NCBI GenBank assembly: GCA_022705905.1
Contig: JAKJDO010000001.1
Coordinates: forward strand, 28,692 to 92,691
Source: Patescibacteria group bacterium
GTDB taxonomy: Bacteria; Patescibacteriota; Patescibacteriia; Patescibacteriales; UBA12075
DNA: 64,000 bases
Direction of reading: 5' to 3'
The translations under genes and the position numbers were made by a program. Every line of letters starts with the position of its first letter. The stretch's first letter is position 1. The notes under the pieces were generated by a model. That model had not been told where the DNA came from. It saw only the letters and a program-made list of their open reading frames with translations, and ran no database searches. Shown here piece after piece: positions 1 to 64,000 of the stretch.

Positions 1-192
1 TTGAGCATTTTCATCGGCCTTATCTCCGTATTCTGGAAATTTTACTCGACTTTTTTTAACGCCGCCGGTCGCATTAGTAATTTTCTGCAATTCAGATAAT
101 ATCTCATTCCTTTTTTGCGTCAATTCTTTTTTGATTTGCTCAATAGTATTTTTGTCTAATACATTGTCATCTTTTTTAACTGCGTCTGTCAT
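1..192 (-). CDS. Partial CDS running off the window edge. The N-terminal 64 aa are MTDAVKKDDNVLDKNTIEQIKKELTQKRNEILSELQKITNATGG.., a coiled-coil start that could be DksA/TraR-like.
   Basis: Manual translation of the minus strand from an ATG at 190-192. The frame stays open to position 1. Confidence 0.3.
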   Translation of the reverse strand, partial: MTDAVKKDDNVLDKNTIEQIKKELTQKRNEILSELQKITNATGGVKKSRVKFPEYGDKADENAQ

Positions 193-309
193 ATTTTTAG
201 CTTCAATTTAAAATAAAAAATTCCCCAAAAATTTAGGAAAATCCCAAAATGAATATAATAATGATACAACATATTTCCGAATTTGGCAATATTATAAATT
301 TTGTATTAT

Positions 310-338
310 AAAAGGGGCCCAACGGGCCCCTTCTTTTT
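310..338. terminator. Bidirectional rho-independent terminator hairpin: aaaaGGGGCCCaacgGGGCCCCttcttttt.
   Basis: Perfect GC stem with a T-run on the plus strand and an A-run (U-run on the other strand) on the other side. Confidence 0.5.
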
Positions 339-772
339 ATATAAAAAATGAATTTGTGAGCCTAATGTTGAGCCCCATCCCTAAGAATTTGTTTAGTGTT
401 CATTAAACTATAATGGACAAGAAAATCCCGTTCTCAGGGGTAGTTTAAGGAGCTTTCCCTAATGGCTTTTTACCGGTCAATGGCAAGTTCTAATTTTTGT
501 TTTTTATTTTTTTTAAAACCTGCCTTTATTTTGTTTTTGTTTTTTTGCTTTTTTGACTAGTAAAAAGCAGAAAAATATATCCTGAAAAAATATTTAGATA
601 CATTTTTCTATAATTGATGTAAAACAGCGTACCTAATTATGTCTATTTATAGTATACCATATATTTTTAATCGGGTCAATAAAAAATAATAGACAAATAT
701 TAGCTTATATTAAATAATTTAATTTTATTTTACAACTTTAAGTACACTTTAATTTAGACAAAAGTTGTCTAT

Positions 773-801
773 TTATCCACACAACCCACCTTTTATCCAC
801 A
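773..801 (+). promoter_or_regulatory. Two perfect DnaA boxes (TTATCCACA at 773-781 and 793-801) in direct orientation, 20 bp apart, flanked by the palindromes tagacaaaagttgtcta and tagtctattattatttagacta.
   Basis: Exact match to the DnaA-box 9-mer consensus, read directly in the sequence. Confidence 0.5.
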
Positions 802-935
802 CAAAAACTTTAGTCTATTATTATTTAGACTAAAAAACCAGCAAAAAACTGACTAGCTAGTCTTGAAGCATTTTCCCCTAGACGCTAGGTCAGGAAAAAT
901 TCAATGATTATAGAAGAGTTTTCTGTAAAATTTGA

Positions 936-1006
936 GGTCTGGACCGGATTTGAACCGGTGAATAACAGTTTTGCAAACTGTTGCCTTACCGCTTGGCCAC
1001 CAGACC
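936..1006 (-). tRNA. tRNA-Cys (anticodon GCA).
   Basis: Cloverleaf folded by hand. Acceptor stem is GGTCTGG/CCAGACC, anticodon loop is TTGCAAA, and the T-arm is ACCGG-TTCAAAT-CCGGT. Confidence 0.8.
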
Positions 1007-1106
1007 ATAACATATTTTTAATATTAGCAAAAACTATGTTAAAAAACAAGTAATAAAAAATACCCGTTTCCGGGGTATATAAAAGGAATAACCTTTTTTA
1101 GGCCCT

Positions 1107-1652
1107 TCAAGGCGCAGCCAAAATCTCAACTTTTAATACTTTTATGCCAAATATTTTAGCCTCTTCCCTGTCTTTAAACCAAATATCAATATAATCATTA
1201 TAACGCGGGTTCATTCTATCTCTAACCACAAACACTTTATCGCCAAAGACGTCCGGCATCTTTATTTTTGTCCCAAAAGGCAAAAAATTAGCTGCTACCG
1301 AATCTTCGATGCCGTGTTCACACAAATTAAAACCATTGGCCGTCCGACAAGGATCGCCATCAGTTTGCCAAACATCAGAGGAATAAGCTGTAACCTTAAA
1401 AAAACCGCTCCTAGCAATTAATAAATCACCGTTCTCTGGCAAAAAATTCAATATTAGCAGGTCGTCGTCAGCAACAATTTGTTCTTCGGCTAACAACGAC
1501 GCTTGACCATCTTCATTAATTTGGCTGGCTAAAACTGGGACGGGATAAAGAATGAACTCGAAAACAACTAAAAAAACCAAGGACAAAACTATTTTCTTCC
1601 ACGTTTTTTTTGATAAAAATATATTATTTTTTTGTCTGTCTGGGGACGACAT
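1107..1652 (-). CDS. Secreted 3D-domain protein (MltA/YuiC/YabE-like peptidoglycan lytic-transglycosylase fold) with an N-terminal signal/TM segment.
   Basis: Hydrophobic N-terminus. The C-terminal block VTAYSSDVWQTDGDP...VVRDRM...IDIWF carries the three spaced Asp residues typical of the 3D domain. Confidence 0.55.
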   Translation of the reverse strand: MSSPDRQKNNIFLSKKTWKKIVLSLVFLVVFEFILYPVPVLASQINEDGQASLLAEEQIVADDDLLILNFLPENGDLLIARSGFFKVTAYSSDVWQTDGDPCRTANGFNLCEHGIEDSVAANFLPFGTKIKMPDVFGDKVFVVRDRMNPRYNDYIDIWFKDREEAKIFGIKVLKVEILAAP

Positions 1653-1860
1653 ACTTTATATAAAACAGTAAAAATAACTAATATTGCAAACAAAAAACCC
1701 TATCTCCAATAATTTTCCTTGGATGAATAGGGATTCTCTTGCTTCTATTTATATCATATCATACCAGGCGATAAAAGTCAACGAAATAATAGACTTAATA
1801 GATAAAAAAGAAGTCTAAAAAATGAAAGATAGACTTCTTCTTGTATTTTAAATTTTATAA

Positions 1861-2391
1861 TTAAAAACAATTTGGATCATTCATGCACTGCTGCAGCCCA
1901 CTAGGGACTTCTTCAAAAGTAGTTTCTGTCCAAATATCTGAAAAACTCCAACTGCTCCACCATTCAGAAAAGGACCATCCGCCGCCCGATCCAGAGCTAG
2001 AACTAGTGTCAACTGCGCCAGAACCGAATGGTATGGCATTAAATACAAAATATGTTATGGAATAAGCGGCTACGATAATAACTAAGCCAATCACGGCTTT
2101 AGTTATTGTGTCTTTAGCCTTAGTTACTTTTTGTTCATCGCCGCTGGCCGTCATCCAATTGAAGCCGGCATAAATTATAAGAATAACAAAAATTATGCCC
2201 AATATGCTTAAAAACCCCTGGATAACAGCCGCCATAATTGACCCTACATTTTCTGTCGTGCTAAAACCGCTGCGGCTGACAAAGCGATCATATTGAGTGT
2301 CAGCTAAAACCGCATTAAATAAAAACAAGCTCAAAACAAAAAGAAAAATAAAAATTTTTAACTTAATTTTATTGTTTTTGATAGTAAGCAT
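1861..2391 (-). CDS. VirB2/TrbC-like (T4SS-type) pilin paralog 1. It has a signal peptide, a variable ectodomain, two TM helices and a Trp/Ser-rich Cys-containing C-terminal tail.
   Basis: Core LSILGIIFVILIIYAGFNWMTASGDEQKVTKAKDTITKAVIGLVIIVAAYSI is shared by all seven tandem genes. Confidence 0.6.
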   Translation of the reverse strand: MLTIKNNKIKLKIFIFLFVLSLFLFNAVLADTQYDRFVSRSGFSTTENVGSIMAAVIQGFLSILGIIFVILIIYAGFNWMTASGDEQKVTKAKDTITKAVIGLVIIVAAYSITYFVFNAIPFGSGAVDTSSSSGSGGGWSFSEWWSSWSFSDIWTETTFEEVPSGLQQCMNDPNCF

Positions 2392-2400
2392 AAAAAATTG

Positions 2401-2787
2401 TTAATTTTGTCTAGACATCATAATAACGCCAACCACCAATTGGCCAATGGCGTAAGCGCCGGCTGTAATTATCAGGCCGATTATGGCGCGCTGGATGGTG
2501 CTTTTAGCCTTGTCTACTTTAGAGTTATCTCCGGCCGCCACCATCCAATTATAACCGCCATACAAGATTAAAACTGTAAAAATTATGCCTAATAATGAAA
2601 ATAAAACTTTAACAATGTCGCCGGCCATTTCAGCGGCCGTATATTCCGTCGCGGTCTTATAACCGCTGCTTGACTGCACCTTTTCCAGCTTATTTAACGC
2701 GGCGCTTTGCGCAAACACAAAATAAGGCAATATTAAAATTGCCACCAGAAACAAAAGATAAAAACTATTTTTTATTTTTTTACGCAT
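2401..2787 (-). CDS. VirB2/TrbC-like pilin paralog 2.
   Basis: Signal peptide plus the conserved core LLGIIFTVLILYGGYNWMVAAGDNSKVDKAKSTIQRAIIGLIITAGAYAI. Confidence 0.6.
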   Translation of the reverse strand: MRKKIKNSFYLLFLVAILILPYFVFAQSAALNKLEKVQSSSGYKTATEYTAAEMAGDIVKVLFSLLGIIFTVLILYGGYNWMVAAGDNSKVDKAKSTIQRAIIGLIITAGAYAIGQLVVGVIMMSRQN

Positions 2788-2822
2788 GATTTTAACTAAA
2801 TAATTAATAGACGCTCACTTTT

Positions 2823-3254
2823 TTAAGAAGTTAAAGAGCGTTCATAGGGCGCCACTATATTCATAACTATAAAATAAGTAATGGCATAGGCGGCAACCAC
2901 GATAACCAGGCCGATAACCGCCTCAGTTATTAAATCCTTACCCTTGGCCACCTGCTGCTCCTTGCCCATGGCTGTCATCCATAAATAACCGCCGTAAACT
3001 ATTAAACAAATAAATATTATCCCCAAAAATGATAAAAATATATTTATTATTCTGGCAACAACAAATTCCGGTGTCGTCCCTGTCTGATAGCCGCTGGCTG
3101 CCCTGGTGTAGCCAAAAGGCGTTTCCAGACTGACGCTAAAAGCGTCTTTCAAATTAATGGCCTGCGCCGCCGAACCGAACAAAAAACATATAAAAACTAT
3201 AAAGATGATGTAGCTAAAACTTCTCTTCATAATTGCTAAAATCAATATGATCAA
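2823..3254 (-). CDS. VirB2/TrbC-like pilin paralog 3.
   Basis: Conserved core FLGIIFICLIVYGGYLWMTAMGKEQQVAKGKDLITEAVIGLVIVVAAYAI. Confidence 0.6.
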   Translation of the reverse strand: MIILILAIMKRSFSYIIFIVFICFLFGSAAQAINLKDAFSVSLETPFGYTRAASGYQTGTTPEFVVARIINIFLSFLGIIFICLIVYGGYLWMTAMGKEQQVAKGKDLITEAVIGLVIVVAAYAITYFIVMNIVAPYERSLTS

Positions 3255-3299
3255 AAAAAGTCACCGAAATTTTTAAAATTTTATGATTGATGGCCTGCT

Positions 3300-3770
3300 C
3301 TACTGGGAGGTCTGGGTGGTGACAGTAGAAGAATCAAAGGAAATAATGCCGGTATCAATAGCGCTAATTATAAAATAACTAATAGCGTAAGCGGCCATAA
3401 CTATTATCAGGCCGATTAAAGAATTAGTTAATATATCTTTTGCTTTTTGAACTTTTTGCTGATCGCCCTTGGCTGTCATCCAAATAAAGCCGGCATAAAC
3501 CATCAAAATAAGAAAAATCACTCCTAAAAAAGAAAGTAAGGTTTGAATAACACTGCCGGAAATTTGAATTAATTTGTTCTCTGCCTGGTCAAGCTGCAAA
3601 GAGTTGTCATACCCCGCTCCGCCGCCAACTTTTTTCAAGCCGTTATTAAACAGGGTGGCGGAATTATCGGCTGCAAAAGACACTGAGGCAATTTGACTCG
3701 TGACAAAAATGCAAAAGAATATAACGGCTATAAATTTTAATTTTATAAATAACCTTTTATTTTTATTCAT
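3300..3770 (-). CDS. VirB2/TrbC-like pilin paralog 4.
   Basis: Conserved core FLGVIFLILMVYAGFIWMTAKGDQQKVQKAKDILTNSLIGLIIVMAAYAI. Confidence 0.6.
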   Translation of the reverse strand: MNKNKRLFIKLKFIAVIFFCIFVTSQIASVSFAADNSATLFNNGLKKVGGGAGYDNSLQLDQAENKLIQISGSVIQTLLSFLGVIFLILMVYAGFIWMTAKGDQQKVQKAKDILTNSLIGLIIVMAAYAISYFIISAIDTGIISFDSSTVTTQTSQ

Positions 3771-3775
3771 GGTGA

Positions 3776-4168
3776 TTAGCTGGTTATAACACTGCCGACA
3801 TAAGCGGTAATAGCATAAGCGGCTATAACTATTATTAAGCCGACAGCTGCGGCTTCCATTATATCTTTAGCCGTTTGCACGTTTTGTTGATTGCCGCGAG
3901 CTAACATCCAGGTAAAGCCGCCATAAATCATTAAAATTAAAAACAAAACGCCGATAAAAGACAGGCCGACGCCTATCGCGTTACCTATGGTCGTTGAGAT
4001 ATCTTTTTCCGGCAAGGTGCCATAAGCTTTTTCTGAAGATTGAGTTAAGCCGCTAAGAGCGCTGTCAACTGCTTTGCCCAGCGCGCTGTCAGCAATGCCA
4101 TAGCAAACAAAAAAAGCCAAAAAAATGGCTAAAAATGCTATCGTCTTTTTATATAAACCATTGCCCAT
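3776..4168 (-). CDS. VirB2/TrbC-like pilin paralog 5.
   Basis: Conserved core FIGVLFLILMIYGGFTWMLARGNQQNVQTAKDIMEAAAVGLIIVIAAYAI. Confidence 0.6.
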   Translation of the reverse strand: MGNGLYKKTIAFLAIFLAFFVCYGIADSALGKAVDSALSGLTQSSEKAYGTLPEKDISTTIGNAIGVGLSFIGVLFLILMIYGGFTWMLARGNQQNVQTAKDIMEAAAVGLIIVIAAYAITAYVGSVITS

Positions 4169-4287
4169 AAATTTTATTGCCTTTTGACGAAATTACTTCC
4201 GCCGCTATTAACACGAATTTTTCTTGCTAATGGCGGCGGACCCCTGAAAACAGGGGCCGCTTTTTATCTGCAATAAATATTCTGCGC

Positions 4288-4680
4288 TTAAGGGGTCGGG
4301 TTGCCAACGATGTTGTAAGCGAAGCCAACAACGATCTGAACGATGGCGTAAGCAGCGATAATGATGACTAAACCGATAATACCGGCGATAATAGTCTTTT
4401 TAGCCGAACCAACTCTGTCTTCATTGCCGCCAGCAGTAAGCCAAAGGAAGCCTCCGTAGAGGATTACGATAACGGCGATAATGCCCAAGAAAGTCATCAA
4501 ATAAGTGACGATATTAACTGCGGCCTCTTTTGGATCGTTGACGCTACTTGGTAAACCGAAATCGGCATCATTTATACCCAAAGGGTCAGTCGCTAGGGCG
4601 GGCAAGGCAACTAAAAGAGCTGGCATAATCATCGCTAATAAAGCCACGGCTGCCAATGCATTTTTAAATGTTTTTTTCAT
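4288..4680 (-). CDS. VirB2/TrbC-like pilin paralog 6.
   Basis: Conserved core FLGIIAVIVILYGGFLWLTAGGNEDRVGSAKKTIIAGIIGLVIIIAAYAIV. It is the closest paralog of gene 7. Confidence 0.6.
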   Translation of the reverse strand: MKKTFKNALAAVALLAMIMPALLVALPALATDPLGINDADFGLPSSVNDPKEAAVNIVTYLMTFLGIIAVIVILYGGFLWLTAGGNEDRVGSAKKTIIAGIIGLVIIIAAYAIVQIVVGFAYNIVGNPTP

Positions 4681-4793
4681 AATTTTTGACCTTTTAAATT
4701 AGTTAATAAATTTGACCTTTTTTTATATATTTATTAAATTTTTGCTATTGATTATTAATATCTAGATATAAACAATGTGTTTGTTTTTTTATT

Positions 4794-5174
4794 TTAGGCG
4801 CCGCTAAGCACGTTCATAGTCGTACTCACGATTATTTGAACTATAGCATAGGCTGAAATAATTATCACGAGTCCGATTAATCCGGCAATAATTGTTTTTT
4901 TGGCATCAGCAATTTTATCTTCATTGCCGCCAGCCACCATCCATTTAAAACCGCCCAGTAAAACTACAACTACGGCGATAATGCCCAAGAAAGTCATCAA
5001 ATACTTAACGGTGTTAACTGCTGCCGCTCGGGGATCACTGACTGAATTAGGCAGGCCTAAACTGCCTGCTTCATTCAATCCTAGATCGGCTTGGGCTTGA
5101 ACAGCTACCGCTAAAGCAGGAAAAATTATTAAAGCTAATGCGAGAGCTAAAAATAAATTAATTTTTTTGATCAT
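4794..5174 (-). CDS. VirB2/TrbC-like pilin paralog 7.
   Basis: Conserved core FLGIIAVVVVLLGGFKWMVAGGNEDKIADAKKTIIAGLIGLVIIISAYAIV. A G-rich RBS (gggaagggggtgagtc) lies just before the ATG. Confidence 0.6.
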   Translation of the reverse strand: MIKKINLFLALALALIIFPALAVAVQAQADLGLNEAGSLGLPNSVSDPRAAAVNTVKYLMTFLGIIAVVVVLLGGFKWMVAGGNEDKIADAKKTIIAGLIGLVIIISAYAIVQIIVSTTMNVLSGA

Positions 5175-5460
5175 GACTCACCCCCTTCCCGAATTTCTTC
5201 TGCTTGAAAAGAGACTTTTGGCATTTTAAAACAGAAAAAATTATTACTTATTTAGTTATCAACATTAATAATATTTTAACACTTTTTTTGTCAAAAAACA
5301 AATAATAGTGGTAAAATATAGCTGAATGGAAAAAATCTGCGGCTTCCGGCTAGGTTTTGCCTCGCGCCAAGCGAAGGAGTCGGTAGAATAAAGAAACTAT
5401 AGGCGGATAATCCAGCTGCTTCCTGTTTTTTTCTTTAATTTTTTACTATCTTATTATTTT

Positions 5461-7101
5461 GTGAAAAAAAATACCGGCAACATAATAATCTGGTCTTTGT
5501 TTTATAGCTTTGTTTTTGTTTTCCTTATTTATAATTCTTTTAGCTATCTTGACCCGGATTTAGGCTGGCATCTGAAAGTAGGCCAGCAAATAGCGGCCGA
5601 ACGAGCCGTCCCGGGTCTGGAAAATTACAATTATACATTGTCAGGTAAAAGTTGGGTTGATCATGAATGGCTAGCGAACCTGATTATTTTTCTAATCTAT
5701 GACCAGTTCGGCTACCTTGTTTTATCCGCGTTGTTTGCCCTGTTAATAATTCTGATTTTAATAATTCTAAACAGACAAATAAAAAAAATATGCCGGCAAT
5801 CTACCGAAAATTCTGCTTGGCTAACAATAATTATAATAATTTTAGAAATCCTGGGTGTGATAGCCGTCGCGCCGCATATTGGCGTCAGGATACAAGAAGT
5901 AGGGCTATTGTTTCTATTGCTGCTTCTGTTGGTTATCCAAAAATTTGAATCTGCTAAAAACTGGAAAACACTGTTATGGCTGCTGCCAATTTTATATTTT
6001 TGGTCTTGTTTGCACGGCAGTTTTTTAATCAGTCTTTTTATTTTAGGTTTTTGGATTTTTATAAAAATTATTGAGCGGCTGATTGCCGCCCGCTTTGGCT
6101 GTCGCCGTTTTTATTTTTTGAACTTTGAAAATAAAACAACTTGGCTGGACATAAAAAATTTCGCCTGGCTGGCATCAGCAGCTATAGCTAGCACCTTTTT
6201 TACTCCCTATGGTTTTAAGCTATATTCCTTTTTAGCCGACTATACTGATAATTTCTATGCTGAACATATTGTTGAGTGGCTGCCGGTTTTTACTTTTCCC
6301 TTTTCTTACGCGCAAATGTTTTACCTGTCTACGGCTATAGCCGTTGTCTTGATTTATTGCCTTAACTTTCACTATTCTCGAAAAAAAAACATCGCCTTCA
6401 CTCCTTCAATAAACCTCTGGCAGCTAGGCCTCTTTTTTGTTTTTTTGTTTTTAGCTTTTAAGTCACGACGTCACTTCCCGCTTTTTTTTATTGTCTCTCT
6501 ACCCATTATAGTGCAAATAATTTTTAATGAATTTCAATCGGCCAAAATTAACTTCAATCTTTTTAGAGGCTTTTTAATTAAATTTTATTTGCTGTCAGCC
6601 ATACTGCTGGCGGCAGCTGGATTAATTTTAAAAACTAATTTTACCAACGAACCATTTTTAAATAAAAATTTTTGCCAAACCTACCCCTGCGCCGCCATTA
6701 ATTTTCTAAAAAATAATGGCCAATATTCCAACCTGCGCTTATTTAACGATTATAATTGGGGCGGTTTTATGATTTGGACCTGGCCGGGGAAAAAAATATT
6801 TACAGACGGTCGTCTGCCACAATACCCCTACAATAATCATACCCTCCTAGAGGAATACTATGCATTTTTTGACGAGAAAAAAACAGAGGAGCGACTAGAC
6901 CAACATAACATTGAGCTCGTCTTGCTAAAAATAGAAAAACCACGAAAAATAAAAAGGTGGGAGCAAATAGTCTTCGGAATCAAAGATAGAGAGACTAAAA
7001 ATAATTTATCTAATTATTTAAGTGGCGCTAAAACATGGCGCTTGGTTTACACGGATGATATTAGCCAAATTTATGTTAAAAATAACAACGCCAATCAATA
7101 G
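5461..7101 (+). CDS. Polytopic membrane protein with more than 10 predicted TM helices and a C-terminal soluble domain. This is probably a GT-C fold glycosyltransferase or an oligosaccharyl/mannosyl-transferase-like protein.
   Basis: The hydrophobicity pattern is visible in the translation, and the gene sits in a glycosylation gene cluster. A promoter-like TTGTCA-18-TAAAAT lies at about 5296-5325. Confidence 0.4.
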   Translation: MKKNTGNIIIWSLFYSFVFVFLIYNSFSYLDPDLGWHLKVGQQIAAERAVPGLENYNYTLSGKSWVDHEWLANLIIFLIYDQFGYLVLSALFALLIILILIILNRQIKKICRQSTENSAWLTIIIIILEILGVIAVAPHIGVRIQEVGLLFLLLLLLVIQKFESAKNWKTLLWLLPILYFWSCLHGSFLISLFILGFWIFIKIIERLIAARFGCRRFYFLNFENKTTWLDIKNFAWLASAAIASTFFTPYGFKLYSFLADYTDNFYAEHIVEWLPVFTFPFSYAQMFYLSTAIAVVLIYCLNFHYSRKKNIAFTPSINLWQLGLFFVFLFLAFKSRRHFPLFFIVSLPIIVQIIFNEFQSAKINFNLFRGFLIKFYLLSAILLAAAGLILKTNFTNEPFLNKNFCQTYPCAAINFLKNNGQYSNLRLFNDYNWGGFMIWTWPGKKIFTDGRLPQYPYNNHTLLEEYYAFFDEKKTEERLDQHNIELVLLKIEKPRKIKRWEQIVFGIKDRETKNNLSNYLSGAKTWRLVYTDDISQIYVKNNNANQ

Positions 7102-8506
7102 CAACAACAAAATTTTGTCTTCCTTGAATATTTACCGGCTATTCTTCTGGATTTTCCTGTCTCTTTTAACCGTCTTACTCCACTCCAAACATTATATTGA
7201 TATTGACGAAGGACATGTTTTAGACGGAGCTTGGAATTTACTTAACGGTAAAAAACTATATTTTGATTTTTTTGAGTTTACCCCTCCTGGCGCTTATTAT
7301 TTAGTGCTTTGGTTATGGCAAATATTCGGCGTTAATTATTTAGTAGCTAAAATCGCGTCTTTAGCCGCGCTACTTCTAGCCGCGCTTGGTATTTATAAAA
7401 TTTGGTCGGCTGTAAGCCGCTATTTTAACATCAGCCGAGATTCTGTCTCTATATATCTAAGCATTTTTATTTTTATAATTTCCACCACCCACCTACCGAC
7501 TATCAGTTACCATACCTTCAATCTCGCTTTTACTGTCTGGGCGGTTTATTTTTTTATAAAAGCGCTCTCGATCCAGCCAAATAAAAATATTATTTTTTTT
7601 TCCGGATTGCTAACTGGCGCAGCTGCTCTATTTATGCAAAACAAGGGCGGTGCTCTGTTTTTAACCTTATTCTTATTTACCCTTTTTTTATTAATTAAAG
7701 AAAGAAAAAAAATATGGCTGCAATCATTGCTAATTTTATCAGTTGCGACGACACTGCCGATTATAACCCTGGCGGCTTTCTGGCCAGTTGGTTTGCTTTT
7801 TAAAAATTTAATCGCATTCCCGATATTTAACTACACCAAAGTGGCAATGGTTCCTTTTTATCTACTCTTTTTCTTTATTATTGTCTGGACGGGTGTTATT
7901 TGGCTGCTTAGAAAAAAAACCGCCACCGCCATACAATTTCTTTTTTTCTGGCAATTTATTTTGTTGTTTTCTATTTATTCTTTGGCCGACCATGCGCATC
8001 TATTGCTAGCTATATTCCCACTACTGGCGCTACTACCCGCTGTCCTTAATGAAATCAAAACGTCAATTTACAAAAATTATTTTTTTATCCTGACGGTGGT
8101 AACTATTTTTATCATTGTCTATCCCGCTCTTGTTTTTCTTAACAATTTTAAAAATTTGCCAACTGCAAAAGATTATAAATTTTTAGATTATATTGCCGCT
8201 AACTGCGACAAAACAGAATATTTATACGCCGGGCCGTTTATGTGCGGAATTTATTTTGAAACTCGAAAAATAAACCCAACGCCTTACGGCTGGCTTATTA
8301 CCAACCACCACACCGACGACCAATTTACCGACGCTAAAGAAAAATTAGAAATAAACACTCCAGCTTGCGCAATTTTAAATTACCAATTAGTCAAAAAATA
8401 TGGCTATAACATTGACAATCCGGTAGACAATTTTATTAAAGAGAACTATTATTTAGCTTATACCAGCAATGATGTAATGGTTTATAAAAAAAACCAACCA
8501 CAATAA
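7073..8506 (+). CDS. ArnT/PMT-family (GT83/GT39-like) GT-C membrane glycosyltransferase.
   Basis: A DE-type first-loop motif (DIDEGHVLDGAWNLL..PPGAYY) is followed by multiple TM helices. The ORF track starts it at 7022, overlapping the upstream gene. Internal Met codons at 7055 and 7073 are more likely starts, which implies translational coupling. Confidence 0.5.
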   Translation: MLKITTPINSNNKILSSLNIYRLFFWIFLSLLTVLLHSKHYIDIDEGHVLDGAWNLLNGKKLYFDFFEFTPPGAYYLVLWLWQIFGVNYLVAKIASLAALLLAALGIYKIWSAVSRYFNISRDSVSIYLSIFIFIISTTHLPTISYHTFNLAFTVWAVYFFIKALSIQPNKNIIFFSGLLTGAAALFMQNKGGALFLTLFLFTLFLLIKERKKIWLQSLLILSVATTLPIITLAAFWPVGLLFKNLIAFPIFNYTKVAMVPFYLLFFFIIVWTGVIWLLRKKTATAIQFLFFWQFILLFSIYSLADHAHLLLAIFPLLALLPAVLNEIKTSIYKNYFFILTVVTIFIIVYPALVFLNNFKNLPTAKDYKFLDYIAANCDKTEYLYAGPFMCGIYFETRKINPTPYGWLITNHHTDDQFTDAKEKLEINTPACAILNYQLVKKYGYNIDNPVDNFIKENYYLAYTSNDVMVYKKNQPQ

Positions 8507-8508
8507 AT

Positions 8509-9273
8509 ATGCTAAACGGAAAAAAAATCATAGTCGTTATGCCTGCTTACAATGCGGCCAAAACTCTTAAAAAAACTTACGAACAAATACCGCGAGATAT
8601 TGTTGACGATATCATTTTAGTTGACGATCGAAGCTCTGATGAAACTGTCAAGCAAGCCGAAAAATTGAACATCAAAACCTTTATACACGAAAAAAATAAA
8701 GGCTATGGCGGCAATCAAAAAACTTGCTATCAAGAGGCCCTTAAACTGGGCGCTGATATTGTAGTTATGCTACACCCCGATTATCAATACGACCCGCGCT
8801 TAATTACAGCTTTAAGTTCAATGATAGCTTCGGGTGTTTATGACGTGGCTCTCGGCTCAAGAATATTGGGAGGCGAGTCGGTTAAAGGCGGGATGCCCAG
8901 ATATAAATATTATCTAAATAGAATCCTGACTTTCATCCAAAATTTAGCCACCGGTAAAAAATTATCAGAATATCATACTGGCTACCGCGCCTTTTCCAGA
9001 AAAGTCCTGACTTCAATCCCTCTAAACAATAATTCTGATGATTTTGTGTTTGACAATCAGATGCTGATGCAAATTATATTTTTTAATTTTAAAATCGGTG
9101 AAATAAGCTGCCCGACAAAATACGAACCGGAATCGTCATCTATAAATTTTAAACGCAGTTGTGAATACGGCATCGGGGTTATTTTTACTATAATACAATT
9201 TTTTATAGCTAAATCAAAAATAACGACTATAAACATTTTCAGCGAAGAGAAGGCTAAAATTAATTTAAACTAA
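8509..9273 (+). CDS. GT2 polyprenyl-phosphate sugar synthase (Dpm1/ArnC/GtrB-like).
   Basis: N-terminal IVVMPAYNAAKTL...VDDRSSDET...KGYGGNQ is the GT2 Rossmann signature. Confidence 0.7.
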   Translation: MLNGKKIIVVMPAYNAAKTLKKTYEQIPRDIVDDIILVDDRSSDETVKQAEKLNIKTFIHEKNKGYGGNQKTCYQEALKLGADIVVMLHPDYQYDPRLITALSSMIASGVYDVALGSRILGGESVKGGMPRYKYYLNRILTFIQNLATGKKLSEYHTGYRAFSRKVLTSIPLNNNSDDFVFDNQMLMQIIFFNFKIGEISCPTKYEPESSSINFKRSCEYGIGVIFTIIQFFIAKSKITTINIFSEEKAKINLN

Positions 9274-10020
9274 ATGAAAGTCGATTTCTGCCTGCCGATT
9301 TATAATGAAGAAAAAATTTTAGAAAAAAATGTTTTAAAATTACTTAACTATTGCTCGGCGCAACAATTTAATTTTGATTGGAAAATTACTATCGTATCTA
9401 ACGGCTCTTCAGACAGCTCTTCAACTATTGGCGAAAAATTAAAAGCGGAAAATTCTGATAAAATTAATTTTATCAATATAAAAACCCCCGGCAGGGGTCA
9501 GGCCCTTAAAACGTATTGGCTAAAAAGTCCGGCTGATATAGTTGTTTACATGGATATTGATTTGGCCGTATCCTTGGACGAAATTCCGAGGCTAATCCAG
9601 CCTATTATTAATAAAACTTTTGATTTGCTTGTCGGCTCGCGCTTAATGCCGGAGTCAAAAATTAAAAGATCTTTTATTAGGGAGCTTAGCTCGCAAAGTT
9701 ACAATTTTTTATCCCGCGTTATTTTAAAACACAATTTTTCCGATATGCAATGCGGTTTTAAAGCTGTCAAAGCTGAAGTTTTTAAAAAAATCGCGCCGTA
9801 TATAAAAGACACTAAGTGGTTTTTTGATACCGAACTAATAATTTTTACAAAAATATTCGGTTATAAAATCAAAGAAATTCCGGTAAACTGGTCGGAAAAC
9901 AGATATGATGAGAGGGAAAGCAAGGTAAATATGTTCAAAGACAGTTTTAAATTCTTATATAATTTAATCGCGCTAAAAATAAGGCTGGCGAATATCAAAA
10001 AGAAAAATCTTGCCAATTAG
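9274..10020 (+). CDS. Second GT2-family glycosyltransferase.
   Basis: DFCLPIYNEEKIL...YMDIDLAV (DxD-type) motifs. The gene is adjacent to and in the same orientation as the first GT2. Confidence 0.65.
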   Translation: MKVDFCLPIYNEEKILEKNVLKLLNYCSAQQFNFDWKITIVSNGSSDSSSTIGEKLKAENSDKINFINIKTPGRGQALKTYWLKSPADIVVYMDIDLAVSLDEIPRLIQPIINKTFDLLVGSRLMPESKIKRSFIRELSSQSYNFLSRVILKHNFSDMQCGFKAVKAEVFKKIAPYIKDTKWFFDTELIIFTKIFGYKIKEIPVNWSENRYDERESKVNMFKDSFKFLYNLIALKIRLANIKKKNLAN

Positions 10021-10669
10021 TGGCGCTTAAATTTTTAACATCCACTGCCGCGGCAATGTTATATGGGCCGACACTTATTCTTTTTAATTTTTCTAAATAC
10101 GAGCCACAATTCAACCGCTCCCCAATATCATTAGCCAAGGCTCTAATATAGGTCCCGGTAGAACATGCTATTTTTATTTCTAAAATCGGCCAATCATATT
10201 TTAGGAGTTCAATATCATAGATGTTAATTCGCGACAACTTTCTTTCTACCACCTTGCCCTTCCTGGCTAATTCATAAAGTTTTTTACCATTCACTTTTTT
10301 AGCGCTAAACATCGGCGGCAGCTGATCTTGCTCGCCAACAAATTGCTGTAGAACATTTTTTACTTCATCAACACCAATTTTTTTAATGGTTTGCGGCCAG
10401 CTTGACATTCTTCCGGTACAATCAAATGTATCAGATGTAAAACCTAGACGTAATGTTGCTATATATTCTTTATCAAGCTTAGCAAATTTACCCATCTCTT
10501 TCGTAGCCTCACGTCCTATTGCCACAATCAAAACTCCTTCAGCAAAGGGATCCAACGTGCCAGCATGCCCAATTTTTTTAATGCCAGTTATTCGTCTTAA
10601 CTGATTAACTATATCGTGAGAAGTGGGCCCAACTGTTTTATTTATCACAATAAATCCTTGACTCGCCAT
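9995..10669 (-). CDS. truB: tRNA pseudouridine(55) synthase TruB.
   Basis: HAGTLDPFAEGVLIVAIG catalytic motif. Confidence 0.85.
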   Translation of the reverse strand: MASQGFIVINKTVGPTSHDIVNQLRRITGIKKIGHAGTLDPFAEGVLIVAIGREATKEMGKFAKLDKEYIATLRLGFTSDTFDCTGRMSSWPQTIKKIGVDEVKNVLQQFVGEQDQLPPMFSAKKVNGKKLYELARKGKVVERKLSRINIYDIELLKYDWPILEIKIACSTGTYIRALANDIGERLNCGSYLEKLKRISVGPYNIAAAVDVKNLSATNWQDFSF

Positions 10670-10857
10670 ATATAATTTGATTTTAAATTTTAAAACAATG
10701 ACTTAATTTATTAAAAATTATTTAAAAATTAGAAAATTAGAAATTATAAAATTTTCTACTCTAGCAAAATTCGTCACAAAAACGACCCAATACAGCCTCC
10801 AAGATTTCTCTAAATATTGACTTATTATAGATATTATTGTAAAGTTAAATAAAAATC

Positions 10858-10880
10858 AAGACAGTTAAGCTGTCTTTTTG
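10858..10880 (+). terminator. Hairpin aagacag-ttaag-ctgtctt followed by a T-run, 13 nt upstream of the infB ATG.
   Basis: Inverted repeat plus T-run, read directly. Confidence 0.4.
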
Positions 10881-10892
10881 TTAATAAAAGCC

Positions 10893-12866
10893 ATGAACAT
10901 CACGGAATTAGCCAGAATTTTAAAAATCACTCCGCAAGAGTTGCACGATTATCTGCCGCAACTAGGGTTTGATATTGGACAAAAGGCTATAAAAATTAAC
11001 GGTAGCGTAGCTAATAAAATAATTAGAGACTGGCCGCGATTAAAGCAGGAGATTCAACAAAAAAAATCGGCTGAAGCTGAAAAAGACAAGGCACAAACGA
11101 AAGACAACGTAGAGACAACAAAAAAAATTATTACAATTGCTAATTACATAAACGTCAGGGATTTGGCCGCTTCATCCGGCCTATCAGTCAACTCCATTTT
11201 ATCCGTACTGATGAAAAATGGAATCTTTATTTCTTTAAATGAAAAGATAGATTATGACACGGCTTGGCTAGTCGGTTCGGAACTAGGCGTAGAGGTTAAA
11301 CAGCAGCAAGCAGACGAGATGGAAGAAAAGAAGGAGACCAATAAATTAAAAGATATACTCTCCGCTGAAGACAAAGATAAGATGCAATCACGACCACCTG
11401 TTATTGTCGTTATGGGACACGTTGATCACGGCAAAACAAAGCTGTTAGATACTATTCGTGCCGCTCATGTTATTGATGGTGAAGCTGGCGGCATCACTCA
11501 ACACATCGGCGCCTACCAAGCTAAAAAGAAAGACCAAGTTATTACTTTTATTGACACTCCGGGACACGAAGCTTTTACTGCCATGCGCAGTCGCGGTGCC
11601 AAGATTGCTGACATTGCTATCTTGGTAGTGGCCGCGGACGACGGAGTAAAACCGCAAACCGTTGAAGCTTTTCGCATTATTGAAGCCGCGCAAATTCCAT
11701 TTATCGTCGCTATTAACAAAATCGATAAACCGGAAGCTAATATAGAAAAAACTAAGCAAGAACTTTCAAATCAGCTAAAAATTATGCCAGAAGATTGGGG
11801 CGGAAAGACTATCTGCGCTCCGATTTCGGCTAAAGATGGTACTGGCATCGACGATCTCCTTGATATGGTTCTTTTAATTGCCGAGGCGGAAATAGAAAAT
11901 ATTAAAGCTAACCCAAGCGCTTCAGCTGTGGGCACAATAATTGAGTCGCATATTGATAAAGGTTCCGGTCCAGTGGCTACTATTTTAGTCCAAAACGGCA
12001 CTTTAAAGATTGGCGATCAGTTAATGTTTAATAATATCAATATCGGTCGTGTCCGTAATCTAAAAGATTATCGCGGCAGCAATATCAATGACGCCAAACC
12101 AGCAACACCGGTACAAATTATCGGACTTAAAGCCATGCCGGAAGTTGGCGATGTCATTGAGGTCGGTGAGGGAGAAAAAATTAAATTTAAGAATGTTAAA
12201 AATTCTGCTGCGGCAGGCATAACAAATCAATCCGCCAGCGTTTCCGACGGCGACGAGAATGTCAAAAAAATTAACGTTATTATCAAGAGCGATGTTTTGG
12301 GCTCAGCTGAAGCGATTGAAGAGTCTTTAATGAAATTAAATTCTAAAGAAGTAAAAGTTAAAATAATCCATAAAGGCTTAGGTAACATCTCTGACGGCGA
12401 TATAAAACGAGCTGAAGCTGCTAAAAGCTCAATTTTAGGCTTTAATGTAAAAGTGGCGCCGAATATCCAGGAGCTAATTCGCGAAAAAAATATTGAGGTT
12501 AAAATTTACAATATTATTTACGATTTAATTAACGACATTAAAGAGCAAATTAAAAAAATGACTAGCCCTGTTTACAAAAGGGTTGACTTGGGAGAATTAA
12601 AAGTTTTGGCGGTTTTCCGTACTGAAAAAAATAATCAAATCATTGGCGGCAAGGTCATAAATGGAAAAGTAGAGAATAATGCTTCCGCTGAAATATTACA
12701 AAACAAGGCAGTCGTAGCTGCAGGCAAAATCGTGCGCCTCCAGTCAGGCAAACAAGACGTAAGCGTAGCTGACGAAAACCAAGAATGCGGTCTACAATAC
12801 GAAGGTGACCCGATCATTAAAGCTGGGGATATTCTTAAGGTTTATAAAGAGGTGGAAATAAAATAA
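10893..12866 (+). CDS. infB: Translation initiation factor IF-2.
   Basis: GTPase motifs [17 protein letters not shown] and DTPGHEAF. The ATG at 10893 is preferred over the TTG used in the ORF track. Confidence 0.9.
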
Positions 12867-12908
12867 TTAATTTTGATTTTTGATTTTTAAATTTTGAACT
12901 TTTAATAT

Positions 12909-13262
12909 ATGTCTCATCGCTTAGAACAAATAAATGAACTATTGCGCTCCGAATTATCTAACTTGCTAGCTAGAGAAGTGCCGCTAGAGAATGGGATGGT
13001 TACTATTACCTATGTTAAGTGCGGTGCTGATTTAAAAAATGCCACTATCGGTATCTCCGTCCTGCCGGAAGGACTGGCCGGCACGGCCCTAGAACAATTA
13101 AAAAAAATAAGCGGGCAATTGGCTCGAGAACTAAACAAGAAGATCAAAATAAAATTCATCCCCAGATTTTATTGGGAAATAGACAGCTTGGAAAGAAACG
13201 CCATAGAAATTGATAGAGCCGTCAGAGAGGCTAGGCGCAACGATGAACAATATGATAGGTGA
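12909..13262 (+). CDS. rbfA: Ribosome-binding factor A.
   Basis: 117 aa. The motif RSELSNLLAREV and the position directly after infB both fit RbfA. Confidence 0.8.
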   Translation: MSHRLEQINELLRSELSNLLAREVPLENGMVTITYVKCGADLKNATIGISVLPEGLAGTALEQLKKISGQLARELNKKIKIKFIPRFYWEIDSLERNAIEIDRAVREARRNDEQYDR

Positions 13263-14220
13263 GGCTAAATTTAAACAAACTTACCAAAAAATTTTAGATG
13301 CTAAAAATACTCTATTAACAATCCATGGACGTCCTGACGGCGATGCCATTTCTTCGCTTTGCATTCTAATTGAACTCTTAGAAAATAAACAAAAAATTTT
13401 TTTAGCTTATTCGCAAGACGTTATTCCTCGTTCTTATTTTTATTTACCTCATACCGAAAAAATCACTAACGATAAAGGGCAAATAAATTTTGATGACTTT
13501 GATTTAATTGTCGCCCTTGACTGCGGTTCTTTGGCTAGAACCGGATTAGTAAAAGAAATAAGCAGTCACCGCACCGATCAATTTATTATTGAATTCGACC
13601 ACCATCCGCTAATTGACGACTACGCCGACATCTCTAACCGCTATCCGGAACTAGCTTCAACCACGGAAGTGCTTTATCATTTTTTAAAAACTAATGAAAT
13701 TGCTATTAATAAAAACTATGCAAATTGTATTTTAACCGGTCTACTTACCGATACCGGTAATTTTCTCTTTCCGGTCACTTCTGACCGCGCTATTAGCATC
13801 GCTTCGGAAATGCTACTTTACGGCGCTAAATTCCCACAAATAATAGAAAGCACCCAGCGCAATAAAAGTCTTGGCGCCATGCGTCTCTGGGGCCATACTT
13901 TAAGCAACTTAATTGTCAATAAAAAATACAATATCGCGATAACCGTTGTCACCAAAGACGATATAGAAAAGAATAATGTTAGTGATGAAGAATTGGAGAG
14001 TCTTTCTAACTTCATTAGCAACTTGCATGACGTCAAAGCTATTTTGGTTTTACAGGAATTGTCAGACAACGAAATTAAAGGCAGTCTGCGCGCCACTCAA
14101 TCGAATCTAGATGTGTCAAAACTAGCCAGAATTTTAGGTGGCGGTGGTCATGTTAAGGCAGCCGGATTTAAAATAAACGGACAATTAACAAGAAGAGACG
14201 ACAAGTGGAAAATAATATAA
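13243..14220 (+). CDS. nrnA: DHH-family phosphoesterase (NrnA-like bifunctional oligoribonuclease/pAp phosphatase).
   Basis: DHH motifs HGRPDGDAISS and EFDHHP, and a GGGH motif near the C-terminus. The start was moved to an internal Met to avoid the overlap with rbfA. Confidence 0.7.
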   Translation: MNNMIGEAKFKQTYQKILDAKNTLLTIHGRPDGDAISSLCILIELLENKQKIFLAYSQDVIPRSYFYLPHTEKITNDKGQINFDDFDLIVALDCGSLARTGLVKEISSHRTDQFIIEFDHHPLIDDYADISNRYPELASTTEVLYHFLKTNEIAINKNYANCILTGLLTDTGNFLFPVTSDRAISIASEMLLYGAKFPQIIESTQRNKSLGAMRLWGHTLSNLIVNKKYNIAITVVTKDDIEKNNVSDEELESLSNFISNLHDVKAILVLQELSDNEIKGSLRATQSNLDVSKLARILGGGGHVKAAGFKINGQLTRRDDKWKII

Positions 14221-14346
14221 CTAAAAAACAATTTTTAATGATTGATCTCAAATTTTGAATGAATTTTTAATTTTTGAATGTTTAAAAATTAAATCATTAA
14301 ATTATTCATTAAAAATTTAAAATTAGAAATTAAAAATTATTTTGAA

Positions 14347-14375
14347 TTGACAACGTCTCAAAAAATATCTAAAAT
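14347..14375 (+). promoter_or_regulatory. Sigma-70-type promoter candidate for clpP: TTGACA-17-TAAAAT.
   Basis: Consensus hexamers with 17-nt spacing, about 35 nt upstream of the clpP ATG. Confidence 0.4.
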
Positions 14376-14410
14376 TATCAAATAACAAACTAATTATAAA
14401 ACCCAAATAT

Positions 14411-14989
14411 ATGCCTTTAATACCTACGGTCATTGAAAAATCGGGCCAAGTAGAACGGGCCTATGACATATACTCTCGCCTTCTGAAAGATCGCATTATC
14501 TTTTTAGGTGAGCCGATTGATGACCATGTTGCCAATATTGTCATCGCTCAATTTTTATTTTTAGATGCGGAGAACAAGAACAAAGATATAAAATTCTATA
14601 TCAATACGCCGGGCGGATCGGTTTCTGCTGGCATGGCTATCTACGATACGATGCAATATGTCAAAAGCGATGTTTGTACAATTTGCGTCGGCATGGCCGC
14701 CTCAATGGGTGCAGTGCTTTTAGCCGCTGGTGCGCCAGGTAAACGTTTTGCCCTACCCAATAGCGAAATCTTAATTCATCAAGTTATGGGTGGAGCTGAG
14801 GGCCAGGCCACTGACGTTAAAATACGAGCTGAACATATCTTAAAAATCAAAGATAAATTAAATAAAATACTAGCCAAACATACAGGACAAAAAATTACAG
14901 ATATTGAAAAAGACACTGATCGCGACCGTTTTATGTCCCCGGAAGAAGCTAAAAAATATGGAATTATTGATAAAATAATTGTTAAATAA
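14411..14989 (+). CDS. clpP: ATP-dependent Clp protease proteolytic subunit.
   Basis: [20 protein letters not shown] with a Ser-His-Asp triad context. Confidence 0.9.
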
Positions 14990-15006
14990 AAAAATAATTA
15001 AATTAC

Positions 15007-15030
15007 AAAACGGCCGTTCTTGGCCGTTTT
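15007..15030 (+). terminator. Rho-independent terminator after clpP: AAAACGGCC-gttctt-GGCCGTTTT.
   Basis: Perfect 9-bp stem plus T-run. Confidence 0.6.
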
Positions 15031-15329
15031 ATAATACTTGCCAAAACCATCAAACCGTGTTAGGATTATTTTTGTAATCCGCAAGGATGAAAAAAATAAT
15101 TAATAATTATTCTGTCGTTAGGAAAAAACTGTTGGCATAGCATAAATTTACTTTAATCTTAGGGAAAACTGTGAAACTTAATTATAACTTTTTGCAGACA
15201 ACCAAATACCTCAATCGATTTATTAAAATTGATTCTAGCCCAGCCAAAATTTAATTTGGCGATTTAAGATTATTGAAAATTTACTGGTAAGCAAAGCTTA
15301 AACCTCCTAACGATAGAGCCAGAATATTT

Positions 15330-16847
15330 ATGGAATTCATTATTTATGGAATTCTTCTGGTCATAGGTGGTTTTTTTGTTGGCTACTGGCTGCGCAAATT
15401 AAGAATGTCGCGTAAAATCATTTCAGCCGAACAAAAGGCGGAAAAGATTTTAGCAGATGTCAAAAATAAGCAGAACGAAATCATTTTGAGCGCCCAGGAA
15501 AAAGCGTTAAAAATTATTGAAGAAGCTAAAGACGAGGAAAAGAAAAGACGCCAAGAACTTAATAGCCTCCAATCCAGATTAGAAAAAAGAGAAACAACTT
15601 TCTCGCAAAAAATTCTAGAATTGCAGGACAAGCAACAATCTCTTTATGACAAAATCAACAAAGTAGAAGAGGTAAAAGAAAAAGTCCAAAAAATAAAAGA
15701 AGAGCAACTGGCTAAACTGGAAAAAATTTCAGGGCTGAGCAAAGACGAGGCCAAAGAAGTGATGTTCAAAAATTTGGAATCACAGATGAAGGACGATCTT
15801 CTGTCTCGCATTAAAAAATTAGAAGACGAAGCGACTGACAGTTTAGAAGAAAAATCACGAGATATCCTGGCTAGCACTATGCAGCGGCTAGTATCTAATT
15901 ACACGACTGAAATTACGACTACCGTAGTTGACCTGCCTGGCGATGAAATGAAAGGCAGGATTATCGGCCGTGAAGGCAGAAATATAAAAGTTATTGAACA
16001 ACTAACTGGCACGGAAATTATCGTTGATGATACGCCAAATGTCATAACCATTTCCGGCTTCTCGCCTATCCGTCGCCATATCGCTAAAAAAACTTTAGAA
16101 AGGTTAATTCTTGATGGCCGCATTCATCCAACTAAGATTGAAGAAGCTATCGAGGAATCTAAAAAAGAATTAGCTTTGGACATTAAAAAAGCTGGTGAGG
16201 AAGCGATGTATGAAGTTGGCGTTGCCGGCTTCGATCCTAAATTAGTACAAATTATCGGCCGCTTAAAGTACAGAACTAGTTACGGTCAAAATGCTTTAAG
16301 ACACTCGTTAGAGGTTGCTCATCTTTCAGCGCTTCTAGCTGAAGAATTAGGTATGGATGTTACTGTTGCTAAAAAAGCGGGCTTACTACACGATATCGGT
16401 AAAGCCGTTGACCACGAAGTCCAGGGCACACATCCAGAAATCGGTCGTGACATTGCTAAAAAGTTCAATTTACCACAAGAAATAATTGATCCGATTGAGA
16501 CTCATCACGATGACAGACCTCGAGGCTTAATTTCAATTATTGTTAAAGTAGCTGATGCTATTTCGGCTGCCCGACCAGGAGCTCGTCATGACACATACGA
16601 ACGATACTTGCAACGCTTAGAAGAATTGGAAAATATAGCTACTGGTTTTGAAGGTGTTGATAAAACTTATGCCATTCAAGCCGGTCGCGAAGTTCGAGTC
16701 TTTGTTATGCCCGATCAAGTAGATGACTTAGCTGCCCATAACTTAGCTCGCGATATCGCCAAAAAGATTGAACGGGAATTAAAATATCCAGGTGAAATTA
16801 AAGTTAATGTAATTCGTGAAATGCGCGTGACTGAATACGCTAGATAA
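15330..16847 (+). CDS. rny: Ribonuclease Y.
   Basis: N-terminal TM helix, a coiled coil, a KH domain (GRIIGREGRNIK) and an HD domain (LLHDIGK). Confidence 0.85.
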   Translation: MEFIIYGILLVIGGFFVGYWLRKLRMSRKIISAEQKAEKILADVKNKQNEIILSAQEKALKIIEEAKDEEKKRRQELNSLQSRLEKRETTFSQKILELQDKQQSLYDKINKVEEVKEKVQKIKEEQLAKLEKISGLSKDEAKEVMFKNLESQMKDDLLSRIKKLEDEATDSLEEKSRDILASTMQRLVSNYTTEITTTVVDLPGDEMKGRIIGREGRNIKVIEQLTGTEIIVDDTPNVITISGFSPIRRHIAKKTLERLILDGRIHPTKIEEAIEESKKELALDIKKAGEEAMYEVGVAGFDPKLVQIIGRLKYRTSYGQNALRHSLEVAHLSALLAEELGMDVTVAKKAGLLHDIGKAVDHEVQGTHPEIGRDIAKKFNLPQEIIDPIETHHDDRPRGLISIIVKVADAISAARPGARHDTYERYLQRLEELENIATGFEGVDKTYAIQAGREVRVFVMPDQVDDLAAHNLARDIAKKIERELKYPGEIKVNVIREMRVTEYAR

Positions 16848-16868
16848 TACTACATAAATTTCTTATAC

Positions 16869-16908
16869 AAAAAACCATTCTACTTATTCAAAGTTTAGTG
16901 GTTTTTTT
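16869..16908 (+). terminator. Terminator-like hairpin after rny: aaaaacca...tggttttttt, with a large loop.
   Basis: Inverted repeat plus T-run. The loop is unusually large. Confidence 0.35.
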
Positions 16909-17034
16909 GTATAAACAAATTTATAATTTCCAATTTTTAAATTTTAAATAATTTCTAATGCTTAATTTTAAAACATTAAAAATTTTAATCTTGTTTAAAA
17001 ATTAAAAATTACAAAATTAAAAATTTTTACCGCT

Positions 17035-17063
17035 TTGACTTAAATATTTATAATTGCTAAAAT
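17035..17063 (+). promoter_or_regulatory. Promoter candidate TTGACT-17-TAAAAT upstream of ymdB.
   Basis: Hexamer match with 17-nt spacing. Confidence 0.35.
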
Positions 17064-17090
17064 GGAGCTAACATTAAATAAACTCAAAGT

Positions 17091-17888
17091 ATGCTTAAAA
17101 TACTATTTATCGGCGATGTTTTTGGTAAAATGGGCCGGATCACCCTCAAAAGAACTGTCGGCAAGTTGAAAAGTAAATATAAAATTGATTTGGTAGTTGC
17201 AAATGCTGATAATTTGGCGCATGGCAAAGGCGTAACCGAGAGCACTTTAAAAGAAGCTCGAGAAGCGGGTGTTGACTTTTTTACTAACGGCGACCATGCT
17301 TTTGACGCCAATCAAATGGAACTTTATAAAAACCAACCAATTATCAGAGCGGCTAATTTCCCACCAGACACTCCGGGAAAAGGCTGGGCTATGGTCAATA
17401 CGAATGAATATAATATATTAATAATCAATTTGCTGGGCAGAGTTTTTATGAAAATGAATTATGATTGCCCTTTTAGAAAAATAGATGAAATATTAGCTAA
17501 TAATTTCTTGCCAGAAAATAAGCCATCTGCTATAATTATTGATATACACGCTGAAGCTACTTCGGAAAAAGTTGCTTTTAAACATTACGTTGACGGACGT
17601 GTTAGCGCCGTTCTCGGAACTCATACCCACATACCGACTGCCGACGCACAGATTTCTAGAAAAGGAACCGCTTTTGTTTCTGACGTCGGCATGGTGGGCA
17701 GCAACGAAAATTGTATCGGCGTTGATAAGGAATTTATTATCAAGGAATTTTTAACCCAGATTTCTTACCAGAAAAAAATTCCAGAAAAAGGAGAGTCAAT
17801 TTTTTGCAGCGTACTACTAACAATAAATCCTAAGACTGCTAAAACCGAAGCTATAAAACAAATTATTGAAAAAATTAATATAAATTAA
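17091..17888 (+). CDS. ymdB: YmdB-like metallophosphoesterase (2',3'-cyclic-nucleotide phosphodiesterase family).
   Basis: N-terminal ILFIGDVFGKMGR, and the conserved rny-ymdB gene order. Confidence 0.7.
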   Translation: MLKILFIGDVFGKMGRITLKRTVGKLKSKYKIDLVVANADNLAHGKGVTESTLKEAREAGVDFFTNGDHAFDANQMELYKNQPIIRAANFPPDTPGKGWAMVNTNEYNILIINLLGRVFMKMNYDCPFRKIDEILANNFLPENKPSAIIIDIHAEATSEKVAFKHYVDGRVSAVLGTHTHIPTADAQISRKGTAFVSDVGMVGSNENCIGVDKEFIIKEFLTQISYQKKIPEKGESIFCSVLLTINPKTAKTEAIKQIIEKININ

Positions 17889-17901
17889 TAATTACAAACA
17901 T

Positions 17902-18186
17902 ATGAACAAAGCAACTCTTATCGAAAAATTGGCAGCCGCAGCAGCTGTTTCTAAAAGAGACGCAGAAAATATGCTTGACGGCTTAGTAAAAATCATCATC
18001 GACGAACTCAAAGCTGAACGCGAAGTCACCATTACCGGTTTCGGTACATTTTTAGCCAGAAAAAGACATTCGCGCGGTGGCGTCAATCCGCAGAAACCAT
18101 CGGAAAGAATTCAGATTCCAGAAGTTACTGTTGCGAAGTTTAAAACCGGCAAGACCTTAAAAGACGCTTTGAAAGGCAAACTATAA
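17902..18186 (+). CDS. hup: DNA-binding protein HU.
   Basis: MNKATLIEKLA...ITGFGTF...RNPQT-like arm. Length is 94 aa. Confidence 0.85.
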   Translation: MNKATLIEKLAAAAAVSKRDAENMLDGLVKIIIDELKAEREVTITGFGTFLARKRHSRGGVNPQKPSERIQIPEVTVAKFKTGKTLKDALKGKL

Positions 18187-18212
18187 ATTTAACAACAATT
18201 TATCTTATACAC

Positions 18213-18243
18213 AAAAAACTGGATTTTCTAATCCAGTTTTTTG
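18213..18243 (+). terminator. Rho-independent terminator after hup: aactggatt-ttct-aatccagtt followed by tttt.
   Basis: 9-bp stem plus T-run. Confidence 0.6.
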
Positions 18244-18248
18244 TTTTG

Positions 18249-18320
18249 TGCTCCCGGCAGGATTCGAACCCACAATCCTTGGTCCGAAGCCAAGTGTGAT
18301 ATCCATTTCACCACAGGAGC
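18249..18320 (-). tRNA. tRNA-Arg (anticodon TCG).
   Basis: Manual fold. Acceptor GCTCCTG/CGGGAGC, anticodon loop CTTCGGA, T-loop GGTTCGAATCC. Confidence 0.75.
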
Positions 18321-18406
18321 TCTACTTCGCTAAAGCTTCGTAGAGCAAGCCGAAATTAGATAACTTATTCTTTTTGCCTGCCGTCCGGAGCTTTAGTGTA
18401 GAATAG

Positions 18407-18480
18407 TAGCTGGGGAGAGGTTTGAACTCTCGACCTTAGCGTTATGAGTGCTACGCTCTAACCAACTGAGCTACCCAGCC
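18407..18480 (-). tRNA. tRNA with CAT anticodon (Met, or Ile2 if lysidinylated).
   Basis: Manual fold. Acceptor GGCTGGG..CCCAGCT, D-arm GCTCAGTTGGTTAGAGC, anticodon loop CTCATAA. Confidence 0.7.
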
Positions 18481-18601
18481 ATTTTTTATTTATGATTTTT
18501 GAGATAATCAAGATTATTGGGATTTTTAGGATTACTATCATTCAACATTATCCTAAGAATCTCAAAGCTCTCAATAATCCCCACAATCCTAATATTAAAT
18601 A

Positions 18602-18674
18602 GTGCGCCCAGGGGGATTCGAACCCTCGACCGTCTCCTTAAGAGGGAGCTGCTCTACCAGCTGAGCTATGAGCG
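18602..18674 (-). tRNA. tRNA-Lys (anticodon CTT).
   Basis: Manual fold. Acceptor GCGCTCA/TGGGCGC, anticodon loop CTCTTAA, T-loop GGTTCGAATCC. Confidence 0.7.
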
Positions 18675-18736
18675 CATTTATTACAAAAAACTCCCTACGG
18701 AGTTCATTTTGATACTAACATAACTTGATAGAAAAA

Positions 18737-19114
18737 TCAAGCCTGATGTTTGGCGGCTTTTCTGGCGCCTTTTTCGTCTGAACCAAAATGATGGGCGATC
18801 TCATGTTTTACCGTATCAATAATATTCTTTTTACAATCTTCTGTATTGCTACTAGTTTGCATCAATGGTACACGAAAAATCGTAATTTTATCGGGCAAAA
18901 CGACTCCAAAATTAAGACGGCGAGATTGTATCACGCCCTCGTATAAACCTAGCAGGGAATATTTATTATACTTTTTAGTCTTACCCAGCTGCTCGCTCGT
19001 CGGAAAATCAGCGATAACAATAGCAACGTTATGCATCTTTTCTTTGAATTTATTCGGCAAATTATCTAATGCCTCTTCTACTATTTTTTCAAATTGTTCT
19101 TGGGGAATATTCAT
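18737..19114 (-). CDS. Small zincin-like metallopeptidase-family protein (Zincin_1/DUF1025-like).
   Basis: HEIAHHFG motif (HExxH) near the C-terminus. Confidence 0.5.
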   Translation of the reverse strand: MNIPQEQFEKIVEEALDNLPNKFKEKMHNVAIVIADFPTSEQLGKTKKYNKYSLLGLYEGVIQSRRLNFGVVLPDKITIFRVPLMQTSSNTEDCKKNIIDTVKHEIAHHFGSDEKGARKAAKHQA

Positions 19115-19217
19115 ATTAATTTATCATTTCGAGTGAAATTTAATGGAGCGAGAAATCTCTTAAACTACAAAGCCAACTTCAAGCTATTTCTCCCTGCGGT
19201 CGGAATGACAATAAAAA

Positions 19218-19913
19218 CTATTTATGTAGTATCGCATAATAATTATATGAATCGCTGTAAATTTTTTCTACTTTAAATCCTGCCTGCTGACAAACTTTCT
19301 TCAGCTCCCACTTATTAAAAGCGTGGTAATAACGTTTACTGACAATCATGCCCTGCGCGTTTTTCCAGTCGAACAAAATATCGCCCAGCTCCATCTTATT
19401 CTTTTTGATTAATTTAAGCAGAAAGAACTTAATAATTAATTTACGATGTTTTGGTTGAGACCATAAATTCCAAACAGAAACTATGACCTTGCCGTTATCG
19501 CCCACTTTATTTTTCAGCTGCCTAACTGCGTCAATCTGCAACTTTCGACTAGGAACGTGCTGTAATACAGCTATGCAAAAAACATAATCAAAATTTATCT
19601 CCGGAACCTGGCTCAGCTCCAAAATATCACCAACAGTAAATTTTGAGTTGGGATATTTAACTTTTGCCAATTCAATCAATTTCTCACTATTATCAACGCC
19701 TAGATATTTTATTTGTCTATCTTGCAAAGCCTCTAACAAGCGCCCGTTGCCGCAGCCGACGTCCAGTAAACTTTCGCCGTTTTTAACGTTTTTAACCAAT
19801 TCAACCAATTCTGGCCAAAGGTGTTTTTTCCTGGTTTCGTTAAATTGCTCAGCAATTTCTTCGTAATTTTTTTTAACAATATCTAGCAGTTCTTTTTGCG
19901 TTTGTTTGTTCAT
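19218..19913 (-). CDS. Class I SAM-dependent methyltransferase.
   Basis: Motif I LLDVGCGNGRLLE. Confidence 0.7.
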   Translation of the reverse strand: MNKQTQKELLDIVKKNYEEIAEQFNETRKKHLWPELVELVKNVKNGESLLDVGCGNGRLLEALQDRQIKYLGVDNSEKLIELAKVKYPNSKFTVGDILELSQVPEINFDYVFCIAVLQHVPSRKLQIDAVRQLKNKVGDNGKVIVSVWNLWSQPKHRKLIIKFFLLKLIKKNKMELGDILFDWKNAQGMIVSKRYYHAFNKWELKKVCQQAGFKVEKIYSDSYNYYAILHK

Positions 19914-19952
19914 ATTGCCAATATTTTACGACAAATTCAACTATTGTCAATG

Positions 19953-21947
19953 CTAGCGCTGCTTTTTTATCTTTTCGATATTATCCTTAATCAATTTTGT
20001 TTTTATTAAAAATTGTAGATGCTCAATAATCGTTTCTTCGTCTAGCTTCCGTTCTTTAGCAATTTTATTTATAGACAGTCCCCTGCTATACAATTCAAAG
20101 GTTTCCAATTGCGTTAACTTTGTATTAAGCCCAGATTTTTTATCTGACTCTTTTACGACAAATTCCTTTTCTTCTTTGCGTCTATAATAACGTCGATCGT
20201 CTCGATAAAAATCTTTTTTACTCTCTTCTTTGGCGCGGATAGCGTCGCCAGTTAAACAAACATCGCACTTACCGCAATTTTTAGTTTCACGATCGCCAAA
20301 ATATTCTAAAATATATTGCTGGCGACAACCGGTGTGATAAACATAATTTTCCATTTTATCAAGTTTGTGATAGGCGTGCGCCAATTTTTCCTTCAAAGCC
20401 CTAAAATCTATATCCACTTCGCTTAAATCCAATCTTTTTAAAATTCTGATTTCCGTTCCTTTAAAGGGCGGTTTATATTCCATTAAGCCTTTTTCAGCCA
20501 TTGATCTAATTAAACGCATCAACGATTCTTTTTTTATTTCTAAAATTTCGGCCACCTCTTCTAAATTAGCTTGCCAACCATTTTCTAGCTCAGAACTAAA
20601 CCGAGAGTAGAGTTTATGTAACAGGTCTAAACTTTTTTTAGAACGTTTCTGCAATTCTGTTATTACATCAGCAAAATCTTTTTGCAATTTTAGATAGGCG
20701 CTACCTTTTTTTTCATGAGAACGAGCGATCAGACCTTCTTTTTCCAACATCTTTAAGCTAGTACCGACAGCCATCTCCGGCAAGTTGTCGGATAAAATGG
20801 CGGCCAGTTCGGCATAAGTAATTTGTACAATATCCGACTCATAATTTAACAAAGTATTATAAATTTCTAAAATAATTTCCGGGGGCGGATTGTCGCCTTT
20901 AATAAAAAACTCTTGTAAATGCCGGTCGCGCGAATTGTAGAGCAATAAACAAAAACTTGGTTTGCCATCACGTCCTGCCCGACCCGCCTCTTGATAATAA
21001 GCCTCGATTGTACCCGGCATATCATAATGAATGACATAACGGACGTTGGCTTTATCTATGCCTAAGCCAAATGCATTGGTGGCTACAATAACTTTAACTT
21101 TGCCGTGTATAAAATTATCTTGAATCCATTTTCTTTCTTCAGCTTCAATGCCAGCGTGATAGCTAACCGCTTCAATATCATTCTCTAAAAGTACCTGTAA
21201 TAAATTATCAGCTCGAGCTCGAGTGCCAACGTAAATAATACCATGATCATCTGGTGCGCTGGAAATTGCATCAAGTACAAATTGCGGTTTTTTGGTCTCA
21301 TTGGCGTGAATGACACCAAATTGTAAATTATTCCTGGCAAAACCGGTAATTACTAGCTCCGGATTATTTAGGTCTAATTGTTTAATTATATCTTCACGCA
21401 CCTCTGGTGTGGCCGTAGCTGTTAAAGCGATAACTGGTGGATTGCCAACTTGAGCAATAGCTGAACGTAATTTTAAATAGCTAGGACGGAAGTCATGTCC
21501 CCATTGACTAATACAGTGAGCCTCGTCAATCGCAAACAAACTAACCTTAATATCATTAAGCGCGTTTAAAAAATCTAAACTATAAAATCTCTCTGGCGCT
21601 ATATACAATAATTTGTATTTGCCAGCTTTAACACCGTCTAAACGATTAGCAGTTTCGGCTGCGGAGATGGAAGAATTAATAAAAATTGCTGGTATGCCGA
21701 CACGAGATAAACTATCAACTTGATCTTTCATTAAAGATATTAATGGCGACACTACAATAGTCACGCCATCTAAAATTAAAGCCGGCAATTGATAGCAAAG
21801 CGATTTTCCGCCGCCAGTTGGCATAATGACTACTGTTGACTTACCGACTAAAACATTATCGATCGCCTGATCTTGACCTAGGCGAAAACTTTCATAACCG
21901 TAATGCTTTTTTAATATTGTTTTTAATTGTTGCTTTTTACTTTCCAT
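19953..21947 (-). CDS. recQ: ATP-dependent DNA helicase RecQ with a C-terminal Zn-binding, winged-helix and HTH extension.
   Basis: Motif [24 protein letters not shown] box [15 protein letters not shown], and a Cys cluster CGKCDVC. Confidence 0.85.
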
Positions 21948-22035
21948 AAAACTATTTTCAGCTTAACAAACCTGCCCGCTCCAGTCAAAAACCCTGCTAA
22001 CCGCAGGGCTTCTGTTCGTTTTTTCTAACAACAAA

Positions 22036-22371
22036 CTATTTTTTAATAGACATCACGTTTTTCTTTGCCATTTCAATTGCGTACTGCTCGGTTCCAGTTT
22101 CTTTTATCCTGGCAATAGAAGCATTTCTGTCTGATTTAAAAATTAGAGAAAATAATTTACTGATTGGATTGTTAAATTTTTTACAATCATTAGCGACTTT
22201 ATAAGTAGCGCAATCAGCACAGCTACTATATTTATTTTCGATACAGCAAGTTCTGATCTTGCACCAAGTTGCTTTTACATTTTCTTTGCAACCAGCGCAT
22301 TTTTTGTTTATAAATTTTTTACAAGCTCCGCAATAAAGCCCGCAATAAGCTACTAAGTTTTTGTCTGCCAT
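22036..22371 (-). CDS. Cysteine-rich DUF3795-like protein.
   Basis: CGLYCGACKKF...CAGC...C motif pattern. Confidence 0.5.
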   Translation of the reverse strand: MADKNLVAYCGLYCGACKKFINKKCAGCKENVKATWCKIRTCCIENKYSSCADCATYKVANDCKKFNNPISKLFSLIFKSDRNASIARIKETGTEQYAIEMAKKNVMSIKK

Positions 22372-22376
22372 ATTCT

Positions 22377-23222
22377 TTATTTATGCTTTTTTTTATATAA
22401 ATCTAAGGTATTTTTAAACAACATAGCAATCGTCATTGGACCCACTCCACCAGGCACGGGGGTAATGAAGCTAGCCTTGTTTTTAACGTCTTCAAAATCA
22501 ACATCGCCGCAGACCTTATCACCGTCCCTAGTTATGCCAATATCAATTATGACAGCGTCTTTCTTAATAATGTCGGAACTTACAAGCTTTGCTTTGCCAA
22601 CGGCTGAAATTAGAAGGTCGGCCTTAGCAGTTTTCTCCACTAAATTGATATCGCTGGACTTGGCTATTTGGACTCTACCACCCATGCACTCCAAGACTTT
22701 TTTAACACTGCGCCCAAAAATTTCTGAATTAATAATTGCGCAAATATTTTTACCTCGCATATCATAATCAATGCTTTGTAAAATTTCTAAAATCACGGCA
22801 ATCAGCGGCGGAACTACCTCTTTGTTGTTGCAACTGGCAAATAATTTTTTAACATTTTCCGGATGAAAACGATCAACGTCTTTAACAGGGTCAATGGCTC
22901 TAATTATACCGTCTGTATCAAATCCTTCTGGTAGGGGCAGCTGAATCAAAACAGCATCAACACTATCGTCTTTATTAAGAAATTCTATGGTGTCGTAAAT
23001 TTCTCGTTCAGAAATATTTTCTGGACATTTATAAATATGGGTATCTATGCCTACCTTTTTTGCCTCCTTTTCTTTCAAATTAACATACAAAACAGAGTCT
23101 TCTCTGTCGCCAATCAAAATAATAGCCAAACTGGGTCGTTCGCCCTTCAAATCATAAATTTCTTTCGCTACCTCGTCTTTTATTTTTTCGGCTAAAACCT
23201 GACCATTTATTATTTGGGCCAT
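22377..23222 (-). CDS. folD: Bifunctional methylene-THF dehydrogenase/cyclohydrolase.
   Basis: Rossmann motif PGGVGPMT and the expected N-terminal substrate domain. Confidence 0.85.
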   Translation of the reverse strand: MAQIINGQVLAEKIKDEVAKEIYDLKGERPSLAIILIGDREDSVLYVNLKEKEAKKVGIDTHIYKCPENISEREIYDTIEFLNKDDSVDAVLIQLPLPEGFDTDGIIRAIDPVKDVDRFHPENVKKLFASCNNKEVVPPLIAVILEILQSIDYDMRGKNICAIINSEIFGRSVKKVLECMGGRVQIAKSSDINLVEKTAKADLLISAVGKAKLVSSDIIKKDAVIIDIGITRDGDKVCGDVDFEDVKNKASFITPVPGGVGPMTIAMLFKNTLDLYKKKHK

Positions 23223-23881
23223 AAAGCAATAAAATACTTAATAAAAATTAGGGCAATCAAATGCAAAGGATAAAACCAATAAAAAAAATGTTTTGGCAAT
23301 TTAATTTTAATCAGCTGTTGCTGAAAATATATTGCTGGTATAAATCCTAAAAATGAAAAAAGTAATAAAATTTGATCACTAACTTTATACGCCAATAAAG
23401 AAAGCGCTGCTAGACAAACTACCAAAAGTAATTTTTGCGATCTAAAAAAATAAAAAAGACTTGTCATTATAATCCCATAAAGTCCGTAATCGCATTTTAT
23501 AAAATAAGCAAAAATAATAATTAGCAAAGCCAGCCAATACTTCCTTTTATCACAAGCGAAGATGAACAAGAGAGATAGCAAAAGAGAAAATATAATATTT
23601 AATTCATTCTTGCCAAAAAGTATCATAAAAGGAATTTGTGATATAGCACCAAAAAATAATAATCGATAAAAGTACATCTTTAGATTGGAAGTGTGTCGAT
23701 AGCCGTCGGCTATACCAGCCGCAAAAATAGGAAAAGCGATCCTTCCAATAATACGTAAGGGCATTATTTGCGGAAAAAAAACCAAGCCAACGTGGTCAAC
23801 AATCATTGACAACGCTGCCGCCAATTTCAAAAAATCATTTTTATCATTAATCAAGGATAATCCACTGCTATTTATCACCAT
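23210..23881 (-). CDS. TraX-family polytopic membrane protein. F-pilin acetylase TraX belongs to this family.
   Basis: N-terminal LKLAAALSMIVDHVG matches the TraX signature (K-I-A-x-x-x-M-x-x-DH-x-G). There are 6-7 TM helices. Confidence 0.5.
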   Translation of the reverse strand: MVINSSGLSLINDKNDFLKLAAALSMIVDHVGLVFFPQIMPLRIIGRIAFPIFAAGIADGYRHTSNLKMYFYRLLFFGAISQIPFMILFGKNELNIIFSLLLSLLFIFACDKRKYWLALLIIIFAYFIKCDYGLYGIIMTSLFYFFRSQKLLLVVCLAALSLLAYKVSDQILLLFSFLGFIPAIYFQQQLIKIKLPKHFFYWFYPLHLIALIFIKYFIALWPK

Positions 23882-23901
23882 TTAATATAGTTGAGATTGA
23901 A

Positions 23902-25149
23902 TTAAATACTAGGAATTGGGAATGCCAAGCACATTAACTTTACATCTTCTTTTATTTTTTCCAGCAGCTCAATTTCTTCTCTATGATCAATTGCACTATT
24001 AATCCAAGTAGCAATCTTTTTAATTTCATCCTCTTTCATACCGCGCGTGGTTATGGCTGGTGTTCCGAAACGAACGCCAGATGGATTAAGCGGCGGATTC
24101 GGATCGTTCGGTACAGTAGAGCGACTGACTGAAATACCAACTCGATCCAAAACCGCCTCCGCCTCTTTACCTGACAATCCTTTGCTCGTCATATCAACTA
24201 CTATCAAGTGGTTGTCAGTACCGCCAGATATAACTCTATATCCCATTTTTACCATTTCGTCTGACAAAGTGGCTGCGTTCTTTTTTACCTGTTTAATATA
24301 CTCTTTAAACTCAGGTTGCAACGCTTCGCCAAAAGCTACGGCTTTAGCAGCATTAATATGGTCATGCGGTCCGCCCTGCATGCCCGGAAAAACCGCTTTA
24401 TCGATCAATTTGGCGTATTGTTCTTTGCACATTATCATTGCTCCTCTCGGTCCGCGCAGTGTTTTATGAGTGGTGGTAGAAACTACGTCAAAAATTGGCA
24501 CAGGATTATCCATCTCACCAGCAGCAATTAACCCGGCTGTATGAGCAATATCGGCAAAAGTATAAGCGCCCACTTCATCAGCGATTTCTTTAAATTTCAT
24601 CCATTCAATTTCCCGCGAATAAGCGCTATATCCCGCTACAATCATCTTCGGTTTCTCGCGCAAGGCTACTTCTCTGACTTTTTTCATATCTATTTTACCG
24701 GTAGTTTCATCAACTTCATATTGAACAAAGTTATAAAGAATGCCGGAAAAATTTACCGGATGACCATGCGACAAATGACCGCCATGATCCAGCTTTAGAC
24801 CTAAAACTTTATCGCCTGGTTTTAAAAAAGCAAAATAAACAGCCGCATTAGCTGGCGAACCGGAAAGCGGCTGAACATTAACGTGATCAGCGGAAAATAG
24901 TTTTTTAGCGCGTTCAATAGCAATGTTTTCGACTTCATCAATACAAGTGTTGCCCCCGTAATATCTATGTCCCGGATAGCCTTCACTATATTTATTAGTT
25001 AGCACCGTTCCCATGGCTTCCAGCACTGCTTTAGAAACATAATTTTCCGAGGCGATCATTTCCATTTCTTCCGTTTGCCTGGTCATTTCCCTCTTTATCG
25101 CCACCATGACCTCTTCATCCTGATCCGCTAAATTTTTATAGTTTAACAT
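23902..25149 (-). CDS. glyA: Serine hydroxymethyltransferase.
   Basis: SENYVSKAVLEAMGTVLTNKYSEGYPGHRYYGG and a PLP-Lys region (TTTHKTLRGPRG). Confidence 0.9.
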   Translation of the reverse strand: MLNYKNLADQDEEVMVAIKREMTRQTEEMEMIASENYVSKAVLEAMGTVLTNKYSEGYPGHRYYGGNTCIDEVENIAIERAKKLFSADHVNVQPLSGSPANAAVYFAFLKPGDKVLGLKLDHGGHLSHGHPVNFSGILYNFVQYEVDETTGKIDMKKVREVALREKPKMIVAGYSAYSREIEWMKFKEIADEVGAYTFADIAHTAGLIAAGEMDNPVPIFDVVSTTTHKTLRGPRGAMIMCKEQYAKLIDKAVFPGMQGGPHDHINAAKAVAFGEALQPEFKEYIKQVKKNAATLSDEMVKMGYRVISGGTDNHLIVVDMTSKGLSGKEAEAVLDRVGISVSRSTVPNDPNPPLNPSGVRFGTPAITTRGMKEDEIKKIATWINSAIDHREEIELLEKIKEDVKLMCLAFPIPSI

Positions 25150-25489
25150 ATGTTTAAAATTTAATTCAAAATGTGTCGCTTCGCGACAGATATTATAAAA
25201 TTTTGGTGCAACTAATAAGTCATAGGCGGATTTTAAAAGCGAGATTTATCATCTCGCTATACCTATATTTTATGCTCAAAAATACGTTTTGTCAAAAACA
25301 AAAGAAGAGACCAACTTGCTGTCTCCTCTCCTCTTACAATAAAAAATTGGGACGTGCTGTTCCCTCTCCTTTCATAAATACACGTCGTCTGTTTTTTCCC
25401 TCTTGCCAAATAGCAGCCAGAAGATCGCCAACACAACCAATGCTAAAAGCTTAAGGATCCTCTTTCTCAAGGTGGCACTCCCTTCCTCT

Positions 25490-26077
25490 TTATCCTAATT
25501 TTTTATACGTCATCTTTTTTAGATCTGCCCACCAATCAGTAAATTCTGTCTGCTTCATTTCCGCTAGAATGCTTTTAGCTGATTCTGTTTCTAAAGCTTC
25601 CTCTACATTATTAATCCAATTCTGCGCGGAGCGATAACCTTGATCGTAATATTCTTTAGCCTGAAAAGCAACTTCCAGCCAATCAGAATCTTTAGCAACA
25701 ACTCCTTCTTGAGTTTTTCTCTCTTCTATCTCGTCAAAATAACCTTGCCATTTGTTTTTTACCTCTTCCCCTAACAATTCCAGCTGATCATCGAGCACCT
25801 TTCTTTCACCCTCTACTTTATCATAATACCTGGAAACTACTTTGTTAAAATCACCAGTCCGCGTTTCCGGGTTATCGTGCATTACTAATATCGACGCCAC
25901 CCGTTCTGGATTAACGCCTTCCATTACCGCTAGAATATAACCAATCTGCGCCGCTCGATAAACATGTTCACCAACGGTTACTGGATTCTTAACACCGGCA
26001 TGCCACCAACCGGTATGTACTTGCCGCTTTAATTGACCTAATTCAAAAATAAAATTTACTATATTTTTTATATCCAT
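25490..26077 (-). CDS. HD-domain hydrolase (YfbR-like 5'-deoxynucleotidase family).
   Basis: H...HD metal-binding motifs (GEHVYR, VMHDNPE). Confidence 0.55.
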   Translation of the reverse strand: MDIKNIVNFIFELGQLKRQVHTGWWHAGVKNPVTVGEHVYRAAQIGYILAVMEGVNPERVASILVMHDNPETRTGDFNKVVSRYYDKVEGERKVLDDQLELLGEEVKNKWQGYFDEIEERKTQEGVVAKDSDWLEVAFQAKEYYDQGYRSAQNWINNVEEALETESAKSILAEMKQTEFTDWWADLKKMTYKKLG

Positions 26078-26090
26078 ATATTTAAATTAA

Positions 26091-27779
26091 TTATAACAAT
26101 TTTTTAACCATATAACTGTTCTCTAAATCATAACCAAATTTTCTATAATAGTCTCGTACCCCGACCCCGGAAATAACCACCATTTTTTTATAGCCGTTCT
26201 TCTTCGCGATTTTCTCTGCTTCAGACAATAGTTTCCTGCCAAGGCCAGAATGCTGCGTTTTCTTCTTGCTGCCCACAGGCATTAGCTCACCATAAACATG
26301 CAGTTCTCTAATCAGCGCTGTTTTTTTCATCTCGAGCAAAGCGAGAGATCTCTTAGATTCTGTCTCTGACTTTAAGGGATTTCTCTCGTCACTTTGTGAC
26401 GATCGAAATGACAAATTATTTTTTGGCAAACGTAATCGGCAAAAGCCATACAACGTTTTTCCGTCTTTACTATTATAGCTAATGAAATATTCTTCGCCGC
26501 CTGACGCCTTGTAACTTTCAACTTTCAACTTTGCAACTTTTAGCCTCTTCTCTCGCGCCTCTCGGCAGCGAATACATCTACACTCCACACCACGGTCTTT
26601 CATAACCTGGCGTAGATTCGTAATCATATTGCCAGCAATGATTGATTCTGACGGAATGTCGCGTATCAATCTAATTATTCTTACATATTCCGGCGTTACT
26701 TGTTTACATTTTATGATCAGCTCTTCCAGCCTCTTGTTCGCATACGGTTTGTATTCGCCTTGTTTCCACCATTTATATAGCTCACTGCCTTTGGTCACGA
26801 CTGTCGGATAAAATTTAATTTGATCTGGCTGAAACCGTTCATCAGCAAATAACTGCTGATACATTTTAAAGTCTTTAGCTGGCGTTGAACCAGGCAGTCC
26901 TGGCATGATGTGATATGTAACTTTAAAACCGAAATCTTTTAGCAATTTTGTCGCCCGCGTAATGTCGGTTACATTGCTGCCTCGTTTATTTAATTTTAAA
27001 ATTTTATCATCAATAGCTTGCACGCCAATTTCCAAACGCGTACATCCTAATTCCCGCATTTGCCACAATTCTTTCTCGTTTATATAATCCGGTCTAGTTT
27101 CAAGTGTAATCCCTATTATCTTATATTTAGCTTTTTCATTTTTTTTCTGTTCTTTTAACAACTCTCTCTTTAGTTTTTTAATTTTTAGTTTTGAGTTGTA
27201 ATTTTGACTTTTGAATTTTGACTTTTGAATTTTATTAAATTCATTTGCCGCTTCAAAGCATTGCCAAACATACCAATATTTATACTCTCTCGGCAGGTAG
27301 CTCCATGTTCCACCAATAACAATCAATTCAATTTTTGTTGGTTCGTGGCCATTATTAACTAGCGCACGCAAACGATCTTGTACTTGAACGTAAGGATTAA
27401 ACTCGCAACGAATCGCGCGCATAACCGCTGGTTCATTAGACAAATAACTTTGCGGTACATTTTTTTCCGTCGGACAATAAGTGCACTTTCCTGGACAAGG
27501 ATACGGCATAGTTAAAACCGCTACCGGTGCGATACCCGACAAAGTCCTAATACTACGTTTGCGTAAAATCCTCAGTAAATCATTATTAGGCTGCCTTAAT
27601 TGTTTTTTAACCTGATTTTGATAGTATGACAAAATTTCGGAATTAAGAAAAATTTTAATCCCGTACTTTTTAGCAATTTTACGCTTTACCAACATTAAGT
27701 CATTGCGCGTTTTTATCTTCGCTCTTAGCAGCTCTGCAATGGCCCGTTGCTTGTTTTTGGTGTTTTTTGATGATATCAT
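26091..27779 (-). CDS. Elp3-family tRNA uridine(34) acetyltransferase homolog (radical SAM plus C-terminal GNAT).
   Basis: Radical-SAM Cys cluster YPCPGKCTYCP, a C-terminal GNAT region (QHSGLGRKLL), and a length of 562 aa. Confidence 0.7.
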   Translation of the reverse strand: MISSKNTKNKQRAIAELLRAKIKTRNDLMLVKRKIAKKYGIKIFLNSEILSYYQNQVKKQLRQPNNDLLRILRKRSIRTLSGIAPVAVLTMPYPCPGKCTYCPTEKNVPQSYLSNEPAVMRAIRCEFNPYVQVQDRLRALVNNGHEPTKIELIVIGGTWSYLPREYKYWYVWQCFEAANEFNKIQKSKFKSQNYNSKLKIKKLKRELLKEQKKNEKAKYKIIGITLETRPDYINEKELWQMRELGCTRLEIGVQAIDDKILKLNKRGSNVTDITRATKLLKDFGFKVTYHIMPGLPGSTPAKDFKMYQQLFADERFQPDQIKFYPTVVTKGSELYKWWKQGEYKPYANKRLEELIIKCKQVTPEYVRIIRLIRDIPSESIIAGNMITNLRQVMKDRGVECRCIRCREAREKRLKVAKLKVESYKASGGEEYFISYNSKDGKTLYGFCRLRLPKNNLSFRSSQSDERNPLKSETESKRSLALLEMKKTALIRELHVYGELMPVGSKKKTQHSGLGRKLLSEAEKIAKKNGYKKMVVISGVGVRDYYRKFGYDLENSYMVKKLL

Positions 27780-27815
27780 AATATTAGAACAGTATAACTA
27801 ATTAACCATAAATTT

Positions 27816-28982
27816 ATGAAAAAAACAATAGTTATAAGCACCCTTCTATTGTCTTTGGCCATATTTGTTCCGTTCGGGGTTCATGCCGCTATAGTTAAAG
27901 GCAGTCCCTCTGTTTATGTCGGCAGAGACGAAGTTGTGCCCGACAATCTTTATGCCGCAGGCAATGTCATCACCATTGACGGTACAATCAAGGGCGACTT
28001 AATTTGTGCAGGTATGACTGTGAATATCAATGGCCAAGTGGAAGGCGACATTATCTGTGCAGGACAAAATATAAATATTAATGGTTCGGCGTCAGGCAGT
28101 GTCCGCGTGGCTGGCAGTATTATCAACCTTAATAACAAAGTCGGGAGGAATGTAAATGCGGCCGGTGGTTTCGTCAATTTCGGCAGTAACGCTGATGTAG
28201 CACGCGATGTAATAATGGGTGCTGGCAATAGCGAACTGCGCGGAAAAATAAATGGTGATTTAGTGGCTGGTGGCGGAAATATGATTCTTGACGATGAAAT
28301 TAAGGGCAGTGCCAGACTTTGGATAGATCGCAATGTTAAAGGCGAGCGCCAACCTTTTACTGCGCAAACCAGCCCGTTAACACTGACCGACAAGGCCAGA
28401 ATAAACGGTTTCTTAGAATACACGTCGTCTGACAATGCGGATATCGCCGCTGGAGCAATTATCAAGGGCGAAACTAAACATAATCTACCAGAAAAAAAAC
28501 CGGCAGACCAAAAGGCTTTAGCCGCTATCTACGGTTGGATAAAACTAGTCTCTTTATTTGCTTGTTTGGTAGTTGGCATGGTGATCGTTAGCGTCTGGCG
28601 AGAAGAAACTAAAAAGATTATCGACCAAATGTTTGACAAAGTCGGACCATCGCTGGGCTGGGGCGTAGCCGTACTATTTTTAACACCGATCTTAGTCATA
28701 GTTCTAATGATAACTATGATCGGCATTCCGCTCGGACTTATCCTGGGTGCTCTTTGGATGATTGCTATTTATGTCAGCAAAATCTTTGCCGCCATTTTGC
28801 TAGGTCGCGAGTTAGTAAAAAAATTCTGGGACAAGAAGAAAGACTCTTTAATTACCGCTATGATTCTAGGCGTCTTTGCCCTCTGGATTCTATGCCTTAT
28901 TCCGATTGTCGGTTTTGCCGTCTGCTTCGTCGCCACTCTTTGGGGACTTGGCGGCCTCTGGCTATTCTTCAAAAGGACTTAA
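27816..28982 (+). CDS. Bactofilin-like beta-helical repeat protein with an N-terminal signal peptide and a C-terminal 4-TM membrane domain.
   Basis: Tandem G-D/N-hydrophobic repeats (GDLICAGMTVNINGQVEGDIICAGQNININGSASG...). The C-terminus is hydrophobic. Confidence 0.45.
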   Translation: MKKTIVISTLLLSLAIFVPFGVHAAIVKGSPSVYVGRDEVVPDNLYAAGNVITIDGTIKGDLICAGMTVNINGQVEGDIICAGQNININGSASGSVRVAGSIINLNNKVGRNVNAAGGFVNFGSNADVARDVIMGAGNSELRGKINGDLVAGGGNMILDDEIKGSARLWIDRNVKGERQPFTAQTSPLTLTDKARINGFLEYTSSDNADIAAGAIIKGETKHNLPEKKPADQKALAAIYGWIKLVSLFACLVVGMVIVSVWREETKKIIDQMFDKVGPSLGWGVAVLFLTPILVIVLMITMIGIPLGLILGALWMIAIYVSKIFAAILLGRELVKKFWDKKKDSLITAMILGVFALWILCLIPIVGFAVCFVATLWGLGGLWLFFKRT

Positions 28983-29158
28983 CTTGAAATACAAGCGGTG
29001 GTGATAAACTGCCGCTTTTTTGTTTGCTAAAGTTGAAGAAAAAGAGATATAATAAAAGCAAAGTTCGCATATAACTAGTTATGATGCCATCGCTCGTTCC
29101 GTTCGCAACAGCGCATAACTTAAAAATATTTATATTATTTTCAAATTAAATTATTGGC

Positions 29159-29479
29159 ATGAACAAAAAAATAACACTTGGAATTATTATTTTTACCATA
29201 TTAGCAATTGCCGTAAGTATATTTTTAGCATTTCCTAAAATTAAAGAATTAAATATTAAATTCTCAATAGAAAAAGCAAACTATTGCGAAGTAGATTCGG
29301 ACTGTGTTGATGCGGGAGGAAAATGCCCTTTTGGCTGCTATGCATATGTTAACAAAAATGAAGCTGAAAAAATCTCGCAATTAATCCAATCGTATGATTC
29401 CAAGTGTGTATACGGTTGCGTCTCGTGTCTAACTGCAACTTGTAAAAATAAAAAATGTGAAGAAGTGTGCGAACGATAA
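29159..29479 (+). CDS. Small secreted or membrane Cys-rich protein with 12 Cys residues.
   Basis: N-terminal TM helix and CxxDxDC.../CxxxC patterns. No recognisable family. Confidence 0.35.
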   Translation: MNKKITLGIIIFTILAIAVSIFLAFPKIKELNIKFSIEKANYCEVDSDCVDAGGKCPFGCYAYVNKNEAEKISQLIQSYDSKCVYGCVSCLTATCKNKKCEEVCER

Positions 29480-29560
29480 AATTCTTTTCCGCCATACTGT
29501 CAATCGGTTTCACTATTTGATTTTCTCTTGTAAAAAATAAGTTAAAAATAATTAATCTAT

Positions 29561-30925
29561 ATGCGAATCAACCCAAATATTTTTAAGGCTTACGATATCC
29601 GCGGAATTTACGGTCAAGATTTAAACGAAGACACTGCTTATCGTCTTGGACGAGCTTACGTTGAAATGAGAAGCGAGGAAAGTGGCCAAACCGATTTTAC
29701 TTTTGTTGTGGCGCGCGATATGCGCATCTCGTCTCCATCGCTTAAAGATTTTCTAATCAAGGGCATGGTAGAAGGTGGCGCTAATGTAGTTGATATCGAT
29801 CTAGCCTCAACACCGACTTTTTATTTTGCGGTGGCTAATTTTAATTATGATGGCGGGATTATCGTCTCCGCTTCGCACAACCCCAAAGAATACAATGGTT
29901 TTAAGCTAACGCGCGCTAAAGCCGTGCCGATTAGCGGGGAGACTGGAATGGATATCTTACGCGATAAAGTGCTGGCTGGAAATTTTAACACAGTGGAAAA
30001 AATCGGCGAAGTAATAAGCAGAAATGACATTCTAGAAAAGCAAGTCGGGCACGATTTGCAATTTACTGATTTAGACAAAATTAAGAAATTGAAAATAGTA
30101 GCTGACACTGCCAACGGTATGGGCGCGCAATATTTAGAGAAGTTATTCGCTAAATTACCTTGCGAACTAATTAAAATGAATTTTGAGCTAAACGGTAATT
30201 TCCCGAATCACGAAGCCGATCCTCTCAAAGATGAAAATAATAATGATCTGCAAGAAAAAATTATCGCCGCCAAAGCCGACTTAGGCATAGCGGTTGATGG
30301 CGATGGCGATAGAATATTCTTTATAGACAATACCGGAAGAACAATCGAACCGGCTATAATTCGCGGCATTTTATCAAAAATATTTTTACGCGAAAAACCA
30401 GGCGCAAAAATTGCTTACGATATTAGGCCAGGCAAAATTACGCCCGATATGATAAAAGAAGGCGGAGGTATCCCAATTATTACCCGTGTCGGCCACTCTT
30501 TGATCAAAGAAGTTGCGCTAAAAGAAGGAGCGTATTTTGCCGGCGAATCTTCAGGACACTTTTTTCTGAATTTACCGATCGGCTGCTTCGAAATGCCAAT
30601 GATAATGATTTTAAAATTATTAGAAGAATTTTCTCAATCCGGCAATTCGGTATCCGAATATACGCGCCCGCTCTATCGCTATTTTCATTCCGGCGAGATT
30701 AATTCAGTTGTTGAAGATAAAGAAGGAGTTTTCGCACAACTAAAAGAAAGGTACAATGATGCAGAAATTAACGAACTGGATGGCGTAACGATAACTTACC
30801 CTGATTTCTGGTTTAATGTCCGTGGCTCAAATACTGAACCAAAAGTTAGACTAAACTTAGAAGCAACTACCAAAGAATTAATGGAAGCCAAACGAGACGA
30901 AGTGTTAAAAATTATTAGAAGCTAG
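29561..30925 (+). CDS. Phosphomannomutase/phosphoglucomutase.
   Basis: Active-site SASHNPKEYNGFK and a DGDGDR metal loop. Confidence 0.8.
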   Translation: MRINPNIFKAYDIRGIYGQDLNEDTAYRLGRAYVEMRSEESGQTDFTFVVARDMRISSPSLKDFLIKGMVEGGANVVDIDLASTPTFYFAVANFNYDGGIIVSASHNPKEYNGFKLTRAKAVPISGETGMDILRDKVLAGNFNTVEKIGEVISRNDILEKQVGHDLQFTDLDKIKKLKIVADTANGMGAQYLEKLFAKLPCELIKMNFELNGNFPNHEADPLKDENNNDLQEKIIAAKADLGIAVDGDGDRIFFIDNTGRTIEPAIIRGILSKIFLREKPGAKIAYDIRPGKITPDMIKEGGGIPIITRVGHSLIKEVALKEGAYFAGESSGHFFLNLPIGCFEMPMIMILKLLEEFSQSGNSVSEYTRPLYRYFHSGEINSVVEDKEGVFAQLKERYNDAEINELDGVTITYPDFWFNVRGSNTEPKVRLNLEATTKELMEAKRDEVLKIIRS

Positions 30926-30950
30926 ATCGCAAAAGAATCCTAAAATAACT

Positions 30951-30980
30951 GAAGGCCTTGGTTTCGCGTCAAGGCCTTTG
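30951..30980 (+). terminator. Terminator after the mutase: ggccttg-gtttcgcgt-caaggcc followed by ttt.
   Basis: 7-bp GC stem plus T-run. It may also serve as the minus-strand terminator. Confidence 0.5.
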
Positions 30981-30999
30981 ATAAAACAAAAGAATTTTT

Positions 31000-31366
31000 C
31001 TAATTCTGACGATAGATAGCGATTCCCTTAAGAATGCTTCCGGGACCAACCATGATCCAAAGTCTTGCACCGGGAAGAACTTGGTAGCTATCGCCTAGAA
31101 TGATCTTGCAAGGATCATTCATGCCATGATATAACACCCCACCGCCATAATAAAAGAACATATTAATGCTGTATCTAGCAACACATGGCCTCTTAGATGT
31201 TAAAAACTCGATAAGCTTAATAGAGCACAGACCGCTCAGGGCCTGTCTTATTAGCTCCTCCCTTTCGTTGTACTGATCGCCGTGGCCATCAAACAATCCT
31301 CTAAAAAAGTCCAAGGGGTCGCAAAACAAAACCCAAAGTACCGATATTCAAGTTGTTCATGCCTTT
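31000..31366 (-). CDS. Hypothetical protein of about 120 aa, apparently frameshifted.
   Basis: A strong RBS-ATG gives a 19-aa frame (MNNLNIGTLGFVLRPLGLF*) that stops. A 109-aa ORF continues in another frame across a T-homopolymer (gggttttgttttgcg). Confidence 0.3.
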
Positions 31367-31383
31367 CCTCCTCGTATAATAAA

Positions 31384-32385
31384 CTATTTTATTCCTATTT
31401 TATTTTTTACTTCTCCCAAAGTCGTCTTAGCAATTGGTTCTACTTTTTTTGCCCCAGATTTTAATATCTCTTCTGTTTCCTCCGAACTGATCATATTATA
31501 CTTCTTCTGGAATTCCGTCAAGAACTGCTTAACAACCTCTGCCAAGTCTTTCTTCAAATCTCCATAACCCTTACTCTTATATTTATTTTCTAAATTTTTT
31601 ATCGTTTCATTTGCTAACAAAGAATAAATAACTAACAAATTGGAAATGCCTGGTTTATTTTTTACGTCGTATTTAATTTCGGAACCAGAGTCAGTTTCGG
31701 CGCGCATAATTTTTTTCGCGGCTTTGGCAGGATCGTCAGTCAAAGTAATATAGTTATATTCGCTCTTGGCGCTTTTACTCATTTTTTTAGTCGGATCATC
31801 TAAACCCATAATACGTGAACCTTCTTTTAAAATTTTTGGCTCAGGAAGAACAAAAGTCTCGCCAAATTGTTGATTAAAACGCCTGGCTAATTCTCTGGTT
31901 AATTCAACATGTTGCAATTGGTCATCACCAACCGGCACAACGTCAGTATTGTAAAGCAGGATATCAGACGCCATTAAAACCGGATAATCAAATAGTCCAA
32001 CACCGGCATTATCTTCTTTGCCGTCGCCAACTTTATCTTTAAATTGGGTCATGCGATATAAATCGGACATCCGCGTTACTGTATTTAAAATCCAAGCCAA
32101 CTCCGTGTGTTCCGTCACATCTGACTGTTGAAAAATAATTGATTTTTTTGGATCAATACCAGCGGCTAAATAAATTTTAGCGACTTCGATAATTTTCTTT
32201 TTTAAAACTTCTGGATCTTGTTTGACTGTTATGGCATGATAGTCAACTACACAAAAAATACAATTGTACTCATCTTGCAGTTCTCGCCATTGAGTTATAG
32301 CGCCAAGGTAATTGCCAATATGCAAATTGCCGCTTGGCTGAATGGCGGAAAATATTGTTTTTTTATTGTTTGTTGCTTGTTTCAT
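31384..32385 (-). CDS. trpS: Tryptophan--tRNA ligase.
   Basis: HIGH-type motif (PSGNLHIGNY) and KMSKS. Confidence 0.9.
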   Translation of the reverse strand: MKQATNNKKTIFSAIQPSGNLHIGNYLGAITQWRELQDEYNCIFCVVDYHAITVKQDPEVLKKKIIEVAKIYLAAGIDPKKSIIFQQSDVTEHTELAWILNTVTRMSDLYRMTQFKDKVGDGKEDNAGVGLFDYPVLMASDILLYNTDVVPVGDDQLQHVELTRELARRFNQQFGETFVLPEPKILKEGSRIMGLDDPTKKMSKSAKSEYNYITLTDDPAKAAKKIMRAETDSGSEIKYDVKNKPGISNLLVIYSLLANETIKNLENKYKSKGYGDLKKDLAEVVKQFLTEFQKKYNMISSEETEEILKSGAKKVEPIAKTTLGEVKNKIGIK

Positions 32386-32433
32386 ATAACCCTATTTTAT
32401 CTTAAAAATTACTTAATTTCAAGTTTGTTTTTA

Positions 32434-32464
32434 TGGTGAGGAATAAGTTTTACTTATTCCTCAC
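32434..32464 (-). promoter_or_regulatory. Perfect 13-bp hairpin GGTGAGGAATAAG-tttta-CTTATTCCTCACC immediately upstream of trpS.
   Basis: Seen directly. There is no canonical U-run, so this may be an attenuator or processing structure. Confidence 0.4.
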
Positions 32465-32485
32465 CATTCGATTGCAGACACGAGC

Positions 32486-32677
32486 CTAGACGCCTGTCCA
32501 GGGCCCTCTCCTTGTTAACTTTTCCCTGAGATCATCTGGCTTAAATCTGTCGGCATTTCTCATTCCACGTCTTTTATTCCGCTGCTGTTTTCTAGTTCCT
32601 GCTTTTTTTCTATGTCTCTCAATTGCTTTGACGATTGCCTTGTCGCGGTCACTGTTGGAATGATCCTTCATAAACAT
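32486..32677 (-). CDS. 63-aa very basic protein, possibly ribosomal protein S21-like.
   Basis: Strong RBS (agaggagga + 5 nt + ATG). KAIERHRKKAG...RFKPDDLREK loosely resembles S21 (ALRRFKR..EKAG...YEKP). GC is about 45%, higher than the host. Confidence 0.35.
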   Translation of the reverse strand: MFMKDHSNSDRDKAIVKAIERHRKKAGTRKQQRNKRRGMRNADRFKPDDLREKLTRRGPWTGV

Positions 32678-32693
32678 TCCTCCTCTTAGTCGT

Positions 32694-32864
32694 TTAGTCG
32701 TTGAAATACATCCGAAACCTTCTTGTGCATCCGCACTCTTTACGCGGGCTGCCCCAACCTGGCCTTATTGTTTCTATTTCTTTGTTGCAATGCGGACAGA
32801 CTTCTTTATTCCCCTCCTTAGTTTCTTGCTTGTTTTTTCTCTGAGTCGTCGTTTTGCCACCCAT
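32694..32864 (-). CDS. 56-aa zinc-ribbon protein (CPHC...CGC).
   Basis: RBS aaggaggt + 6 nt + ATG (Met66 of the longer ORF in the track). The gene starts immediately after the T-box terminator. Confidence 0.4.
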   Translation of the reverse strand: MGGKTTTQRKNKQETKEGNKEVCPHCNKEIETIRPGWGSPRKECGCTRRFRMYFND

Positions 32865-32880
32865 TCTTACCTCCTTGATC

Positions 32881-33285
32881 TTTAAATTTTTTCGTAAAAT
32901 AAAAACCCTCGTCTTTTTCTCCACACTAAAAATATGGAAAAAAGGACGAGGGCATTTGCCACCCGCGGTGCCACCTTCTTTGTCTCGCCGTAGTCCCGAG
33001 CATTCAGGACGAAGGCGGATTCGTTTTTTATCTGACGAATTAAAAAAATCCGTCAGCAAAACGGATCAAGACCACTTTTACTGACTCCATCCTACGCCAA
33101 GGCTCCGGATGGCAAGCCTACCAGCCTAAATTTGACGCGACGACATCAGTTATCCTTATTACGGAGGAAGCCGAATAACCACTAACGCAGTTATCACCCA
33201 CCCTGTCGAATGACGGGGTAAAATATGCCCAACCTCCCGCGAAAACGGGAGACATATTTATAGGTTTTAATAAATGTAATGTTCT
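32881..33285 (-). promoter_or_regulatory. T-box riboswitch leader, probably Trp-specific, with terminator and antiterminator.
   Basis: Minus-strand T-box sequence AAGGUGGCACCGCGGG (plus 32962-32976) matches the consensus AGGGUGGNACCGCGG. The UGGC bulge would pair with a tRNA ending GCCA (G discriminator, as in tRNA-Trp). The terminator is CCCUCGUCC...GACGAGGG plus U-run (plus 32906-32951), and its 5' strand overlaps the antiterminator partner CCUUUUUU of AAAGAAGG. The region is GC-rich and structured. Upstream (33297-33324) is a TTGACT-16-TACTAT promoter-like element. Confidence 0.55.
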
Positions 33286-33388
33286 AAAAATATAGTAGCA
33301 CAAACAAAAAATTAGTCAAATTATTGACAAAATAATATTTTTATGATATCTTTCCAAAAAAACAAAAAACAGCAAGGAGGCAACAGTC

Positions 33389-33715
33389 ATGAAGGATGAA
33401 AAAAAGATCCAAGAGGATAGAGAACGAGCAATCGTTCTGACCACTTTCATCGCTTTTGAAATATTGATGGGGGCGCTAGCTTTTTGGCTAGCGTGCGATG
33501 ATGTACGAATCATGCTCAAAGCATCATTCATTCATCAGTTCATTCGAAACTTCTGGTGGTCCAACGTATACTTCATAGCTATATTTATCACCATCGTATT
33601 GGCCATTCAGTTTCACCGCCACCAACTCACCACTCCCTTCTGGAAAAAAAGGGGGTGGCTACGCCGAACAAAAAACAAGATTCTCAAAGGAGACAGGATA
33701 GCTTATCTCCGATGA
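33389..33715 (+). CDS. Hypothetical small membrane protein (108 aa, 3 TM).
   Basis: Strong RBS (caaggaggcaacagtc ATG). No homology recognised. Confidence 0.3.
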   Translation: MKDEKKIQEDRERAIVLTTFIAFEILMGALAFWLACDDVRIMLKASFIHQFIRNFWWSNVYFIAIFITIVLAIQFHRHQLTTPFWKKRGWLRRTKNKILKGDRIAYLR

Positions 33716-33802
33716 GACAAGCCGGGCCGAGCAGATTACACCGCTCGGCCTTCACCATTCTAAATTGACATTTATTTATATAAATTGATACAGTAATACT
33801 AT

Positions 33803-34618
33803 ATGATTAATTTTTTACACAATTTTACCCCCAATCCAATTTTAATCTCATTTGGACCGCTTCATGTTTATTGGTACGGCATATTTATTGTTTTGGGCAT
33901 TATTGCAGCCTTAATTGTCGCTTTAAAATTAGCTGAGTATTACCAAATTAAAAAGGAAGGCATTGTTGATTTGGCCTTTTACTTAATTATTGGTGGTGTT
34001 ATTGGCGCGCGTATTTATCATATCTGTCTGAAATTTTCTTATTACGCTGAACACCAACTAGATATTTTCAAATTATGGAATGGCGGTTTGGCCATCCATG
34101 GCGCAATTATTGCCGGCGTAATTGTCATGTACGTTTTTGCTAAAAATAAAAATCTAAACTTCTGGCAACTTGCAGCTATAACAGTCCCCGGATTGGCGCT
34201 AGCTCAAGCTATCGGCCGCTGGGGAAATTATTTTAATCAGGAATTGTATGGCAGACCGACTACGTTACCTTGGGGCGTTCCTATTCAATTTAACAATCGT
34301 GTTCTTGAATATTATACCTCAAATTATTTTCATCCTACTTTTTTATACGAATCTTTGGGTTCGCTAATTATCTTTGCTGTTTTGTTATTTATGCATTACT
34401 TAATTATCAAAAAGCAAAAATTAAATTTTCGATATATCGTCTTCGCTTATTTGGTTTTATACTCTCTTTTAAGATTTGCAACTGAAATTTTACGCGTCGA
34501 CTCAACTACGATTTTTCTCGGTTTACGTTTACCACAAATAGTAAGCTTAATAATTATACTGACTTCCCTGACTTGGTTTATCTGGAATAGCCGTCATACT
34601 GCCCTTGCCAAAAAATAA
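33803..34618 (+). CDS. lgt: Prolipoprotein diacylglyceryl transferase.
   Basis: GPLHVYWYG..., GGLAIHGA and IGRWGNYFNQELYG signature. Confidence 0.85.
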   Translation: MINFLHNFTPNPILISFGPLHVYWYGIFIVLGIIAALIVALKLAEYYQIKKEGIVDLAFYLIIGGVIGARIYHICLKFSYYAEHQLDIFKLWNGGLAIHGAIIAGVIVMYVFAKNKNLNFWQLAAITVPGLALAQAIGRWGNYFNQELYGRPTTLPWGVPIQFNNRVLEYYTSNYFHPTFLYESLGSLIIFAVLLFMHYLIIKKQKLNFRYIVFAYLVLYSLLRFATEILRVDSTTIFLGLRLPQIVSLIIILTSLTWFIWNSRHTALAKK

Positions 34619-34638
34619 GTTATGTGTTAGTATCAAGT

Positions 34639-34660
34639 CGGTGGCTCTCACACCGTTTTT
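34639..34660 (+). terminator. Terminator after lgt: cggtg-gctctca-caccg followed by ttttt.
   Basis: Hairpin plus T-run. Confidence 0.5.
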
Positions 34661-34692
34661 ATTTTAAATTTTAATGGAAATATCATAAAACT

Positions 34693-34959
34693 ATGCCTAA
34701 TCTAAAATCGGCAAAAAAGGAATTAAGAAAAAGCAAAAAGAGACAAATTCGCAATACGCAAATTAATGATAACCTAAAAAAGCTTATCAAAAATAGCCGC
34801 AAAGCAATAGAGGCTAAAGACTCTAAGGCCAAAGAACTGGTAGCGCAAACTATGAAAGCTCTGGATAAAGCGGCGCAAAAAGGTATTATCAAAAAGAATA
34901 ACCGCGATCGTAGAAAATCAAGATTGCATACCAAACTGAATGCGATGCTGAAAAAATAA
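34693..34959 (+). CDS. rpsT: 30S ribosomal protein S20.
   Basis: MPNLKSAKKELRKSKKRQIRN. Length is 88 aa. Confidence 0.85.
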   Translation: MPNLKSAKKELRKSKKRQIRNTQINDNLKKLIKNSRKAIEAKDSKAKELVAQTMKALDKAAQKGIIKKNNRDRRKSRLHTKLNAMLKK

Positions 34960-34980
34960 TCCCTTGATTCACTATAAACG

Positions 34981-35008
34981 AAAAATCACCGAACAGGTGA
35001 TTTTTTGT
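34981..35008. terminator. Bidirectional terminator between rpsT and holA: aaaaatcacc-gaacag-gtgatttttt.
   Basis: Perfect stem flanked by an A-run and a T-run. Confidence 0.6.
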
Positions 35009-35020
35009 TTTATCTAAAAG

Positions 35021-36007
35021 CTATATTTTTGCAATCATTAAACTCAAGGCCGCTTTAAAATCTCCTTGTCCACTTTTTATTTTTCTATCGACCTCCAATA
35101 AATCGCTAAAAATCTTCTTTAGTAAATCCGAAGAAAAACCCCCAACCTGACCAGAGCATTTTTGCACTACGAAGGGATGAAAGTGCAATTGGCTAGTGAT
35201 CTTGCGCTGACTCATGCCTGCGTCTATAGCCTCTTTAACTTGCAGCAGTATTTTAAACTGGCGAATGATCATTGTTAGTAAATATTGTTCAGCCACACCA
35301 GCCTCCATTTCTTGCTCTAGCAATTTTATCGCTTGCGCTTTATTTTTATTACCAATAGCATCGGATAACGCAAAAATATTTTCATCAATTTTACCACGGC
35401 TTAAGGCCTCGACATCTTCCTCACTAATTACTGCTTCACTTTCTGGCAAAAGTTGCGCTTTCTTAAAATTTATTAGCTTTTCAATTTCATTATTAAGTTG
35501 CCATAAATCACTGCCAAACATGCTGGCTAGATTTAACACTGCTTGTGGCTTAACTTTAGCTTCACGAGCTGTAAATTCTTTTTTTATCCAAACTGCCGTT
35601 TCCGTGTTCGATAATTTTTTAAAATTCTGAGCATACTTCTGCTCGCTCAAAAATTTAAATAATTTATTTTTTTCCAATTTAGCGCCACTGGTTTCGTCCC
35701 AAAAAATAATTATATTATCATCTGCCTTGTCTTTACTCTTTGCTGTTTTTTTGAAATAGTCAAAAACTTTTTCTAGTATTTTCTCGCTCTTATTGCTAAA
35801 AATATTTTCTACGACAATCATGCGCTTGCGCGCAAAAAGCGAACGCGCGCCGATTGCCTCGCTTAATCCTTCGATCATTAAACTTTCACCAGCCAAACTA
35901 ACAATACCATTGCCAGTAGGATCAACTTCGCGGATGAACTTATCTTTCAATTCTTTTAGTTTTTGGCGGCTACGAAATGTATCTTCGCCGTATAAAAATA
36001 TAATCAT
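35021..36007 (-). CDS. holA: DNA polymerase III delta subunit.
   Basis: N-terminal IIFLYGEDTF..., AAA-like fold, and a length of 328 aa. Confidence 0.7.
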   Translation of the reverse strand: MIIFLYGEDTFRSRQKLKELKDKFIREVDPTGNGIVSLAGESLMIEGLSEAIGARSLFARKRMIVVENIFSNKSEKILEKVFDYFKKTAKSKDKADDNIIIFWDETSGAKLEKNKLFKFLSEQKYAQNFKKLSNTETAVWIKKEFTAREAKVKPQAVLNLASMFGSDLWQLNNEIEKLINFKKAQLLPESEAVISEEDVEALSRGKIDENIFALSDAIGNKNKAQAIKLLEQEMEAGVAEQYLLTMIIRQFKILLQVKEAIDAGMSQRKITSQLHFHPFVVQKCSGQVGGFSSDLLKKIFSDLLEVDRKIKSGQGDFKAALSLMIAKI

Positions 36008-36016
36008 ACCTGTTCG

Positions 36017-36057
36017 TCTCCTCTCCTTGTTTGAAGGGGGAGGTTGGGGTGGAGTTT
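36017..36057. repeat. G-rich palindromic repeat: ctcctctccttg-tttg-aagggggaggttggggtggag followed by tttt. It belongs to the same family as 40476-40535, 61143-61182 and 63968-63991.
   Basis: Recurring G-tract arm (GAGGG-Y-GGGG-TG-AGG) paired with a C-rich arm. Here it lies in the holA 5' UTR. Confidence 0.5.
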
Positions 36058-36314
36058 TAAAAACTGTAACAAAATGGCTTAAATTACGTATTATTAAGTA
36101 GAACTAATTTAATAATATGATAAATAGAAGATTACCGCAAATTAAACCAATCGTCAACCACGGCTCTGCTTGTGGCACTGGCTACATGTCAGACTTTTAT
36201 CGATCTGGCTGGTTTAAATTTGTATTGTAATCTTTTTTTCATATACATTCTCCAAATTTAGCCTTACCGGGTCGGTAAGGCTAAATTTTATTAACCAAAA
36301 AACTAGAAAGGAGA

Positions 36315-36875
36315 ATGTTTATGAAGCAAAACATCCCGTTTCTCAAAGGAGAAAAAATCAATCTTTGTCCTTTAAATGAAGAATTGCATTTAGATAATAC
36401 ATTACAGTGGCTAAACGACGAAGACGTTATCAAATGGTTATTGATGATTTTCCCTCTATCAGAAACTCAAGAAAAAGATTGGTTTGCCAAACGTTTAATC
36501 TTAAGCAACCCACCGTCTGATATACTTTTAGCTATTGTCTTAAAAGACGGAAAACACGTCGGCAATATTGGCCTGCATAAGATCGACTGGATTTCACGGC
36601 GCGCTGAATTAGGAATTGTTATCGGCGATAAAGAACAATGGGGTAAAGGCCTTGCTACTGAAGCTGAGAGCCTGCTTATAGATTTTGCCTGGAAAAAACT
36701 TAACCTCTGTAAAATTACTGCCCATGTCTTCTCCGACAATATTGCTAGCCTAAAAGCCTTACAAAAAAATGGCGCCGTCGAGGAAGCCAGGCTCAAAGAT
36801 CATATCTGGAAAAATGGAAAGTTTAACGATCTTATTGCTCTGGCGATTTTCAACAACCAAGAGTCGCCTAAATAA
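36315..36875 (+). CDS. GNAT-family N-acetyltransferase (RimJ/RimL-like).
   Basis: GNIGLHKIDWISRRAELGIVIGDKEQWGKGLATEA. Confidence 0.7.
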   Translation: MFMKQNIPFLKGEKINLCPLNEELHLDNTLQWLNDEDVIKWLLMIFPLSETQEKDWFAKRLILSNPPSDILLAIVLKDGKHVGNIGLHKIDWISRRAELGIVIGDKEQWGKGLATEAESLLIDFAWKKLNLCKITAHVFSDNIASLKALQKNGAVEEARLKDHIWKNGKFNDLIALAIFNNQESPK

Positions 36876-36876
36876 A

Positions 36877-36915
36877 GGCAAAGTTCACTCTTTACCGACC
36901 CGAACTTTGCTTTTT
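36877..36915. terminator. Bidirectional terminator: gcaaagttc...gaactttgc followed by ttttt.
   Basis: 9-bp stem plus T-run, between convergent genes. Confidence 0.55.
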
Positions 36916-36919
36916 AAAT

Positions 36920-38242
36920 TTATTTCAATTTTAGAACTTCTTGCTTGAATAACTTACCGCGCTCTTTATAGTTTTTAAACATACCAAAGCTCGCGCAGGC
37001 CGGTGACATTAAAACAACGTCTCCTAGTTTAGCATTCTTACGGGCAGTAGCAACTGCTTCTTTCATGCTGTTCACAACTTTAATTTTTTTCTTATCAAAC
37101 CTAACTTTTTCAACTTCTTTTTTCATTCTTAGCGTTGCATCACCTTTAAATAAAACTAAAAAATTAACTTTCTTATTAATAACTTTTGCTAGCTCCTTAA
37201 AATTAGAATTCTTTTCTGCTCCACCGGCAAGTAATATAATCGGCTGTGAAAAAGATTTTAAAGCAATAATCGTTGATTCTGGCGTAGTGGCGAAACTATC
37301 GTTATAGTACGCGACACCTTTGACATTACCAACCAGCTCAATGCGATGTTCCAGCCCTGAAAAATTTTTAACAGATTTAACAATAACTTTTTCTTTTATA
37401 CCAACAATTTTAGCAACCTCGACAGCTGCAGCAATATTTTCTTTATTGTGTTCTCCAACCAATTTACTTTTTAAATTAGATTTTTCAAAGAATTTAATTT
37501 TACTAGCTAACTTTATATTGTGAATTTTCTTCTTCAACTTGGAATTAGCAATAAAATATTCAGTTTTTTTCTGATATTTAGCTATATTTAATTTTGCCTG
37601 CCAGTAAATTTTAGCGTTTTTATGATAGTTCGGATTGTTAGGATCGGCCGGCGCTAAATGCTCATTAAAAAAGTTTGTCATCACTGCAATTTTTGGACTG
37701 ATTGTCATATCTTCCAGCTGAAAACTGGAAAGCTCAAAAACAATCCAATCGTTTTTTCTCACTTTCTCAAAAAAATCAAAGGGCGCTACGCCAATATTGC
37801 CCGCCAACCAAACGCGTTTTTTACCTTTCTTTAAAATATGGTAAATTAATGATGAAGTTGTGCCCTTACCTTTCGTACCAGTCACACCAATTATATTTTT
37901 AGTCGGACTTAGTTCTATAAAAAACTCAATCGGATTTATAATTTTTACGTTCATTTTTTTTACCTCAACCAATCCTTTATCAAACAATGGCCAGCCAGGT
38001 GAACGAAACAACAAATCAAATCCGCTTAAATTTTTGTTCGCGTCTTTACCTAATTTCCAATGTATATTTTTTCTAGTTCGCAAAACACTAAATTTTTTAC
38101 CCAACTCTTTCTCGTTCTTAAAATCACAAATAGTAATTTGGCAATCTATTTTTTTTCTAAGAAAAAATTTAATTAAAGCTAGATTTTCTATGCCTAGCCC
38201 CAGAAAAGCTATATTCTTATTTTTTAATGTTGACAAATTCAT
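36920..38242 (-). CDS. murD: UDP-N-acetylmuramoyl-L-alanine--D-glutamate ligase.
   Basis: N-terminal Rossmann (IAFLGLG) and the Mur ligase P-loop GVTGTKGKGTT. Confidence 0.8.
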   Translation of the reverse strand: MNLSTLKNKNIAFLGLGIENLALIKFFLRKKIDCQITICDFKNEKELGKKFSVLRTRKNIHWKLGKDANKNLSGFDLLFRSPGWPLFDKGLVEVKKMNVKIINPIEFFIELSPTKNIIGVTGTKGKGTTSSLIYHILKKGKKRVWLAGNIGVAPFDFFEKVRKNDWIVFELSSFQLEDMTISPKIAVMTNFFNEHLAPADPNNPNYHKNAKIYWQAKLNIAKYQKKTEYFIANSKLKKKIHNIKLASKIKFFEKSNLKSKLVGEHNKENIAAAVEVAKIVGIKEKVIVKSVKNFSGLEHRIELVGNVKGVAYYNDSFATTPESTIIALKSFSQPIILLAGGAEKNSNFKELAKVINKKVNFLVLFKGDATLRMKKEVEKVRFDKKKIKVVNSMKEAVATARKNAKLGDVVLMSPACASFGMFKNYKERGKLFKQEVLKLK

Positions 38243-38290
38243 ATTTTATAATAAAATCTTAACAATACAATAAATAAGGAGGAGTAAAAA

Positions 38291-38530
38291 TTGAAAAACA
38301 TAAGATACGAAGTAGTGGGCATACTAATAACTGGTGAAATTAGAGGAGGCGAGGTCTGTCCTCCGAGCATGTGGTATCATGTTAAAACTGGAAGAGAAAT
38401 TCTGGAAGCGACTATCTTTACCAAACAAGGACCTATTGAAATTGAAGTCTGTTGCAAAGGCTGGGCAGCAAAAACTCCAGAAGAGTTCTCAAAAGTTGAA
38501 CCCCTAACTAAATATTATATGTTCCAATAA
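38291..38530 (+). CDS. Hypothetical 79-aa protein (TTG start) with four Cys.
   Basis: Strong RBS (ataaggaggagtaaaaa TTG). No family recognised. Confidence 0.3.
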   Translation: MKNIRYEVVGILITGEIRGGEVCPPSMWYHVKTGREILEATIFTKQGPIEIEVCCKGWAAKTPEEFSKVEPLTKYYMFQ

Positions 38531-38582
38531 AACACCGGTCTTTATCCATCGTTGGCAGGCACTCTCAAAGCTCCTGCCTTTC

Positions 38583-41423
38583 TTATTTTAGCTCTCCCCA
38601 ACTATCTCCCGTATTAGCATCAACTACCACCGGCACTTTTAACTTTAACACTTCTTCCATTATCTTTTTAATCTTCTCAGACAATTCCTGTACTTTAGCC
38701 GATTTTATTTCAAAAAGCAATTCGTCGTGTACTTGTAAAATCATTTTTACATCTTCCGTTTTATATTCTTTTTTTATCATCTTCTCAATTTCAATCATGG
38801 CGATCTTTATCATATCCGCAGCTGTGCCTTGCAGCGGTGTGTTGATAGCCATGCGCTCGGCCGCTTTTTTAACCATAACTACTGACGAATTTATTTCCGG
38901 TAAATAACGCCGGCGGCCAAATAGCGTTTCCGAATAACCATTCTCCCGCGCTTCATCCACTACTTCTTCCACCCATTTCTTTATGCCTTGATAGGCTTTA
39001 AAATAATTGGCAATAAATTCACGCGCTCTGTCATAAGAAATGTCAGCCGTCTGCGACAAACCGTGCGGACCTTGACCGTATAAAATACCGAAATTAGTTG
39101 CCTTAGCTTCACGGCGCATTTCTTTCGTAACCTCCTCTAATTTAACGCCGTTAATAGCGGCGGCAGTGGCTATATGAATATCTTCCCCTTTTTTAAAAGC
39201 CTCGATCATTTTCTTATCGCCTGACATATGCGCCGCTAACCGTAACTCAATCTGTGAATAATCTAAACTTAATAATTTACATCCCGAGCAAGCAACAAAA
39301 GCCTTCCGAATTTCATTGCCCAATTCGGTGCGCACCGGAATATTCTGCAAATTCGGTTCGGTTGAAGATAAACGACCAGTCGCCGTAATCGTTTGATTAA
39401 AGCTGGTATGCAAGCGACCATCTTTTTTGCTAATTAAATCCGGCAAGGCATCGGCATAAGTTGAACTTAATTTTGCTAACTCGCGATATTCTTGAACTAG
39501 CCTAATAATCGGATGGGCGTCTTTTAATTTATCTAATTCATCAGCAGCGGTTGAAAATCCGGTTTTATTCTTCCCGATATTTAAAGACGAAATTTCTAAT
39601 TTTTCAAACAAAATTTCGCGTAACTGCTGAGTTGACTTAATGTTAAACTCTATGCCAGCTAATTTATATATTTTTTTCTCTAATGTCTTTATTCTTTTGT
39701 CTATTTCACGGCTTAATTCTACCAAAACATTTTTGTCGAGTAACACGCCTTTGTCTTCCATATCGGCCAGCACCGTCACAAGCGGCATTTCAATTTCATA
39801 AAATAATTTTTCCATTTTCTGTTCGCGCAATTGTTTGCTTAATGCATTTACGAGCCGCCTAGTAAAATCAGCGTCTTCACAGGAATACAAGCTTAACTTC
39901 TCAGCTTCAACTTCGTTAAAATTTTTCTTATCGCGCCCCTTGCCGAGCAAATCTTCTTTTGATATTTTTTCAAAACCTAATTCCGTAAACGTCACGGCGT
40001 CTAAATTATGCTGGCGTGTACCCGGATTTAACAAATAAGAAGCGATCATCGTATCAAAAGCAACGTTAGCTACATTAATGCCGCTGCTTTTCATTACTCG
40101 ATAATCAAACTTAATATTATGACCGTATTTCTCAATCTTGGGATTCTCAAAAATCGACCGTAAATTTTCTAGCCAAGGATGAATTTTATTCTCTTCTTTT
40201 TTGTTAAAATTGAAAAGAGTGTTTTGCTTGTCATCCTGAGCGCTAGCGAAGGATCTCGTTTTTTTCACCACGCTTACAAAATACGCCTCGCCGTCTTTCC
40301 AGGAAAAACTAATACCTAATAAATTTGCAATCAGGGGATCAAAAGAATCAGTTTCTGTGTCAAAAACAAATCTGCTTTGTTTTTTAAGTTTGCTTAAAAA
40401 ATCTAAAAACTTTTTCTCGTCATCGACTAAAATATATTTAAATTCTTTTTTATTCCTCTCAAATTTATCAAAAATCTCTCCTCCTTTCTCTCGCCCCCTC
40501 CCTTTTTGAAAGGGAGGGGCGGGGAGGGTTTTAGCGCTGCCTGAAAACAAACTATGAACGCGCGGCAAAAGCGACTTAAACTCTAAATCGCTAAACAATT
40601 TTACAACTTCTTCTTGCTTGATATTGCCAAACCGAGCATCGTCTAAATTAAACTTAATTTTTACATCACGTTTAATCGTTGCTAAACTTTTTGACATCAA
40701 CGCATCTTTTTTATGCTCTTTCAATAATTCTCTAATTCTATCTTTGATTTTAGCTGAATTAATATTTTTATAAACTCCATCTAAGGTTTTAAATTCAATT
40801 AATAATTCACTCGCGGTTTTCTCGCCAATGCCTTTTACGCCCGGAATATTATCGCTCGGATCGCCGCGCAAAGCCTTATAATCAATCATCTGCTCCGGTT
40901 TTAAACTAAAGCGCGCTTTCACTGTTCTAGCATCATACAAAATACTGTCAGACAAACCACGGCTCATCGTATAAACTTTAGTATTATCATCAACTAACTG
41001 CAAAGTGTCCATATCACCAGTTACAATAATCTTTTCAATATCACCATCAACTCTGGCGGTAATCGTGCCGATTAAATCGTCAGCTTCAAAGCCAGCTTCA
41101 GCAAAAACAGGGATGGCAAAAGCTTCTGCTAATTCTTTAACACGCGGAATTTGCGTATATAAATCATCCGGCGCTTTAACGCGCGTCGCTTTATAATCTT
41201 TATATTCAATATGCCGGAAAGTCGGCCCAGCTTTATCTAAAGTTAAAACAACATAATCAGGCCTAAACTCTTTTAACGCTTTAAGTAAAACAGTCGCAAA
41301 ACCATAAACAGCATTAACCATCTCCCCTTTTTTAGTGGTCATAGTTGGCGGTAAAGCGTGAAAACTGCGATGTATCAGCGCATTTCCGTCAATTATTATC
41401 ATTTTTTCCTTTTTGCTGGTCAT
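38583..41423 (-). CDS. polA: DNA polymerase I (5'-3' exonuclease, 3'-5' exo-like and polymerase domains).
   Basis: N-terminal IIIDGNALIHRSFHA, exo motif FDTETDS, and polymerase motifs (DYSQIELR, QVHDELLFE). Confidence 0.9.
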   Translation of the reverse strand: MTSKKEKMIIIDGNALIHRSFHALPPTMTTKKGEMVNAVYGFATVLLKALKEFRPDYVVLTLDKAGPTFRHIEYKDYKATRVKAPDDLYTQIPRVKELAEAFAIPVFAEAGFEADDLIGTITARVDGDIEKIIVTGDMDTLQLVDDNTKVYTMSRGLSDSILYDARTVKARFSLKPEQMIDYKALRGDPSDNIPGVKGIGEKTASELLIEFKTLDGVYKNINSAKIKDRIRELLKEHKKDALMSKSLATIKRDVKIKFNLDDARFGNIKQEEVVKLFSDLEFKSLLPRVHSLFSGSAKTLPAPPFQKGRGREKGGEIFDKFERNKKEFKYILVDDEKKFLDFLSKLKKQSRFVFDTETDSFDPLIANLLGISFSWKDGEAYFVSVVKKTRSFASAQDDKQNTLFNFNKKEENKIHPWLENLRSIFENPKIEKYGHNIKFDYRVMKSSGINVANVAFDTMIASYLLNPGTRQHNLDAVTFTELGFEKISKEDLLGKGRDKKNFNEVEAEKLSLYSCEDADFTRRLVNALSKQLREQKMEKLFYEIEMPLVTVLADMEDKGVLLDKNVLVELSREIDKRIKTLEKKIYKLAGIEFNIKSTQQLREILFEKLEISSLNIGKNKTGFSTAADELDKLKDAHPIIRLVQEYRELAKLSSTYADALPDLISKKDGRLHTSFNQTITATGRLSSTEPNLQNIPVRTELGNEIRKAFVACSGCKLLSLDYSQIELRLAAHMSGDKKMIEAFKKGEDIHIATAAAINGVKLEEVTKEMRREAKATNFGILYGQGPHGLSQTADISYDRAREFIANYFKAYQGIKKWVEEVVDEARENGYSETLFGRRRYLPEINSSVVMVKKAAERMAINTPLQGTAADMIKIAMIEIEKMIKKEYKTEDVKMILQVHDELLFEIKSAKVQELSEKIKKIMEEVLKLKVPVVVDANTGDSWGELK
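40230..40258. repeat. Solo arm of the GTCATYCTGAGCG...CGAAGRATCTCG repeat family, in-frame inside polA (encodes ..RSFASAQDDK..).
   Basis: Same 29-mer family as 41528-41577, 51801-51866 and 62016-62135. Confidence 0.5.
40476..40535. repeat. G/C-rich palindromic repeat inside polA: cgccccctcccttt-ttga-aagggaggggcggggaggg followed by tttt. It encodes ..LPAPPFQKGRGREKGGE..
   Basis: Hairpin-forming, compositionally aberrant, and the same family as the holA-UTR and yidD-yidC elements. Confidence 0.5.
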
Positions 41424-41437
41424 TGTTTTTTTCTTTT

Positions 41438-41462
41438 GTCATTCCCGCGCAGGCGGAAATCC
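41438..41462. repeat. Hairpin repeat GTCATTCCCGCG-cag-GCGGAAATCC (family of three copies: 41438, 51161, 56478).
   Basis: Near-identical 24-mers with an 8-bp stem attcccgc/gcgggaat, each just upstream of a gene start (polA here). Confidence 0.5.
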
Positions 41463-41527
41463 ATTTCCTTATTCATTCTACTCCTATTACACCACATAAA
41501 AACCCTTAAAACAAGCCCATCCTCTTT

Positions 41528-41577
41528 GTCATTCTGAGCGTCTGCCTTGCCTGGCAGGCGGGTTAGCGAAGAATTTC
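41528..41577. repeat. Solo copy of the GTCATTCTGAGCG..GCGAAGAATTTC repeat with an internal palindrome gccttgcctggcaggc.
   Basis: The family appears in four places in the window. Confidence 0.45.
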
Positions 41578-41688
41578 GTCTCCTTGCCTTTTACCTAACC
41601 AGGGTATAAAATTAAAGTGTAAAAAGCCAGATTATACCTATTATTTTTTATTGTTTTACTCGCTAGTTTTAAACAAAAAAACAACAAA

Positions 41689-42214
41689 TTCGCATATAAC
41701 TAGTTAAGTGGAATTTTTTTGCTCGCCTATAAGCGCAACATTTATTAAAACCAGATAAACAATTAACTACACGGAACTTCACGACATCAGAATCATCAAA
41801 CAGGACGAAAGAGGTATAATTTATGATTGTGGCAAATCCAGTTTTATTTCAAGAAAGAAAGGAACTATAAGTGCCAATCATAAACATGAAGATCCCGAAA
41901 TTGTTTACCTGGTTAAAGGAGAAGTGGAATTAACAATTGGTGATGAAACCCAAATTGTAAAAGCTCCAATCATGTTCAAGACTGATTCTAATGTTTATCA
42001 CAAATTGGTTGCGCTTACTGATATAGAACTTGTTATTGATAGAGACGGCGAGTAAAAAACTCAAGCCACGCTGCGCTCTCGTTCCGCTTCGCTTCAATCG
42101 GATCACTTAACAAGGGATATATGGTTCGGGGCTCGGCTCGCCCCTCACCCAAATTTTTCTTCCACTTCGTTCCAGAAAAACTTCGTATATACCTGATGTT
42201 ATGACGCCATCGCT
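41689..42214 (+). mobile_element. Candidate small insertion element of about 525 bp. It is bounded by TTCGCATATAACTAGTTA (left) and GTTATGACGCCATCGCT (right). The same two ends are directly juxtaposed at 29064-29094, which looks like an empty site. The cargo is a frameshifted cupin gene.
   Basis: An exact 18-mer is shared between 29064-29081 and 41689-41706. The 13-mer tgaYgccatcgct is shared between 29082-29094 and 42202-42214. Confidence 0.4.
41823..42055 (+). pseudogene. Cupin-domain gene interrupted by a frameshift. MIVANPVLFQERKEL* is followed in the +1 frame by ..SANHKHEDPEIVYLVKGEVELTIGDETQIV..DRDGE.
   Basis: RBS plus ATG, then a stop after 15 codons. The downstream frame has the cupin-like H.H..E...G pattern. 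The frame break is at an A-rich run. Confidence 0.4.
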
Positions 42215-42250
42215 ATCTTTATAGCTATTTAATTATTAATTAATAAAACA

Positions 42251-42631
42251 ATGAACGAACAACCAGACAAAATTGAACAAAAAATACTAGCCTCCGAAGT
42301 GTATGAGGCATCAACCCCAGATCAAAGCAGCCTTGAGAAAGAAGATGCAAACGAAGAAGTCGACGAAATAGTAAAAGACTATCTAAAAGAAGAACTAAAT
42401 GGCAAAGAGCCTGCAACTATGGAGGAAATTATTGCGAATGCTAATAGATTAAATTTAGAAGATCAAGAGATTATTGAATCAGTAGAACGTTTAGCTAAAA
42501 ACGGATTCTTAGACAAAATGGTTGAGGGCGACTATATAGCTTACAGCCTTAACCCAGTAGAAAATTATGGTTCAGAAAGATTGGCACAAAATGACGACGA
42601 AAAAGATAAAGGCTATGATTTAGCCGCTTAA
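42251..42631 (+). CDS. Hypothetical acidic protein (126 aa).
   Basis: Complete ORF, very acidic (E/D-rich), followed by a strong terminator. Confidence 0.4.
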   Translation: MNEQPDKIEQKILASEVYEASTPDQSSLEKEDANEEVDEIVKDYLKEELNGKEPATMEEIIANANRLNLEDQEIIESVERLAKNGFLDKMVEGDYIAYSLNPVENYGSERLAQNDDEKDKGYDLAA

Positions 42632-42642
42632 TTTACCAAATA

Positions 42643-42674
42643 CAAAACAGACCGGAAAAATCGGTCTGTTTTTT
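42643..42674. terminator. Bidirectional terminator: aaaacagaccgg-aaaaa-tcggtctgtttttt.
   Basis: 8-bp stem with flanking A-run and T-run. Confidence 0.6.
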
Positions 42675-42678
42675 ACTT

Positions 42679-42918
42679 TTATATAAGATGTTTTTTGGTA
42701 AAAGCGTAGCCTGAGCTTGATTTTAAATATTTTTCAAAACTATATGCCTTTTGTTTTTCAACAAAAGCAGAATACCAAACCAGAATATATGGTCGTTTTA
42801 TATTTGAATATCTGGTTTTTCCAGAATTGTGTTCATGTATTCTCCGCTTTAAATCAGATGTCGCCCCTATATATCGGCTACGATCTTTTTCGCTTTGAAG
42901 AATATAAACGTAATACAT
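42679..42918 (-). CDS. GIY-YIG nuclease-family small protein (YhbQ/UPF0213-like).
   Basis: MYYVYILQSEKDRSRYIGATSDLKRRIHEHN is a GIY-x10-YIG motif. It is a paralog of the 50700-51017 gene. Confidence 0.65.
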   Translation of the reverse strand: MYYVYILQSEKDRSRYIGATSDLKRRIHEHNSGKTRYSNIKRPYILVWYSAFVEKQKAYSFEKYLKSSSGYAFTKKHLI

Positions 42919-43035
42919 AACTTTGTTGCCCCACTCCGCTAGGCTTCGCGGGGCACCACTTCACTTTTTGATATAACTATTTTATTTTTATATGTGCGTG
43001 CACCGCGTAGCTTGGAGTAAAAGCGACAAGCGAAG

Positions 43036-43111
43036 TGGTGGACCGTACCGGGATCGAACCGGTCACCTCCTGCGTGCAAAGCAGGCACTCTACCAGATGA
43101 GCTAACGGCCC
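43036..43111 (-). tRNA. tRNA-Ala (anticodon TGC), CCA encoded.
   Basis: Manual fold. Acceptor GGGCCGT/ACGGTCC, anticodon loop TTTGCAC, T-loop GGTTCGATCC. Confidence 0.8.
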
Positions 43112-43188
43112 AGCCTATAAAATATGTCAGGGAATATTCCCTGGCAGACTATACTTTTATATCTTAAATCAGAAAAAAAAGCAAGACC

Positions 43189-43449
43189 CTAAACGTCCAT
43201 ATCATTAAGCTGCGGATACATCATCTTTATTACGGGCTTAAAAAGCCAAAACAAAAACGGTCCGATTAAGTTAAATGTCGTCAAAGCGCCCAAAAAAAAT
43301 ACAAAAATACCAATGAATTTATACCACAACCTGCTTCCGCCCCACTTTTCAAAGAAGGCTACTGGCCCAAGATTGTTATAAAGCCAATTGGCGTAATAGG
43401 TAACAGAAAAACCTAAGGCCAATAAAAGAATACCGATAACTGTTTGCAT
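43189..43449 (-). CDS. Small membrane protein (86 aa, 2-3 TM).
   Basis: Hydrophobic helices. No family recognised. Confidence 0.35.
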   Translation of the reverse strand: MQTVIGILLLALGFSVTYYANWLYNNLGPVAFFEKWGGSRLWYKFIGIFVFFLGALTTFNLIGPFLFWLFKPVIKMMYPQLNDMDV

Positions 43450-43481
43450 AGTTTTTGTATCTAATTTAAATTTTAATTTAA

Positions 43482-44834
43482 TTACTTTATATAGTTTAAC
43501 GGATTATATTTTGTTCCGTTAATAATAACTTCAAAATGAAGATGCGAACCAGTAGACCAGCCGGTTGATCCCATGGCTGCGATTGCTTGTCCTTTAGTAA
43601 CGGCCTCTCCTTTCTCTACATAAAATTTTGATAAATGGGCGTATCTGGTTTTTTTGCCACCGCCATGGTTAATGACTATCTGATTGCCATAGCCGGACCC
43701 CCAGCCCTCAATTTCAACTGTGCCCGAGTCGGCGGCATAAATCGGCGTGCCCAATGGTCCGGCAATATCAAGGCCGGTATGACGCCAAGAAAAATATTGC
43801 GTGATTTTTCTAACACCTGCCGGCCAATTCATCTTGTTGCCGGAAACAGGAGCAGCTCCCGGATCCTTAACTAAATCAACAATCGTAGAAATGCCGGTGT
43901 AACGGGTTGGCTGCGCAACCGGAGTCGATATTTTTTTACCGCCAGGAATAAATAATTTGTCGCCTACTGCCAATTTAGAACCATCTGCAATTTTATTGGC
44001 TTCAATAATTTTATTTTCTTCAATGTCATATTTTTTAGCGATGCTAGCCAGAGTGTCGCCCTTAGCCACTTGATGATTAAGACCGCTCATCGGCAAAATT
44101 CTCAATTTATCACCCGGCCTAATCAAACTATAAACGCTCAAATTATTCTCCCATAAAATCGTGCTGACGCTAATCTCAAATTTTTCCGCAATTGTGCTAA
44201 TAGTGTCGCCTTTCTCAACAACGTAAGTTGTCGTTTCTGTGCGCGGCCGCTTAGAGATCTTGGTCGTAGCAATATCCGGCTTAACCATAGAACCCCCTTC
44301 TTGAATGGTTTTTATCTCACCGCCCTCTTCTTCTCCGCTCATGCTAGCGGTTGTTTGCGGGCGAAAAGCGCTTAAATTGTCTAGATACGATTGTTGAATA
44401 GCGGAAATAGTTTGTTCTTGATTAAAAGTCTCAACAATAAGCTGTTGGTCATCATAACCAGGGGCGTTAAATTCATTGCTGATTAAATCAGCCAGTATTG
44501 TCCGCGCAGGATTAATCGGCATATTCTCGGCACTGGTTCGATAAGATAAATTTATAAAAAGAAGCAAGGCTGTCATGCTGACCACTAATATATGGACAAA
44601 TTTTTGTTTAAATAAAAAAACTACCGGATTATGCCTAGCTCTCTGCCAGCCCAATTTTTTAATTATAAAAAAATACCAACCATATATTCGCACAATCACT
44701 TTGTAAAAAATTATCCGTAAAATGAAACGTAATGGTAAAAAAATAATATACGTGAAGACGAATGCTAATACTTTCTTTAATAAAAGCAAAAAGCTAATCA
44801 AAACTAACAGTAGGGAAACGGCAAAATTTATCAA
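43482..44834 (-). CDS. M23-family peptidoglycan endopeptidase with an N-terminal TM segment and two LysM domains.
   Basis: LysM motifs (YVVEKGDTISTIAEKF, HQVAKGDTLASIAKKY) and the M23 catalytic region (HTGLDIAG..., GSTGWSTGSHLHFE). Confidence 0.8.
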   Translation of the reverse strand: MINFAVSLLLVLISFLLLLKKVLAFVFTYIIFLPLRFILRIIFYKVIVRIYGWYFFIIKKLGWQRARHNPVVFLFKQKFVHILVVSMTALLLFINLSYRTSAENMPINPARTILADLISNEFNAPGYDDQQLIVETFNQEQTISAIQQSYLDNLSAFRPQTTASMSGEEEGGEIKTIQEGGSMVKPDIATTKISKRPRTETTTYVVEKGDTISTIAEKFEISVSTILWENNLSVYSLIRPGDKLRILPMSGLNHQVAKGDTLASIAKKYDIEENKIIEANKIADGSKLAVGDKLFIPGGKKISTPVAQPTRYTGISTIVDLVKDPGAAPVSGNKMNWPAGVRKITQYFSWRHTGLDIAGPLGTPIYAADSGTVEIEGWGSGYGNQIVINHGGGKKTRYAHLSKFYVEKGEAVTKGQAIAAMGSTGWSTGSHLHFEVIINGTKYNPLNYIK

Positions 44835-45013
44835 GAGATTGGCGCCTTTCTTGTCTTTATTTTTAAAATTATTTTTTAACTGATAATAACCAATATATTT
44901 AAATTAGAATAAATAAAAAAAGCTTTAATATTAGCTTAAAATTTACAACTCAATTATCATTATTGCTAAAAATAACGTACCATGTTTTTTACCTCCAGTC
45001 AACCAAAAACAAA

Positions 45014-45043
45014 AAAGACTGTAAAAAAATATACAGTCTTTTT
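45014..45043 (-). terminator. Terminator after rnj: aagactgta-...-tacagtctt plus U-run on the minus strand.
   Basis: 9-bp stem with A-run and T-run. Confidence 0.55.
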
Positions 45044-45061
45044 CGCTATTTAGATACTATC

Positions 45062-46918
45062 TTACACCTTTATTATTACTGGCAGAACCATCGGACGACG
45101 TTTAGTCTGGCTAAATAAAAATTGTCCTATCTCGTTTCTAATCTTATTCTTTATATAATCATCGTCAGCCGGCGTGCGCGAATCATGATCTTTGACAATT
45201 TTCTTTACTTTCATTCTGGTTTTCTCGATTAAATCTTTATTCTCCTTCATATAAACAAAGCCGCGAGAAATAATATCCGGGTTGCCGATTGGATCGCCGG
45301 TTTTAGAATCAATAGTGGCGATAGCTACAATCATGCCGTCTTCGGACATAACGCGGCGGTCGCGCAAAACGATATTAGAAACATCGCCCACCCCCAAACC
45401 GTCAACCATGACATAATCAGTGGGCACTCTTTCGTCAGTCAACTTGCCAACTACTGTTTGCCCGCTTTTGCTAAGTTCAACTACCTGACCGTTGTCGGCC
45501 ACAAAAATTTTATTTTCCGAAATGCCAACTTGCGCCGCCAATTCAGCATGGGCCTGCAACATATAATGGTTAGCTTCAATCGGCATAAAAAATTCCGGTT
45601 TTAAAAGACGCATCATTAACTTCAAATCTTCTTGTTTGGCGTGACCGCCAGCATGAACATCCATCATTTCATAATGGATAATGCGAGCGCCCTGCCTAAC
45701 AATCATATCTTTTAAATTTTGAATACTGCGTTCATTGCCGGGAATAACCGACGATGAAAAAATGACAGTGTCGCCTGGCTTTAAACTAATGGTGCGATGG
45801 TCGCCATTCACTACGCGCATTAAGAAAGCGTTACTTTCAGCTTGAGCCCCTGTTCCTAAAATAATTACTTTTTTATCAGGCAATCTGTTCAAATCATGAT
45901 CGTTGATTAAAATGCTGGGATTAAATTTCAGATACCCTATTTGGTGAGCAATCTCGACGTTATCGTTCATGCTTCTGCCTTGCAAATATATTTTGCGGTT
46001 ATATTTCTCGGCTAAATCAAATATCTTCTGAACGCGACTTAATTGGGAGGCAAAAGTGCCGATAATGATGCGGCCTTCTAGCTTCTCAAAAATTTTATCA
46101 ATTTCGTCACCGATGGAAGATTCGGATACTTGGTAGCCTGGCTTACCGGAATCAGTTGAGTCAGACATCAAAAGTAAAATGCCTTTGCCGCCAATCTGGG
46201 CAATGCGATTTAAATCAGCTGGCTTGTCATTAACCGGGCTATAATCAATCTTAAAATCACCGGTATGAATAACCGTACCAATCGGCGTATGAATAATCAC
46301 TGCAAAAGTATCTGGAATTGAATGGTTCAGGCGTAAAAATTCCACGCGAAAATTACGACCTAATTGCAAAATGCTATTTTCATCAATTTCCTTAACGTTC
46401 AGCTTGGGACATCTCTTAAACTCTTCACAACGCTTTCTGACTAAACCAGCTGTTAATTTTCCCGTAAATATGGGCGGATTGCCGATATTGCCGATAATAT
46501 GGGGCACCCCGCCGATATGATCCATGTGCCCGTGAGTTATCACTACGCCCTTTATCCAATCCTTCTTGTCTTCAAGATAGGCAGCGTTAGGAATGATATA
46601 ATCAATGCCCGGCATATCTTCTTCCGGAAACTGCAGACCCATATCAATAATAATAATTTCTTTGTCATACTCAATTAAAGTCATATTGCGACCCACTTCT
46701 TCCAAGCCGCCGAGTACAATCACGCGTAGTTTTCCTTGCTCAAATTTAGCCTCTCTGTTTTTAGGCGCTAAGTGGGCATCTTTTCTGGCGTTGGCAGACT
46801 GGACTGTTGTTTTGCTTTCTTTGGCTGCTCGCAGACCGACATAAGAACGGCCGCTCGCCGGTTTGTCTTTTTTTTCTTCGCTAGTTCGCGATAAATTTGG
46901 TTTGTATTTTGTTATCAT
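45062..46918 (-). CDS. rnj: Ribonuclease J with a basic N-terminal extension of about 60 aa.
   Basis: Metallo-beta-lactamase motif VITHGHMDHIGG, beta-CASP and C-terminal domain. Length is 618 aa. Confidence 0.85.
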   Translation of the reverse strand: MITKYKPNLSRTSEEKKDKPASGRSYVGLRAAKESKTTVQSANARKDAHLAPKNREAKFEQGKLRVIVLGGLEEVGRNMTLIEYDKEIIIIDMGLQFPEEDMPGIDYIIPNAAYLEDKKDWIKGVVITHGHMDHIGGVPHIIGNIGNPPIFTGKLTAGLVRKRCEEFKRCPKLNVKEIDENSILQLGRNFRVEFLRLNHSIPDTFAVIIHTPIGTVIHTGDFKIDYSPVNDKPADLNRIAQIGGKGILLLMSDSTDSGKPGYQVSESSIGDEIDKIFEKLEGRIIIGTFASQLSRVQKIFDLAEKYNRKIYLQGRSMNDNVEIAHQIGYLKFNPSILINDHDLNRLPDKKVIILGTGAQAESNAFLMRVVNGDHRTISLKPGDTVIFSSSVIPGNERSIQNLKDMIVRQGARIIHYEMMDVHAGGHAKQEDLKLMMRLLKPEFFMPIEANHYMLQAHAELAAQVGISENKIFVADNGQVVELSKSGQTVVGKLTDERVPTDYVMVDGLGVGDVSNIVLRDRRVMSEDGMIVAIATIDSKTGDPIGNPDIISRGFVYMKENKDLIEKTRMKVKKIVKDHDSRTPADDDYIKNKIRNEIGQFLFSQTKRRPMVLPVIIKV

Positions 46919-47069
46919 AATTTATTTTATGTAAATTTAAAATTTACATTATATTTTTTTATTAATTATTAATTTCCGCCAAAGTTGCCGCTTGACAATA
47001 CTGCTTGAGTACTTCAACTGTCGACCAATCAGCTAAAAACGGCAAAAATCTTTGGTTAGAAAAAAACTG

Positions 47070-47153
47070 TGCCGGAAAGAGGACTTGAACCTCCATGGAC
47101 TTGCGCCCGCATGCACCTGAAGCATGTGCGTCTACCAATTTCGCCATTCCGGC
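47070..47153 (-). tRNA. tRNA-Leu (anticodon CAG) with a long variable arm.
   Basis: Manual fold. Acceptor GCCGGAA/TTCCGGC, anticodon loop TTCAGGT, long extra arm, T-loop GGTTCAAGTCC. Confidence 0.8.
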
Positions 47154-47229
47154 AATAGAATAAAACTGCGCTGAGTTAACCGCTCAACAACACTTCTTAT
47201 AATATATAAATAAGCTTATTGACTAATGA

Positions 47230-49197
47230 TTACCAAACTAATTTCTTGCCTGTTTGTAGATACCATTCCTGAACATTAGCAAAACGATCACAAGGCAATA
47301 ATATGTCTTTAACCGCAAAACCTTTTAACTTTGAGCTCTGCGGATAAATATATACCGGCGAATACATAAATATAGCTGGCAATTGCTCGGCGATTATTTC
47401 TTGAAATTTCTTATAAAGTTCTTGGCGTTTGGCAGTATCAGAAGTCAAGCGAGCGTCTTCCAACAACTGATCAGTCTCTTTGTCGGAAAAATTGGCAATA
47501 TTAAATCCTCCGACGCCGGTTTGGGATGAATGCCAAAAAGCATAAGGATCAGGATCACCACCTAACGCCTGGCCGTAAAACAAGGCGTCAAAATTACGGC
47601 CTTTTAAAACCTCAGTTTGTATCTGGCTGGCAGAAAAAAACTGTAGCTCGGTTTTAACTCCTAATGCCTCCCAAAAATTTTTTATTGATTCAGCCACAAT
47701 CTTGTTTTCATTACGATCAACTGTATTCAGTCTGATAATCAAAAATTCGCCTTTCTTCTGCCTCCACTTACCTTCTCCGACCCGTAAAATTTTATCAGCC
47801 GCGGCCATGGTCTGTTCGTCGCTAGAGCCTAGGGCTTCCGTGGCCTGTTGCACTTGTTCGGAAGTAACATCAACCAACTTCCAATCGGTATTGTTCAACA
47901 ATTCATCAGACTTGCTTGTATTATACTCGTATTTCTTAATATCCTGGTAATATGCAAAACTATTGGATAAAATCGGTCCGTCAACTAAATAAGCACTTCC
48001 GTTTAAATGCTCGTTAATTATCTGATTGCGATCAAGCGCATAAGCCAATGCCTGCCTAACTGCCTTATCAGCTAAAGCGGGGTTGCCCTGTTGGTTTAAA
48101 AAAACAGCAGTCAATTGCGGCATAAACAATCGATTAAAATTATAGCTTTTGGGCGTAATTATCTGATTTTTAAGACCCTCTGAAAGATAGCTGATGCCAT
48201 CAACTTCATTGTTGTTCAAAGCATTAATAGCCTCTTCAAAGCTCGGATAAAATTTAAAAACTATATTAACGTACGGCTTCTCGCCGTAATAATCATCGTT
48301 AATTGATAGACTGTACTCTTTAATATTACCGGCTTTATCAACTATATATTTATCAAAACGATAAGGCCCTGAGCCAATCGGTTTTTTTTGATATTGAGTA
48401 AGCTCAAAAGACTCTGGCGCGATCTCTCCCCATAAATTCGCGGGCAAAATGCCAAAAGTAAGCAAGTCCAAAAAAGCGGCATACGGCTCAGACAAAATAA
48501 ATCTTAATTTTTCGTTGTCTATTTTTTCAATTTCTACCCCAGAAAAGCTAGGGCGCAAAGGAGAATTGTACTGTTTATTTTTAATGGCCCCGAATGTAAA
48601 AACTATATCATCGGCATTCAATGAACTACCGCTAATCAAAGAGTTGCCAGATTGCCACCTTGCGTCTTCCTTGATGGTCAAAGTATAAACCTTATTATCA
48701 GCTGAAATTTCATAATTATCGACCAAGTCTTTAACTAATTCTCCGTTTTGGCCGCGTTTAAAAAGCGAAGAGTAAACTAAACTGCTTATATCATTATCAA
48801 CGTCATTAACTTTGGCATATAACGGGTTAACATGCACCGGCGAACCAACTAAAGCTTCGACATAAGTACCCCCACGCACCGGCACTAACTGCAAATGGTC
48901 TTTATAAAATTTACCTCCCAAGAAAACCAAGCAAATAATAATAATAAACAAACTGACTCTAACAACAAAAAGCTCCCGGGGACTAAGAAACCTTTTAATA
49001 TATTTTATTTGTTTGAAGCTGGGAATCCTAGTTTTAGACAATGAAAAAACTAATTTTTTATCTAGCTCTATCTGCTGGCGAGAATAATCGACTTTCTTGT
49101 TCTTAAAATTAAAAGAGGGCAAAAAATCAATCAAATTAGCAAAAGCCTCTTGGATGGTTTTAATTGTTTTTTTAAAAAATATAATCAATGAGTCCAC
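47230..49197 (-). CDS. ABC transporter substrate-binding protein, family 5 (peptide/nickel-type), membrane-anchored.
   Basis: N-terminal TM segment and SBP_bac_5-like core (..YTLTIKEDARWQSG..). Length is 655 aa. Confidence 0.6.
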   Translation of the reverse strand: MDSLIIFFKKTIKTIQEAFANLIDFLPSFNFKNKKVDYSRQQIELDKKLVFSLSKTRIPSFKQIKYIKRFLSPRELFVVRVSLFIIIICLVFLGGKFYKDHLQLVPVRGGTYVEALVGSPVHVNPLYAKVNDVDNDISSLVYSSLFKRGQNGELVKDLVDNYEISADNKVYTLTIKEDARWQSGNSLISGSSLNADDIVFTFGAIKNKQYNSPLRPSFSGVEIEKIDNEKLRFILSEPYAAFLDLLTFGILPANLWGEIAPESFELTQYQKKPIGSGPYRFDKYIVDKAGNIKEYSLSINDDYYGEKPYVNIVFKFYPSFEEAINALNNNEVDGISYLSEGLKNQIITPKSYNFNRLFMPQLTAVFLNQQGNPALADKAVRQALAYALDRNQIINEHLNGSAYLVDGPILSNSFAYYQDIKKYEYNTSKSDELLNNTDWKLVDVTSEQVQQATEALGSSDEQTMAAADKILRVGEGKWRQKKGEFLIIRLNTVDRNENKIVAESIKNFWEALGVKTELQFFSASQIQTEVLKGRNFDALFYGQALGGDPDPYAFWHSSQTGVGGFNIANFSDKETDQLLEDARLTSDTAKRQELYKKFQEIIAEQLPAIFMYSPVYIYPQSSKLKGFAVKDILLPCDRFANVQEWYLQTGKKLVW

Positions 49198-49260
49198 AAA
49201 AAAATATGAGCTTGGGTCGTTTGTTATAACAACAAAACAAACCCATTTATTAAGGAGTTC

Positions 49261-49476
49261 TTATTTTATAATGACGTAAAAGGAAATAGCGAAGAAGATA
49301 ATAGATAAAGCTATGGTTGAGATAAATATTTTCTTTTCTAGCCCGCGTTTAGCCATATAGAAACCGCCACCGCTGCCTCCAAAGACACCTGACAAACCGC
49401 CGCTCCTATTCTGCATCAAAACAGCCGTTATCAATAATATCGAAACAATAATTTGCAATATTTTAATAAAATCCAT
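49261..49476 (-). CDS. secG: Preprotein translocase subunit SecG.
   Basis: 71 aa, two TM helices, Gly-rich loop LMQNRSGGLSGVFGGSGGG. Confidence 0.7.
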   Translation of the reverse strand: MDFIKILQIIVSILLITAVLMQNRSGGLSGVFGGSGGGFYMAKRGLEKKIFISTIALSIIFFAISFYVIIK

Positions 49477-49518
49477 ATAAATAAATTATATCACATTTTG
49501 TCTTATTAGTCAATATAA

Positions 49519-49866
49519 CTACGTTTTTACAGTCTCTACTATTTTTTTCATTACCTCTTGGTTATTTTCGGCTAAATCAGCCAATACTTTCTTATCTATT
49601 AAAATATCCTTTTTCTTCAATAAGGCCATAAAACGGGAGTAGCTTAAATCGTATTCTTTAACAAAGGCGCTGATTTTAATATGCCACAAACCACGATTAA
49701 CTCTCTTTTTTTTGCGTCTGTCAACATAAGCATGAACACCAGCCTTAACTACCGCTTCTTTAGCGCGCTTAATTAATTTTTTACGCCCCCATTTATATCC
49801 TTTGGTTTTGGCTAAAAGCTTTTTTCTTTTTTTTGTATGAGAAGTTCCTCTTTTTACTCTTGGCAT
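49519..49866 (-). CDS. rplT: 50S ribosomal protein L20.
   Basis: MPRVKRGTSHTKKRKKLLAKTKGY. Confidence 0.9.
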   Translation of the reverse strand: MPRVKRGTSHTKKRKKLLAKTKGYKWGRKKLIKRAKEAVVKAGVHAYVDRRKKKRVNRGLWHIKISAFVKEYDLSYSRFMALLKKKDILIDKKVLADLAENNQEVMKKIVETVKT

Positions 49867-49898
49867 ATTTTTAAATAATAATTACTCAAAAACCTAAT

Positions 49899-50096
49899 TT
49901 AATTATAAGGCATCAGGGTTTTAATAGTTTTCTCTAAAGATGAATGTGTATCAATATCCCGTCTTTTATTACGCTTGGTTTTGCCTGATTCGCGAGCGTT
50001 AAAATGATCTTGTCCAGCTTTTCTTTGCTTGATTTTCTTGGTTTTAGTTATAGAAAAACGCTTGCTGGTGGCTTTGTGTGTCTTTATTTTAGGCAT
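49899..50096 (-). CDS. rpmI: 50S ribosomal protein L35.
   Basis: MPKIKTHKATSKRF. Length is 65 aa. The gene lies between infC and rplT. Confidence 0.85.
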   Translation of the reverse strand: MPKIKTHKATSKRFSITKTKKIKQRKAGQDHFNARESGKTKRNKRRDIDTHSSLEKTIKTLMPYN

Positions 50097-50149
50097 AATA
50101 TTTAATAAGTAATAATAAAAAACAGGTACTTTACCTGGTTTTTTACAGA

Positions 50150-50707
50150 TTAATCGTTACGATTGAATAACACCATATTATATCTTCCACCCTGTTTTGT
50201 CAAGTCCTGCTCAACGCCCAAATTCAAACCCTCTCTGGTCTGTAAATGTTTTACAAAATCTCTGATTGTTTCAGCGCCCTTCTCTGGAAATTGCTTTTCG
50301 CGCCCTTTAAGCATCAGCTCTATCTTCAATTTATCGCCTCTTTTTAAAAATTTCTCTGCCTGCTCAGCGCGCATTTCTGAATCATGCTGGCTAATTCTAA
50401 CTGACAGTCTAACGCATTTTAATTCCACTTTTTTCTGCTGAACTTTCTGCTTATGCGCCTTCTTTTCCTGCTCGTATTTAAATTGACCGTAATCCATTAT
50501 CTTAACCACCGGACATTCGCCTTTAGGATTAACTTCAACTAGATCCGATTCTGCTTCACGCGCCATTGCTAATGCTTCTTGAATACTAATCCGACCTCGA
50601 TTTTCTCCATTTTCATCAATCAGAAAAACCTCGGGTACACGAATTTGTTCGTTGACCCTAAATCGTTTTTCTTCGGTTGGTTTCGCTTTTTTCCAAGTTC
50701 TACGCAT
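50150..50707 (-). CDS. infC: Translation initiation factor IF-3.
   Basis: INEQIRVPEVFLIDENGE.. and the infC-rpmI-rplT gene order. Confidence 0.85.
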   Translation of the reverse strand: MRRTWKKAKPTEEKRFRVNEQIRVPEVFLIDENGENRGRISIQEALAMAREAESDLVEVNPKGECPVVKIMDYGQFKYEQEKKAHKQKVQQKKVELKCVRLSVRISQHDSEMRAEQAEKFLKRGDKLKIELMLKGREKQFPEKGAETIRDFVKHLQTREGLNLGVEQDLTKQGGRYNMVLFNRND

Positions 50708-51017
50708 AAAATGAGTGGCTACCCGCCAATTGGGCGGGCTCTCGACCTTGGCAAGGTCGCCCTTTAACTAAAGTGTTATTTAAAATCTTTTGGAGATCTT
50801 CTCTGCCGTGTCCAGTCTTAAAAAATCTTTCTCTTTTTCTTGCATCAATCTCATCTATAAACGCTTCGGCAAATATCAATTTGAACAATCTTCTATTTCT
50901 AGTAGATTCATTCGCTCCGTCGTTATGTTTTTTAATTCTTTCATCTAAATTTTCTGTGTAACCAATATATAATTTTTTATCTTTCAAACTTCTTAAGATG
51001 TAAACGTAATAAAACAT
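50700..51017 (-). CDS. GIY-YIG nuclease-family small protein. Its C-terminal tail reads through a tRNA-Gly-derived repeat.
   Basis: MFYYVYILRSLKDKKLYIGYTENLDERIKKHN motif. The gene is wedged between tRNA-Gly and infC. Confidence 0.6.
   Translation of the reverse strand: MFYYVYILRSLKDKKLYIGYTENLDERIKKHNDGANESTRNRRLFKLIFAEAFIDEIDARKRERFFKTGHGREDLQKILNNTLVKGRPCQGREPAQLAGSHSFYA
50739..50760. repeat. 22-nt exact duplicate of the tRNA-Gly anticodon-arm region (ctctcgaccttggcaaggtcgc; tRNA copy at 51061-51082) plus an adjacent pseudo-T-arm (cccgcc-aattg-ggcggg).
   Basis: Exact match seen in the sequence. It lies at the distal end of the GIY-YIG gene. Confidence 0.55.
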
Positions 51018-51032
51018 CTTTTTTATATTTCA

Positions 51033-51107
51033 TGGAGCGGGTAACGGGAATTGAACCCGTCTCTCGACCTTGGCAAGGTCGCATAATAGCCACTATACGA
51101 TACCCGC
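51033..51107 (-). tRNA. tRNA-Gly (anticodon GCC), CCA encoded.
   Basis: Manual fold. Acceptor GCGGGTA/TACCCGC, anticodon stem CGACC/GGTCG with loop TTGCCAA, T-loop GGTTCAATTCC. Confidence 0.8.
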
Positions 51108-51160
51108 CTACGTTCTGCTTCGACAGAACTCCGGCGGGGCAAGTCCGCCAGTTTTTCCGT

Positions 51161-51185
51161 GTCATTCCCGCGAAAGCGGGAATCC
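51161..51185. repeat. Hairpin repeat GTCATTCCCGCG-aaa-GCGGGAATCC (family copy 2).
   Basis: Perfect 8-bp stem with a GAAA loop. A GC hairpin ggcgg-ggcaagt-ccgcc plus T-run precedes it at 51132-51155. Confidence 0.5.
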
Positions 51186-51323
51186 AGAAAATTGTAGGAA
51201 ATAAAATTCTATACGAAAAAAGTTAAGAAATCAAAGATTCTTAACAATAATTATTATAGAGTAAAACTATTTTTTTGGCAAGGGCTTGAAAATAAGATAA
51301 AATTATGTTATAGTCCGAAAGAT

Positions 51324-51794
51324 ATGTCAGCCTTAGCAGTCAACAAAAGAGCCAATTTTGATTATGAAATAACCGACAAACATGAAGCCGGCATCGTTCT
51401 TTTTGGCCATGAAGCCAAATCAATCAAAACCGGGCACATCAGCCTAAAAGGGGCTTTTGTTACCGTAAAAAATACAACCAAAAACCTGCCGGAATTATAT
51501 CTGATCAACGCGCACATACCTCTTTATGCTAAAGCTAGCACTGTCAAATCATATGATCCTACGCGACCCAGAAAATTACTCCTGCACAAAAATGAAATAA
51601 ACAAATTAATTGGCAAGAAACAAGAACAAGGATTAACCTTGGTGCCGATCAAAATTTATTCTAAGCACAGTTTGATAAAACTAGAATTCGGTGTCGGCCG
51701 TGGCAAAAAAAAGTTCGACAAAAGAGAGGTGATAAAAAAACGCGAGGTTGATAAACAAATTAGAACTTTGACAAAAACGAAAGCAAGAAAATAA
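51324..51794 (+). CDS. smpB: SsrA-binding protein.
   Basis: MSALAVNKRANFDYEI..GIVLFGHEAKSIK. The gene is followed by tmRNA. Confidence 0.85.
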   Translation: MSALAVNKRANFDYEITDKHEAGIVLFGHEAKSIKTGHISLKGAFVTVKNTTKNLPELYLINAHIPLYAKASTVKSYDPTRPRKLLLHKNEINKLIGKKQEQGLTLVPIKIYSKHSLIKLEFGVGRGKKKFDKREVIKKREVDKQIRTLTKTKARK

Positions 51795-51800
51795 CCTACT

Positions 51801-51866
51801 GTCATCCTGAACGAAGTGAAGGATCTCGCAATTAAAAACAAGATTCTTCGCTTTGCTCAGAATGAC
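51801..51866. repeat. MITE-like inverted-repeat element. Arm gtcatcctgaacgaagtgaaggatctcg, 12-nt spacer, inverted arm agattcttcgctttgctcagaatgac. It lies between smpB and ssrA.
   Basis: The two arms are imperfect reverse complements and belong to the GTCATYCTGAGCG family. Confidence 0.5.
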
Positions 51867-51874
51867 AAAAATAC

Positions 51875-52254
51875 GGGGATGATAGGATTCGATAATAATG
51901 CCATCTAAAAACATTCGGAACGTGCCTGACACCACGCAAATCTGTCAAAAACAATAAGTGCAAAAAACTTATTAGCAAAAGCTATGGACGCTTTCCGCGC
52001 ACCAGCTTTCGCTCCTGTTCTTGCCTAAAAACGCAAGAGCCATCCGTCCAGTCAGGCCTGATAGCTGGTCACGGGTGTCATAACATCGGGCTTAGTTTAT
52101 AAAGACGTTCTGATTTATAGACAAAATTAAAGAACTAGCTATTATCGGTTTTGTTTAGTTTTCTACGTTAGTGGTTAAATTCCAAACTAAACTATTTCCG
52201 TAAATATGTTTTCTAGATTATTATTAGACGCGGGTTCAACTCCCGCCATCTCCA
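51875..52254 (+). ncRNA. ssrA: tmRNA (ssrA).
   Basis: 5' GGGGATGATAGGATTCGA and 3' GACGCGGGTTCAACTCCCGCCATCTCCA form the tRNA-like domain. An internal tag ORF (..AKAMDAFRAPAFAPVLA*) spans about 51975-52026. The gene is immediately downstream of smpB. Confidence 0.85.
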
Positions 52255-52270
52255 CTCGGTTTTAAAAAAG

Positions 52271-52304
52271 AAAAGGCGGCTCGCTGAGAACCGCCTTTTT
52301 TTGT
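52271..52304 (+). terminator. Terminator after ssrA: aaggcgg-ctcgctgagaa-ccgcctt followed by tttttt.
   Basis: 7-bp GC stem plus T-run. Confidence 0.6.
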
Positions 52305-52344
52305 TCATCAGTCTGCATACCGTCTGGCACGGCTGCTCGACTAC

Positions 52345-52698
52345 CTACTTGTATAAGATTTTGAGCGTGCCTGTTGGTATGTTGGCTGCCTCCACTTCGC
52401 AGGCACTCCTTATCTGCGGCGGTTCGCTACCGCCCGGCGAAAAGTACCATTTCGCAGCAATCTGACTCGCGAAACTGGGAGTAAGGCAAAAAACACACGC
52501 GTTGCGCCCAGACAGAGCCGGACTGATGATCGAGATCGTCTGGTACGTGACGTCGTATCCGACGATCTGACCAGTTATCGTTCTCTCCTCGCTATCGCCC
52601 CGTCTCCGATAAGAATAGGTAAAATTCTTTCCCACTGCCTCGTCAACTGGCGGCAACCCAACCCTCCTCAGAAACTCATCTATCTTTGTCTTATCCAT
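52345..52698 (-). CDS. Hypothetical 117-aa protein encoded by a GC-rich (about 52%) segment that looks compositionally foreign.
   Basis: RBS gagaggag + 7 nt + ATG. Composition differs sharply from its surroundings. It sits between ssrA and tRNA-Leu. Confidence 0.4.
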   Translation of the reverse strand: MDKTKIDEFLRRVGLPPVDEAVGKNFTYSYRRRGDSEERTITGQIVGYDVTYQTISIISPALSGRNACVFCLTPSFASQIAAKWYFSPGGSEPPQIRSACEVEAANIPTGTLKILYK

Positions 52699-52848
52699 TA
52701 TGAGCTCCTCTCTTAGAATGTTCGAATCTTAAAATACTATAGAAAAGCATTAATTATGTCAAGTTTGCATAAACTTGCCAAAACTAAAAACATCGGCTAC
52801 AATAATTTTGAGCATGACCTGCTTATTTTTTATTAGGAAGTCAAGCTT

Positions 52849-52932
52849 GCCGTGGTGGCGGAACTGGTAGACGCGCTGGACTTAAAATCCAGTTGTGGCG
52901 ACACAGTGAGGGTTCGATTCCCTCCCACGGCA
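52849..52932 (+). tRNA. tRNA-Leu (anticodon TAA) with a long variable arm.
   Basis: Manual fold. Acceptor GCCGTGG/CCACGGC, anticodon loop CTTAAAA, T-loop GGTTCGATTCC. Confidence 0.85.
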
Positions 52933-52935
52933 CAA

Positions 52936-52968
52936 AAAAAAGAGAGACCAACTTTGACCTCTCTTTTT
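52936..52968 (+). terminator. Terminator after tRNA-Leu: agagag...ctctct followed by tttttt.
   Basis: Inverted repeat plus T-run. Confidence 0.45.
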
Positions 52969-52981
52969 TATTCTTAAAAAT

Positions 52982-54268
52982 TTATTTTTCTACATTCCAT
53001 TCTTTCAGCTTATTAACTACTTTCTTACTAGCAAAAACGTTATAGACATAATTTAAATATTCCGGTGAATGAAGCTTTTTTAGAACTTCTTGATTGTCAT
53101 GATAATGTTTTTTCATTTCAGCAACGTGCTTTTCGACTTCCTCTTCTTCGACTTTGATATTTTCCCTTTCAGCAATTTCTCTAATTAGTAGAGACGCCTT
53201 TACTCTCTTAACCGCTTCTGGCAATAAATCTAGCATTAATTGATCGTGAGTTTTTTTGATGCTAGCTAAATAGTCCTCAAACTTACCACCCTGCTCGGCA
53301 ATGGTATGTTCTAGTTCATGAACCATATTGTGACTTTCATGTTCGATCAACATTTCTGGCAAATCATTAATTCTGGTTTTCTCTAAAATTTTTCCCAAGA
53401 TTTCTTTTTCTAAAACCTGTTCAGCCTCTTTATCTTTTTGATCAACAACGCTCTTCTTAACATTATTCTTAAAGTCTTCAAATTTCTTTAATCCAAAGGC
53501 ACTAGCAAAGTCATCGTCAAGCGCTGGCAGCTCTCTTTTATAAACTTCTTTAATTGTCACTCGGAAATCTACCATTTTACCAGCCAAATTTTTCATATGG
53601 AAATCAGCCGGATATGGCAGTTCAAATTCGCGCACGTCGCCCTTTTTAGCACCAATTATTTTTTTATCAAAGCCAGGGACAATATAATCTTTACCGACTA
53701 CAATCGCCGCATCTTTACCTTGCCCGCCCTCAACCGGCACTTTATCTAAAAACATAGCTAGGTCAACTAAAACCTTATCTCCGTCTTTTACTTCCTCGTC
53801 AGATAAAATTTCCTTAACGCGCATTTCACGTAAATCATTTAGAATTTTATTTATTTCCTCGTCTTCTACTTTTACCTCTTTCTTTTTTATTTTTAAATCT
53901 TTATACTCGCCTAATTTTATTTCTGGTAACACGGCTACAATGATTTTAAATTCTAAAGGATTGCCTGGTGCTAATTTGGTAATTTCAACTTTCGGTTGTC
54001 CGACAATTTGCCTCTCAATATTGTCTTTCAAAATCTGGTCGATGTTCTTGTGAATAGCTAAATTAGCTGCTTCTTCTAGAATCGTCATGTCGCCTATTTT
54101 CTGACGCAAAATGTCTATTGGCACATTACCAGGACGAAACCCATCAATCTTCACCTCCCGAGATACGTTCTTCGCGCCTTGTTCATAAAATGGCTTTAAT
54201 TCATCATAAGTCATCTCCACCGCTAGCTCAAATTGTGATTTCCCCAAATCTTTTTTTTCTATTTTCAT
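52982..54268 (-). CDS. tig: Trigger factor.
   Basis: N-terminal ribosome-binding domain (GFRPGNVP), PPIase and C-terminal domains. Length is 428 aa. Confidence 0.85.
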   Translation of the reverse strand: MKIEKKDLGKSQFELAVEMTYDELKPFYEQGAKNVSREVKIDGFRPGNVPIDILRQKIGDMTILEEAANLAIHKNIDQILKDNIERQIVGQPKVEITKLAPGNPLEFKIIVAVLPEIKLGEYKDLKIKKKEVKVEDEEINKILNDLREMRVKEILSDEEVKDGDKVLVDLAMFLDKVPVEGGQGKDAAIVVGKDYIVPGFDKKIIGAKKGDVREFELPYPADFHMKNLAGKMVDFRVTIKEVYKRELPALDDDFASAFGLKKFEDFKNNVKKSVVDQKDKEAEQVLEKEILGKILEKTRINDLPEMLIEHESHNMVHELEHTIAEQGGKFEDYLASIKKTHDQLMLDLLPEAVKRVKASLLIREIAERENIKVEEEEVEKHVAEMKKHYHDNQEVLKKLHSPEYLNYVYNVFASKKVVNKLKEWNVEK

Positions 54269-54277
54269 AGTTTAGAA

Positions 54278-55210
54278 TTATTTATCAAACACTTCTTGCA
54301 ACTTTGGTGTTACTTGTTTTTTACGCGATAAAATGCCTTCAATATAAACTCGGCTATTTTCTAGCCTTTTACCAAAAGCTTCGGCAAAACCGGCCTCATC
54401 ATCAGTCGCGACTAGAAACTGAGAACCTTCATTTATAATATCAGTAATAAACAAAATCGTTGTGTGATAGCCGTTGCTGCTTTTTATGTTTTGCAATTTT
54501 TCTAAAATTGAATCTTCCCTATTTTTAAATTCTGTTAAATCAACTGTTTCGACCTGGCCGATACCGAACTTACCGACCTTCATGGCGAAGTCTTTAAAAT
54601 CACTTTTGATTAAATTTTCATCTGACAATTCGGCTACACTGGCGCGAACTTTGAAAATCTCCATACCGAACTCCTGCCAATTTTCAATTTCAGCAATTTT
54701 CGCCAGGTCGGCAATAATGTCTTTGTCTTTAGCTGTGCAAGTTGGCGATTTGGTAATTACGGTGTCAACTAAAACAGCTGCTAGCATCAATCCGGCTAGT
54801 TTTTTGTCTAAAACTACATTGTTGCTTTTATATAAGTCAAAAACTATTGAGCAGCTTGAACCCCAAGGTTTAACGTAGAACAAAATTGGTTCACTGTATT
54901 TAAAATCAACTTTATGGTGGTCAATAACTTCAATAATTCTAGCGCTTTCAATACCATCAACGGCGTGTCCAAATTCATTGTGGTCAACTAGAACTACCTG
55001 TTTGTCAGCGGCATTATCAAGAATCGCCGGAACGTAAAAACCAAATTTATCTAAAGCATATTTTGTTTCCTTATTTACTTCGCTGGTGACAACCGCTTCA
55101 TATCGATCTGTGTTCTCTAAAATATTTTTTAAATTAGCATAGGCCATCGCCGCAAACACACTGTCCGCATCCGGCGATTTATGGCCGACTACATAAATTT
55201 TGTCTAACAT
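54278..55210 (-). CDS. ppaC: Family II (Mn-dependent, DHH) inorganic pyrophosphatase.
   Basis: VVGHKSPDADSVFAAMAY, DHN and DHH motifs. Length is 310 aa. Confidence 0.85.
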   Translation of the reverse strand: MLDKIYVVGHKSPDADSVFAAMAYANLKNILENTDRYEAVVTSEVNKETKYALDKFGFYVPAILDNAADKQVVLVDHNEFGHAVDGIESARIIEVIDHHKVDFKYSEPILFYVKPWGSSCSIVFDLYKSNNVVLDKKLAGLMLAAVLVDTVITKSPTCTAKDKDIIADLAKIAEIENWQEFGMEIFKVRASVAELSDENLIKSDFKDFAMKVGKFGIGQVETVDLTEFKNREDSILEKLQNIKSSNGYHTTILFITDIINEGSQFLVATDDEAGFAEAFGKRLENSRVYIEGILSRKKQVTPKLQEVFDK

Positions 55211-55231
55211 ATTTTTAAAATTAATTATTTT

Positions 55232-56488
55232 TTATTCTTGGACTTCAGCTTCTGGCTCTGGCGTTACTTCTTCTACGACCGGCTTCTTTTCTTCCGCTTC
55301 TTCAGCTTCCACTTTTTTACTTTTTTCGTCTTCGGTTTTTTCAACAATATCAATTTTCCAACCAGTCAATTTTGCCGCCAATCTCGCGTTTTGTCCGCCT
55401 TTGCCGATCGCTAAAGATAATTGCTCGGAAGACACTATCACAATCGCTTTCTTTTCCGCTTCATCTATTTCAATATTAATAATTTTAGCAGGCGATAAAG
55501 AGTTGCTAATATATTTGACAGGATCTTCATCGTAAGCAATAATGTCAACTTTCTCTCCGCCTAGTTCCTGGATGATCGTTTGGATGCGCGCGCCTCTTTG
55601 TCCCACACAAGAGCCGATCGGATCGACGTTGTCGGAATCGGTCCAAACTGCGACTTTTGAACGCGAACCAGCCTCTCGAGCCACACCTTTTATTTCTATT
55701 AAACCGTTGGAAATTTCCGGAATTTCCAGATAAAAAACTTTCTTTAAAATTTCATCCGAAGTTCTGGACAAAACAATCTCCGGTCCCTTAGTTTTTGAAC
55801 TTACTTCTTTAACAAAAACCTTGATGCGATCTCCGGTATTGTATCGCTCGCCTGGAATTTGCTCGTCAGGCGGCAAAACACCGACTGACTTGCCTAGGTC
55901 AACTAAAACGACCCTGCCTTCGCGTCTTTGCACAACACCGCTAACAACTTCATGCTCTTTGTCTTTAAAATCGGCAAATACCATTTCTCTTTCCGCTTCT
56001 CGCAGTCTCTGAATAATAACTTGCTTGGCGGTTTGAGCAGCCATACGACCATAAGACTCAGGTACTTCTAACTTCGTTTTTATTTCATCGCCGATTTTAG
56101 CTGTTTTTTTAATTAACTTGGCCTCAGTAATTTGCACTTCAGTTTTAGGGTTAAACCTTCTTTTTTCTTCTTCACCTTCTGCGCCCTCAGCTGAAGCCGT
56201 CTCGTTAGTTACAGCCGCTATCTCTTCCTCACCCTCTTCAATTATTTCTTCTTCTGGCATATCTTCAACCACAGTTTTTACGTCGTAAACTTTTGATTTG
56301 CCGGTCTCTGGATCAAACTCCACTTTAATATTTTGATTTTTTTTGCCGTAGTCCTTGCGATAAGCAGCGGCTAAAGCTGATTCAACTGTTTCAATAACGG
56401 CTTCGTAGCTTAGCCCCTTTTCTTCGCAAATTTGTCTAATAGCTTTTAATATTTCTGACATAATTTTATATTCTAGTGTCATTCCCAC
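55232..56488 (-). CDS. nusA: Transcription termination/antitermination factor NusA with an acidic insert.
   Basis: N-terminal domain (MSEILKAIRQICEEKGL), S1 and two KH domains. Confidence 0.85.
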   Translation of the reverse strand: MGMTLEYKIMSEILKAIRQICEEKGLSYEAVIETVESALAAAYRKDYGKKNQNIKVEFDPETGKSKVYDVKTVVEDMPEEEIIEEGEEEIAAVTNETASAEGAEGEEEKRRFNPKTEVQITEAKLIKKTAKIGDEIKTKLEVPESYGRMAAQTAKQVIIQRLREAEREMVFADFKDKEHEVVSGVVQRREGRVVLVDLGKSVGVLPPDEQIPGERYNTGDRIKVFVKEVSSKTKGPEIVLSRTSDEILKKVFYLEIPEISNGLIEIKGVAREAGSRSKVAVWTDSDNVDPIGSCVGQRGARIQTIIQELGGEKVDIIAYDEDPVKYISNSLSPAKIINIEIDEAEKKAIVIVSSEQLSLAIGKGGQNARLAAKLTGWKIDIVEKTEDEKSKKVEAEEAEEKKPVVEEVTPEPEAEVQE

Positions 56489-56501
56489 GCAAGCGGGAAT
56501 C
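56478..56501. repeat. Hairpin repeat GTCATTCCCACG-caa-GCGGGAATC (family copy 3), overlapping the nusA start region.
   Basis: Same family as 41438 and 51161. Confidence 0.5.
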
Positions 56502-56844
56502 TAAATTAATGAAAAAGGCTAGTTTATCTATTGATAACTAGCCTGAATGCCTCTTTATAATATCACGTCCCTGACTACTTGTCAAATTTAAAACAATATG
56601 ATAGCATTTACTTTGATAGTCAGAGACGACTATTTCTTTTTTTCAAGTCGGTTTTTCTATAAAATTTTAGCTGAGCGGCAGTCTTGTCTGGCTGCAATCC
56701 CACTGGAGATGAAGAATGGTTAGTTTAATTAACTGCCCTCAAAAACTTGCCAGGCTCGTCTTGCGTGTCGTGCGGGAAACGCCGCCCTGTCAAGGTCTAC
56801 AAATAAATTTATAAAATACACCTAATTAATAAAACCTTCAGCGC

Positions 56845-56919
56845 GGAGTGGTAGTTCAGTTTGGTTAGAACGCCGCCCTGTCACGGCGGAGGTCGCGGGT
56901 TCGAGCCCCGTCCACTCCG
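56845..56919 (+). tRNA. tRNA-Asp (anticodon GTC), flanked by an extended inverted repeat (ccttcagcgc...gcgctgaagg) and followed by a T-run.
   Basis: Manual fold. Acceptor GGAGTGG/CCACTCC, anticodon stem CCGCC/GGCGG with loop CTGTCAC, T-loop GGTTCGAGCCC. Confidence 0.8.
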
Positions 56920-57275
56920 CGCTGAAGGTTTTTTATTTTGGCGAGTCACGGTGGTAAGGATCTGTCTCGTTTGCCCGCCCAAAGCCGCAAGTATTTGCGA
57001 CGAGAGTAGTCTGCTCCATAAATGATAAAATGGTCTCAATAAAAAAACCTTTTTTGTTTTAATGGAGATCTTAATCAAAAGATGTTAAAATAAAAACAAA
57101 GTTAATTTAAAAAACATGCTACTAATAATAATCCTAATCATTTTTATCCTGATGGCTGGCGCTGCAATTTATCTTGGCGCTAAAGAAGACGAGAAAAAGA
57201 AAAAATAATTTTCAAAAAGACGACATAAAAAAACAACCTCAGAATTTTAAGGCTGTTTTTTTTATTAAAAATTTA

Positions 57276-58403
57276 TTATTGTTTAATCGGCATAATAATA
57301 TAAATGTACCCCAAATCTTTTTCCGATTTTAACACACAGGGCGTATTGCCATCAATAATGCCTAATTTAATTGTATCGCCTTCAATATTGTTGACGCCAT
57401 CCAGTAAATAACGAAAATTAACGACGATGCCGTTGTCTTTACCATTTACTGCCGCTTCCAGCTCGGTAATATTTTCGCCAGTCTGGCTGGAAGAAGAAGA
57501 AATAATAATCTTATTTTTACCTAAAGGAAAATCCAAGTTAACATCATTGACGCCTGACTTCGAAAAAATCGACGCCGCCTTAACAGCGCGCACTAATTCA
57601 TCGCGATTAACCGACACGCTCGTCTCGCTTTTAGAAGGAATTATCTGCTTATAGTCAGGATACTGACCTTCAATCAATCTTGAAACTAACTCGGTATTAC
57701 CGATTATAAATAAAATCTGGTTGTCATTCACATAAAACTCTATGTCTTCGCTTTCTTCGCTCAAATTCTCATTTTTAACAGCTGACATTATTCTAATCAA
57801 CTCCTGTAGCGTCTTGGCTGGAATAATTATTTTTTTGTCGGTTTTAGAGTTTGTTTTTATTTTTATTTCTTTTTCCGCTAGTCGATAGCTATCCGTAGCG
57901 GCCATAATTAATTTATCGCCACTAAAATAAAACTGCACGCCCGTCAGCTCAATTCTAGTTTCACTGTTAGATACGGCAAAAATAACTTGCGACAAAGCTT
58001 TTCTAAACTCATTAGCTTCAGCTTTAAAATATTCTTTTCTTTCCACTTTTGGGATTAACGGAAATTCGTCTGCCTCCTGGCCACGCACTACTGTTTTATA
58101 ATTTTCGCTTTTAATTAATAAATTACTGTCTTTGCGCTCTATTTCCACTTTTTTGTTAGGCAACAAAGCAATAAATTCCGAAACGACCTTAGAATCGACT
58201 GTAAATACGCCCTCTTTTTCAATCTTGCCCCGGACAGTTGCTGTAATGCCAACTTCTAAATCAGTAGTTATCAACCTAATATTGCCGTCTTTAGCCTCAA
58301 TCATAACATTGTTCAGAATCGGCAAATTTACGTTTTTGCCGGCAATATGACTGGCAATTAAAATACCGCTTTTAAAATTTTCCTGAAGGCTGGTAATTTT
58401 CAT
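57276..58403 (-). CDS. dnaN: DNA polymerase III beta sliding clamp.
   Basis: 375 aa with a three-domain clamp pattern. It follows dnaA directly. Confidence 0.85.
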   Translation of the reverse strand: MKITSLQENFKSGILIASHIAGKNVNLPILNNVMIEAKDGNIRLITTDLEVGITATVRGKIEKEGVFTVDSKVVSEFIALLPNKKVEIERKDSNLLIKSENYKTVVRGQEADEFPLIPKVERKEYFKAEANEFRKALSQVIFAVSNSETRIELTGVQFYFSGDKLIMAATDSYRLAEKEIKIKTNSKTDKKIIIPAKTLQELIRIMSAVKNENLSEESEDIEFYVNDNQILFIIGNTELVSRLIEGQYPDYKQIIPSKSETSVSVNRDELVRAVKAASIFSKSGVNDVNLDFPLGKNKIIISSSSSQTGENITELEAAVNGKDNGIVVNFRYLLDGVNNIEGDTIKLGIIDGNTPCVLKSEKDLGYIYIIMPIKQ

Positions 58404-58414
58404 ATTTTTATAAA

Positions 58415-59767
58415 CTAATTGTTGTTATATAAAAGCTGTTTAATAGACTCTATGTCTTGCTTGATGCGCTCGTTGTCGTCCGCTTCTTTCGTAATTTTGT
58501 TAAAGGCATGCATGGCAGTAGTGTGGTCGCGACCGCCAATTTCCTGGCCAATGGTCGGATAAGACGTGTTGGTCTCTTTGCGCATTAAAAACATAATAAT
58601 CTGCCGCGGATAAACCAGCTCTTTTTTACGGCACTTGCCAGTCAAGTCCTTGGTTTCAACATCAAAATATTTAGAAACAGACTCAATAATGTCTTTGCCG
58701 GTAATTGACTTGGTTTTAGTTGAGGTGATGATGCTGCCTAAGACGCTCTTGGAAGAATCAATAGTTGGCTTGGTGTTGTTAAATTCATGAAAAGCAATTA
58801 ACCGGTTCAGCGCCCCCTCCAGCTCGCGAATGTTGCTTTGAATATTGTTGGCAATATAATACAAAATTTCCGGGTCTAAAGAATAATTTTTTTCGCGGCA
58901 TTTAGCTTCTAATATTGCCATTCTGGTTTCAATGTCTGGCTGGGCAATGTCAACAATCATGCCCCACTCAAATCTAGACAACAGCCTTTTTTCTAAAGCT
59001 GGAATGGATTTAGGCGGGCGATCACAAGTCAAAACAATTTGTTTATTAGTTTGGTGAAGTTCGTTAAAAGTATGAAAAAATTCTTCCTGGGTGCCGTCTT
59101 TACCGGCCATAAACTGAATATCGTCTATCAGCAACAAATCAACGTTACGATAAAGGTCTTTGAATTCTTTGGCCTTGCCATTTTTTACTGAATGAATATA
59201 ATCGTTGGTAAAACGTTCACAGGTGATATATAAAATTTTATTGGTTCTTTTTGAAATTTCATGACCCACGGCTTGCAACAGGTGTGTCTTGCCCAGACCC
59301 ACGCCGCCATAAATAAACAAGGGGTTATAAGCATTGCCCGGATTGGCGGCCACTGCCTGGCTGGCGGCGTGCGCCAATTCGTTGCCTTTGCCGACAATAA
59401 AGCTTTCAAAATTATAGCGGGCGTTCAAGCCAAACTGATTAATGGAAACGGGTTCGCTACTCGCTTCTTCTTTTTTTATTTTTATTTTTTTAAGCAAATC
59501 ATCCATCGGGCTGTTTCTTCTGGTTTCAACTTTATAAAATATCTGCTTAACCGTCTTGGTGCTGACACTCTGGATTGCGCCAGAAATTTGCTGATGATAC
59601 TTTTTTTCCAACCAAGCCTTAGTAAAGGTGTTGGGCACACAAATGACAACCTTTTCGTCTTCAAACGAAGAAATAAAAGTGTTTTTAAACCAGGTGGTGA
59701 AATTTGCCTTGGATAAATTAAGTTCTATTTCGCCAAGCACCGCCTGCCAAAGTTGATCGTGATTCAT
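58415..59767 (-). CDS. dnaA: Chromosomal replication initiator DnaA.
   Basis: Walker A GGVGLGKTHLL, sensor motifs, and a C-terminal DNA-binding domain. Confidence 0.9.
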   Translation of the reverse strand: MNHDQLWQAVLGEIELNLSKANFTTWFKNTFISSFEDEKVVICVPNTFTKAWLEKKYHQQISGAIQSVSTKTVKQIFYKVETRRNSPMDDLLKKIKIKKEEASSEPVSINQFGLNARYNFESFIVGKGNELAHAASQAVAANPGNAYNPLFIYGGVGLGKTHLLQAVGHEISKRTNKILYITCERFTNDYIHSVKNGKAKEFKDLYRNVDLLLIDDIQFMAGKDGTQEEFFHTFNELHQTNKQIVLTCDRPPKSIPALEKRLLSRFEWGMIVDIAQPDIETRMAILEAKCREKNYSLDPEILYYIANNIQSNIRELEGALNRLIAFHEFNNTKPTIDSSKSVLGSIITSTKTKSITGKDIIESVSKYFDVETKDLTGKCRKKELVYPRQIIMFLMRKETNTSYPTIGQEIGGRDHTTAMHAFNKITKEADDNERIKQDIESIKQLLYNNN

Positions 59768-60358
59768 AGCCCAATGGTTAATAGTTAATTTAAATTTATT
59801 CTTTTTTAAAAGCGTTTTTAATAGCAGTTGGAATTATACCAGATAATAAAACTTTTAAAAACCCTAATTTTGTTTACAAGTTGTTTATAAACAGTGGAAA
59901 ATAAACATTCCATTTTTATTTTTATAAAGCCGGTTAATTTTTAAAAACTCGTTGGCAACAACCTCTATTTTTATAATTTAATTAAATATATAAAGATAGT
60001 AATAGTAATAATAAGGAGGTGGTTAAAGTTTAATTAATCTTTAATTTGTTTAATAATAGCGGTAAATGGCTATAACAAACTGTTGACAAGCCTGACCGAC
60101 TTTTGTGGATTGGGTTTAATAAAATGTGCTTAACTTCTCGTCTGGTGTTTTTAATACTAATGTTTTACACCCCTTGTACCAAAAAAACAACAGACATCAA
60201 ACAACAAGGCCACAAACAATACCACCACTTAATCACAGATAAGTGCGTCTTAAAAACGTTGACGCTCCATTTTATTTTTTCTAATTGACTAAAAAAAATT
60301 AAAATGTTATGTTAATCAAGAAAATAATATAAAAATAATTTTGTAATAAATTTATTTT
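59768..60358. promoter_or_regulatory. Candidate oriC, or at least the dnaA promoter region: an AT-rich 590-bp spacer between divergent rpmH and dnaA.
   Basis: Conserved rnpA-rpmH/dnaA-dnaN synteny. Only degenerate DnaA boxes are visible (ttataaaca, tgtggattg). Confidence 0.4.
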
Positions 60359-60508
60359 ATGCCTAAAAGAACTTACCAGCCAAATAAGCGTCGGGCTTCG
60401 AAAAAACATGGCTTCCGCAAGCGCATGCAAACCAAGTCTGGCAGAAAAGTTATTAAAGCCCGAAAAAATAGGGGTCGTAAAGTTTTAACCAAGAAGAAAA
60501 TTAAATAA
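60359..60508 (+). CDS. rpmH: 50S ribosomal protein L34.
   Basis: Manual translation [49 protein letters not shown]. The gene is below the ORF-track length cutoff. Confidence 0.8.
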
Positions 60509-60541
60509 ATTTTTAAACTTTGTTTTTTTTGTGGTTAATGT

Positions 60542-60883
60542 ATGTTAAAAAAATATAACCGGTTGGCAAAAACGAAAGACATAGACAGCGTATTTAAATA
60601 TGGTAAAAATAATTTCAGTAATTTTTTAGGAGCCAAAATTTTAGACAACCAGTTGGTTTTTAATAGATTTGCTGTTGTTGTCGGCACTAAAATAAGCAAG
60701 AAGGCCGTAGTCAGAAACAAGATTAAAAGACAAATTAGAGAGATTATAAAACAAGAACAGCCTGATTTTAAAACAGGAAAAGACATAATTATTCTAACTT
60801 TGCCAGCGATTTTTAATAAAAAATTTGCTGATATTAGGGAAGATTTAATAAAGGTTTTTAAAAAAGCCAGACTTTATAAATAA
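60542..60883 (+). CDS. rnpA: RNase P protein component.
   Basis: 113-aa basic protein with an RNR-like motif ([12 protein letters not shown]). It directly follows rpmH. Confidence 0.8.
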
Positions 60884-61140
60884 TGAAAAACAGCTTCGTT
60901 TATCTACCTCGTTATTTTTTGATCACGATAATTAAGTTTTATCAAAAAACGTTATCGTTTGATCACGGCCTGTTTAAACATCTTTTTCCCTATGGATTTT
61001 GTCGTTTTAAACCAACTTGCTCTGAATATGCTATAGCAGCTATTGCTAAGTACGGAGTGATTAGAGGTGGGATAAAGTCTGCTTGGAGAGTTGTGCGCTG
61101 TAATCCGTTTAATAAGGGCGGTTACGATCCATTAAAATAA
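60883..61140 (+). CDS. yidD: Membrane protein insertion efficiency factor YidD.
   Basis: FYQKTLS...[10 protein letters not shown]...[11 protein letters not shown] signature. Confidence 0.8.
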
Positions 61141-61142
61141 TT

Positions 61143-61182
61143 CGCCCTCGCTTTGTTTGGAGGAGAGGGTCGGGGTGAGGTT
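61143..61182. repeat. G-rich repeat copy between yidD and yidC: cgccctcgctttgtttggaggagagggtcggggtgaggtt.
   Basis: Family with 36017, 40476 and 63968. This copy contains the yidC RBS. Confidence 0.45.
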
Positions 61183-61198
61183 AAAATAAATTAAATCA

Positions 61199-61930
61199 AT
61201 GGAACAAGGAATATTTTTTACATTTTTTTATCAGCCGATTTTAAATCTGGTGGTTTTTTTATATAACATTATTCCTGGCCAAGACCTGGGTTTAACAATT
61301 ATTGCCTTAACCATAATTATTAAGGCTGCGTTATTACCATTATCAAAAAGTTCAATTAAATCACAAAAAGCATTACAAGAGTTGCAGCCCAAGATAGATG
61401 AACTAAAGGCTAAGTATAAAGATAAAAAGGAGGAAATGGGCAAGGCCATGCTGGAGATGTATAAGCAGAATAAAATTAACCCGCTCTCTTCTTGCTTGCC
61501 GCTTATTATCCAACTCCCCTTCTTAATCGCCGTTTTTCAAGTTTTTCGCGATGGTTTAGCTAACGGCGCTCTAAATAGCGTTTATTCTTTTATAGATAAA
61601 CCAGAGGTTATAAATCAGGTGGCATTCGGCTTTCTCGATCTGTCAAAAAACCACAATATAGTTTTAGCGGTTTTAGCCGGCGCGGCTCAGTTTTGGCAAT
61701 CAAAAATGATGATGACAAAGCGCCCGGCTGTTAAGATTCCGGAATCAAAGGACGAAGATATGGCCGCGATTATGAATAAGCAGATGTTATATATCTTCCC
61801 ATTGATGACCGTTTGGTTCTCCTACACCTTTCCGGCTGGTCTAGCGCTTTATTGGTTTGTTCTTACACTACTTGGAGTCGCTCAGCAATATTACATTTTT
61901 AAAAGCAAGAAGAAGGACGAAGTAAAGTAA
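61199..61930 (+). CDS. yidC: Membrane protein insertase YidC (short form).
   Basis: 243 aa with 5 TM helices. It follows rpmH-rnpA-yidD in the conserved order. Confidence 0.8.
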   Translation: MEQGIFFTFFYQPILNLVVFLYNIIPGQDLGLTIIALTIIIKAALLPLSKSSIKSQKALQELQPKIDELKAKYKDKKEEMGKAMLEMYKQNKINPLSSCLPLIIQLPFLIAVFQVFRDGLANGALNSVYSFIDKPEVINQVAFGFLDLSKNHNIVLAVLAGAAQFWQSKMMMTKRPAVKIPESKDEDMAAIMNKQMLYIFPLMTVWFSYTFPAGLALYWFVLTLLGVAQQYYIFKSKKKDEVK

Positions 61931-62015
61931 AATATTTTAGCTAGTTTTAAATAAAAAATGTCTATTATAGAATAGATGTTTTTTTATTTATATGCTATAA
62001 TTATTTTGTATTTTT

Positions 62016-62135
62016 ATGTCATCCTGAGGCTGTAGGCCGAAGGATCTCGGGTGTCTTGCAAGTTGTTCGTGTTTGCAAAACAACCAGAGATTCTTCGCTG
62101 CCTGCCTGCCGGCCGGCAGGCGCTCAGAATGACAT
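62016..62135. repeat. MITE-like inverted-repeat element of 120 bp. The arms are atgtcatcctgagg..gccgaaggatctcggg and cagagattcttcgc..gctcagaatgacat, each with an inner palindrome. Its right end overlaps the murI ATG.
   Basis: The arms are reverse complements of each other and belong to the GTCATYCTGAGCG family. The central part contains ttgcaa palindromes. Confidence 0.5.
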
Positions 62136-62976
62136 GCTAGTAATTATGATTGGAGTTTTTGATTCGGGCTTTGGCGGCCTCACAATTTTAAAAAGTTTTT
62201 TAGATAAGTTGCCTGAATACGATTATGTTTATTTAGGTGATAACGCGCGCGCGCCTTACGGCAGTAAGTCGCACGACACAATTTATCAATACACCTGCGA
62301 AGCATTAAAATTTTTATTTGCGCAAGGTTGCGATTTAGTAATTCTCGCTTGCAATTCTGCATCGGCTGAAGCCTTGCGTCAAGTCCAGCAAGAATTCTTG
62401 CCAAAGAATTTTCCCGACAAAAAAGTTTTAGGCGTGGTCGTGCCAATCGTTGAAGGCGTGACTGAATTTATAGAAAATAAAAAGTTGGATTCTAAAAAAG
62501 TTCGCGTTGGCATCATCGGTACGCGCGCGACGATTGAATCAAAAGTTTTTGAAAAAGAATTAGCGAAAAGAAATTTTTCCGGTGAGATTTTAGCTCGCGC
62601 CTGTCCCCTGCTCGTTCCGCTGGTTGAAGAAAACTGGACAAAGCGGCCGGAAACAAAAACAATTCTAAAAAAATATTTACAACCGCTAAAAACAAATAAC
62701 ATTAATATCTTAGTTTTAGCCTGTACTCACTACCCTATTTTATTTAATCAAGTTCAACACGCAATCGGTCGTAAAGTTTTTGTATTAAATCCGCCAGAGA
62801 TCGTGGCTGAGAAATTAAAAGATTTTTTAAAGCGCCATCCCGAGATAGAAACTAGACTCTCTAAAAATAAAAAAAGGTTGTTTTACACAACCGATAATGT
62901 TCAGCGTTTTTCCAAATTCACTTCGAGATTTTTAAACCTCCAAAGTCCTCAGATAGAAAAAACAAAAATAAGTTGA
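62134..62976 (+). CDS. murI: Glutamate racemase.
   Basis: VFDSGFGGLT and a CTHYP-type second active-site motif. The start is taken at an internal Met (the ORF track begins at 62056, inside the repeat element). Confidence 0.8.
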   Translation: MLVIMIGVFDSGFGGLTILKSFLDKLPEYDYVYLGDNARAPYGSKSHDTIYQYTCEALKFLFAQGCDLVILACNSASAEALRQVQQEFLPKNFPDKKVLGVVVPIVEGVTEFIENKKLDSKKVRVGIIGTRATIESKVFEKELAKRNFSGEILARACPLLVPLVEENWTKRPETKTILKKYLQPLKTNNINILVLACTHYPILFNQVQHAIGRKVFVLNPPEIVAEKLKDFLKRHPEIETRLSKNKKRLFYTTDNVQRFSKFTSRFLNLQSPQIEKTKIS

Positions 62977-63217
62977 TTTCATATAACGTTTAAGAATATC
63001 CGAAGTCCCGCCCATATTCTATGCGCAAGACTTTTAATATCCCAACATACTTTTTAATGGAACTAACCGTTTGAATATCATAGCGGGATTTGGGTCGAGA
63101 AAATTTTTCTTGCCTTGAAAATATATTTGTGAAAAATTTTTGAGCCGTATATTCTTTGTTATCGGATGTAGTCAAAAATCTCTTTCCTTATTAAAAGAAA
63201 TTTAATTTTTTGGCAAT

Positions 63218-63829
63218 TTATTTTGTTAACTGAAAACTTTTAAATATCTTACTAACATCTTGAAGCGCCACTGATCCTTGTTCTGTTGAATCTTGAACGA
63301 TTACTTTACCTAAAAATATATATTTGTCGTTACTTCCAATTTCAGTATTGCACGGATACATAGCAATTCCAGTTTCCTTCTGTTCCTTTTCACATTCGCT
63401 TACATCTTTTTCATATTCTTCTTTTAATTTTGAATCTATTATATCGATTGCAAAAAGACATTCTTTGTGGGCTGTTTCAAGACAAAATTTAATTCTTTTG
63501 CGGTTAGGGTCATTTAACTCAACATCTAGCATACCTTGATTGTAATCAATTTTTGTTTCAATGAAATAGTTTTTCCAATTATTTGTCAGAGTTATTTGGA
63601 ATCCATATTCCTGATTTGAATATATAGTATTGGCACTGTTTGTAATAGAATTATTATCGTTTTGCTGAATGGGCGTATTGGCAATTTGTTGAGGTGGTTG
63701 TTGCGTTGCTTGTGGAGTGACTACTGCTGGCAGCTGGTTATCTTGCTTTATCGTTGCAAAATATATAGTTGTGCCAAATAAGACAATGCCAACAGCTATT
63801 AAAATTGTAATGATTGTTTTTTGATTCAT
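63218..63829 (-). CDS. Hypothetical secreted or membrane-anchored protein (203 aa) with a Gln/Pro-rich linker and a Cys-containing C-terminal domain.
   Basis: N-terminal TM or signal segment. No family recognised. Confidence 0.4.
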   Translation of the reverse strand: MNQKTIITILIAVGIVLFGTTIYFATIKQDNQLPAVVTPQATQQPPQQIANTPIQQNDNNSITNSANTIYSNQEYGFQITLTNNWKNYFIETKIDYNQGMLDVELNDPNRKRIKFCLETAHKECLFAIDIIDSKLKEEYEKDVSECEKEQKETGIAMYPCNTEIGSNDKYIFLGKVIVQDSTEQGSVALQDVSKIFKSFQLTK

Positions 63830-64000
63830 TTGATTTAAAATATTTAGATTAAAATTATTGTTTATTTCAAGTTATCACGACCTTTGGAAAATTGCCAAAA
63901 AATTAAAATATAAATTGAGAGAGATTTTTGACTATTTCCGATAACTACTTATATACGAACTTTGTTTTAAAACCCTCTCCCCTTCCCGACGATTAAATTT

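Follow-up and report, generated by a model that had tools for sequence, protein, structure and literature searches.

Three G/C-rich repeats in the 64,000-nucleotide stretch of DNA analysed here (the window) are probably copies of the BoxC/PIT/TM repeats, that is, indel-prone repeated DNA rather than expression signals, with no dedicated role. Each element is a DNA module of 35–40 bp in which a pyrimidine block (Y), its Watson-Crick purine partner (R) and a mirror image of that purine block (H) follow one another on the same strand. The copies at the holA start (site 1) and between yidD and yidC (site 3) would be lineage-specific additions of 49–54 nt at AT-rich sites, whereas the copy inside polA (site 2) would have entered the variable linker of PolA in an ancestor and would be tolerated there because it stays in frame. 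The elements may have been copied from place to place via a structured single-stranded intermediate and would serve no dedicated regulatory role, the Shine-Dalgarno-like tract before holA being presumably a by-product or a co-option. Elements that are tolerated where they land and occasionally co-opted are the best-supported reading of the data.

The host belongs to the Patescibacteria (candidate phyla radiation, CPR). The PolA of the window is 100% identical to a protein of 'Parcubacteria group bacterium ADurb.Bin316', and the identical PolA is also found on many anaerobic-digester metagenome contigs. Against the 37% GC of the window the G/C-rich copies are clearly at odds with their surroundings, as the original prediction had pointed out.

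What that prediction had missed is the defining feature of the elements. The G-rich arm exceeds the C-rich arm in length, and the surplus is a mirror image of the paired stretch (GGGAGGGG-C-GGGGAGGG at site 2, GAGAGGG-TCG-GGGTGAG at site 3); it is by this mirroring of the first G block in the second that the elements were recognised as the known BoxC/PIT/triplex-motif repeats. An earlier search with the rigid motif GAGGGTYGGGGTGAGG, allowing up to three mismatches, returned only site 3 and one chance hit. As this search was too strict, it was swapped for our own architecture-based detector, which requires a pyrimidine block, a loop, a complementary purine block, a second loop and a mirror block (7-nt blocks, at most one mismatch per pairing, first loop of 3–14 nt, second loop of 1–6 nt). 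Its output in the 64-kb window consists of sites 1, 2 and 3 and nothing else. First-order Markov shuffles of the window (n = 200) averaged 0.005 hits and never exceeded one, which confirms a real repeat family far beyond chance, and the detector recovered six of the eight E. coli TM sequences tested.

Other views of the window gave a consistent picture. At least 12 G per 20-nt window are reached at four places, three of which are sites 1–3; the fourth, 14788–14807, is not an element. A further candidate at 5171–5191, GGGAAGGGGGTGAGTC-ATG, has neither a Y block nor a mirror block and was taken as an ordinary strong Shine-Dalgarno tract. Rfam covariance models at the gathering threshold found only tRNAs and tmRNA in the whole window, and none at the sites. 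A hairpin fold is predicted for all three sites by tools that model Watson-Crick and G-U pairs only. The dnaA/rpmH origin region has sites 1 and 2 on its left and site 3 on its right, with the G strand on the plus strand in all three; the copies therefore fall on opposite replication strands, an arrangement of three copies from which we conclude nothing.

The family was first found in E. coli and is known from this and other Proteobacteria, earlier papers on it being Bergler 1992 and Hoyne et al. 2000. The repeats have been called BoxC (1990s), PIT elements (2000) and most recently TM or TMECO by Holder et al. (NAR 2015, PMC4666352), who described a class II purine-motif intrastrand triplex motif in E. 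coli. In the E. coli single-stranded DNA a hairpin forms and the third block binds its purine strand through G.G-C and A/T.A-T triplets; the single strand makes a stable triplex in vitro, but none was detected in vivo by DMS footprinting (PMC4666352). The consensus reads 5'-CCCTCNCCC N3-6 GGGNGAGGG N3 GGGNGAGGG, with a strict form that ends [GTC-]-3'; E. coli MG1655 holds 23 copies, all intergenic and including CCCTCTCCCTTCCAGGGAGAGGGTCGGGGTGAGGGT, and 3610 copies were counted across 262 proteobacterial genomes, related G/C-rich motifs being abundant in cyanobacteria (PMC4666352). TM loci are unusually variable between strains, and the E. coli study found no TM on phages or plasmids (PMC4666352). 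Kaplan et al. (2016, PMC5100583) saw in these E. coli motifs a switch between G-quadruplex, hairpin and duplex, and reported none within an ORF and several inverted pairs less than 50 bp apart.

Sites 1–3 all show the broad architecture of this family, with Y, a Watson-Crick R block and a mirror block in which G faces G and either A or T faces A. None of the three fits the strict TMECO pattern, their blocks being 7–9 nt instead of 9 nt and their first loops 9–11 nt instead of 3–6 nt. At site 3 the departure consists of CCCTCGC followed by TTT in place of CCC and of an 11-nt first loop, and at sites 1 and 2 of the blocks GGGGAGG and GGGAGGGG, respectively. The copies are therefore filed under the broad BoxC/PIT/TM family only.

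Site 1 occupies 36020–36054 (originally placed at 36017–36057) and reads, on the plus strand, CCTCTCC-TTGTTTGAAG-GGGGAGG-TTGG-GGTGGAG-TTTTAAAA: Y at 36020–36026, first loop at 36027–36036, R at 36037–36043, second loop at 36044–36047 and H at 36048–36054, with one mismatch in each of the two pairings. It adjoins the start codon of holA (ORF 35021–36007, minus strand), in the spacer between this gene and a divergently transcribed acetyltransferase gene. A relative whose PolA is 78% identical (L150) provides the empty counterpart. The two acetyltransferase-holA spacers align with a mean column identity of 83% and a single clean gap of 54 nt, which corresponds to positions 36008–36061 of the plus strand and contains the whole element. 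The filled site reads CAT|ACCTGTTCGTCTCC...GGTGGAGTTTTAAA|AACTGTAAC, where the block begins with ACCTGT and ends with TTTTAAA, and the empty site reads CAT|AACTGTAAC. An imperfect 6-nt direct repeat, ACCTGT/AACTGT, flanks the block.

Site 3 (61145–61179, originally 61143–61182) was found by the detector and compared with Table 1 of PMC4666352. On the plus strand it reads CCCTCGC-TTTGTTTGGAG-GAGAGGG-TCG-GGGTGAG followed by G, with Y at 61145–61151, the first loop at 61152–61162, R at 61163–61169, the second loop at 61170–61172 and H at 61173–61179. It needs at most one mismatch per pairing, and in the mirror block T faces A. Its resemblance to the E. coli members is close: an 18-nt run, GAGAGGGTCGGGGTGAGG, is identical in E. 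coli TM copies 12 and 20, some 34 nt align with E. coli copy 3 with three mismatches and two gaps, and the 'mm' types of E. coli have the same G-versus-A mismatch that CCCTCGC creates here. The element lies between the co-directional genes yidD (ending at 61140) and yidC (starting at 61199), in a spacer that measures 58 nt here and 5–9 nt in relatives. In one of these (L153) yidD ends ...TTTAAAATAA with the yidC start 9 nt on, and on the contig with the closest yidC (P0122, 82% identical) the gene map gives a spacer of 5 nt; a third relative (L152) carries a different repeat element at the same junction. In the window the 40-nt element is bracketed by a perfect 9-nt direct repeat, TTAAAATAA, on the plus strand. 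The left copy (61132–61140) includes the yidD stop codon and is single in relatives, and with the right copy (61181–61189) it makes a candidate target-site duplication. An exact 9-nt repeat across a 36–50-nt spacer occurs at 3.6e-4 of window positions, and at 3.3e-3 for words made only of A and T.

The copy in polA is the most regular of the three. Site 2 lies at about 40494–40529 (originally 40476–40535), as established with the detector, the folds and the translation, and reads CCCCCTCCC-TTTTTGAAA-GGGAGGGG-C-GGGGAGGG-TTTT on the plus strand, with Y at 40494–40502, the first loop at 40503–40511, R at 40512–40519, a single C at 40520 and H at 40521–40528. It is a perfect mirror repeat that needs no mismatch, and the only strong DNA hairpin of the three (-14.2 kcal/mol, z -3.0). 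The DNA folds of sites 1 and 3 reach only -4.2 and -5.1 kcal/mol, no better than shuffles, and their RNA folds lean on G-U pairs; given these weak hairpins and the mismatch that each of the two needs, both copies may no longer fold. Site 2 sits in frame in the 946-aa polA ORF (38583–41423, minus strand) with its G strand antisense, and encodes ...KTLPAPPFQKGRGREKGGE..., including LPAPPFQKGRG, in the linker that joins the 5'-3' exonuclease domain to the 3'-5' exonuclease domain.

The locations originally given for these copies, in the holA 5' UTR, inside polA and between yidD and yidC, are borne out by gene maps and translation, and so is the pairing of a C-rich with a G-rich arm, but neither the repeat nor the pairing extends to the fourth proposed copy. 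Site 4 (63968–63991, CGTCGGGAAGGGGAGAGGGTTTTAA on the minus strand) is a lone G-rich tract, C-rich on the plus strand, in which a DAGK_cat-family gene has its final codons and its stop. The detector, the folds and the DNA past the window end on a same-species contig (L009) revealed no complementary arm, no mirror block and no palindrome, and without partner arm and mirror block the site is not counted as a member of the family. An element truncated by the window end can be ruled out, since the same-species contig, on which the gene ends ...IVGKGRGF*, has no C-rich arm beyond that point and the tract is a coding end.

The expectation of a genuine family with more copies elsewhere held well outside the window. 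Just past the window end, the same-species contig carries an inverted pair (8110–8142 and 8155–8187) of the kind described for E. coli. On another contig of the species (L011, 2377–2410) we found a near-twin of site 2, identical by eye at about 35 of 39 positions, which reads CCCCCTCTC TTTTTCAAA GGGAGGG TCG GGGTGGG TTTT. Its translation, ...KTHPDPPFEKERGIK..., falls within a GT2 glycosyltransferase and separates the conserved N-terminal strand from the EIIVVDNGS motif. Six copies were counted in the roughly 95 kb of same-species DNA sampled, which would amount to several tens of copies per genome, as an extrapolation only. Within the species, the copies are identical on all sampled contigs.

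Beyond the species, 80 loci around PolA relatives (1.26 Mb, mostly Patescibacteria) yielded 19 copies against none in shuffles. The second loops of these 19 copies are mostly TTA or Y-rich trinucleotides (TCG, TTG, CTG), as listed for E. coli. A 17-mer shared by site 3 and a same-species copy, GGGAGGGTCGGGGTGRG, was searched against viral contigs and occurs there in 57 stretches, on contigs of 38–74% GC; nearly all of them show the partner CTCCCTCCCC, which had not been part of the query, and a short loop just upstream. The module is thus widespread. A metagenome scan for the site 2 subtype added at least 13 further copies on AT-rich contigs, many of them in inverted pairs, a lower bound given that the scan missed site 2 itself on JGI contigs that carry it. 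The exclusively intergenic location typical of E. coli does not extend to this material: site 2, the GT2 copy and the polA copies at two further loci (L102 and L136) all lie within genes.

These loci show elevated insertion/deletion variation between relatives, with site 1 empty in one relative (L150), site 3 empty in two (L153 and P0122), and the polA copy intact, decayed or absent depending on the relative. The empty sites lead us to read the copies at sites 1 and 3 as insertions of 49–54 nt, where gain here is preferred over loss in the relatives by parsimony over few relatives. The flanking repeats, 9 nt and perfect at site 3 and 6 nt and imperfect at site 1, do not generalise. Among the 179 copies from all fetched loci, direct repeats of at least 6 nt flank 12%, against 10.6% at control positions, and those of at least 8 nt are slightly commoner (6 of 179 versus about 1%). 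With no family-wide enrichment of flank repeats, a transposase-like mechanism is not supported.

The PolA linker varies strongly among homologues. In two species whose PolA is 70% (L008) and 80% (L168) identical an intact three-block copy occupies the same linker position on the same strand. Their block triplets, CCCTCCC/GGGAGGG/GGGAGGG and CCCTCTCC/GGAGAGGG/GGGTGAGG, differ from that of the window (CCCCTCCC/GGGAGGGG/GGGGAGGG) and are each matched within themselves. If the linker copy were orthologous, this would amount to three-way compensatory change in an element kept by purifying selection as a structure, either a triplex formed in vivo or a protein-binding site. Loops that diverge while the blocks remain matched, and second loops (TTA, TCG, CTG) that recur from E. 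coli to Patescibacteria, point in the same direction. Against such selection stands the closest PolA relative (L149, 84% identical), where the loop is kept (TTTCAAAAAGGGA) but the C-rich blocks have decayed to AT-rich sequence, together with two relatives (L150 and L151) that have no element at the PolA linker. The same pattern would also result if different family members had inserted independently into a linker that tolerates them, and other insertion points in PolA do exist: one relative (L102) bears a separate in-frame copy in the loop before the QVHDEL motif, and a member of the Bacteroidales (L136) a separate in-frame copy in the PolA linker. These in-frame copies at other positions show that coding insertions recur. 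In a neighbour-joining tree of PolA, a protein without the copy (P0005) falls inside the copy-bearing clade and P0008 at its base, a placement compatible with a single old insertion that has since decayed and been lost, and just as compatible with repeated insertion into a tolerant linker. Taken with the lack of an in vivo triplex in E. coli footprinting (PMC4666352), we regard a selected structural element as unlikely. Selection for a function could still lie behind the intact three-block copies that species about 30% diverged share at one PolA position, and would count against the part of our preferred reading that denies the elements a dedicated role.

G-quadruplex formation, raised in the original prediction and proposed for the E. 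coli motifs as a G4/hairpin switch that regulates neighbouring genes (Kaplan et al. 2016), has a canonical motif to point to at site 2 only. The G strand there, GGGAGGGGCGGGGAGGG (40512–40528), is a textbook motif with 1-nt loops and the sole canonical one in the whole window, and E. coli members display hairpin and G4 signatures in vitro (PMC5100583). Sites 1 and 3 offer four or more GG runs but only two runs of three or more G each, and two-tetrad motifs are common anyway (34 in the window). A switch would also leave unexplained why the A/T interruptions of the third block mirror those of the second, and why the C-rich partner is constant. The G strand of site 2 being antisense to polA, the polA mRNA bears the C-rich strand, as is also the case at holA. 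Finally, NMR of an E. coli oligonucleotide favoured the triplex over a G4 (PMC4666352), and the closest polA relative has let its copy decay while retaining the gene. We consider such switches quite improbable as an account of the family.

A strong ribosome-binding site, or a hairpin that sequesters one, selected for translation control of holA and yidC, finds its evidence mainly at site 1. On the minus strand the 54-nt block places GGAGAGGAG 10 nt ahead of the holA ATG; no other Shine-Dalgarno-like tract precedes that gene, and the empty site of the relative has no purine-rich or SD-like tract there; on the holA sense strand AAGGAGAGGAG, 10 nt before the ATG, can pair with an upstream CCUCCCCC tract, and the G tract before the ATG at 5171–5191 is similar. 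At site 3, on the other hand, the idea that the element provides the RBS of yidC is doubtful, as its G tract stops 18 nt before the ATG and a spacer of 5–9 nt suffices in relatives. The copies in polA and in the GT2 gene lie inside ORFs, and the motif occurs in all orientations to genes, with copies in E. coli and on phage-like contigs placed regardless of start codons. Selection for translation control is in our judgement very unlikely; a role in ribosome binding is plausible at site 1, on the strand opposite to the G strand, and there as a side effect only.

Intrinsic terminators or attenuators, in which a GC-rich hairpin and a T-run would halt RNA polymerase, are highly improbable: TTTT does follow the GC-rich stems of sites 1 and 2 by 10–13 nt, plus-strand RNA folds reach -16 to -31 kcal/mol and convergent genes flank several of the E. 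coli members (PMC5100583), but the T-run, described as frequent, accompanies only sites 1, 2 and 4 and sits 9–13 nt off the stem with the third block of 9–11 nt in between, a terminator scan of 35000–42000 lists neither site 1 nor site 2, PIT elements acted as neither promoter nor terminator in E. coli (PMC4666352, citing Maher and colleagues), and the positions are wrong, with site 1 between divergent genes and abutting the holA ATG, the T-run of site 2 inside polA and on the antisense strand, and site 3 between two co-directional genes that are only 5–9 nt apart in relatives.

Our preferred reading, repeats that are tolerated where they land, bears on a family that is already published together with its puzzle: about 30 years after their description, BoxC/PIT/TM repeats still have no agreed function or mode of spread. 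Published surveys describe these repeats as intergenic and the E. coli-type motif as proteobacterial. What goes modestly beyond this is that the host belongs to the Patescibacteria, that copies stand in frame in essential genes, and that both filled and empty sites are clean. In a minimal, AT-rich CPR genome the composition of the module makes it stand out, the relatives supply the filled and empty sites, and a module of this kind can stay in frame in an essential gene (PolA) for long evolutionary periods. The result is a small, tractable data set on how such elements arrive and decay, which by itself reveals no new mechanism; for annotation, it accounts for the recurrent odd 'PPFQKGRG'-type peptides and spurious ORFs in such genomes.

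More speculatively, and with odds that we hold to be rather low, TM repeats may be a pan-bacterial mobile DNA of about 40 bp, spread by a mechanism that the host or a phage supplies and that needs a folded single strand. If so, the near-identical modules of E. coli, Patescibacteria, Bacteroidales and phage-like contigs would share one spreading mechanism, which would place them at AT-rich targets, in some cases making a short duplication and in others landing in frame within a protein. The blocks that match three ways at a single PolA position in diverged species would then mean that a triplex-capable fold is selected or recognised in vivo.

Several known systems resemble these elements in part. 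Yeast mitochondrial GC clusters are short G/C-rich palindromes in an AT-rich genome, present also in coding and linker regions, and show insertion polymorphism, AT-rich target sites and TAG-type target duplications. They differ in host and sequence and lack a mirror purine block, and TAG-type duplications were not seen at our sites. REP/BIME elements are likewise short, extragenic, multi-copy palindromes that often form inverted pairs. REPs are marked by a conserved 5' tetranucleotide of the GTAG type and by linkage to a RAYT transposase gene, neither of which was seen at sites 1–3, and they have no third mirror block. Rickettsia palindromic elements, according to Ogata et al. 2000, reportedly insert in frame at tolerant protein positions, persist through speciation and decay. 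They are alike in being short palindromic repeats in frame within genes; they are, in contrast, 100–150 bp long, AT-rich and lineage-restricted, without the three-block mirror and without sequence relation to the present elements.

The BoxC/PIT/TM repeats themselves come closest. Here the host is a Patescibacteria genome of roughly 1 Mb and 37% GC instead of a proteobacterium, the blocks are shorter (7–9 nt) and the first loops longer and AT-rich (9–11 nt) than in E. coli TM, copies lie in frame in polA and a GT2 gene where those of E. coli are all intergenic, and matches occur on viral-classified contigs, phages and plasmids having yielded none in the E. coli study. With these differences, the two share the Y, R and mirror-R order on one strand, a common vocabulary of blocks (CCCTCNC / GAGAGGG / GGGTGAG) and of second loops (TCG, TTA, CTG), copy numbers above shuffled sequence, inverted pairs less than 50 bp apart, and presence or absence between close relatives.

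Beside the triplex motif, the window carries another repeat family, not related to it, whose core is GCTCAGRATGACA / TGTCATYCTGAGC; this core gave 11 matches when up to two mismatches were allowed, against 1.4 expected. Members of the family lie at 40229-40241, 41527-41539, 51800-51868 and 62017-62134, with further positions at 19198, 33102 and 44571, among others. Complete copies are MITE-like inverted-repeat units of 65-120 nt; one is found directly upstream of the tmRNA gene and another in the spacer between yidC and the following gene. The polA gene itself contains a half copy, which is in-frame and translated as ...RSFASAQDDK.... At the yidD-yidC junction, the relative locus L152 has a copy of this second family (9482-9604), whereas the window has the triplex motif.

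At 58415-60540, dnaA on the minus strand stands opposite rpmH-rnpA-yidD-yidC on the plus strand. Since the minimum of the cumulative GC skew also falls at 58-60 kb, the window probably contains the replication origin, about 1.3 kb from the yidD-yidC copy of the triplex motif.

The spacer between the acetyltransferase gene and holA presents a perfect 16-bp palindrome, AAATTTAGCCTTACCG-ACC-CGGTAAGGCTAAATTT, at 36254-36288. It is 100% conserved in the relative locus L150, within flanking spacer sequence that is variable, and may be an operator or form a hairpin in RNA. Small ORFs of 79-105 aa with a GIY-YIG domain are dispersed around polA, at 407-724 in loci L001/L002 and at 8506-8745 in L002, and their equivalents in the window lie on the right-hand side of polA, near 51 kb and 43 kb. 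One of these ORFs is annotated in some samples only, and they are possibly remnants of homing endonucleases.

At the right end of the window, a minus-strand gene (63218-63829) encodes a 203-aa protein with no Pfam hit. A protein identical at every residue is encoded again at 10001-10612 of L011, an unrelated locus on the 1.06-Mb contig of the same species. With DUF559 genes and an integrase as the neighbours of this second copy, the gene may have been duplicated or may be mobile.

The pattern scan of metagenome contigs missed the polA copy of the triplex motif in JGI contigs proven to carry it (e.g. Ga0209717_1000062 and Ga0116156_10003945), so that the lack of a match in that collection does not amount to true absence.

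A further G/C-rich variant occurs in L011 at 7524-7558 and 14186-14216, where a larger hairpin, GGGCGAGGGGCA ... TGCCCCTCGCCC, has the block AGAGGGGCTGGGGGTGAAT in its loop; the variant's vocabulary is related to that of the triplex motif, but its layout is different. On the minus strand of the window, GGGAAGGGGGTGAGTC (5171-5191) is followed at once by ATG. This tract is a very strong extended Shine-Dalgarno sequence; it looks like the repeats' G arm, though without their partner blocks.

Follow-up and report, generated by a model that had tools for sequence, protein, structure and literature searches.

Results

The polA locus

The window, by which we mean the whole 64-kb stretch of DNA analysed here out of a genome of about 1.06 Mb, harbours a DNA polymerase I gene in which two short repeats of different families are translated in frame. 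All repeat counts for the window cover these 64 kb only. The gene and the repeats within it are as follows:

38583..41423, minus strand: polA, DNA polymerase I, 946 aa, an intact single ORF
40229..40258, plus strand: single TGTC-tagged REP unit, T-GTC / ATCCT-GA-GC / GCTA / GC-GA-AGGAT / CTCG
~40476..40535, plus strand: G/C-rich palindrome and putative triplex motif (BoxC/TM-like), pyrimidine-rich left flank included
40495..40502, plus strand: pyrimidine domain CCCCTCCC
40512..40519, plus strand: purine domain GGGAGGGG, Watson-Crick partner of the pyrimidine domain
40521..40528, plus strand: predicted third (reverse-Hoogsteen) domain GGGGAGGG, after a 1-nt loop following the purine domain

The polA product contains the Pfam domains of a 5'-3' exonuclease, a 3'-5' exonuclease (PF01612, aa 330-532) and a family A polymerase, and is 100% identical to P0001, a protein of 'Parcubacteria group bacterium ADurb.Bin316'. 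In alignment, its FDTETDS, NIKFD and YSCEDAD pair with Klenow D355/E357, D424 and Y497/D501, and the catalytic motifs are intact. The AlphaFold2 model has a mean pLDDT of 84.7, and internal values below 50 are confined to aa 296-317, 388-403, 407-411 and 676-688. The peptides encoded by the palindrome and by the REP unit fall within the first and the second of these stretches, respectively.

One alternative is that the repeats induced chimeric joins within polA, given that the genome was assembled from a metagenome and that assemblers can be misled by repeats. We give this explanation next to no credence, since the identical 946-aa protein is found on five contigs from four sources (NCBI, JGI, Logan and ENA), one of them 1.06 Mb long, the frame and domain order are unbroken across both elements, and homologous segments are present in independent relatives.

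The REP unit and the palindrome within polA

The sequence GTCATCCTGAGCGCTAGCGAAGGATCTCG at 40230-40258 encodes (T)RSFASAQDD(K) on the polA strand (aa 389-398), and both sequence and translation bear out the first-pass annotation, which had read RSFASAQDDK in frame there. The TGTC tag occupies 40229-40232. The stem opens with AT...AT, and its nine positions comprise five Watson-Crick pairs, a tandem G.A and two G-C pairs enclosing a 4-nt GCTA loop; the unit ends in a CTC tail and does not have the CCA-like tail of the superfamily. Alone it folds weakly (-3.7 kcal/mol, z = -0.35, ViennaRNA), and three of its six reading frames are open, i.e. free of stop codons. Both elements had been placed in the linker between the 5'-nuclease and the exonuclease-like domain, which is correct for the palindrome only: the REP peptide is part of the 3'-5' exonuclease domain, where Exo I (FDTETDS) and Exo II (NIKFD) are joined by a loop that holds the peptide and is 15 residues longer than that of E. 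coli in the Klenow alignment.

The palindrome encodes TLPAPPFQKGRGREKGGE on the polA strand (about aa 297-316), in the linker that joins the 5'-nuclease and Klenow-like parts; the low-confidence stretch around it corresponds to nt 40473-40538. Although the palindrome is present at 40476-40535 as previously described, it is perfect over 40495-40519 only (11-bp stem, 3-nt loop), and the outer CG/CG pairs need a 1-nt bulge. Its DNA fold is pronounced (z = -3.7 and -4.1). The trailing 'gggaggg' is not incidental, for GGGGAGGG mirrors GGGAGGGG exactly, and the order pyrimidine block, 9 nt, purine block, 1 nt, mirror block yields eight of eight perfect triads over 40495-40528. Judged from its sequence, the polA palindrome is a perfect predicted intrastrand triplex motif of class II and belongs to the BoxC/PIT/TM type. 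Five of its six reading frames are open. No target-site duplication was found at either polA element (flanks TTTTGCTT/TTTTTTTC and ...TTTCTCT/TTTTAGCG).

Distribution of the two repeat families

Nine REP units occur at seven places in the window, including two inverted dimers, and the polA unit is the only one that is clearly coding. Those outside polA, together with two degenerate relatives of the palindrome, are:

36017..36054, plus strand: degenerate triplex-family copy, intergenic, TCTCCTCTCCTT..AAGGGGGAGG-TT-GGGGTGGAG
41438..41462, plus strand: CGTC-1-like REP unit with imperfect stem, intergenic, 15 nt upstream of the polA start codon
41527..41578, plus strand: long-form TGTC REP unit with inner CTGCC...GGCAG hairpin, intergenic
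51160..51186, plus strand: canonical CGTC-1-type REP, intergenic, adjoining a tRNA gene; DNA fold z = -4.7
51800..51866, unstranded: inverted dimer of TGTC REP units; fold z = -4.3
56477..56501, plus strand: CGTC-1-type REP unit, at the outermost 5' end of an ORF from a mechanical listing
61143..61180, plus strand: degenerate triplex-family copy, intergenic, with the 19-mer GGAGAGGGTCGGGGTGAGG in common with E. coli TMECO no. 12 (Table 1, PMC4666352)
62017..62133, unstranded: inverted dimer of long-form TGTC REP units, 117 nt, a MITE-like hairpin; z = -6.8

The REP at 51160-51186 carries a TGTC tag, an 8-bp stem ATTCCCGC/GCGGGAAT, a GAAA loop and a CCA tail, and the dimer at 51800-51866 is placed between an ORF end at 51794 and the start of the tmRNA gene at 51875. 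The unit at 56477-56501 is probably intergenic. A sister variant, TGTCATTCCCGCGAAAGCGGGAATCC, is found at 41438, 51161 and 56478, and sister copies can encode VIPAxAxI, SFPRRR, CHSRxGGNP and RLRGND, peptides that PMC3733652 also lists for its REPs. All nine units are preceded by T, and the units have no GTAG tag. The intergenic REP units and the two palindrome relatives corroborate the earlier observation that both families also occur between genes. The triplex-family copy at 36017-36054 stands 10 nt upstream of the start of the ORF at 35021-36007 (minus strand), and the hairpins of the two intergenic copies have z-scores of 0 and -1.2. At gathering thresholds Rfam reported tmRNA and tRNA genes only, with no match at the window repeats.

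A scan of genome contigs found at least 149 exact-pattern copies of the polA REP variant in at least 120 stretches elsewhere. Among the matches listed, these are spread over many bacterial phyla; the commonest 4-nt prefixes of the copies in other phyla all end in T, most such copies show a NAG loop of 3 nt and end in a CT tail, and 27% of the copies fall within 200 aa or more of stop-free sequence as compared with 78% of random positions. The variable stem pair covaries among the 149 listed copies (C-G 86, T-A 59, mismatched 4; Fisher p = 1.7e-36), and an ATGCT/AGCAT stem variant is present in locus L006. The three blocks CCCCTCCC/GGGAGGGG/GGGGAGGG of the triplex motif were also found in a Planctomycetes contig.

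Could the two segments be ordinary fast-evolving low-complexity loops that match repeats by chance or composition? Both sites are indeed length-variable across the PolA homologues described below, and the hairpin of the lone REP unit is not significantly stable. This coincidence is nevertheless strongly disfavoured and scarcely credible. In a genome of 37% G+C the polA unit shares an exact 13-mer and an exact 12-mer with the family halves, and the 13-mer has six matches in the window at up to two mismatches where 0.32 are expected, a number reached in none of 100 shuffles. The TGTC tag and CTC tail are identical to those of copies in other phyla, and the 8-triad mirror and palindrome architecture is the sole one in the window and occurred in none of 100 random windows.

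Probable turnover at the two sites in PolA orthologues

In a MAFFT alignment of 120 PolA homologues both peptides are missing from most sequences, in agreement with the lineage-specific in-frame segments that the first-pass annotation anticipated, and both sites vary in length. The segments of close relatives are more than look-alikes at the peptide level, since they match the repeat families at the nucleotide level. At the REP site, P0003 has a decayed copy, CGCGATCTTTTGCTAAAGCTAAAGATGAC, and P0008 a longer intact variant, tGTCATCCTGAGGAGCGAAGCGACGTGAGGATcc, and the same exonuclease loop holds other G/C-rich hairpins in three more orthologues. Compared with P0002, the nearest orthologue without it, the REP segment is a net gain of four codons and replaces part of an older heptamer-type loop. 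Palindrome copies are decayed in P0002 and P0004, triplex variants in P0003 and P0009 are intact but different, and P0005 and P0008 have no palindrome and still an intact polA. P0001 and P0002 agree at only 54% of third codon positions, and yet the family consensus is matched perfectly by the P0001 copies, in contrast to the eroded orthologous copies in P0002 and P0003. Neither insertion is a clean one-off; sister lineages hold intact, decayed or different elements at both sites.

Within the 90%-identity clusters to which P0001 and P0002 belong, all members agree in length and segments and none has a clean empty site. When metagenomes were scanned with the linker and exonuclease fragment, 12 loci were obtained, the closest of the known P0002 type, again with no empty site. 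Because no clean empty site was found in these searches, we infer rather than observe that both polA segments originated by insertion.

One may also ask whether the peptides are adaptive features of the protein, such as a flexible linker or an interaction loop, whose repeat likeness merely betrays their origin. In its favour, polA is a conserved, essential-type gene in whose frame both are translated, and both are retained and identical in two 946-aa cluster variants. Yet over the 18 codons of the linker element P0001 and P0002 have 33% of residues in common, compared with 84% across the entire protein, the peptides have pLDDT below 50 with no secondary structure predicted, and orthologues without the segments are common. 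An adaptive role of the peptides is therefore very unlikely, and both segments are probably neutral for PolA function.

Also unlikely, though less so, is the proposal that the elements are kept for their DNA or RNA structure, as a replication or transcription pause site or a recombination hot spot where the domains meet, as an mRNA hairpin, or as an internal ribosome-binding site that tunes expression of the Klenow-like part. By the fold z-scores given above, the polA triplex copy is the best preserved in the window, and three lineages hold intact, different palindromes at the linker site despite near-saturated neutral sites (the 54% agreement in third positions given above). On the coding strand AAAGGAGGAGAG follows immediately after the hairpin, and the intergenic copy at 36017-36054 sets AAGGAGAGGAG about 10 nt ahead of a start codon. 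These points are countered by the polA genes that remain intact with the palindrome decayed (P0002, P0004) or missing (P0005, P0008), and by the E. coli TMECO/PIT motifs, which showed neither promoter or terminator activity nor an in vivo triplex footprint (PMC4666352). Translation from an internal start behind the linker hairpin was rejected: at a suitable distance from the internal GGAGG there is no start codon in frame, with ATT following after 4 nt and TTG in another frame.

Discussion

Palindromic repeats that colonise essential genes in frame are known chiefly from Rickettsia and a few other groups. The observations at this polA locus are most plausibly explained by two unrelated families of structure-forming repeats that reside as DNA-level passengers in disordered PolA loops and undergo recurrent turnover at two hot spots, and we hold this to be probable. 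The REP and triplex families would spread, or be copied, as DNA. Both repeats may survive in polA where segments are dispensable for folding, namely the linker between the 5'-nuclease and Klenow parts and a surface loop of the 3'-5' exonuclease, where their sequences largely lack stop codons and where the net length change preserved the frame. The two sites would then act as recurrent landing pads at which new copies arrive or existing ones are renewed, through re-insertion or gene conversion, and later erode under AT-biased mutation. Such gain or renewal followed by erosion is suggested by the intact, decayed or different variants that sisters hold at the same positions. Against this explanation weigh the results above, in which neither a clean empty site nor a target-site duplication came to light. 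Nor was a transposase or other mobilising gene identified for either repeat, and the perfect preservation of both polA copies in this lineage could instead reflect selection on DNA structure.

The REP unit is most readily compared with the CGTC/TGTC-tagged REPs, a group to which R. conorii RPE-6 (CGTC-1), RPE-4 (CGTC-4) and Neisseria dRS3 belong (Di Nocera, De Gregorio & Rocco 2013, PMC3733652). Shared features are the unpaired TGTC end tag, a short loop, inverted dimers as a frequent arrangement, and a mostly intergenic location with a minority in frame, notably in replication and repair genes (PMC3733652); REPs inside such genes, DNA polymerase I among them, have been reported before (PMC3733652). 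The stem of the superfamily, with A-T and T-A as its first pairs, is fully developed in the sister unit at 51161 and less clear-cut in the weakly folding polA unit. The window copy TGTCATTCCCGCGAAAGCGGGAATCCA agrees with CGTC-1 in every respect, having a stem of 8 bp, a loop of 4 nt and a CCA tail, and possible translations of the degenerate copy at 41438-41462 resemble in kind the peptides listed for R. conorii (PMC3733652). Compared with the published description, the polA unit differs as a variant, ATCCTGAGCG-NAG-CGAAGGAT, with a CTC rather than a CCA tail. Patescibacteria/CPR are furthermore not among the host phyla reported in 2013 (PMC3733652), and searching the literature for this REP sequence itself, or for any REP in Patescibacteria, gave no specific result. 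A parallel is the DNA polymerase I of Rhodopseudomonas palustris (RPE_4821, aa 338-367; PMC3733652 supplement), in which a REP of the CGTC superfamily is likewise translated, near the junction of the 5'-nuclease and the 3'-5' exonuclease, but that REP is a dimer of the CGTC-3 family in another phylum. No dedicated transposase is known for the CGTC class (PMC3733652), nor an associated one for BoxC (PMC4666352).

The analogy with Rickettsia palindromic elements, already drawn in the first-pass annotation, holds in that the polA segments are in frame, compatible with the fold and missing from most orthologues, and in that the REP unit belongs to the superfamily of RPE-4 and RPE-6 (PMC3733652). 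The elements of Ogata et al. (2000, 2002), as summarised in PMC10969869, are likewise frame-keeping palindromic selfish DNA at fold-compatible sites in conserved genes. By the same account the classic RPE-1 is Rickettsia-specific and about 100-150 bp long (PMC10969869), whereas the polA units measure 30 nt and about 55 nt, their families extend far beyond one genus, and sister lineages show turnover at the same site. GTAG REPs and REPINs with RAYT transposases are also short dispersed palindromes that are often inverted dimers (PMC3116915; PMC3733652), but the window units have no GTAG tag. As for MITEs, the intergenic dimers of the window have inverted ends, but the polA elements lack target-site duplications and no parent IS element was seen.

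The palindrome resembles BoxC/PIT/TMECO elements (Holder et al. 2015, PMC4666352) in its class II order of pyrimidine, loop, purine, short loop and G-rich mirror, and in belonging to elements that are multi-copy, sometimes paired and commonly degenerate. TMECO has 9-nt blocks CCCTCNCCC and a 3-nt second loop, where the polA motif has 8-nt blocks CCCCTCCC and a 1-nt second loop. The strict TMECO pattern CCCTCNCCC-N3-6-GGGNGAGGG-N3-GGGNGAGGG is consequently not matched by the polA copy, and both the P0003 orthologue (CCCTCTCC..GGAGAGGG-CT-GGGGTGAGG) and the window copy at 61143-61180 come nearer to it. TMECO has been reported from Proteobacteria only and is always intergenic in E. coli MG1655 (PMC4666352), in contrast to the polA motif, which is translated in a CPR gene.

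Selfish DNA within genes is a known phenomenon, which this polA adds in a new lineage; there is less precedent for the triplex motif in frame. The locus extends the phenomenon to a streamlined CPR lineage with a genome of about 1 Mb, in which a BoxC/triplex-type motif is translated in the same gene. The intact, decayed and different copies in sister polA genes form a natural time series for the spread, renewal and erosion of repeats without a transposase. In annotating CPR proteins, peptides such as RSFASAQDD or PAPPFQKGRGR are better taken for loops derived from repeats than for functional motifs. One may speculate further, as a doubtful extension, that in a clade related to Parcubacteria and Falkowbacteria the disordered PolA sites are active, recurrent landing pads at which the families are repeatedly re-inserted or copy-corrected at the same codons. 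If so, minimal CPR genomes would contain a new structure- or sequence-directed copying mechanism, and the in-frame triplex motif would be the first translated element of the BoxC type.

Small GIY-YIG nuclease genes were considered as mobilisers of the TGTC REPs. Such genes lie 0-100 nt from REP units in L006, L039 (Gracilibacteria), L123 (Hymenobacter) and L119 (an alphaproteobacterium), but only three of the 120 listed REP-selected loci contain one, and none of 35 database homologues of the GIY-YIG protein of the window has a REP-encoded tail. The candidate was rejected as unsupported and is kept as a lead. Two of the GIY-YIG homologues, P0139 and P0143, carry N-terminal extensions of tRNA-derived appearance.

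Two repeat elements within polA

The polA gene of the window is a single, intact reading frame in a sequence of about 37% G+C. Its product, P0001, matches 'DNA polymerase I [Parcubacteria group bacterium ADurb.Bin316]' at 100% identity; five contigs, drawn from several sources and up to 1.06 Mb long, encode it.

polA and its Pfam domains
38583-41423, minus strand: polA ORF, 946 aa
aa 7-270: 5'-3' exonuclease domains
aa 330-532: 3'-5' exonuclease domain (PF01612)
aa 565-944: family A polymerase domain

Alignment to the Klenow fragment sets the start of the Klenow-like part at aa 329 and shows conservation of the exonuclease motifs FDTETDS, NIKFD and YSCEDAD, the equivalents of E. coli D355/E357, D424 and Y497/D501. 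The first-pass annotation had placed both repeats in the interdomain linker. By Pfam and the Klenow alignment, element 1, a TGTC-tagged REP unit, belongs instead to the 3'-5' exonuclease domain, where it sits in the loop that joins Exo I to Exo II.

REP units in the window
40229-40258: element 1, T-GTCATCCTGAGCGCTAGCGAAGGATCTCG; the polA strand reads (T)RSFASAQDD(K), aa 389-398
41527-41578: long-form single unit
51800-51866: inverted dimer
62017-62133: inverted dimer
41438, 51161, 56478: sister form, TGTCATTCCCGCGAAAGCGGGAATCC

The left 13-mer of element 1 has six window matches at no more than 2 mismatches, versus 0.32 expected. The REP total is nine units in seven places, of which just one, that in polA, is clearly coding; the further units and dimers bear out the earlier observation that this family is also intergenic. 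Alone, the polA unit folds weakly (5 bp, tandem G.A, 2 bp, loop GCTA; z = -0.35), and the dimers fold strongly (z = -4.3 for 51800-51866, -6.8 for 62017-62133). The former dimer occupies the entire gap from an ORF end at 51794 to the tmRNA gene (51875-52257), and may be a terminator or processing signal for either. The 827 nt upstream of polA (41424-42250) lack any ORF of 60 aa or more; besides a G/C-rich patch (~42125-42150) and two REP units, they include a short ORF fragment (41924-42055) that may represent a decayed gene.

A superfamily of CGTC-tagged REPs was defined by Di Nocera et al. (2013; PMC3733652): its units are mostly dimeric, often with TGTC as the tag, and have stems of 8-9 bp starting with A-T pairs, loops of 4-5 nt and a CCA tail. 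R. conorii RPE-6 and Neisseria dRS3 are there CGTC-1 and RPE-4 is CGTC-4, DNA polymerase I is among the REP-decorated genes, and the peptides from intragenic copies include VIPAKAGI, SFPRKRES, CHSRESGNP and LDSRFRGND. The window copy 51160-51186 fits CGTC-1 exactly, and the sister copy at 41438 is spanned by short ORFs whose peptides are VIPAQAEI, SFPRRRKS, CHSRAGGNP and RLRGND. The polA unit shares tag and architecture with the superfamily, but belongs to a variant, ATYCTGAGCG-NAG-CGAAGRAT, whose tail is CT. Scanning one genome per species for the exact pattern of this variant matched at least 120 stretches, and the matches listed include Acidobacteriota, Chloroflexota, Nitrospirota, Bacteroidota, Firmicutes, Planctomycetota, Verrucomicrobiota, Rickettsiales, Cyanobacteria, Saccharibacteria, Gracilibacteria, Komeilibacteria and others. 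Among these listed matches the variable stem pair covaries (149 copies: C-G 86, T-A 59, mismatched 4; p = 1.7e-36), and copies avoid long open frames, a stop-free stretch of 200 aa or more surrounding 27% of them versus 78% of random positions.

Element 2, in the linker, reads CTCTCCTCCTTTCTCT-CG-CCCCCTCCCTTT-TTG-AAAGGGAGGGG-C-GGGGAGGG-TTTT on the plus strand. Its description as a perfect palindrome holds for 40495-40519 (11-bp stem, 3-nt loop), while the outer pairs require a bulge. It folds well as DNA (z = -3.7 and -4.1), and its purine arm is mirrored exactly by the trailing G-run (CCCCTCCC / GGGAGGGG / GGGGAGGG) to give 8 perfect triads, a motif found once in the window and in 0 of 100 random windows. 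The class II purine-motif arrangement is that of BoxC/PIT/TMECO (Holder et al. 2015, PMC4666352), but the polA copy departs from the strict TMECO pattern. All copies of the motif in E. coli MG1655 are intergenic and none is linked to mobile elements (PMC4666352). As had been proposed, this family is also intergenic in the window, with two degenerate relatives at 36017-36054 and 61143-61180, the latter having the 19-mer GGAGAGGGTCGGGGTGAGG in common with E. coli TMECO no. 12. A Planctomycetes contig carries the three blocks of the polA copy with TTA as second loop. The 36017-36054 copy places AAGGAGAGGAG about 10 nt ahead of the ATG on the mRNA strand of ORF 35021-36007, and may therefore provide its ribosome-binding site.

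Lineage distribution and probable turnover

That the repeat DNA is in frame and lineage-specific is supported by a MAFFT alignment of the best 120 PolA homologues, where both sites are length-variable and most sequences lack both peptides. The neighbour-joining tree on 905 gap-free columns was (P0008,(P0009,((P0001,P0002),(P0004,P0005),(P0003,(P0006,P0007))))). Codon-level alignments reveal, in the exonuclease loop, a decayed REP copy in P0003 (CGCGATCTTTTGCTAAAGCTAAAGATGAC) and an intact longer variant in P0008; an older sequence of heptamer type (KSKVES) stands in place of REP in P0002, P0004 and P0005, and the P0007 peptide LPTGRQARNDK, known from peptide alone, resembles the long form at 62086-62133. 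Decayed palindromes occupy the same linker position in P0002 and P0004 and keep the same loop (TTTCAAAAAGGGA), P0005 and P0008 lack the element, and P0003 (CCCTCTCC..GGAGAGGG-CT-GGGGTGAGG) and P0009 (CCCTCCC..GGGGAGGG-TTA-GGGAGGG) carry intact copies unlike each other and unlike that of P0001. Peptides held in common without nucleotide similarity, which would have spoken against insertion, were not the pattern observed in the orthologues.

P0001 and its sister P0002 are 54% identical at third codon positions, and neutral sites are therefore far diverged. Relative to the P0001 copies, the P0002 palindrome has eroded to 61% and the P0003 REP to 78% nucleotide identity, and both P0001 copies match their family consensus perfectly. 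Since the linker peptides of P0001 and P0002 are only 33% identical, protein selection does not explain these perfect copies. Either re-insertion, or conversion from other copies in the genome, at the same site has made the P0001 copies younger than the speciations, or some lineages keep the DNA structure under constraint.

The exonuclease loop is a hot spot more generally, with other G/C-rich hairpins there in three orthologues that are more distant. In locus L129, of the P0033 type, the perfect palindrome CGGAACTCGGTTCCGGGTGCCCGGAACCGAGTTCCG encodes SELGSGCPEPSSGS a few codons past the REP site of the window, and P0039 has a similar peptide. In most orthologues the loop reads V(K/E)SxK(S/L)KV(K/E)S, from heptamer repeats such as AAAGTCAAAAGTTGAAAGT. 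Since similar heptamers (TTTTGAC/CTTTCAA) are intergenic in the window (26509-26548, 27202-27229, 12871-12910), this 'ancestral' loop may itself be repeat-derived.

Tolerance, origin and relation to known elements

For both elements, identity, position, lineage restriction and nucleotide homology are established, and their peptides are predicted to be disordered. AlphaFold2, given 60 homologues, produced a model of mean pLDDT 84.7 in which internal segments with pLDDT below 50 are confined to the triplex element (aa 296-317, nt 40473-40538), the REP with its loop (aa 388-403 and 407-411) and aa 676-688. The REP unit is stop-free in 3 of 6 frames and the triplex element in 5 of 6. Both elements would have entered polA as DNA, selection then filtering copies for frame and permissive location, and AT-biased mutation would wear down copies that are not renewed. 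Neither polA element shows a target-site duplication, and the literature knows no transposase for either family.

The analogy drawn earlier to Rickettsia palindromic elements is apt and extends to the intragenic REPs that Di Nocera et al. describe, so the polA case is a known kind of phenomenon. New are the host, a CPR bacterium, the occurrence of the REP variant across many phyla, the in-frame translation of a BoxC-type triplex motif, and the evidence for repeated occupation of the same two sites; our literature search found no description of these repeats in Patescibacteria.

Small GIY-YIG genes were considered as REP partners, as they adjoin TGTC REPs (0-100 nt) in four loci from four groups: L006 848-1464 (Parcubacteria relative), where both flanking units have the rare ATGCT/AGCAT stem variant, L039 5747-6660 (Gracilibacteria MAG), L123 3562-4456 (Hymenobacter glaciei) and L119 225-249 (alphaproteobacterial MAG). 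A homologue search did not bear this out, and the sample is too small to call an association.

Small GIY-YIG nuclease genes in the window
42679-42918, minus strand: directly 3' of tRNA gene 43039-43111 (minus)
50700-51017, minus strand: directly 3' of tRNA gene 51036-51107 (minus)

The 3' end of the latter gene (~50735-50775) repeats 22 nt of the anticodon arm of the adjoining tRNA (GCGACCTTGCCAAGGTCGAGAG), which points to a mobile or integrated unit that targets tRNAs. N-terminal extensions resembling translated tRNA genes occur in two database homologues of the GIY-YIG protein. Elsewhere in the window, five direct copies of a 170-nt unit (2033-3955; repeat family D1), spaced 390-500 nt apart and 61-70% identical, are probably a repeated protein domain.

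Follow-up and report, generated by a model that had tools for sequence, protein, structure and literature searches.

A minimal GIY-YIG nuclease gene and a tRNA-derived hairpin module between tRNA-Gly and infC: a candidate selfish cassette beside the stable-RNA genes of Patescibacteria

The locus considered here lies in a 64-kb stretch of Patescibacteria DNA (the window, by which we mean the whole stretch analyzed), and the features of both GIY-YIG loci described below are on its minus strand. A promoter-like site, TTGCCA-17-TATAAT (51253-51281; 11 of 12 positions in a consensus scan), which is also present in an allele that lacks the nuclease gene (L091), precedes an intact tRNA-Gly(GCC) gene with an encoded CCA end (51033-51107; ARAGORN; Rfam tRNA, 57.7 bits). 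An AT-rich spacer of 15 nt (51018-51032) leads from the CCA end to the ATG of a GIY-YIG ORF of 105 aa (50700-51017), whose TAG stop codon (50700-50702) lies within an 8-nt overlap with the start (ATG) of infC (50700-50707). The infC gene itself, encoding IF-3 (50150-50707; ORF list, with Pfam IF3_N and IF3_C matches in identical contigs), is followed by rpmI and then rplT. Since no terminator-like site was found on the minus strand between the promoter-like site and the end of infC, the sole downstream one being located past infC at 50123-50137, tRNA-Gly, the GIY-YIG gene and infC probably form a single transcription unit. Across eight assemblies from different samples the tRNA-Gly/infC region shows no base differences (481 nt compared in seven of them, 415 nt in the end-truncated L007).

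The window holds two GIY-YIG ORFs in total, the one just described and a second one at 42679-42918, and their proteins are 39% identical. Both match Pfam PF01541, with 58.3 bits (E 1e-15) for the first and 58.8 bits (E 7e-16) for the second against a gathering cut-off of 22.6 bits, and ARAGORN together with the ORF list places both near the 3' end of a co-oriented tRNA gene, with gaps of 15 nt (Gly) and 117 nt (Ala), just as the initial annotation had it. In an alignment of 19 sequences, Y6, Y17, R27, H31 and E63 of the first protein are invariant and correspond to the catalytic Tyr/Tyr/Arg/His/Glu set, and no invariant Asn follows E63 in the homologues. These homologues are about 79-92 aa long, their alignment to the first protein is confined to residues 1-83 (50769-51017), and their C-termini fall at about its residues 83-92. 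Profile searches of the PDB returned 1zg2 (E 3e-13), 1ywl (E 2e-9) and SLX1 (E 2e-4); the AlphaFold2 model has the order beta-beta-alpha-beta-alpha-alpha, and its Foldseek matches are GIY-YIG structures headed by 1zg2 and Slx1, with I-TevI only at E 0.5. Judged by sequence and model, the first protein is thus Slx1/UPF0213 (YhbQ)-like and made of the catalytic domain only, without an accessory DNA-binding domain, and the earlier description of the gene as homing-endonuclease-like has to be given up in so far as it implies an enzyme of the I-TevI/Seg type. Searches with PADLOC defence models (E 1e-3 or weaker) and with PHROGs and NCBIfam profiles gave motif-level matches only, and no homologue was found in 50,697 phage records (tblastn) or in a contig scan of IMG/VR. 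In a representative protein library, 5,728 clusters (50% identity) fall within E 1e-3.

The C-terminal tail of the first protein (residues 84-105; 50700-50768) is not conserved, and its residues 87-105 are modelled as disordered (pLDDT < 50). As had been proposed, it is made by read-through of the ORF into a copy of part of the tRNA. The module in question starts with an exact, 100% identical 22-nt copy, CTCTCGACCTTGGCAAGGTCGC, of the anticodon arm and variable loop of tRNA-Gly (tRNA nt 26-47) at 50739-50760, whose partner in the intact gene is 51061-51082, 322 nt away; the copy had been noted before at the same positions, and no other tRNA-Gly word of 14 nt or longer recurs in the window. In the position of the T-arm there follows a GC hairpin of 6-7 bp, CCCGCC-CAATT-GGCGGG (50722-50738; sequence and relatives), and then a tag resembling the 3' strand of the acceptor stem, TAGCCAC-TCA (TAGCCACTCA; 50712-50721), which ends 4 nt before the infC ATG and which we delimited by comparison with L009, L010, L096 and L097; in relatives it reads TACCCGC-TCA. 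The hairpin is rare in the window and no common repeat there; the motif CCGCC-N3-12-GGCGG occurs twice against 0.14 expected, the other copy being the tRNA-Asp anticodon arm.

The hairpin module is kept in about five to six further genomes (L009, where it occurs twice, L010, L095, L096 and L097), four of which (L009, L010, L096 and L097) carry it at the tRNA-Gly/infC locus itself. The hairpin, CCCGCC-N5-GGCGGG, is retained in genomes with an InfC identity of just 56-78%, and its position in them varies, before, after or on both sides of the GIY-YIG gene. The tRNA-derived part of the module always matches the tRNA of its own genome, for example in a variable loop reading GAGAG or GAAAG. The comparison therefore indicates that the tRNA fragment with its pseudo T-arm, which had been taken for the mark left by an insertion, is indeed present but is a conserved module and not a passive or decaying scar. 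The hairpin could serve as a nuclease substrate, an operator or a 5'-UTR stabilizer. Although the region upstream of the ORF folds better as sense than as antisense RNA in 41 of 54 loci, composition-matched shuffles show an equal bias (mean -2.6 vs -2.9 kcal/mol, p = 0.83), so that this bias does not tell an RNA-level from a DNA-level function. At the E-value threshold used, an Rfam search covering the 42-53 kb part of the window and 13 related loci detected tRNA and tmRNA only, and the hairpin modules, double-hairpin spacers and the element preceding the second gene matched no family.

The second gene (42679-42918) encodes 79 aa and lies behind a tRNA-Ala(UGC) gene (43036-43111; ARAGORN) whose CCA end is fused to a conserved structured element (42919-43040; RNAalifold, six genomes). 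A long-range helix of this element, CACCACUUC/GAAGUGGUG, takes the last 5 nt of tRNA-Ala into its 5' strand, and the element also holds a covarying hairpin, the motif CUACGCGGUGCACGCA and at least one GC hairpin about 10 nt before the ATG; over the six genomes, 9 pairs are invariant and 7 show compensatory changes. The GC-rich inverted repeat reported earlier beside tRNA-Ala, in which CACCACTTC (43040-43032) pairs with GAAGTGGTG (42962-42954, both in minus-strand reading), is real and is kept in five other genomes, but it belongs to this structured element, which is also found ahead of the second gene's orthologues, two of which lack a neighbouring tRNA. The element begins at a tRNA CCA end in four of the six genomes, the window among them (Ala in three, Lys in one). 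The second gene is a member of a strongly conserved 79-aa subfamily (65-85% identity, 553 clusters) that is found across Patescibacteria and whose neighbours differ in every genome examined.

Using infC as the conserved neighbour for locating occupied and empty alleles, we found that the exact tRNA-Gly/infC locus is empty in the three nearest relatives by InfC (L091, 90%; L092, 88%; L093, 82% identity), where tRNA-Gly is followed after 28-55 nt by infC, with neither the GIY-YIG gene nor the module in between. It is also empty, with a longer spacer, in L094 (InfC 70%). The site is occupied in the window and in L009 (InfC 78%), L010 (59%) and L097 (62%), whereas L096 (62%) has a solo module without the nuclease gene; occupancy is thus patchy across the InfC tree, and all occupied alleles share the hairpin module in differing placements. 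The tRNA-Gly of the window is identical to that of L091 and L092, that of L093 differs by one base of the variable loop, and occupied and empty alleles differ only after the tRNA, where the sequences of the empty alleles are not conserved. Because the intact tRNA is the same in occupied and nearest empty alleles, the immunity of an occupied site that is classically associated with homing is not evident. Identity of the GIY-YIG protein to that of the window is 81% in L009 and 69% in L010, against 78% and 59% for InfC, and its divergence among these three genomes tracks that of InfC, L35 and L20. Having diverged in step with its ribosomal neighbours, the nuclease gene is a long-term resident under purifying selection and not a recent arrival. 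By the same token, vertical descent with repeated loss fits the locus about as well as repeated gain. The idea of a mobile-element footprint at the tRNA accordingly survives in part, being supported by the empty sites, the patchy occupancy and the family-wide association with tRNA genes and their partial duplications described next, but not as a recent insertion. The circumstance named beforehand as fatal to it, conserved GIY-YIG genes in related genomes with no empty sites among them, does not apply.

A survey of 80 homologous loci from GTDB genomes extends these observations to the family. A tRNA gene lies within 300 nt in 53 of them, on the same strand in 53 of 53, and a further nine adjoin a co-oriented tmRNA or RNase P RNA gene, giving 62 of 80 loci within 300 nt of a co-oriented stable-RNA gene. 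Where the tRNA is downstream, a significant copy of its 5' part is found upstream of the ORF in 20 of 22 loci, beginning at tRNA nt 1 in 18 of these 20, and each copy inspected is broken by a GC hairpin in a loop region. Where the tRNA is upstream, a far-side tRNA fragment is present in 3 of 31 loci and absent from 28. An ORF flanked by the intact host gene on one side and by a partial copy on the other is therefore the layout of the window, of 20 of the 22 downstream-tRNA loci and of 3 of the 31 upstream-tRNA loci. In L032 the unit is duplicated in tandem. The GIY-YIG clades follow tRNA identity and architecture, each being specific for a type of RNA gene, and there are genomes with several diverged paralogues, each beside a different RNA gene. 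In L012 and L076 the tRNA-Gly-linked GIY-YIG genes lie away from infC, so that the partner that stays constant is the tRNA. For the tRNA-Gly clade, distant genomes yielded no near-identical copies. We also considered an arrangement in which the cassette brings a whole tRNA and splits the resident one; this is not general, as among the 22 downstream-tRNA loci a clear 3' remnant after the intact tRNA was seen only in L013 and L030 (p = 0.0), in addition to L010 by eye, with a marginal case in L090 (p = 0.01).

The reading that we favor, and hold to be reasonably likely, is that a selfish cassette of minimal size has taken up residence in the tRNA-Gly/infC transcription unit. One of its two parts is an ORF (about 250 nt) that encodes a GIY-YIG nuclease of the Slx1/UPF0213 type with nothing but the catalytic domain; the other is a module derived from tRNA-Gly, in which the anticodon arm is followed by a GC hairpin, where the T-arm would be, and by the 3' strand of the acceptor. 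The cassette would be one of a large class in Patescibacteria, placed beside and co-oriented with stable-RNA genes (tRNA, tmRNA, RNase P RNA), whose members would always spare one intact RNA gene and carry a partial copy of it with a hairpin or palindrome inside or behind that copy, and whose expression probably relies on read-through from the promoter of the RNA gene. Gain, loss and rearrangement could then occur by recombination via the tRNA-identical repeats. A recombining unit of about 340 bp, [tRNA nt 1-47, hairpin, acceptor tag, spacer, GIY], would offer two places to cross with the chromosomal tRNA. A crossover in the 47-nt block would generate a chimeric tRNA, the GIY-YIG gene and an intact tRNA, as in L010 and L097, and a crossover in the 10-nt acceptor tag would generate the order intact tRNA, GIY-YIG gene and module, as in the window; a solo module such as that of L096 would remain after recombination between two modules. 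The nuclease would probably trigger or promote these events by cutting structured DNA, either the hairpin or a tRNA gene folded as a cloverleaf, by analogy with the structure-specific Slx1, and probably does so without reading a long DNA sequence.

Several observations sit uneasily with a selfish cassette. Vertical descent with repeated loss accounts about equally well for a gene whose identity parallels that of InfC, L35 and L20, and there has been no recent spread within the genome, the two window paralogues being just 39% identical. The protein has no DNA-binding domain with which to pick out a given tRNA gene, and the usual homing-site immunity is not evident, the intact tRNA of the occupied allele being identical to that of empty alleles. 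Simple repeat recombination of the window-type arrangement would yield a tRNA without a T-arm instead of a clean empty site. Moreover, 28 of 31 tRNA-upstream loci have no far-side tRNA fragment, and the phage and viral collections searched contained no homologues. The bolder proposal, that these cassettes are the smallest autonomous mobile elements known (about 0.32-0.4 kb), in which a structure-specific GIY-YIG nuclease of 80 aa works together with a hairpin module taken from the RNA gene, the module being the targeting and recombination device (portable homology, or even a guide, handle or operator) with which the unit enters and leaves tRNA, tmRNA and RNase P RNA genes without a recombinase or a sequence-reading domain, we treat as speculative and doubt that it will hold.

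The in-step divergence would also be expected if the gene were domesticated, that is, if it encoded a host protein acting on stable-RNA genes or their transcripts, for example in resolving structures at highly transcribed tRNA genes or in processing a tRNA-mRNA co-transcript, with the tRNA-like module as a cis-acting RNA or DNA element and with the patchiness arising from vertical inheritance and frequent loss. The invariant catalytic residues, the conservation of the hairpin module over deep divergence and the identical arrangement in eight independent assemblies of the species are all in keeping with such a role, as are the earlier assessment of Slx1/UPF0213 proteins as vertically inherited and a TrmH fusion that hints at RNA metabolism (PMC1564403). 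What speaks against it is that the nearest relatives have a clean site and apparently manage without the gene, that several diverged paralogues occur per genome, each by a different RNA gene, and that the neighbours of the second-gene subfamily vary by genome despite 65-85% identity; partial duplications of RNA genes, a tandem array and a solo-module footprint are furthermore traits of insertion and excision and not of a fixed operon. We regard a housekeeping function as possible, though hardly the expected outcome. The existence of empty and occupied alleles would also suit a classical homing endonuclease, with a target of defined sequence either in the tRNA gene or where tRNA-Gly and infC meet without interruption. 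Its gene would be copied in by double-strand-break repair, and the tRNA fragment would be the native gene end pushed aside, as in mobile ORFs of fungal mitochondria; an ORF accompanied by a duplicated part of its target gene is known from Allomyces and Glomus (PMC3630166), and a tRNA gene cluster of T4 harbours a GIY-YIG homing enzyme, SegB (PMC2330249). However, 83 conserved residues that are nearest to Slx1/UPF0213 (I-TevI only at Foldseek E 0.5) leave no DNA-binding domain, the intact tRNA is the same as in L091 and L092, and no private target site is visible because that tRNA is identical and the post-tRNA sequence of the empty alleles is not conserved. In addition, the duplicated pieces match the resident tRNA instead of being foreign, and the hairpin is left unaccounted for, which together make sequence-specific homing improbable.

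A direct repeat of part of a tRNA beyond an insert is the usual att signature, and one may thus think of a larger integrase-borne island or prophage in tRNA-Gly that has decayed to an att-like repeat and a cargo nuclease gene. Yet the repeats are just 322 nt apart, with one 105-aa ORF and no integrase remnant, what is repeated is the anticodon arm and not the tRNA 3' end, dozens of genomes share this compact layout, which is seen at many tRNAs, and phage or viral homologues were not found; we consider this origin very unlikely. An integrase-mediated tRNA-integrating island is likewise rejected, there being no tyrosine or serine recombinase gene in the 322 nt between the repeats, as is a group I intron, given that tRNA-Gly is contiguous and that no intron family came up among the Rfam matches in the window or in 13 related loci. 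Finally, with nine tRNAs and a tmRNA in 64 kb the window is rich in tRNA genes, and an ordinary small gene might come to lie by one of them next to an unrelated tRNA pseudogene fragment that supplied the 22-mer. A 280-nt gene placed at random in this window would nevertheless fall 120 nt or less away from a co-oriented tRNA or tmRNA gene with p = 0.042 per gene, and both GIY-YIG genes qualify; the nearby tRNAs of other genomes are co-oriented without exception, the hairpin module is conserved in further genomes, at the same locus in four, and the family-wide statistics contradict coincidence, to which we assign next to no weight.

With regard to known systems, the selfish-cassette reading has a close likeness in the free-standing mobile endonuclease ORFs (mORFs) of fungal mitochondria, which carry a duplicated end of the target gene (Allomyces macrogynus atp6; Glomus atp6, atp9, cox2 and nad3; PMC3630166). 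In both cases an essential gene has an endonuclease ORF in or by it, and part of that gene is duplicated along with the ORF, the functional copy being kept and the displaced fragment lying on the far side, and presence varies among close relatives. Here, in contrast, the host gene is a bacterial stable-RNA gene, the duplicates do not differ from the resident gene, whereas in mORFs the inserted part is foreign (divergent) and the native part displaced, part of the fragment gives way to, or is broken by, a conserved GC hairpin, the nuclease of about 80 aa is a catalytic domain only, and mobility is putative. T4 SegB, a GIY-YIG homing endonuclease among tRNA genes, is inherited preferentially with its flanks (PMC2330249), and like the genes described here those of the Seg/I-TevI type can be free-standing, not intronic, neighbours of tRNA genes. 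They differ in carrying a C-terminal DNA-binding domain and in their UvrC-like lineage, and the phage-borne Seg enzymes differ also in that our proteins have no phage homologues in the collections searched; of the traits of homing endonucleases, the locus thus displays presence/absence polymorphism at a conserved site and lacks a separate DNA-binding domain. The best matches in sequence and fold, the minimal size, the Tyr/Tyr/Arg/His/Glu set and the lack of a conserved C-terminal Asn are instead shared with Slx1-like/UPF0213 proteins (YhbQ, BH0048, EF2693; PDB 1zg2, 1ywl), which have been described as vertically inherited and repair-like, the selfish GIY-YIG members being attributed to the UvrC-like lineage (PMC1564403). 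Unlike these stable chromosomal genes, those studied here occur in several copies, vary in presence at a given site and go together with RNA genes and hairpin modules, as seen from the empty sites in the nearest relatives, the paralogues at different RNA genes and the variable neighbours.

Elements integrated by tyrosine integrases also use tRNA genes as landing sites, keep the tRNA intact and leave a partial tRNA repeat at the far end, but the present insert of about 0.32 kb has no recombinase, and which portion of the tRNA is repeated (5' part, middle or 3' end) varies from clade to clade. [quoted passage not shown] In the literature searched, most subscription journals being outside its coverage, there was no prior description of tRNA-linked Slx1-like GIY-YIG cassettes; the class of come-and-go cassettes beside tRNA, tmRNA and RNase P RNA genes is widespread and apparently undescribed.

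If the selfish-cassette reading is confirmed, the Slx1/UPF0213 branch, so far seen as vertically inherited and of the repair type, would include a large selfish radiation that uses stable-RNA genes as landing sites in Patescibacteria, and a hairpin-marked partial duplicate would represent a new way of sparing the host gene during insertion. In CPR genomes it would also account for many of the short genes annotated as "GIY-YIG nuclease family protein", as well as for ORFs predicted too long and for odd tRNA-like fragments, and it would provide a tractable 80-aa nuclease with a hairpin of about 45 nt on which to test structure- or module-directed DNA cutting. In practical terms the cassettes are presence/absence markers between close strains, and they are at the same time a source of tRNA mis-annotation, as illustrated by the 93-nt "tRNA-Arg" of L013.

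A compact unit, made up of a nuclease ORF and a hairpin module derived from a stable-RNA gene, varies between related genomes at one and the same RNA gene: some have it and others lack it, it may also be rearranged, cut down to a solo module or repeated in tandem, and it always leaves one RNA gene intact. In the window its locus lies on the minus strand and runs from a promoter-like site (51281-51253) through tRNA-Gly(GCC) (51107-51033), a 15-nt spacer and a 105-aa ORF with a Pfam GIY-YIG match (51017-50700; the GIY gene) to infC (50707-50150), rpmI and rplT, with smpB and the tmRNA gene placed divergently on the other side. A sequence scan of the interval between tRNA-Gly and the ORF found neither a promoter-like nor a terminator-like site. 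As the initial annotation had stated, a 22-mer from the anticodon-arm region of tRNA-Gly is present in two exact copies (51061-51082 and 50739-50760). Read along the coding strand, the sequence from the far copy onward is GCGACCTTGCCAAGGTCGAGAG, CCCGCC-CAATT-GGCGGG, TAGCCAC-TCA, TTTT and the ATG of infC. Here the anticodon arm and variable loop lead into a GC hairpin sitting precisely in the T-arm place, and then into an acceptor-like 3' strand and the infC start. The ORF indeed reads through this whole module, its stop codon falling within the infC start region; homologues, 82-92 aa in length, can be aligned to residues 1-83 alone, and the C-terminal tail is disordered in the AF2 model. The GIY region is identical in eight same-species assemblies (Parcubacteria bacterium ADurb.Bin316-like) from different samples. 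The only other GIY-YIG ORF in the 64 kb (42918-42679, minus, 79 aa; the second gene) follows tRNA-Ala(UGC) after 117 nt, so that the reported adjacency of both genes to tRNAs is borne out; each scores about 58 bits against Pfam GIY-YIG (PF01541), and they share 39% identity.

The family profile best matches UPF0213 BH0048 (1zg2, E 3e-13) and EF2693 (1ywl), then SLX1, and comparison by fold, using the AF2 model (mean pLDDT 75), ranks them alike, with I-TevI reaching just E 0.5. Given these matches and the invariant residues Y6, Y17, R27, H31 and E63, the protein is predicted to be an Slx1-like GIY-YIG nuclease consisting of the catalytic domain alone. It carries no DNA-binding domain, and its earlier description as homing-endonuclease-like needs correcting in this respect. 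In a 2006 survey of the superfamily, prokaryotic Slx1-like proteins were deemed vertically inherited and selfish GIY-YIG enzymes were derived from another lineage, not the Slx1-like one (PMC1564403). The family comprises 5,728 clusters at 50% identity (E up to 1e-3); many database entries carry an extra 20-70 aa at the N-terminus, as would be expected if gene callers run through stop-free GC-rich modules.

Relatives of the locus were found and ranked by their InfC homologues, with identity always expressed relative to the window. The three closest, L091, L092 and L093 (InfC 90, 88 and 82%), and L094 (70%) share the order tRNA-Gly, spacer, infC, with spacers of 28, 37, 55 and about 120 nt, respectively, and all four are empty, in keeping with the expectation that relatives lacking the GIY gene exist. 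In L091 and L092 the junction holds neither a GIY gene nor a tRNA fragment or a hairpin, and its alignment with the window breaks precisely at the 3' end of the tRNA and at the infC ATG. The nearest GIY homologues, in L009 (81%) and L010 (69%), likewise lie between tRNA-Gly and infC, with the pieces in other arrangements than in the window: intact tRNA, module, GIY, module and infC in L009, and chimeric tRNA, GIY, intact tRNA and infC in L010, whose chimeric tRNA joins true nucleotides 1-47 to the hairpin and the acceptor strand and folds as a cloverleaf. Scanning metagenomes for the pattern of hairpin plus acceptor added three loci, namely an L010-type allele (L097), an intact tRNA followed by a solo module and infC (L096), and a pair of modules (L095), the latter two lacking the GIY gene. 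Occupied and empty alleles are interleaved in the InfC tree, requiring at least three or four gain-or-loss events, gain and loss not being distinguishable. No immunity is visible in the occupied allele.

The hairpin (CCCGCC, a loop of the NNATT form, GGCGGG) is identical across all these module-bearing genomes, at a divergence where neutral intergenic DNA is unalignable, and the tRNA-derived part of every module is that of its own genome's tRNA (GTCGAGAG in the window; in L009, GTCGAAAG in the tRNA as well as in its two modules). Thus the tRNA fragment, previously read as an insertion footprint, is a part of the unit that is being maintained and no decaying scar. The GIY identities to L009 and L010 (81 and 69%) parallel those of InfC (78 and 59%), L35 (79 and 71%) and L20 (78%), and the gene is therefore under purifying selection and either a long-time resident of the locus or mobile among close relatives alone. 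The original idea of a mobile insertion is right in outline, with corrections in five respects. In L094, a GIY-YIG gene lies 9 nt upstream of tRNA-Leu(UAA) (L094 598-1008); it is absent from the tRNA-Leu locus of the window (52849-52933) and L091, which makes a second presence/absence case.

A family scan with one genome per GTDB species recovered at least 540 relatives, and the best 80 loci were fetched. Among these best 80, 53 have a tRNA gene within 300 nt, on the GIY strand in every case (53/53), and at least 14 amino acids are represented, most frequently Ser, Asp, Gly and His. Of the other 27, nine adjoin a co-oriented tmRNA gene (L014, L042, L043, L072, L051, L052, L088 and L089; 0-230 nt away) or abut an RNase P RNA gene (L044), so that 62 of the best 80 are linked to an RNA gene. 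Such genomes carry about 45 tRNA genes per 0.6-1 Mb, for which chance linkage would be a few per cent; the value computed for the window, which is rich in tRNAs, is 4%. In a neighbour-joining tree the proteins cluster by tRNA type and layout, the clades including His, Ser(UGA), tmRNA and the window's tRNA-Gly. Since the tRNA-Gly-linked genes of L012 and L076 have no infC nearby, the partner that stays constant is the tRNA rather than the infC locus. Palindromic spacers 3' of the tmRNA CCA end are of the same kinds as those 3' of tRNAs. In one lineage (L051, L052 and L088, 4870-5450) the order is smpB, GIY, tmRNA, infC, with GIY in the smpB-ssrA gap and infC following the tmRNA gene instead of, as in the window, tRNA-Gly.

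Two layouts recur. Where the tRNA lies downstream (22 loci), a significant copy of its 5' part stands 50-120 nt before the ATG in 20 of 22, beginning at tRNA nucleotide 1 in 18; in the loci inspected, this copy is split by a GC hairpin or by a perfect palindrome, usually in the region of the D-loop and sometimes in the anticodon or T loop, after which 4-12 further tRNA nucleotides follow. The breakpoint is constant within a clade, and the copy is of the genome's own tRNA even where tRNAs vary between genomes. In L032 (3627-4315), a whole unit (tRNA-Pro nucleotides 1-15, hairpin, 10 tRNA nucleotides, GIY ORF) is tandemly doubled before a single intact tRNA-Pro. Where the tRNA lies upstream (31 loci), structured palindromes fill the space from the CCA end to the ATG, and a tRNA 3' fragment follows the gene in no more than three of the loci, to which the window and L009 can be added. 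A conserved double hairpin of 70-80 nt (ACGTAATAAATT..AATTTAAACGT TGCTGG ACGTTTAAATT..AATTTATTACGT), with yyCGCC on its 3' side echoing the tRNA 3' end, occupies this position in a mostly Microgenomates clade (L016, L017, L024, L031, L034, L035, L040, L053, L058, L063, L066, L067, L070, L071, L078, L084 and L085), and Rfam holds no family for it. A related hairpin lies between tRNA-Gly and infC of L094, where the GIY gene is absent. In L013 (4334-4424), an intact tRNA-His is immediately followed by a second full-length copy with two GC hairpins in place of the anticodon arm, which ARAGORN calls a 93-nt 'tRNA-Arg', an annotation trap.

We suggest that the unit is expressed from the promoter of the RNA gene, because all 62 linked genes are co-oriented, the tRNA-Gly-to-ORF interval offers no promoter- or terminator-like site, and the stop codon overlaps the infC start. 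Gain and loss would proceed through recombination at tRNA-identical repeats, and one unit, [tRNA 1-47 / hairpin / acceptor tag / spacer / GIY], could explain every arrangement in the Gly clade: exchange with the chromosomal tRNA within the 47-nt block would give the L010/L097 layout, and exchange within the acceptor tag that of the window. Module-by-module deletion from an L009-type allele would leave the L096 footprint, and repeat-by-repeat deletion from an L010-type allele would restore a clean empty site. The nuclease probably starts these events by acting on DNA structure, be it a hairpin/cruciform or a cloverleaf-folded tRNA gene, as its Slx1-like nature suggests and as would fit breakpoints in tRNA loops. 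If deletion occurred via the 22-nt repeat in the window layout, a tRNA without a T-arm would result; loss of this arrangement would thus be difficult, and this may be why it became fixed.

The known principle that comes closest is that of the fungal mitochondrial mORFs, in which a free-standing endonuclease ORF brings or keeps a duplicate of a host gene end (PMC3630166), and a second parallel is T4 SegB in a phage tRNA cluster (PMC2330249). The cassette differs from both in its nuclease lineage, lack of a DNA-binding domain, RNA-gene hosts, hairpin modules and identical duplicated pieces. Its features set it apart from group I introns, integrase islands and known defence systems. A full-text literature search, with most subscription journals outside its reach, returned no description of such cassettes.

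The second gene belongs to a large and very conserved 79-aa subfamily (553 clusters at 65-85% identity) with different neighbours in every genome examined. A structured element precedes the ORF in six of six genomes, the window included. Its long-range helix (CACCACUUC/GAAGUGGUG) is accompanied by a covarying hairpin, by the motif CUACGCGGUGCACGCA and, right before the ATG, by at least one GC hairpin; the inverted repeat initially noted near tRNA-Ala is real and corresponds to this helix. RNAalifold on the six genomes gave 9 invariant pairs and 7 with compensatory changes, and no Rfam family matches the element. The 5' strand of its helix starts with the last five tRNA nucleotides in four of the six (Ala(UGC), Ala(GGC), Ala(CGC) and Lys(UUU)), and in the two where no tRNA adjoins it the element retains CCACCA or ACACCA.

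Further hairpins surround tRNA-Gly. In the leader, the hairpin GTTCTG-TCGAAG-CAGAAC and then CGTAG lie immediately 5' of nucleotide 1 (51108-51149, minus), and the equivalent position in L009, L010 and L093 has a hairpin whose stems are different yet complementary; because L093 lacks the GIY gene, this leader hairpin does not depend on the cassette. Another GC hairpin, GGCGGGGCAAGTCCGCC, is found upstream at 51133-51149. The GC-rich palindrome GTCATTCCCGCGAAAGCGGGAATCC between tRNA-Gly and smpB (51161-51185) and a partly complementary piece just 5' of the tmRNA gene (51849-51867) have the appearance of dispersed copies of a small palindromic repeat. Finally, 50 nt upstream of tRNA-Asp (56845-56920, plus) there is an exact 15-nt copy of its anticodon arm, AACGCCGCCCTGTCA (56778-56792), with no GIY gene nearby, which could be the solo remnant of a former cassette; the leader and trailer of this tRNA form an inverted repeat of 11 nt around it, ACCTTCAGCGC / GCGCTGAAGGT (within 56834-56929).
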